From: Verrucomicrobiota bacterium | GTDB taxonomy: Bacteria > Verrucomicrobiota > Verrucomicrobiia > Limisphaerales > CANJXF01 | Reading direction: 5' to 3' | Assembly: GCA_038214755.1 (NCBI GenBank) | Contig: JBBQRQ010000093.1 | Span: forward strand, 1-19,836 | DNA length: 19,836 nucleotides | Shown here: positions 1 to 19,836 of the stretch, piece after piece | Layout: the number at the start of each line of letters is the position of its first letter | How positions within the stretch are numbered: position 1 is the first letter of the stretch | Program-made: the position numbers and the translations under genes | The notes under the pieces: generated by a model | Told to the model about the DNA's origin: nothing | Seen by the model: the letters and a program-made list of their open reading frames with translations, nothing else | Database searches by the model: none

Positions 1-46
1 AAGAGACGGAGCGCGCGGAGTGACGGGCCGAAGAATGTTTTGCCAT
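1..46 (-). CDS. Possible 5' end of a gene running off the window (MAKHSSARHSARSVS...)
   Basis: Minus-strand ATG at 46-44 with an open frame to the window edge. A weak TGGACT-N17-CACGCT lies 6 nt upstream. Only 15 codons are visible. Confidence 0.3.
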   Translation of the reverse strand, partial: MAKHSSARHSARSVS

Positions 47-58
47 GACCGCAGCGTG

Positions 59-78
59 AAAAACTTTGACGGCAAAGT
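59..78 (-). terminator. Weak candidate intrinsic terminator or palindrome downstream of the thyA-ORF unit
   Basis: Minus strand reads ACTTTG-CCGT-CAAAGT followed by TTTT. The stem is short and AT-rich. Confidence 0.25.
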
Positions 79-153
79 CCAGCACGATCGATCAACTGAC
101 TTCCAATCAGCCGCTTATACCGCCAGAAGAATTTTCCGTGGCCATCACTCGGT

Positions 154-486
154 TCACGGTTTTTGCTGCTCGTTGGAGGCAGCGTTTGTTCCTTGTCTCT
201 TTTCGGAAATTGATTGTCTTCTTCGATTCATTTGTTCTTTGAGCCGAATTCCAGCCCAAATTTCTAAAACTGCCATTATAAGCGACACGATAATTGCAAT
301 CACTCCAAACACTCGATAAGGACGAGAGCTAGAAATCAGCGGGACAATCGCTAGGCAAGCGAGTCCAATGAAAAACGGCAGGTTATCGGGAGGAATAGAA
401 AGAAGAAAACCTGTGAGAATTATTCCAATTACCCAAACGGTCGAGGCGATTCTAACCTCGGATGAAGTGAAATTAGGTTTACGCAT
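154..486 (-). CDS. Small hypothetical membrane protein, about 3 TM helices and a basic C-terminal tail
   Basis: 110-aa ATG ORF starting 3 nt after the thyA stop. Hydrophobic segments: IASTVWVIGIILTGFLLSI, LPFFIGLACLAIVPLIS, VFGVIAIIVSLIMAVLEIWAGI. Confidence 0.7.
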   Translation of the reverse strand: MRKPNFTSSEVRIASTVWVIGIILTGFLLSIPPDNLPFFIGLACLAIVPLISSSRPYRVFGVIAIIVSLIMAVLEIWAGIRLKEQMNRRRQSISEKRQGTNAASNEQQKP

Positions 487-489
487 TAT

Positions 490-1398
490 CTACACAGCAA
501 TCACTGCTTTGATGCTCGGATGCGGGTCGTAGCCCACCAGTTCGAAATCTTCGAACTTGAAGGCGTCGATATTTTTGACTGCCAGATTCAATTTCATTTG
601 CGGCAATGGACGCGGTTCGCGGGCGAGTTGTTCCTTGGCCTGCGAAAGATGATTTGCGTAAAGATGCAAATCGCCAAACGTGTGAACGAAATCGCCGGGC
701 TTCAGTCCGCAAACCTGCGCCACCATCATCGTCAGCAACGCGTAGCTGGCGATGTTGAATGGAACACCCAAAAACAAATCGGCGCTGCGTTGGTAAAGCT
801 GGCAGCTCAATTCGCCATCGCTGACATAAAATTGAAACAGCGCGTGGCACGGTGGCAACGCCATGCTGTCTATGTCGGCAACGTTCCACGCGCTGACGAT
901 TAATCTCCGGCTGTCAGGATTTTTTTTAATTTGATCGATAACTTGCGCAACTTGATCAATGCCGTGAGTGCTCCTTCGTACTCGCGGCCCGGCGGCGGTG
1001 ACGAGGGCGTCATCGCTGGATTCGCCCACGTCAAAAAGGGTCGGCTGATTTGCCGCCGGATCAGCCAATTGACGGGATCGACTTCTTGTTTTCACCCAAT
1101 TGCGCCATTGCTTTCCATAGACGGGGCCCAGGTCGCCTTTTTCGTTCGCCCATTCGTCCCAAATAGTCACTTTGTTTTCCTGCAAATAACGAACGTTTCT
1201 GTCTCCGCGAAGAAACCATAGCAATTCGTAAATGATGGAGCGTAGATGAAGTTTTTTGGTGGTGAGCAGCGGGAAATTATTTTGCAATGGGAAACGGGCT
1301 TGCGCACCGAAAATGGAATATGTTCCGGTGCCCGTGCGGTCGGGTTTGAATTTTCCTTTTTCCAAAACAAGGCGAAGAAGTTCGTGATATTGGAGCAT
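490..1398 (-). CDS. thyA: Thymidylate synthase
   Basis: Motifs [39 protein letters not shown], catalytic LPPCH, YQRSAD, PFNIASY, C-terminal IAV. Start set at ATG 1398 (MLQYHELL) because it matches typical ThyA N-termini. The upstream starts (1419, 1425) fall inside a palindromic repeat. Confidence 0.97.
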
Positions 1399-1416
1399 GA
1401 GTGAAAATTCGGTTTT

Positions 1417-1521
1417 CATTAACACCCTGCTTTAGCTGGGTGGTTGAAACCGGCTGGAATTAAAACCGTTTCAACGGTTTTGACGAATTGAAAAAATAAG
1501 AAAATGAAAACCGTTAAAACG
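1417..1521. repeat. Palindromic REP/MITE-like element, right side truncated
   Basis: CACCCTGC-TTTA-GCTGGGTG hairpin, perfect AAAACCGTT-TC-AACGGTTTT at 1462-1481, and a partial second copy AAAACCGTTAAAACG at 1507-1521. Confidence 0.7.
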
Positions 1522-1537
1522 CGGATGGTGATTTTGA

Positions 1538-1647
1538 CGTAGCGCAGCTTTGCAAGCTGCCGTATCGCCGATTTGCAACCGGCAGGGCGTCGCGACATCC
1601 CGCAGGTTGCAAGCCTGCGATACGGCAGGTTAAAAACCTGCGCTACG
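1538..1647. repeat. GTAG-type REP/BIME-like composite palindrome
   Basis: Terminal IR CGTAGCGCAG...CTGCGCTACG. Internal hairpins such as GCAGCTT-TGC-AAGCTGC and GCAGGTT-AAA-AACCTGC. Inner IR CTGCCGTATCGC/GCGATACGGCAG. Starts 3 nt after the GT2 stop. Confidence 0.9.
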
Positions 1648-1650
1648 AGG

Positions 1651-4191
1651 TTAGGGAGAAGGGGATTTGTCGGAGGCTTCTGTTTCTCTTATTTTTAAAA
1701 GGCCGCGGCGTTTCGCGACGTCATCCAACGTGACCGCGATAATCCGTTGCAGGTCGCGTTGTTCGCGGGAGAAGAACCAGGCGAGAAGAGGTTGAATCGC
1801 CAGCAGCGCCCAGAGCCACGGCAAGGCGCTGCCCACAAAACCGATCATCAATAATTCGAAACCCAGCGCAGACCAGAAGGCCACTTTCGCGGGGAGCGAC
1901 CACGAGGTGCGCAAACGGCAGCGGAAGATTTGTTCTCCGCCGCGATGGGGTTCGGCCACGCTGGTCAGTTGCAAATTGCTCCAACGATTTCCAAAAATTT
2001 CCAGGTCGAATTCGCTCCAGCCAGTGTCGGTTTTATATTGCCAGCCTTGTTCTTCCAGGCGCGCGACGATACTGCGAATAAAATCGATTCGATCCATCCC
2101 ATGTTCGGCCCAATATTCGACGTGATCGACTGGACCGCCTCTGTCTTTGAGTTGCAGCGATTCCAAAGTTTCGTGAGCGGCCGGCGGTGTCGGTCGATTT
2201 CGCAGACGGCCTTCATAACGCGCCCAGCCGCGCCAGATCGGTTGCAGAAAAAAGAGCAGCGCCACCAGTGGTCGCGACCAGAATCGCCGTTTATTTTTTG
2301 GCAGTTCCGCTTGCGCTCCGGCGGCGACGCAGACGGCAATGGGGAAGAGCGCGCTGGCAATGGCCAACGGGAACAGATGGCGAAAAGGAACGGCCAAAAC
2401 GAAGAGCGGCAAGGTGATGAGCAAATGATATTCGAGCGTGGTGCAGAACATCAACGCGGCCGCCGGTTGAGCGCGATAAAGCGTTTGAAAAAATCCCGTC
2501 GCGAAAATTCCGTGATAGATAATCGGCTTGTTCAAAGTGACGCCGAATTTTGACGCGGTGTAAATTCGACCCTGCCACATGCTGCCGCCGAACAAATTAA
2601 AATATTCGGGATGCCGCCGCACGAGCATCGCTTCGGCTTCGCCATAACCGCGTTGCTGTTTCAAATAACCGGCGATGGTGGATCGTCGATAATGCCAGAC
2701 AAATCCCGCGGGGCTGAAGCCGAGTTTGTAACCGTGCTGTTGCAGCCGCCAGCAAAGGTCAACGTCGTCCCCGGCCTTGTGGTAGATCGAATCGAACCCG
2801 CCGATTTCGTGCAAAGCCCATTGGTAAAACGCCATGTTGCAGCCCGGGATATGTTCAGCCAGACGATCATTCAACATGACGTGGGCCGGGCCGCCCGGAG
2901 AAACTTGAACCGCCGCAGCGACCAGCGAATCTTCGGGCGGAAGAAAATTGTGTCCGCCGATTCCGGCAAATTTGCTGTTCAACAAATCGCCGATTAAATA
3001 ATAGAGCCAGTCTTCGTCAGCGCGGCAATCTGAGTCTGTGAACGCAATGATCTCGCCGGTGGCGGCCGCGATGCCGGTATTTCTCGCGATAGAAAGTCCC
3101 TGGTGCGGCTGGAAAATGTAACGAACATTTTTGTGGAGCGATGTGATTTGCATCGTCGCGTCGGTCGAGCCGTCATCGACCAGGATCACTTCGTAATCCG
3201 GGTAATTGAGGTGTTCGAGAGAATCCAGACACGCGTTCAAAGTGCGCGCCCCATTGTAGCTGGCGACCACGACGGAAACTTTTGGCGCTTGCGGTAACGG
3301 AAAATACGGCGCGGTGGAAAAACTGTTTTGCACGACGAAGAACGACTCTTTTTTTTCGCGCGCGCGTGTCGTGAGTCCCATTCCCCAATCTTCGATCTGT
3401 TTGCCGTCCTTGTGCCAATCATCGGTGAAACTAAAGATCACCGTCCCGGCCAAACCGCTGCGAAAAGCCGTTTCAATTTGCCAATTGAGCATCTCGCACT
3501 TTTGCGCTTCGCCCTCGCGCAATGAATCAATTCCAAATTCTCCGATGAGCAACGGTTTGGTGTCCGCGTGCATCTGCAAACGCGCCAGATAATTTTCCAG
3601 GGGTTTCTGCTGGTGGAGATAAATGTTGAAGCAAACGAAATCCATGTTTTGCGGTCGCAGAAATTCCGTGGGTGGAAAATTGGAAAAGGCGCAGAGACAA
3701 TCGGCGTCGATATCTTTGGCGGCGTCCACGAGAGAATCCAGGAAATTTTCAACCGCGCGCGCGCCGCTCCAACGAACGATGTCAGGAGAGATTTCGTTGA
3801 CGACGCTGTAGGCGAAAACTGCGGGATGCCCGGCGCAAGCTTTGACGGCCTGGCGAACGGAGGCGCAGGCGTCTTGCCTGGATTTTTGCGAATCGAGGAA
3901 ACAAAGATGTTTGCTCCACGGAATATCAATAAAAAGTTTGAATCCATTTTCCTGCGCCAAGTCGAGAAACCAGCGCGGAGGGACAGCGTAAATACGAAGG
4001 ACGTTGGCGCCGAGTTCTCCCATCAAAGCGAAATCTCGCGCGGTGTTTTCCGGCGAGGCAAAAGTCTCGCCATCGCGTCCCGGAGCGAATGGGCCGTAGG
4101 TTACTCCTTTGACGAAGAATTTTTCTTTTCCGAGGCGAAAGAATTTTCCATCGAGCGAAATTCGCAACCGGGTTGTCCTGGGGGAATCCAT
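1651..4191 (-). CDS. Fusion of a GH-A clan (GH2-like) TIM barrel, a family 2 glycosyltransferase and a C-terminal membrane region
   Basis: N-terminus: KFFVKGVTYG, MGELGANVLRIY, acid/base VVNE, nucleophile LIGEFG. GT2 part: KVSVVVASYN, ILVDDGSTD, ARNTG, FTDSDC, GCNM, GDDVDLCWR. Several hydrophobic helices follow. Confidence 0.9.
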   Translation of the reverse strand: MDSPRTTRLRISLDGKFFRLGKEKFFVKGVTYGPFAPGRDGETFASPENTARDFALMGELGANVLRIYAVPPRWFLDLAQENGFKLFIDIPWSKHLCFLDSQKSRQDACASVRQAVKACAGHPAVFAYSVVNEISPDIVRWSGARAVENFLDSLVDAAKDIDADCLCAFSNFPPTEFLRPQNMDFVCFNIYLHQQKPLENYLARLQMHADTKPLLIGEFGIDSLREGEAQKCEMLNWQIETAFRSGLAGTVIFSFTDDWHKDGKQIEDWGMGLTTRAREKKESFFVVQNSFSTAPYFPLPQAPKVSVVVASYNGARTLNACLDSLEHLNYPDYEVILVDDGSTDATMQITSLHKNVRYIFQPHQGLSIARNTGIAAATGEIIAFTDSDCRADEDWLYYLIGDLLNSKFAGIGGHNFLPPEDSLVAAAVQVSPGGPAHVMLNDRLAEHIPGCNMAFYQWALHEIGGFDSIYHKAGDDVDLCWRLQQHGYKLGFSPAGFVWHYRRSTIAGYLKQQRGYGEAEAMLVRRHPEYFNLFGGSMWQGRIYTASKFGVTLNKPIIYHGIFATGFFQTLYRAQPAAALMFCTTLEYHLLITLPLFVLAVPFRHLFPLAIASALFPIAVCVAAGAQAELPKNKRRFWSRPLVALLFFLQPIWRGWARYEGRLRNRPTPPAAHETLESLQLKDRGGPVDHVEYWAEHGMDRIDFIRSIVARLEEQGWQYKTDTGWSEFDLEIFGNRWSNLQLTSVAEPHRGGEQIFRCRLRTSWSLPAKVAFWSALGFELLMIGFVGSALPWLWALLAIQPLLAWFFSREQRDLQRIIAVTLDDVAKRRGLLKIRETEASDKSPSP

Positions 4192-4243
4192 GGAAAATTT
4201 AGACGGGCAGGGCGGGGGTCTGACTCATCATCTTAATTTTTCT

Positions 4244-4414
4244 GGGTAGCATCTGCCTCCGGCGGGTGCGAAAAGTTTTTTTATTTCGATGTTCGATGTT
4301 GGGTGTTCGATGTTCAATGTTCGATGGGGGTTTAATTTTGGAAAATCGAACATCCAACATCGAACGCTGAACATCGAATAACGTTTTCGCACCCGCCAGA
4401 GGCAGATGCTACCC
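4244..4414. repeat. Long inverted-repeat element with GTAG/CTAC ends enclosing inverted heptamer tandem arrays
   Basis: 31-bp arms GGGTAGCATCTGCCTC(C/T)GGCGGGTGCGAAAA with 30/31 identity. Inside are ~6 TCGATGT-type heptamers (~4286-4327), then the complementary ACATCGA-type array (~4346-4379). Confidence 0.9.
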
Positions 4415-4426
4415 TCGCAGAATCCG

Positions 4427-5986
4427 TCATCTCACCTCCAACGAGAGATGATTTCTTTCCAGACTTGTTCCTTCGTTGAACGCGAGTTGGGCGAGGGCTT
4501 TGTTGTAATCGGCCAGGGCACGAATTTCTTCCGAGCGCGCCGTGGTCAAATCCCGTTGAAGTTGCAGGACGACGAAGCTGGTGCTTTTTCCGTTCTCCAA
4601 TTTTTTTTGCTCGGCGGAGAGGGCGGATTCGGCATAGAGGCGGGCTTGTTTAGTCGCGTCCACACGCTCAAAACTCGTTTGCGCCAACTTCACCGAGTCG
4701 TCGATCTGCACCAGAATATTTTGCTCCAGCTTTTTTAATTGCAACAAGGCTTGAACTTTTTCCGCCTTCGACGCGCGGTAAAGATTGCGCGGTCCGCGAT
4801 TGCTCAGTGGGATGCTGAACAAAACGCCGTAGGAAAATCGCGGATTAGTTTCGTCGCGAATGTCCCGCAGCGCCCCGCCCCAATGACTGTCCAGACCGTT
4901 GCGCCCATAGCTGCCGATTAAATCGAGTTGCGGAAAAAGTTGATTGCGTTCGTAGCGCAGCACGATGTCGCGCCGCTGAATATCCACCCGCGATTGCAAC
5001 AGGTCAGGCCGTTGCGTCATTCCTTTTCCCCAACTTTCCATCAAGTCAAATTTTTCGGGGACGGCGAGCAATTTCTCGATCGGCTGAATGTCCACGTCGT
5101 GCCACCGTTTGTAATCGTCGGTGATCAAATTTTTCAAAACATTCTCCTGCGCTTCCAGGTTGGCGCGGGCGCTCAACAAATCCGCGCTGCTCCCCGCCGC
5201 TTGGGCCGCGGCTTGTTTCTCATCGAGCGGGGCCAGCGCGCCCACTTCCACGCGACGTTTATTTTCGGAGAGCAGACGCTCCGCCAGTTCGAGCGCCGTT
5301 TCCTGCACGCGCACGTTCTCGATGGCAAAAATTAAATCGTAATAAGCGCGCTCCACCAGATTGGCCACATTCATAATTTGCTGGCGAACGCCCAGCTCGG
5401 TGATTTGCAACGTTTTCCGGTCCACCCAGATTTGCTGGCGCGTGTTATCGACCCAGAAATTTTTGAGCAACGGTTGAGCGAGATTGACCCCGATAGTTGG
5501 GTTGTATTGAAAGCCGCGATTTTCCGTTTGGATATTATTGTTGGTCGTGATGAGCACGCCATTGGTCGCGAAGGTGGTGTTGACAAAAGCGCGGGTTCCG
5601 CTGCTGCGATTCAACAAATCTCCGCTGATGTCGTACTTGAGTCCGCTGGGCAAAACGCCGGACAAACCGGGTTGGAGAGATTCGACATAAGTTTCGTTGC
5701 CGGGAATCGTCAGCCCGGTGCGCGAATCAAATCCGCCCGGCGACGAATTAAATCTTTGTTCGAGTTGCACGCTGAACGTTGGATCATACGCGCCGTAAAG
5801 ACCGCTTAAATTAAAGCGGGCAATTTGCGGATTCACCCGCTCGATTTGCACATCGAGGTTGTGTTGCAAGGCGAGTTGAATGGCTTCCTCCAGCGCGAGT
5901 GGGCGAACTTTGTTTGTTTCTGTCACAGCGTTCGCGGTCAAAGAAAAAACCAGAGGCGCAAGCAAAATAGGATTTCTCAAATTCAT
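4427..5986 (-). CDS. TolC-family outer membrane channel protein
   Basis: Signal peptide MNLRNPILLAPLVFSLTANA. Motifs LEEAIQLALQHNLDV, LAQPLLKNF, VERAYYDL, FSIPLSNR, AEQKKLENGKSTSFVVLQLQRDL. Start moved to ATG 5986 because the 6256 extension overlaps a plus-strand gene. Confidence 0.92.
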   Translation of the reverse strand: MNLRNPILLAPLVFSLTANAVTETNKVRPLALEEAIQLALQHNLDVQIERVNPQIARFNLSGLYGAYDPTFSVQLEQRFNSSPGGFDSRTGLTIPGNETYVESLQPGLSGVLPSGLKYDISGDLLNRSSGTRAFVNTTFATNGVLITTNNNIQTENRGFQYNPTIGVNLAQPLLKNFWVDNTRQQIWVDRKTLQITELGVRQQIMNVANLVERAYYDLIFAIENVRVQETALELAERLLSENKRRVEVGALAPLDEKQAAAQAAGSSADLLSARANLEAQENVLKNLITDDYKRWHDVDIQPIEKLLAVPEKFDLMESWGKGMTQRPDLLQSRVDIQRRDIVLRYERNQLFPQLDLIGSYGRNGLDSHWGGALRDIRDETNPRFSYGVLFSIPLSNRGPRNLYRASKAEKVQALLQLKKLEQNILVQIDDSVKLAQTSFERVDATKQARLYAESALSAEQKKLENGKSTSFVVLQLQRDLTTARSEEIRALADYNKALAQLAFNEGTSLERNHLSLEVR

Positions 5987-6097
5987 CAGGCCGGTGAGAT
6001 TGCTTAAGTTCAAATGGTTCGTCAACTTTGGAGGAAGGCGGATCGTGGGGGCCAACCGGGAAAAAATTCGTTCCTCTGTCGCGCAAGAAAATCTGAA

Positions 6098-6334
6098 ATG
6101 AGTTCGCGGCATCAAAACGAAACTAAATTTGGTCGTTGGGAGGATTTGCCCGGCGGCGGACGGTGTTATCGTCTGGACGTGACCGCGTGATTCGGTTGGC
6201 AGGCGCGTTATTTGAAAGAAGTGGATACCGATGAAACCACCGTGCGTTTCTGGCAAGAGATTTATGACGACACGGGCAAGCTAGTTGAAACTCACGAGAA
6301 ATTCCCGGTGGATAAAGGCCACCAGAAAATGTAG
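6098..6334 (+). pseudogene. Small toxin-like gene with one in-frame TGA (absent from the ORF track)
   Basis: Translates as MSSRHQNETKFGRWEDLPGGGRCYRLDVTA*FGWQARYLKEVDTDETTVRFWQEIYDDTGKLVETHEKFPVDKGHQKM. TGA is at 6188-6190, both halves share one frame, and the gene ends 9 nt before the next ATG. Confidence 0.75.
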
Positions 6335-6343
6335 GATGCAGCC

Positions 6344-6604
6344 ATGACGATCACGAAACAAACCGTTGCCGACAAAATCGCCGCGTATCTTCATCACGAG
6401 ATCACGTCGGCGCAGTTGGTGGATTGGGCGGAACGCGCCTTGATGGACGGCGAGCTTGCCGAATGCGATGCCCAGACGATTTCATCCGTCATCGCCCGCC
6501 TCGGTGTGGCGGATGTTCGCGCCTTCGGCCTTGCCTGGGACGATTGCGAGGCGCTTCTTCATCAACTCGGTTTTTCTCCGCGCGTGGAAGTGGTCGCGAT
6601 GTAA
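6344..6604 (+). CDS. Small acidic helical protein, candidate antitoxin or immunity partner of the upstream gene
   Basis: 86-aa ATG ORF with AGGA upstream. Sequence features ITKQTVADKIAAYL, LVDWAE, FGLAWDDC. Confidence 0.8.
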   Translation: MTITKQTVADKIAAYLHHEITSAQLVDWAERALMDGELAECDAQTISSVIARLGVADVRAFGLAWDDCEALLHQLGFSPRVEVVAM

Positions 6605-6673
6605 ATCGCCACGACCTTTCGCACCATCGTCGCCATGATTTCGAGCAACATTGCCCCGTCAGATTTTAAACGG

Positions 6674-6702
6674 TTGTCAAAGCGCGGCGGCGAAATTAAA
6701 TT
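6674..6702 (+). promoter_or_regulatory. Sigma70-type promoter, probably giving a leaderless mRNA for the TA operon
   Basis: TTGTCA(6674-6679)-N17-TAAATT(6697-6702), then 6 nt to ATG 6709. No Shine-Dalgarno sequence. Confidence 0.65.
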
Positions 6703-6708
6703 CCCAAC

Positions 6709-6897
6709 ATGAGCCAGGCAGAAATTATTTCTGAAATTCCCAAGCTGTCGCGCACAGCGCGGCGGGAAATAATGCGCTGCATCGTTGAATCAGAGGAAGA
6801 CGCCACGACGCTCGTTGAATGTGACCGTCTGGCGCTGGAGCGATTCCAAATGCTCGACGCCATGGAAGCCGAAGATGAAAAGAACGCTGCCCGGTGA
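6709..6897 (+). CDS. Putative type II antitoxin
   Basis: 62 aa with an acidic C-terminal half. Lies upstream of the MazF-like gene and overlaps it by 23 nt. Confidence 0.75.
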   Translation: MSQAEIISEIPKLSRTARREIMRCIVESEEDATTLVECDRLALERFQMLDAMEAEDEKNAAR

Positions 6898-7195
6898 AAT
6901 TTGGCGCGTTGATTTCGGCATGGCGGCCAAAGTCCGGCCCGCGCTCATTCTGAGCGATTTTCCCGACGACGACGAATTGGCTTTGCTGGTCGTCATTCCA
7001 CACACCACCTCCGTGCGCGGAAACCGTTGGGAACTTACCATCGCCAAACCGTTTCTAAAACCCGGCGCATTTCATCTCCAACAAATCCAACCCATTTCAC
7101 TGGCGCACTTTGATGTCCACCTCGGCGTTTTGACGCCGGAGGAATTCAAAAAAGTGAAAGCAACATTGGTTCGATTGCTGAATTTACAAGTTTGA
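6875..7195 (+). CDS. MazF/PemK family toxin (endoribonuclease)
   Basis: From ATG 6875: PGEIWRVDFG, KVRPALILS, LLVVIPHTTS, LQQIQPIS, LGVLTPEEFKKVK. 106 aa. Confidence 0.92.
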   Translation: MKRTLPGEIWRVDFGMAAKVRPALILSDFPDDDELALLVVIPHTTSVRGNRWELTIAKPFLKPGAFHLQQIQPISLAHFDVHLGVLTPEEFKKVKATLVRLLNLQV

Positions 7196-7201
7196 GCAGC
7201 G

Positions 7202-7305
7202 CGCCGTTTTCCTTAAAATTTTTCTATTCCGTTGAAGGCGAGCGCGTCATTGTCTTTCGCATTTTGCACGCGAAGCGGGAACATCAACGGCAACTGGGTG
7301 TTTGA
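7202..7305 (+). pseudogene. C-terminal remnant of a ParE/RelE family toxin
   Basis: RRF(P), then a 1-nt frameshift, then KFFYSVEGERVIVFRILHAKREHQRQLGV*. This matches the RelE/ParE C-terminal pattern (RFPYxxFY...VxVxRxLHxxR). No 5' part is present. Confidence 0.7.
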
Positions 7306-7494
7306 TTTGTCGCATTGGCGGGGAGAGGGATCATTCCATTGTCAGAAAATTGTCCACAAGTTCTTTCGGTGGGGCGGGGAGGCGAGAAGTTCAGAAATGT
7401 TACCGAGTTAGGAACTGACCCGTTGCCGGTAGTGTGGTATGAAAACTTAGGAAACTGTGACAAAATTTTGGTATTCTCACAAGATTTCACAGAC

Positions 7495-7500
7495 TAGAAT
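7495..7500 (+). promoter_or_regulatory. Candidate -10 box of a leaderless nurA-herA transcript
   Basis: TAGAAT lies 8 nt before ATG 7509. No SD sequence and no good -35. Confidence 0.4.
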
Positions 7501-7508
7501 CGCCGACG

Positions 7509-8588
7509 ATGCATTTCACAACGGACAGGCTGGCTCGGCTTCAGCGGAGTTTAGAACTGGCCCTCAACCAGGAGTGGCCTCAACTGTGTGCGACGCAGAA
7601 GAAGCTAACGCCGCATCGCCCAAAACCAATCCGCGCCTGCGCTGGTTTGCATCCGCTCTCCGTGATTGCTACGGTGGCGACTGACGGTGGGGAAAACCGG
7701 TTGAGCTTGGAGCCGATTCGATTACAGGTCGTGCGCGTGGCCGACAGCCTCGGTGAAATCTACTTTGAGGAATTCATCGCGCAGTCGCTGAAGCCGGAGG
7801 AAATCGTACGGTTCTTTTTCCAGTCGAATGAGCGGTTGCAACGGTTTGTCGCTTACCTCCAATTGGACTGGCAACAATTGCTGCCGCAGTCGGATTTTCA
7901 GCGGAGTCATTTGCTGTCCATGCTGCGCGAGTTGATGGAATGGGCGGCGCTCTTGAAATTGGCCAGCCAGCCGCCGGCCAAGCTCTTGATTCGCGACGGG
8001 CTTCTGCGCAGCGTGATGCTGACGGACCTGGTCTTTCAGCGGATCGGAGAGAAGTTTGAATTGCTGACGGCGAAGCACGGTCATTTGTTGGTAGGCGTGG
8101 CCAAGCGATCGCGTGTGCTCAACTACCTGTCGGTCGCGCTCGGATTGAACGAAAGCTTCGCCAGTGGCGAGCCGGCGTATCTCTCCATCCCAGCCGAACT
8201 GGAGCGCGAGGCTGCGCCGGCGCAGTATCGTTGGATCGGCAGCCGGGCCTTGGGTTGCTTGCACATCGCCCGGCTGGACCGCGGCGAGAATGTGCCGCTG
8301 TTGCCGGTGGACGTCGCGGTCTGGCAGCGCGACCGCGTGGACGAAGCTATGTCGTTGCTGCACGACTCCGGGCGCGGGAGTTTTCCGATACGCGGCTATC
8401 CGCAAGCTCTCATCCAAGCACACGAGCACGCCCGGCTCGGCGGACTGGAAGTCGAGATGCTTGAAAAAATGTTGTTGGAGCGAATCGACGAGCGCGATCC
8501 AGCCGTGGCGCGAACGGCCAGGCAATTAATGCTTTTGGGCAAGCAGTTGACCGAGGAGATTCATAGTGACCAACAAGACGCAGCCTGA
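7509..8588 (+). CDS. nurA: NurA-family nuclease (RNase H-like fold)
   Basis: NurA motif order: VATDGG (Asp), RELMEW (Glu), LLIRDGLL (Asp), LVGVAKRS, GYPQALIQAHEHARL. Adjacent to a HerA gene. Confidence 0.85.
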   Translation: MHFTTDRLARLQRSLELALNQEWPQLCATQKKLTPHRPKPIRACAGLHPLSVIATVATDGGENRLSLEPIRLQVVRVADSLGEIYFEEFIAQSLKPEEIVRFFFQSNERLQRFVAYLQLDWQQLLPQSDFQRSHLLSMLRELMEWAALLKLASQPPAKLLIRDGLLRSVMLTDLVFQRIGEKFELLTAKHGHLLVGVAKRSRVLNYLSVALGLNESFASGEPAYLSIPAELEREAAPAQYRWIGSRALGCLHIARLDRGENVPLLPVDVAVWQRDRVDEAMSLLHDSGRGSFPIRGYPQALIQAHEHARLGGLEVEMLEKMLLERIDERDPAVARTARQLMLLGKQLTEEIHSDQQDAA

Positions 8589-10605
8589 TCTTTACGCAAA
8601 CACACCGGCAGTCGGTCTGCTGAAAGGCTTTTCGCCGCTGCCGCACCAGTTGGAAGTAGATGTGGTCGTGCCGCATCACGAGCGCGGCTTGCCCGGTTTC
8701 GGCGAGTTTCTGCTCGTCGAATTGAGCGCGACCGAGGCGCTCGTTGGGCGCGTCAGCCGCTATCAAGCCGCAGGCCAACTGGCGACAGATCGCGGTGATG
8801 CCTACTTGGGCGATCTGGCCAAGACTGAAGACGCCGTGCCCGCACCGCTCATGCGCCAGATGCTGCGCTACAATTTGAAAATGCAATTGCTCGGCCATCT
8901 GCAAGCGCAGTCGCGCGCGGGCAAATTCAAATTCTCCGTCGGCGAGCGCGCCTTCGCCACGCTCGGCGGCAAGGTACGGATTCCATCGGAATCAGCGCTG
9001 GCGTTTCTTTGCAACGTCGGCTTGGAAGACGATCCAACCGCCGTGCCGCTCGGACATTTGGTTTACGGCCAGCGGGAACTCAAGAATGTTCCGATTCGAT
9101 TCAGTATGGGACGACTGAAGGGCAAACGGAGTTTTGTGTTCGCACGCGCGGGTTACGGCAAAAGTAATTTAATCAAGTATCTGGTCTCGCAGCTTTATTC
9201 TTCGCCGCCGGATGTCGGCTTGTTGATCTTTGATCCGGAAGGCGAATATGCCCTGCCAGATGCACACGGGCGTCCCGGCTTGGTGGACGTGCCCGCGCTG
9301 CGAAATCGGATTTCGCTCTACACCAATCGCAAAGTTGGTGCGGCTCATGCCAGCGTGGTGAAGGGCAACGCTTTCGTGGACTTCGGCGATTTTCCGCCGC
9401 AGGACATCGTCGCTGCCTTTATTCCGCAAGAGAAGCAAGAGACCGTTTTCGCGAACCTGCTGCGCGGTCTCGAATGGAAAGCCTGGAAACAACTGGTCGA
9501 ACTACTCGCCGCGAACGGATTCACTTCCGACGACAAGAAAATCGGCGCGTTGCTTTCCTACAAACCTCGTGAGGGTGACGTCAGCATCGCCGCGATTAAA
9601 AATAATCTTGTTCCGCCAATTCGGCGGCTGCATCGGGCTGGCGCAACTCTGGGCAAGAACATCCTCGAGGAGTTGCGGCTCAATCGCGTGGTGATCGTTG
9701 ACATCTCTCTGCTGGGAGGCGAGGACGGTCTGGCCACCACGGGAATGCTGATGCGGCGCATCTTTCACCACAACGTTCGGCATCTGACTGACGTAGCGGG
9801 ACCGACGGTTCGCTGCCTTGCGGTTTTGGAAGAGGCGCAGACCATGCTGGGCGACCGCGTGCTGGACGACCGAAACGTGTTTGTGCGTTGGGTGAAGGAA
9901 GGGCGCAAGTATGGGCTGGGGTGCATCCTCGTCACCCAACAGCCGAGTTCCATTTCCAGTCAGATTATCAGCCAAGGCGACAATTTCTTCGCATTGCACC
10001 TGCTCAACGAAAGCGATCTGCAAACCCTCAAGAAGCACAATGCCTATTTCAGCGACGAGATTCTGGGCTTCCTCCGCAGCGAACCGATTCCAGGCAATTG
10101 CTACTTCTGGAGCGCGCCCAGCCAGCCCTTTGTCCTGCCAGCGCGCGTCTGCAATTTCGAAAGCGTTTGTCAGTCATCTTCTCAACCGGCTACCGAGGCG
10201 GCCGTGACGCCGCCCGATGCGAAACGGCTCACTGAACTCACGGCCAAAACCGTAAAGGAAACGCTGACGGCTTACGAGCGATTGTGGCTCTACCGGGTCC
10301 GCAGTGAGCGCGGGAAAAAAGACAGCGGGTGGGTGGCCTTCAGCACGGACTATCTCCAAAACATCGTGGCGCAGAAAATCGCGGAGAATCCGTCGTTTAA
10401 GCTAATGCCCGACGGCCTGCGCTGGCTTCAGACCCGGCTACCAGTCGAAATCGAAGCAGTATTGACTCGCCACAAGGCGCGTTCTGGCTATGCCGTAATC
10501 GAAGGCGTAACGCGTGCGGTGTGGGTGTTGCCTCAAGTCGAAATCAAACTGGACAAAGGCAAAACGTTTCGCTCGCCGACGGTTGAGGTAAAGGAGAGGA
10601 TTTAA
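8566..10605 (+). CDS. herA: HerA/FtsK-superfamily (DUF87-type) ATPase with an extra C-terminal domain
   Basis: GTG start with SD GAGGAG and a 23-nt overlap with nurA. HAS-barrel-like N-terminus (FGEFLLVE...LVGRV), Walker A ARAGYGKS, IFDPEGEY, Walker B AVLEEAQ, Arg finger KEGRKYG, ILVTQQPS. Confidence 0.9.
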   Translation: MTNKTQPDLYANTPAVGLLKGFSPLPHQLEVDVVVPHHERGLPGFGEFLLVELSATEALVGRVSRYQAAGQLATDRGDAYLGDLAKTEDAVPAPLMRQMLRYNLKMQLLGHLQAQSRAGKFKFSVGERAFATLGGKVRIPSESALAFLCNVGLEDDPTAVPLGHLVYGQRELKNVPIRFSMGRLKGKRSFVFARAGYGKSNLIKYLVSQLYSSPPDVGLLIFDPEGEYALPDAHGRPGLVDVPALRNRISLYTNRKVGAAHASVVKGNAFVDFGDFPPQDIVAAFIPQEKQETVFANLLRGLEWKAWKQLVELLAANGFTSDDKKIGALLSYKPREGDVSIAAIKNNLVPPIRRLHRAGATLGKNILEELRLNRVVIVDISLLGGEDGLATTGMLMRRIFHHNVRHLTDVAGPTVRCLAVLEEAQTMLGDRVLDDRNVFVRWVKEGRKYGLGCILVTQQPSSISSQIISQGDNFFALHLLNESDLQTLKKHNAYFSDEILGFLRSEPIPGNCYFWSAPSQPFVLPARVCNFESVCQSSSQPATEAAVTPPDAKRLTELTAKTVKETLTAYERLWLYRVRSERGKKDSGWVAFSTDYLQNIVAQKIAENPSFKLMPDGLRWLQTRLPVEIEAVLTRHKARSGYAVIEGVTRAVWVLPQVEIKLDKGKTFRSPTVEVKERI

Positions 10606-10618
10606 GTCATTCGCCTGA

Positions 10619-11512
10619 TTGTGCGCGACGATGCATTCGGCTTCAGTGTCGAGCGCGTTTCTCTGTCTCAACCCAGAGTTAAGGCAGTTCCGGCAGCTTG
10701 TGACGGGCGCACGGGCGCGTTTGGCGGAATTGGAAGTCAATTACACCAAGGAGAAGTCGCCAGTGGATGCCACGCAGGCGATTCTTTTCTGGCAGTTGCG
10801 CCAGCATTACCAGAAGCGCGATCAGCTTCGACTCACGGTGGATTATCGGCGGAAGTTTTTGGATTCACTCACGCGCGGCGATTCGGAAGCAGCGAAACAG
10901 GCAGAGCAGAATTTCGAGCAGGCCAAAACGCAAACGAACAAGGATTACGAAGAACTGGCAGCAGCGGCGGACAAAAAGAAGCAACTGACCCTCGAGCAAG
11001 AAGCCGAGTTGACGTTGCTCTGGAAAAAGTTGGTGAAACTGTATCATCCCGACCGCTACGCCAACGAGCCGGACAAGCTGGAGACGTTTCAAAAACTGAC
11101 TGCCGCCATCAATCACGCGAAGGACAACGGCGACATCGAGACGTTGCGCGAAATCGCGGAAGACCCGCAAGGCTTCATCCTGCGTCAAGGCTGGGCGAAG
11201 CTGGATTTCAAGGACGTGGAAGAACTTGCGCAATTGAAGCGTCTGCATGAAACGTTGCAGCGGGAAATTGCCGTGGTCGCGGAATTCCTTTCCAGGTAGC
11301 AGCCGACGTAAGGAGGCTCTGACTTGTTCCGAGTTTGAAGTGAGCCTCCTCACGTCGGCTGCTACCATAGTTACCAGAAACCGGGCGTGTTGGATGAACT
11401 GGCAGCGGAACGGACAAAGCAGCTTGAATTAGAAAATAAGGCGTTGGAAATGCAGGCTGATCTTCTGTCAAAGGAAATCAAGAAGTTGGGCGGCACGGAA
11501 AAGTTTGTTTGA
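10619..11512 (+). pseudogene. Coiled-coil J-domain (DnaJ-like) gene interrupted by a REP-like element, 5' end uncertain
   Basis: LWKKLVKLYHPDRY...FQKLTAAINHA is a J-domain with HPD. The stop at 11297-11299 lies inside the palindrome. The same frame resumes as YQKPGVLDELAAERTKQLELENKALEMQADLLSKEIKKLGGTEKFV* to 11512. No convincing start or SD. Confidence 0.75.
11295..11366. repeat. GTAG-type REP doublet, 72 bp
   Basis: Arms GGTAGCAGCCGACGT(A/G)AGGAGGCTC, 24/25 identical inverted repeat, 22-nt spacer. Confidence 0.92.
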
Positions 11513-11570
11513 ACGCTCTCCCCGTCTTCGGAAAAATCTCTCACGCAGATACCACGATCTCCGCCGGCAA

Positions 11571-12734
11571 CTAAACCTTTCCAATCCACTTGCGGTCATC
11601 CCAAACAGCCTTGAGCGAAGTGAGGTTGCGGCGGTCAAAAATATTTTTCGCGGCGGAAAGAACTTTGCCTTTTTTCAGATTGTTGTAGGCATCGCTGGCG
11701 CTGATCGCAACAAACTGCAGAACGCTCGGATCACGATAGCAATCAATCATGCACTTGGTGCAGCCATCGCGAATGATTTTCGTTTGATCGAATTCGTAGA
11801 TGTTGCACATGGGCGATTCCCAGGCGTGACAGCGGTAGAGATTCAAATTCCAGTCGAGATAAAAATATTTGTGCCCGCCGAGGCAGCCGAATTTTTCCGG
11901 CTCCTTTTTCAGGTGCCGTTGCATTTCGGTCAGCGACTCCGTTGGATTCACCACCGGATAACCGCTATGCCGCTTCATGTCTTTGATCTTTTCGAAAACC
12001 TGGATGAGTTCCTCGGTTTTGTAGTTCACCAGATTGGAATCGCTGAAACTAAGATAGCTCGAGGCCAGTGAGGTCAGCGGATAACTGAACGTGCAACTGG
12101 TGAAGCCAAGCGTTTGCAAAAATTCGGGAAGTTTTTCGTAGTCGTCGATGAGTTTGCTGGCGGTGACGCTGGCGGTGGTTTGAATTCCCAGTTCTTTAAA
12201 AACCTCGTTGGCGCGTTTAATTTTTCGGCAAACATCGGGCAGCCCCCGATTTTTCTCATGCTTCGTCACGTCGTGCGAATCAATCGACATGATGACGCTG
12301 CTCAAACCTTCCCTCGCCAAATCGCGCATGTTTTTCTCAGTCCAAAGCGAACCGTTGGTGCAGATCATTGCGTGAACGCCCGACTCAGTGGCGTAACGCA
12401 CCATCGCGCGAAGTTCTTTGTGGATGAGCGGTTCGCCGCCGACAAACAACAGATAGCCGATGTGATTTTTCACCGCGATGTCGATGACATCTTTGGCCTC
12501 CTGCAACGTGACGCTGCGGCGTTGTTTCGGATCAAATTTATCCACCGCGAATCCGCAGAAATCGCACTTGGCGTTGCAAAGATTGGTAATGGCGAATTGG
12601 AGATAACCCGGACCGCCATGTTCGAGAACTTCGCCAAAAAGTTTGAAAACATTTTTCTTCCGCTTCACGGGCGGGCGGGAAAAATCGGTGGCGGGTGGCG
12701 CGACGGGAATTGGCGCCTCTTGGGTGATAGTCAT
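11571..12734 (-). CDS. Radical SAM protein with a C-terminal Cys-rich (twitch/SPASM-like) region
   Basis: CNAKCDFC (CX3CX2C), GGEPL, TNG, SIDS. C-terminal CLGG...YRC...C...CTKCMIDC. Substrate not identifiable. Confidence 0.9.
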   Translation of the reverse strand: MTITQEAPIPVAPPATDFSRPPVKRKKNVFKLFGEVLEHGGPGYLQFAITNLCNAKCDFCGFAVDKFDPKQRRSVTLQEAKDVIDIAVKNHIGYLLFVGGEPLIHKELRAMVRYATESGVHAMICTNGSLWTEKNMRDLAREGLSSVIMSIDSHDVTKHEKNRGLPDVCRKIKRANEVFKELGIQTTASVTASKLIDDYEKLPEFLQTLGFTSCTFSYPLTSLASSYLSFSDSNLVNYKTEELIQVFEKIKDMKRHSGYPVVNPTESLTEMQRHLKKEPEKFGCLGGHKYFYLDWNLNLYRCHAWESPMCNIYEFDQTKIIRDGCTKCMIDCYRDPSVLQFVAISASDAYNNLKKGKVLSAAKNIFDRRNLTSLKAVWDDRKWIGKV

Positions 12735-12839
12735 TTCCAAAATGATTTTCGGAGAAAACGCCCTTGATGCAAACTTTCTTTTGCGTCGTGTGGTCTAATG
12801 AGCGCATCTCACTTTTTGAGCAACGGATTATCTGAGTCT

Positions 12840-13033
12840 GTCCCGAGAGTGACATTTGATAATAGCCCGGCGTTTGAACGCCGGGATAGAGATGGAGAAG
12901 GAGTCAGTTCCGAAGGAACGGCTGAAAAGCCATCCAATTGCCAGGCGTTTCGGCCGTCCCTTCGGGACTTATGAATCGCGCTTCGTTTCCCGGCGTTGAA
13001 ACGCCGGGCTATTCTCAGCAATCCCTTCGGGAC
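12840..13033. repeat. Composite palindromic element (REP/MITE-like)
   Basis: Arms GATAATAGCCCGGCGTTTGAACGCCGGGA (12858-12886) and 12988-13016 are 27/29 identical and each is itself a hairpin. Repeated GTCCC-TTC-GGGAC-type hairpins. Ends GTCCCG...CGGGAC. Confidence 0.85.
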
Positions 13034-13147
13034 AATCTTGATTCCGAGATGTCCAGTCATCCCGCAAAAAAAGAAAAATAGCTTTTTTGCTATTCTCATC
13101 CCGATAGACTGGTTGCCAGAATAATTTTTCGGACCGGCGTCTTGCAA

Positions 13148-13196
13148 TGGAACGCCGAACTCCGGTTCGGCTCGTTCCAGTCGAGTGTTCGGCGTC
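13148..13196. repeat. Short degenerate palindromic element
   Basis: ACGCCGAAC (13152-13160) pairs with GTTCGGCGT (13187-13195). Internal GCCGAAC-TCCG-GTTCGGC hairpin. Confidence 0.55.
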
Positions 13197-13290
13197 ATGC
13201 CAATTGAGAAATCGGCGCTCCTCTCCGAGAATTTATTTCGGCAACCAATTTAATCTTATTGATCACGCGGCAAAAGATTTCCCACTTCGG

Positions 13291-16200
13291 ATGAAACGGC
13301 TCTATTTTTATCTCAGTCTAATTCTCCTGCTCGCGATCATCGCTCGTGGCGCTGTGGAGTTTCCTGCTATTTACAACAGCGAAAAGGATAAGACCGCCAC
13401 TCCCCTTTCGCCCAAAGAGTCTCTGGCGAAATTACAATTGCCACCCCACTTCAAAGCGACCGTTTTCGCTGCTGAACCCGACGTGCGGAATCCTATCTCA
13501 ATGGCGTGGGACGCGCGTGGCCGCCTTTGGATTGCGGAAAATTATACTTATGCCGAACGCCCCCAAAGATTCGACCTTCAATTGCGCGACCGCATCTTAA
13601 TTTTCACGGATAAAAACGGCGACGGCCATTTCGATTCACGCAAAATTTTTACTAAAAACGTCCAGATGCTGACGAGCATCGAAATCGGTCATGGCGGAGT
13701 GTGGGCTTTGTGTCCGCCGCAACTATTTTTCATTCCAGATAAAAATGGCGATGATATTCCCGACGGCGCAACGGAAGTCGTGTTGGACGGATTCAAGGTG
13801 CCCGAGTCGAACTATCACAACTTCGCCAACGGTTTGCACTGGGGACCCGATGGCTGGCTCTATGGACGCTGCGGCGGTTCTGCTCCTGGGGAAATCGGCG
13901 CGCCCGGCACCCCTGATTCCACGCGAATTCCATTGCGCGGCGGCGTGTGGCGGTATCATCCCCAACGGAAAATTTTTGAAAGCGTTTGCACCGGCACGAT
14001 GAATCCGTGGGGACTGGATTGGGACGCGACCGGTGAAGCGTTTTTCGTCAACACGGTCAATGGCCATCTCTGGCACATGATTCCCGGCGCGCATTTCGTC
14101 ACGGCGCACACCATCGATCCGAATCCGCGCGCTTATGAATTGATTGATATGCACGCCGACCATTGGCACTTCGACACGGCGATTGGCTGGTCGAAATCCC
14201 TCGACGGAGCAGCCGATGCGTTCGGCGGCGGACACGCGCACAGCGGCGCGATGATTTATCAGGGCGACAATTGGCCGGCGGAATATCGCGGGCATTTGTT
14301 CACGATCAATTACAACGGTCGTCGCGTGAATCAGGAAATTCTGGAACGCACTGGTTCGGGCTACGTGGGGCGGCATGGGAAAGATCCCTTTATTTTCGGC
14401 GACACCTGGTTTCGCGGAATTGAACTCGGCTACGGGCCAGACGGTGGCGTGTTCGTCCTCGATTGGAATGACATTGGCGAATGTCATGAAGCAACCGGGG
14501 TTTACCGCACGTCCGGGCGCATCTACAAAATTACTTACGACAGAGCCAACGGTAGAGCGAGACTCCCGTCGAGCTTCGGGCAAAATCCAGTCGCCGATCT
14601 GGCGAAGTTGAGTGTGAGTGAACTGGTGAAATTGCATTCGCACACCAATGAATGGTTTGTCCGCCAGGCGCGATTGCAACTCGCCGAACGCGCAACCACT
14701 GGCGTCAATTTTCAAACCGCGAAAATAGAACTGCTGGAAATGTTCGCGCGCGAAAAAAATGAAGTGATGAGATTGCGCGCAGTGTGGTCGCTCTACGCCA
14801 TTGGCGCGGCGGACGAAATTTTTTTACGTGACCTGCTGCATCACTCCAACGAACACGTTCGCGTTTGGGCGATTCGTTTGCTCACCGATTTTTGGCCGCT
14901 TGATACCGTAATGTCCACGCGCCCTAGTGGGGCAGGCTTCCAGCCTGCCTCTGCGGGCATCTTGCCCGCGTTGGAAACTGGGGCTGGAAGCCCCGGTGGC
15001 AGGCAGGATGCCTGCCCCACTACTTTGACAGGATTCATCCATCTCGCAAAAACAGATTCATCCGCTCTCGTTCGTCTGGCGCTCGCCAGCACGTTGCAAC
15101 GCCTGCCGGTTTTTCAACGAGTGGAACTTGCCGCGCCCCTGCTCTCTCACAGCGAGGATGCCAACGACCACAATCTTCCGCTCATGATTTGGTATGGATT
15201 GATTCCCGTTGGCGATGCGGAACCTGACTCACTTGTTAAACTCGCCGCTGATTGCCAGATATCCACGGTGCGAAAATTAATCGCGCGCCGTTTGGGCGAA
15301 GACCTCGAAAAAAATCCGGCACCGTTGAACGAGTTGTTGAAGTTGACCGCTAAAAAATCGGAGCCGTTCCAAACAAATATTTTGGATGGATTATCCGAAG
15401 CGTTGCGCGGCTGGAGCAAAGCAAAGAAACCAATCGCTTGGGACGGCTTCCAAAATAATCTAGCCGTCTCAACAAATATTTTTCTGCGTGCTCACGTCCG
15501 CGATTTGAGCGCGCTCTTCGGCGATGGCCGCGCGCTCGATGAAATCAAACGCATCGCGCTGGACCGCAAAACTGATCTCAATTTCCGACGCGTCGCTTTG
15601 CAAACTCTAATTGAGAAACGCCCTCCTGACCTCCGCGAGATTTGCGAGCAACTATTGGACGTGAGATTTCTCAACTCGACCGCAGTACGAGGTTTGGCGC
15701 TTTTCGATGATCCAGAAATTGGGAAAAAACTGGCGACGAACTATACCAAAGTCCATTTCACCGAACGCCGTCCGGTCATGGACGTTTTGGTTTCGCGCCC
15801 ATCGTTCGCCGAAGCAATGCTCGATGAAATGGCCGCGGGAAAAATTCCGCGCACCGACCTCACGCCGTTTCACGCGAGGCAAATTCGCAGTTTCAACGAT
15901 GAGAAACTCACCGCGCGACTGGCCGAAGTCTGGGGCGAACTGCGCGACAGCCCCGCTGAGAAAAAACAATTGATCGCGCAATTGAAAACGAAATTGAGGC
16001 CCGCCATTCTCGCCGCTGCCGATAAAAGTCGGGGTCGCGTTGTTTTCAATACTTCCTGCGCGACGTGCCACACTCTTTACGGTTATGGCGGAAAAGTTGG
16101 ACCCGACCTCACCGGTTCAAGCCGCGACAATTTGGATTATCTGCTGGAGAACATCGTCGATCCGAGCGCGGCGGTGAGCGCTGACTTTCGCATGTCCATC

Positions 16201-16428
16201 GTTGATCTGAAAGATGGGCGAACTCTCAACGGCATGGTCTCGGCAAAAACAGAGCGGACGATTACTTTGCAAACGATGACGGAGGCGGTCACGCTCGAAC
16301 GCGCGGCGATTGAAAAAGTTCGGCAGTCGTCGCTTTCATTGATGCCCGAAGGTTTGCTCGAAGCTCTTAATGAAACGCAGGTGCGTGATCTCCTCGCCTA
16401 TCTCTTGCATCCCACTCAGGTGCCTTGA
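13291..16428 (+). CDS. PVC-type heme-binding CxxCH protein (membrane-bound dehydrogenase-like propeller, HEAT-like repeats, cytochrome c)
   Basis: Signal peptide MKRLYFYLSLILLLAIIARG. Motifs FAAEPDVRNPISMAWDARGRLW, DKNGDG, NGLHWGPDGWLY, NPWG, CATCH, GPDLTG, SLSLMPEGLL. Start moved to ATG 13291. Confidence 0.92.
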   Translation: MKRLYFYLSLILLLAIIARGAVEFPAIYNSEKDKTATPLSPKESLAKLQLPPHFKATVFAAEPDVRNPISMAWDARGRLWIAENYTYAERPQRFDLQLRDRILIFTDKNGDGHFDSRKIFTKNVQMLTSIEIGHGGVWALCPPQLFFIPDKNGDDIPDGATEVVLDGFKVPESNYHNFANGLHWGPDGWLYGRCGGSAPGEIGAPGTPDSTRIPLRGGVWRYHPQRKIFESVCTGTMNPWGLDWDATGEAFFVNTVNGHLWHMIPGAHFVTAHTIDPNPRAYELIDMHADHWHFDTAIGWSKSLDGAADAFGGGHAHSGAMIYQGDNWPAEYRGHLFTINYNGRRVNQEILERTGSGYVGRHGKDPFIFGDTWFRGIELGYGPDGGVFVLDWNDIGECHEATGVYRTSGRIYKITYDRANGRARLPSSFGQNPVADLAKLSVSELVKLHSHTNEWFVRQARLQLAERATTGVNFQTAKIELLEMFAREKNEVMRLRAVWSLYAIGAADEIFLRDLLHHSNEHVRVWAIRLLTDFWPLDTVMSTRPSGAGFQPASAGILPALETGAGSPGGRQDACPTTLTGFIHLAKTDSSALVRLALASTLQRLPVFQRVELAAPLLSHSEDANDHNLPLMIWYGLIPVGDAEPDSLVKLAADCQISTVRKLIARRLGEDLEKNPAPLNELLKLTAKKSEPFQTNILDGLSEALRGWSKAKKPIAWDGFQNNLAVSTNIFLRAHVRDLSALFGDGRALDEIKRIALDRKTDLNFRRVALQTLIEKRPPDLREICEQLLDVRFLNSTAVRGLALFDDPEIGKKLATNYTKVHFTERRPVMDVLVSRPSFAEAMLDEMAAGKIPRTDLTPFHARQIRSFNDEKLTARLAEVWGELRDSPAEKKQLIAQLKTKLRPAILAAADKSRGRVVFNTSCATCHTLYGYGGKVGPDLTGSSRDNLDYLLENIVDPSAAVSADFRMSIVDLKDGRTLNGMVSAKTERTITLQTMTEAVTLERAAIEKVRQSSLSLMPEGLLEALNETQVRDLLAYLLHPTQVP
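14925..15022. repeat. Palindromic element inserted in frame in the CxxCH gene
   Basis: Perfect 13-bp terminal IR TAGTGGGGCAGGC...GCCTGCCCCACTA with four internal hairpins. Translated as SGAGFQPASAGILPALETGAGSPGGRQDACPT. Confidence 0.9.
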
Positions 16429-16553
16429 AATTTTTAAAACAAGAACACTTGTCGCAAAAAAAATAAATTCGATGCGTTCGGCGGGGGACACGCCAAACGC
16501 CGCAGGATTTGCGATTGCATTTTCAGAGTTCTGTAGCGAATGGCTGAAATGAA

Positions 16554-16775
16554 TTAAACTTCCCAAACCAAATCGCGGAGTCGAACTTTTAAAGCGTTGG
16601 CAATTCTAACCAAAGAGTCCACCGCGATTGTTTTTTTTCCGCATTCCAGATGGCTTATATAGGTCGGATGAAGCTCGGCCTTTTCCGCGAGTTTCTCCTG
16701 ACTTAGGCCTGCATGTTTTCGATGCCGCCGAATCGATTCACCTAAAATTTCGCGATGTTTTTTAACTGCCGCCAC
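16554..16775 (-). CDS. XRE-family helix-turn-helix regulator (controller/C-protein-like)
   Basis: LGESIRRHRKHAGLSQEKLAEKAELHPTYISHLECGKKTIAVDSLVRIANALKV. 73 aa, GTG start. Confidence 0.9.
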   Translation of the reverse strand: MAAVKKHREILGESIRRHRKHAGLSQEKLAEKAELHPTYISHLECGKKTIAVDSLVRIANALKVRLRDLVWEV

Positions 16776-16809
16776 GGTTCGCCAACGAAAACATGAGAAT
16801 ATCGGCTAG

Positions 16810-16822
16810 CCATAGACTATGG
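16810..16822. promoter_or_regulatory. Candidate operator palindrome between the divergent XRE and secreted-protein genes
   Basis: Perfect CCATAG-A-CTATGG, 34 nt upstream of the XRE start. Confidence 0.5.
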
Positions 16823-16883
16823 GACAATTGACTTGCGTCGTGGAAATCAATTTCTTAACGTCAACCCGTCAAAGACAAAACTT

Positions 16884-18191
16884 ATGAAAAATATTCGCGT
16901 ATTCATTACGGCAATAGTTCTTCTCGCCTCCGTTCATTTCACTTCCGCGATTGAGGGACTCACTCTCTCGATCCAGAGCAGCAACGTAGTTTTGACGTGG
17001 CCGAGCGTTGAAGGAGAAATGTACATCGTTGAGCATCGCTCGACGCTCGACACCAATACGACCTGGGAAATATTGACCAATTACGTTCCAGCAGCGGTCG
17101 GCACAAACAAGACGAGTTTTGTGCATTCCAATCAAGTCACGCCGCATGAAAATTTCAGCGACAGTGGTTCCGAAACGAGTGATGCGAAATACAAGAAATG
17201 GGAAGATAAGGAACCAGCGCTGCCCCCGTTACCATGGGACCAAACCACTTGGCCCACGACAACTTCCTTCAGCGTGAACGGACCTGGCCCAGATAATTGC
17301 TGCGGTGTGGAGATGGGATTTTATCTTGTTATTGGATACGGTGAAGACACAGATGGCGATGGGTTTGACAATCTCACAGAATTGGTGCTCGGCAGTGACC
17401 CTCTGGTGCGTGAGGGCGATGCAACATCTCTCACCAATGGCGGTGTTTATTCCGGAGAGGTGAACATCACGTTTACTCCTTCGAGCAACTACACCAACAT
17501 TCTTGGACCGATGTTGTATGCCGATGGCGTGTTGGCCAATAGTCTTATAACGACAGAGCCATCTTCTGGAAATCTTCGGCTCCAATGGCACAGCGTGTTC
17601 GTTCACACCGCCAGCAGTTCGTCGCTTATGACAACGGAGGGACCTGGTCCGACTCCGCCGACTGTGAATTTCACAAAAGAGGAAAGCGACTTGTTAGCGG
17701 ACGCTTTTGGGCCAGGCACTAAAACGGCGGAGAACATCATCAGCAAACCAAACCAGGCGAAAGTTGATCTGTTGCCGCGAGAGTTGTTGGAGAGGTACGA
17801 ACAATTTGCCGCAGCATCAGTAAAAGAGACTTTCCAACTTATTCAAAAAGCAAATAAAGGCACATACGTTCCCGCTGGCGGACTGGAAAATTTTATGCGC
17901 GCGCGCATTGCTTTCGTTCACACTCAATTTACAAGGATGCAAGTCATCACTAGCTCGCTCTCTCGCCGGTTCGGTCGCGCGGTCAATCGCGTCTTACCTT
18001 TTCTCGGCGGAATTATTATTCTCGCAAACGCAGATAACATATCGGCAAATTTTCTCAGCGCGATGAATGCCTATGCCCGCGATATTGCCAGGGGAGAAGA
18101 CGAAACGGGCGACGCCGCGATTTTGGCCGGATATTGCAATGATCTCGCGCCTGGTTCCGGTAATATCGTTCTCAATTATCTTCTGCGATGA
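16884..18191 (+). CDS. Secreted modular hypothetical protein, candidate polymorphic toxin
   Basis: Signal peptide MKNIRVFITAIVLLASVHFTSA, beta-rich domain (VVLTWPS...YIVEHRSTL...W), Ca-binding-like DTDGDGFDNLTELVLGSDP, Ig-like segment, linker TTEGPGPTPPT, helical C-terminal domain with hydrophobic VLPFLGGIIILANA. Confidence 0.8.
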   Translation: MKNIRVFITAIVLLASVHFTSAIEGLTLSIQSSNVVLTWPSVEGEMYIVEHRSTLDTNTTWEILTNYVPAAVGTNKTSFVHSNQVTPHENFSDSGSETSDAKYKKWEDKEPALPPLPWDQTTWPTTTSFSVNGPGPDNCCGVEMGFYLVIGYGEDTDGDGFDNLTELVLGSDPLVREGDATSLTNGGVYSGEVNITFTPSSNYTNILGPMLYADGVLANSLITTEPSSGNLRLQWHSVFVHTASSSSLMTTEGPGPTPPTVNFTKEESDLLADAFGPGTKTAENIISKPNQAKVDLLPRELLERYEQFAAASVKETFQLIQKANKGTYVPAGGLENFMRARIAFVHTQFTRMQVITSSLSRRFGRAVNRVLPFLGGIIILANADNISANFLSAMNAYARDIARGEDETGDAAILAGYCNDLAPGSGNIVLNYLLR

Positions 18192-18691
18192 AATATCCTG
18201 CCTTTATAATTTTTCAGGACGCGCGTCTATTCCAAGCCAGCTATTTGGAACAAACCGGCGATATCGAAGTGTTTGCCTTTCGAGGACGGGAATATCGTTT
18301 TGCCGGGCAGTGTCCGTTCTACCATCATTTAACTGACGCGGAGAAACGGCTCATCGGCTTCGTCTTAGACGGCGCGAACAATATTACAAAAGCTCTGGGC
18401 TGGTTTGAATGGATCAAGGCTGGAGAAAACAAATTTTTTGATGAGTCTTTCGAGATTTATTTTTATCTCAAGTGGCCCCAGCCGATACAATGGGATCACG
18501 ACGGTTCCACAATGATTGCCGCCAATGTGTACCACGATGGGCAAGGAGATTTTCTCATCACCATCGACGATACCAAAGCTACTGGCAGAGATGGTCAGTT
18601 TCAAAATCTCTGGAGCAGTATTACTTTCCCGCTGGCGCCTGCCGATCAGTTTCAAGTCATCAAATGCTTCCCGGCGTTTCAGAAATCCTAA
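18188..18691 (+). CDS. Hypothetical cytoplasmic protein, candidate immunity protein
   Basis: 167 aa. ATGA overlap with the upstream stop. Aromatic- and acid-rich, with no signal peptide. Confidence 0.75.
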   Translation: MKYPAFIIFQDARLFQASYLEQTGDIEVFAFRGREYRFAGQCPFYHHLTDAEKRLIGFVLDGANNITKALGWFEWIKAGENKFFDESFEIYFYLKWPQPIQWDHDGSTMIAANVYHDGQGDFLITIDDTKATGRDGQFQNLWSSITFPLAPADQFQVIKCFPAFQKS

Positions 18692-18907
18692 ATGTAAAGA
18701 ACTCCGAAACCGGGAGACTGAAAACGACTTGCCAACAGAAGAGCACTTCGCGACCAGCGCAATTCTTGCAACACTTTGGCTTTCGCCTGCGGATCTCTTT
18801 CGTCTCGGATTTCGGAATTTGGATTTTAAGTTCGACGCATTGCGCCAATGAAATTTGTTGATAGAAACAGACACATTCATCGCTCGTAAAATATTTCTAA
18901 ATACCTC

Positions 18908-18935
18908 TTGCGCGACAAAGACTCGCTGATATATT
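18908..18935 (+). promoter_or_regulatory. Candidate sigma70 promoter for rplB
   Basis: TTGCGC(18908-18913)-N16-TATATT(18930-18935), preceded by an AT-rich tract. Confidence 0.45.
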
Positions 18936-18942
18936 CCGCGTC

Positions 18943-19027
18943 CCGTTGCACCGGCAGGGTGCGCGGCAGCGATTTCAGCGTGACCGATAACTGACGCCTT
19001 TCCCGGCGCAGGATTGATGGCCAACGC
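18943..19027 (+). promoter_or_regulatory. Candidate structured 5' leader RNA of rplB
   Basis: Hairpin CCGTTGCACC/GGTGCGCGG (18943-18966). Second stem GCGTGACC.../...GGCCAACGC (18978-19027) encloses CTGACGCC/GGCGCAG through a GA-rich internal loop. Folded by eye. Confidence 0.4.
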
Positions 19028-19059
19028 ACTCCAAGCTGTAATTTGGATTTTTGATTTTT

Positions 19060-19836
19060 ATGCCTGTAAAGAGCTTTAGACCTTTAACGCCATCGACGCG
19101 CTATATCACCATAGCGTCGTTCGATGACATTACGAAAACGCATCCGGAAAAGAGCTTGATCGAGATCAAGAAAAAAACCGGCGGACGCAATCATTACGGT
19201 CGCGTTACCAGTCGCGGTTGGGGCGGCGGCCATAAACAGTTTCATCGCCTCGTCGATTTCAAACGGCACAAGCACGGAGTCGAAGCGGACGTGATCGCGA
19301 TTGAATACGATCCTCTGCGCACGGCGCGGCTGGCGTTATTGCAATATAAAGATGGCGTCAAGACTTACATCATCGCGCCGGTTGGTTTGACGGTTGGCAA
19401 AAAATTGATGAGCGGCCCGACGGCTCCTCCTGAGGTTGGGAACAGTTTGCCGCTGAGCGCAATTCCGGTTGGTTTGCCGATTCATAATATCGAAATAACT
19501 CCCGGTCGCGGCGCGCAGATGGTTCGCACCGCGGGTGGCGCGGCAACATTGATGTCGCGTGACGAAGGTTACGCGCAAATCAAATTGCCTTCCGGCGAAA
19601 TACGTCGTGTGAATGAAAATTGTTACGCGACTCTTGGACAGGTCGGGAATACCGAACACGAAAATGTCGTTCTCGGAAAAGCAGGGCGCAGTCGCCACCG
19701 CGGAATTCATCCGTTGAGCCGCGCGGTCGCGAAGAACCCGGTTGACCATCCGATGGGCGGCGGTGCTGGTAAAACTTCTGGCGGCGGACATCCGGTCACT
19801 CCGTGGGGTGTCATCACGAAGGGATACCGCACTCGT
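19060..19836 (+). CDS. rplB: 50S ribosomal protein L2 (uL2), cut by the window edge and absent from the ORF track
   Basis: MPVKSFRPLTPSTRY, KTGGRNHYGRVTSR, GGGHK, IEYDPLRTARLALLQY, IHNIE, RTAG, KLPSGE, GKAGRSR, NPVDHPMGGG, PWG. Confidence 0.97.
   Translation, partial: MPVKSFRPLTPSTRYITIASFDDITKTHPEKSLIEIKKKTGGRNHYGRVTSRGWGGGHKQFHRLVDFKRHKHGVEADVIAIEYDPLRTARLALLQYKDGVKTYIIAPVGLTVGKKLMSGPTAPPEVGNSLPLSAIPVGLPIHNIEITPGRGAQMVRTAGGAATLMSRDEGYAQIKLPSGEIRRVNENCYATLGQVGNTEHENVVLGKAGRSRHRGIHPLSRAVAKNPVDHPMGGGAGKTSGGGHPVTPWGVITKGYRTR

Follow-up and report, generated by a model that had tools for sequence, protein, structure and literature searches.

A NurA-HerA pair of the TdpAB lineage without a recognised DNA-marking partner in a Verrucomicrobiota bacterium

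Introduction

Several described systems couple a HerA motor to a nuclease or to another effector. In TdpABC (An et al. 2025 Nat Chem Biol 21:1160, PMID 39820821, as cited in PMC12914056 and PMC13223576), which a table in PMC13223576 classes as a phosphorothioate (PT)-based restriction-modification defence, the TdpA motor and the TdpB nuclease are accompanied by TdpC, a PAPS-reductase/DndC-like PT writer. Archaeal HerA-NurA is found with Mre11-Rad50 (PDB 2ygk, 4d2i, 9x1l), and a further pair is known from Deinococcus radiodurans (PDB 7f6d). According to the accessible part of PMC12977600, archaeal NurA has no endonuclease activity on circular dsDNA, and the destruction of blunt ends by HerA-NurA has been proposed there as a defence. 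Sir2-HerA (Nezha) and DUF4297-HerA likewise join a HerA motor to an effector.

Here we analyse a NurA-HerA pair located within a window of 19,836 nt (the whole stretch of DNA under study). A literature search, with the homolog survey and supplements of the Tdp paper outside its scope, returned nothing on this NurA-HerA family or on the related clade B cassettes described below. In the text available, PMC10855626 names NurA-HerA in a reference only, and a find-term pass over 10.1101/2025.09.15.676423 and 10.64898/2026.05.12.722862 met no mention of DruA, NurA or HerA in the portions covered.

Results

The original prediction described intact, overlapping nurA and herA genes with catalytic motifs, and both points are confirmed. 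The ORF coordinates (Table 1) give an overlap of 23 nt, NurA matches Pfam NurA PF09376 (E 1.9e-7, 31.3 bits against a cut-off of 21) and HerA matches Pfam HerA/DUF87 PF01935 (E 1e-16). The catalytic set of NurA, whose AlphaFold model has a pLDDT of 88, is retained; across 36 aligned homologs E144, K199 and H305 are invariant and D59 is nearly so. HerA retains Walker A (ARAGYGKS, residues 193-200), Walker B (LEEAQ, 421-425) and a KEGRKYG motif (R447). The first two had been singled out as variants, yet they are ordinary for the family: ARAGYGKS occurs in 35/38 clade A and at least 55/77 clade B HerAs, and EEAQ in 37/38 and 76/77, respectively. Both genes are under strong purifying selection, with dN/dS mostly below 0.1 (0.065-0.098 for nurA, 0.041-0.105 for the herA core).

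Table 1. Features of the nurA-herA locus, in coordinates of the window.
Feature	Position	Strand	Details
MazF/PemK toxin	6875-7195		Pfam E 3e-9; preceded by a 62-aa ORF
-10-like hexamer TAGAAT	7495..7500	+	8 nt upstream of the nurA ATG; putative own promoter with very short leader
nurA / tdpB-like nuclease	7509..8588	+	359 aa; RNase H-like fold; D59 (DGG), E144, D163 (RDG), K199, H305
herA / tdpA-like ring ATPase DNA translocase	8566..10605	+	679 aa; GTG start
HerA C-terminal domain, ~135 residues	10201..10602	+	common to clades A and B; missing from TdpA

Both proteins find their best sequence and structure match in TdpAB (PDB 8wet, 8wfd and 8y1k). The NurA family profile matches PDB TdpB with E 4.5e-16 and archaeal NurA with 0.11, NurA aligns with TdpB at 98.0% in hhalign, and TdpB is the top Foldseek match of the NurA model (TM 0.67). 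For HerA the top PDB match is TdpA (E 6e-33), with 31% identity over 448 columns to the TdpA that adjoins TdpB in locus L183, where the gene order is tdpC-tdpB-tdpA and TdpB is identical to 8wet_G. The order nuclease then motor and the catalytic motifs are also the same. However, identity is low (31% for HerA, about 20-24% for NurA) with a long branch between, Walker A reads GKTG[FY]GKS in TdpA rather than ARAGYGKS, and the window HerA carries an additional tail of ~135 aa. The locus has a homologous, if distant, TdpA-like motor with a TdpB-like NurA directly upstream, but no tdpC in the operon or in the rest of the window. On these comparisons both proteins have their closest studied relative in TdpAB rather than in the repair pairs of archaea or Deinococcus; the window pair is nevertheless not a Tdp member, since no tdpC-like gene was found and HerA has the extra tail. 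The original interpretation is partly upheld. Its nearest relative is an already named system, which deprives a defensive NurA-HerA pair of novelty as a concept, although this pair falls outside Tdp.

The repair pairs of Deinococcus and archaea are alike in both folds and presumably in a 6:2 end-loading architecture. Against the window NurA model, however, their NurA structures reach TM 0.32-0.48 (0.32 for Deinococcus), archaeal HerA shows far weaker similarity to the window HerA (E 5e-9 to 1e-7), and Deinococcus HerA is absent from its 11 PDB matches at E<=1. Membership of the Deinococcus type was rejected on this ground and because the true 7f6d HerA ortholog (L215, 1057 bits) lies outside the window family in the tree. 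An archaeal herA-nurA-mre11-rad50 operon was likewise rejected, as the window holds no mre11/rad50, in agreement with the original prediction, no such neighbour recurs among 79 loci, and NCBIfam repair-type models score far under their cut-offs; the window pair is also patchy rather than core. Membership of Sir2-HerA or DUF4297-HerA was excluded because the effector is NurA and HerA scores far under the curated cut-off (NCBIfam NF042943, 57.9 bits against 800). PADLOC holds no model for the window NurA, and its generic HerA matches, up to 79.5 bits, are weak.

The NurA-HerA family forms two sister clades. The window pair belongs to clade A (mainly PVC; support 96 in the HerA tree and NurA tree alike), and clade B is spread over many phyla. 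Clade B consists of unnamed DruA-NurA-HerA and MTase-NurA-HerA cassettes, ~25-36% (NurA) and ~35-42% (HerA) identical to the window pair, with the same motifs and HerA tail domain. They differ in their defence-island setting and in carrying a candidate writer, DruA or a methyltransferase adjoining 58/77 clade B rows. In clade A a writer (DruA or SPPY methyltransferase) is adjacent in none of 38 rows, 18 of which have at least 1.5 kb visible on both sides; with neither gene adjoining it, the window pair was not assigned to a clade B cassette. Across the relatives, the candidate writers represent three chemistries, namely TdpC (DndC-like), DruA (GNAT fold, top match Mom) and the SPPY methyltransferase. 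The alignment of DruA to phage Mu Mom (VIA-align Z 9.7, rmsd 3.6, 165 aligned) is tied with those to other GNATs (9.6, 9.2, 9.1 and 9.0), and Foldseek returned nothing for DruA at E<=0.001.

A plausible defence gene lay within three ORFs at 15/23 DruA loci, and 5/25 clade A loci had a plausible defence neighbour (Fisher p 0.003), the loci being non-independent and the ORF calls and the label of plausible defence gene being matters of the analyst's judgement. The expected association with defence islands is therefore seen in the sister clade and is weak in the window's own, whose neighbours are mostly housekeeping genes with no recurring repair gene among them. Distinct viral-contig matches were all of clade B types. 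An SMC-like ATPase lies upstream at the clade B locus L142, and a metallophosphoesterase was seen at L016; neither neighbour recurs. At L023 a clade A HerA stands alone, the 4.8 kb upstream giving no NurA match. Five clade A copies (L009, L015, L019, L109 and L131) are split into two ORFs, for which assembly errors are possible.

The tail profiles of clades A and B align at 96.6% in hhalign, and the residues after the EGRK motif number a median of 235-241 in these clades versus 100 in TdpA. The tail evolves faster than the HerA core (dN/dS 0.136-0.179). Searches of Atlas, PDB and Pfam, run without a predicted tail fold, gave no usable family or structure match. We regard the tail as a candidate sensor or specificity domain.

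Homology to two loci, L001 and L017 (80-82% at the DNA level), is confined to a stretch that opens with the -10 box and ends near the herA stop, the blastn alignments starting at 7495 and 7494, respectively. Many close clade A loci show a comparable hexamer ~8-11 nt ahead of the start codon (43 upstream regions, by eye), and TAGAAT is the probable nurA promoter. Judged from these alignments, the putative -10 box is the left edge of a mobile unit that comprises the promoter and the two genes. None of the 43 upstream regions contains any of three LexA box motifs at <=1 mismatch. A comparison with congener G001 defined no clean empty site, because the TolC and radical SAM genes that flank the pair here are separated by 76 kb in that genome. 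Among PLSDB plasmids HerA is unmatched at E<=1e-15, and the J-domain ORF of the window is unmatched too.

That ORF and toxin-antitoxin (TA) debris had been noted as flanks of the pair. Both the toxin and the J-domain ORF are there, but the latter (Pfam DnaJ 23.9 bits, under the cut-off of 27.8) has apparently lost its 5' part to a palindromic repeat that cuts it and looks like a remnant; it and the TA genes are local to the window and were rejected as system components, the J-domain ORF lying outside the homologous unit. The host genome (97% complete) encodes AddA and AddB and has no match to the SbcD model TIGR00619. In the same genome DruA has no match at E<=1, and an HMM built from 5 TdpC sequences gave a single 45-residue match (E 0.026). 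As writers in trans, DruA, TdpC and the C9 methyltransferase all lack a link to clade A.

HerA is found in 0/8 congeners, and the NurA profile in 11/301 genomes of the order (about 4%) and 3/401 of the phylum, own genome included. Homologs are thus patchy. Because of this patchiness, the confinement of homology between its own promoter and stop codon, the presence of host AddAB and an anti-phage nearest studied relative, the pair is not the housekeeping repair pair, in agreement with the original prediction.

Discussion

We propose that the locus is a compact, horizontally mobile two-gene unit of the TdpAB lineage in which a HerA hexamer and a NurA dimer would operate without a DNA-marking partner. 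The 6:2 architecture and the loading at DNA ends are carried over from relatives, as described in the accessible part of PMC12977600. The HerA ring would most likely load on a free double-stranded DNA end, and ATP-driven pumping of the duplex into the NurA channel would lead to processive degradation. Its targets would be incoming linear DNA, such as injected phage genomes and broken or restricted foreign DNA. We give about an even chance to the clade A pair acting in this way, loading on ends and destroying linear DNA of foreign origin. Protection of self would come mainly from the lack of ends on a circular chromosome and from host AddAB/RecA, which would claim accidental breaks, the HerA C-terminal domain perhaps adding gating. 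TdpAB reportedly requires the PT mark to avoid autoimmunity, and circularity alone may therefore not protect self. The weak link of clade A to defence genes, its mostly housekeeping neighbours, the restriction of viral-contig matches to clade B types and the weak PADLOC matches also tell against this reading.

The main rival, which we consider unlikely, is that clade A lost its writer and was domesticated for accessory repair or recombination, with optional processing of double-strand-break ends as in Deinococcus. The long-lived writer-less clade (38 rows, well supported in both trees), its mostly housekeeping neighbourhoods, the strong purifying selection and the lack of an SbcD match in the host genome are all compatible with such a role. 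It sits poorly, however, with a family carried by so few genomes of the order and by no congener, with the AddAB of the host, with the lack of a LexA-type box or of a recurring repair-gene neighbour, and with the distance from Deinococcus, whose HerA is unmatched at E<=1 and whose NurA falls well short of TdpB in TM (0.32 versus 0.67).

The pairing of relatives with three chemically different candidate writers, together with a tail that evolves faster than the core, could instead point to a modification-reading restriction with an unlinked cue, where a host mark protects self or, in type IV-like manner, the HerA tail licenses attack on modified phage DNA. This seems to us rather improbable: DruA-type genes occur in 10/301 order genomes and never in the 11 that are NurA-positive, a TdpC-like gene was not found in the own genome, the host MTase nearest the partner MTase is present in 156/301 genomes but in 4/10 clade A-type positives, and no reader fold has been recognised in the tail. 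That the pair is what remains of a decaying three-gene cassette, without present function, would suit the debris-rich site (TA fragments, J-domain remnant) and the clade A copies split into two ORFs, if these are not assembly errors. It is nonetheless very hard to credit given dN/dS of 0.04-0.10, intact catalytic residues and a writer-less state common to a whole deep clade.

Returning to the end-loading nuclease, a wider proposal can be put forward only tentatively, as we think it somewhat doubtful. The TdpAB-like motor-nuclease may be a modular restriction platform served by at least three writer chemistries (phosphorothioate, methyl and the Mom-like GNAT DruA), of which clade A would be a stable writer-free anti-phage form, telling self from non-self by DNA ends or by a C-terminal sensor, and so a two-gene RecBCD-like or type IV-like defence.

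For Druantia, the setting of this family suggests that DruA is a Mom-like DNA-modifying enzyme. With two genes in 3.1 kb, the unit is small and easily testable. Sister clades with and without writers offer a natural experiment in the ways by which nucleases that load on ends spare their own chromosome, and they bear on the choice between repair and defence for HerA-NurA, which, according to the part of PMC12977600 available, is still argued for the archaeal enzyme. Should clade A turn out to have no role beyond repair, it would exemplify the domestication of a defence-type module.

NurA-HerA and its nearest studied relative

Both genes are intact (see table), and their products match the Pfam families NurA (E 1.9e-7, over the cut-off) and HerA/DUF87 (E 1e-16). 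The window NurA retains D59, E144, D163, K199 and H305, and the window HerA retains Walker A (K199), Walker B (E422-E423) and the KEGRKYG motif (R447), in agreement with the original prediction of an overlapping pair with catalytic motifs. Its description of the HerA motifs as variant does not hold. ARAGYGKS is the family norm, found in 35/38 HerAs of clade A, which includes the window, and at least 55/77 of sister clade B; EEAQ is likewise the norm (37/38 and 76/77). The HerA tail, a C-terminal domain of ~135 residues, is common to both clades and absent from TdpA, evolves faster than the core, and matched no family in family and structure searches.

Coordinates of the gene pair and of further features observed in the window, its own genome (G000) and relatives' loci (L)
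Feature	Location	Length	Remarks
nurA	window 7509-8588 (+)	359 aa	intact ORF, overlaps herA
herA	window 8566-10605 (+)	679 aa	intact ORF, overlaps nurA
Small-ORF/TA region	window 6072-7295		pieces of it (the 86-aa ORF in two copies; by eye, a RelE-like tail) and J-domain fragments recur at 80-95% identity at G000:C1:94700-101300, a second debris hotspot
ORF overlapping MazF/PemK-like toxin	window 6709-7195	62 aa (ORF)	toxin likely begins at 6875; the two are probably a complete type II TA pair
Palindromic repeat	window 11296-11365	22-base arms	interrupts J-domain remnant and provides its stop; about 249 arms in genome (<=2 mismatches)
J-domain gene fragment copy	C1:96294-96825		without palindromic insert
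Secreted-looking protein, then coupled ORF	window 16833-18691	452 aa; 167 aa	divergent C-terminus (weak STM2901 match); resembles a polymorphic toxin-immunity pair
Orphan DNA-methyltransferase-like gene	G000:C9:66928-68247 (L225:7929-9245)		adjoins uvrA-like genes; conserved at high identity in 156/301 order genomes
Separate herA-nurA-methyltransferase cassette	L220:1253-5905; L223:4592-9551; L224:3497-8489	NurA 449-482 aa	outside both clades; gene order reversed, NurA longer
NurA fusion	L002:47-2278; L112:6165-8396	744 aa	about 400 extra N-terminal residues; transposase upstream in L112
DEAD/MZB (YprA/DruE-like) helicase genes	L031:13277-18457; L064:12085-17166; L066:14260-19428	~1700 aa	close to some DruA-NurA-HerA cassettes

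The top PDB match of HerA was TdpA (E 6e-33; next 1.6e-14), with archaeal HerA weaker (E 5e-9) and Deinococcus HerA absent among the 11 matches at E<=1. As a single sequence NurA gave nothing significant against the PDB; a 36-sequence NurA profile matched TdpB at E 4.5e-16 and Sulfolobus NurA at 0.11. The AlphaFold model of NurA (pLDDT 88) matched TdpB best (E 9.8e-12, TM 0.67), with TM 0.48 to Sulfolobus NurA and 0.32 to Deinococcus NurA. The nearest studied relative of both proteins is one named system, TdpAB (An et al. 2025, PMID 39820821), at a distance (HerA vs TdpA, 31% identity over 448 columns; NurA vs TdpB, hhalign 98%, 24% identity). Locus L183 is itself TdpABC, with a NurA-like protein identical to PDB TdpB and the order PAPS-reductase/DndC-like tdpC, tdpB, tdpA. 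TdpAB reportedly destroys unmarked phage DNA, the mark being needed to spare self. By itself, tdpC produces the phosphorothioate (PT) mark (PMC12914056), and TdpABC is classed as PT-based R-M (PMC13223576). By homology the window pair would work like TdpAB; it differs from TdpABC in having no tdpC, an extra HerA tail and about 30% identity, and is not a member. It is neither the Deinococcus nor the archaeal repair pair, and neither Sir2-HerA nor DUF4297-HerA. A PADLOC scan, proposed with the original prediction, gave weak, generic HerA matches only and was without any model for this NurA, and NCBIfam repair and anti-phage HerA models scored far under their cut-offs. The claim of an undescribed system stands in part: the nearest relative is already named, whereas the pair lies outside TdpABC and our literature searches, to which the Tdp paper's own homolog survey was external, found no description of the NurA-HerA family.

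Partners and clades

From GTDB genomes the best 80 of 475 relatives were kept (79 loci), and the best 80 of 486 metagenome relatives were added. Of these 79 genome loci, 72 have NurA upstream of HerA. Six of the remaining seven begin at a contig edge, which leaves L023 as the one genuine exception. The sole other recurrent neighbour in this set is DruA (PF14236/DUF4338), upstream or downstream in 39/79; a smaller group of loci carries an SPPY-motif methyltransferase (MTase) in its place. In three DruA copies examined, most of the sequence matched the PADLOC DruA1 model. The DruA model (pLDDT 87) has a predicted GNAT fold, with phage Mu Mom as top VIA-align match, tied with other GNATs (Z 9.7, rmsd 3.6, 165 aligned); Mom is a DNA-modifying GNAT (PMC13219725). 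In five loci of the window's order (L229-L233), DruA stands without NurA-HerA and precedes a ~400-aa ORF; these loci are possibly type I Druantia.

Dereplication at 97% left 119 of 140 rows, 115 of them family. FastTree placed the window HerA in clade A (38 rows, support 96) beside clade B (77 rows, support 99), with TdpA outside both on a long branch. IQ-TREE on 39 selected NurAs gave the identical split (supports 96 and 98). The position of the root hinges on long outgroup branches. Clade B, from many phyla including some archaea, is partnered by DruA (54 rows), MTase (4) or none (14), with 5 at contig edges. DruA, TdpC or SPPY MTase, the candidate DNA-marking writers, adjoin 0/38 clade A rows; at least 1.5 kb is visible either side of 18 of these rows, and the other 20 lie near contig edges. 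Divergent clade A loci share no other recurrent neighbour. Apart from one alphaproteobacterium, all named clade A rows belong to Verrucomicrobiota or Planctomycetota.

Distribution, context and proposed mode of action

The expected patchiness was borne out: HerA was found in 0/8 congeners (62-97% complete), and a search of 40 relatives gave a single weak, unrelated match. The NurA profile hit 11/301 order genomes, one (G276) being a clade B MTase cassette, and 3/401 phylum genomes, of which one is the own genome and the two others are MTase cassettes. The unpublished genome G009 counts in the congener, order NurA, DruA and C9-MTase tallies, never as sole basis. The close loci L001 and L017 match the window at the DNA level (80-82%) from a -10-like hexamer (7494-7495) up to the herA stop or just short of it, and the flanks are unrelated; the mobile unit is therefore the putative promoter plus two genes.

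The TA hotspot noted originally is local, and parts of it and of the J-domain remnant recur on contig C1 of this genome, where the pair is lacking. We compared the nearest three ORFs each side of clade A loci and of the DruA-bearing loci of clade B with PADLOC (our own ORF calls, ORFs >1500 aa excluded; generic radical SAM, ClpX, ABC, IstB and TPR matches discounted by judgement). A plausible defence neighbour occurred in 5/25 clade A loci (L006, L007, L010, L014, L132) and 15/23 DruA loci (Fisher p 0.003, a significance exaggerated by near-copies among the loci). Housekeeping genes make up most clade A neighbours, and the viral contigs searched held clade B forms only. This weak linkage, the housekeeping neighbours and the viral contigs count against a simple defence reading, and domesticated accessory repair is an alternative that we consider possible, if unlikely; the host has AddA-like and AddB-like genes (contig C72), and an SbcD model found no match in its genome.

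It seems doubtful that the pair relies on a mark encoded elsewhere or on modifications of phage DNA. Searches of the own genome gave no DruA and no TdpC-like match; DruA-type genes occur in 10/301 order genomes, with no overlap with the 11 NurA-positive ones, and a host MTase on contig C9, the closest to the partner MTase, is present in 156/301 but in only 4/10 clade A-type positives. None of the three kinds of writer sought (DruA, TdpC, partner-type MTase) was found for the window pair. A functionless remnant is very improbable, with dN/dS against four relatives at 0.065-0.098 (NurA) and 0.041-0.105 (HerA core).

We give about even chances to the window pair being a machine that loads on ends and destroys foreign linear DNA. 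By homology, the products would assemble as a HerA hexamer bound to a NurA dimer. As described in PMC12977600, archaeal NurA alone left circular dsDNA uncut, the HerA-NurA complex digested both strands from ends, and it was proposed to destroy foreign blunt-ended DNA. The window pair may similarly load at a DNA end and destroy foreign linear DNA, sparing self with no self-mark. What the window adds to the family is a stable writer-free sister clade, in which chromosome circularity, perhaps together with the HerA tail, would replace the self-mark.
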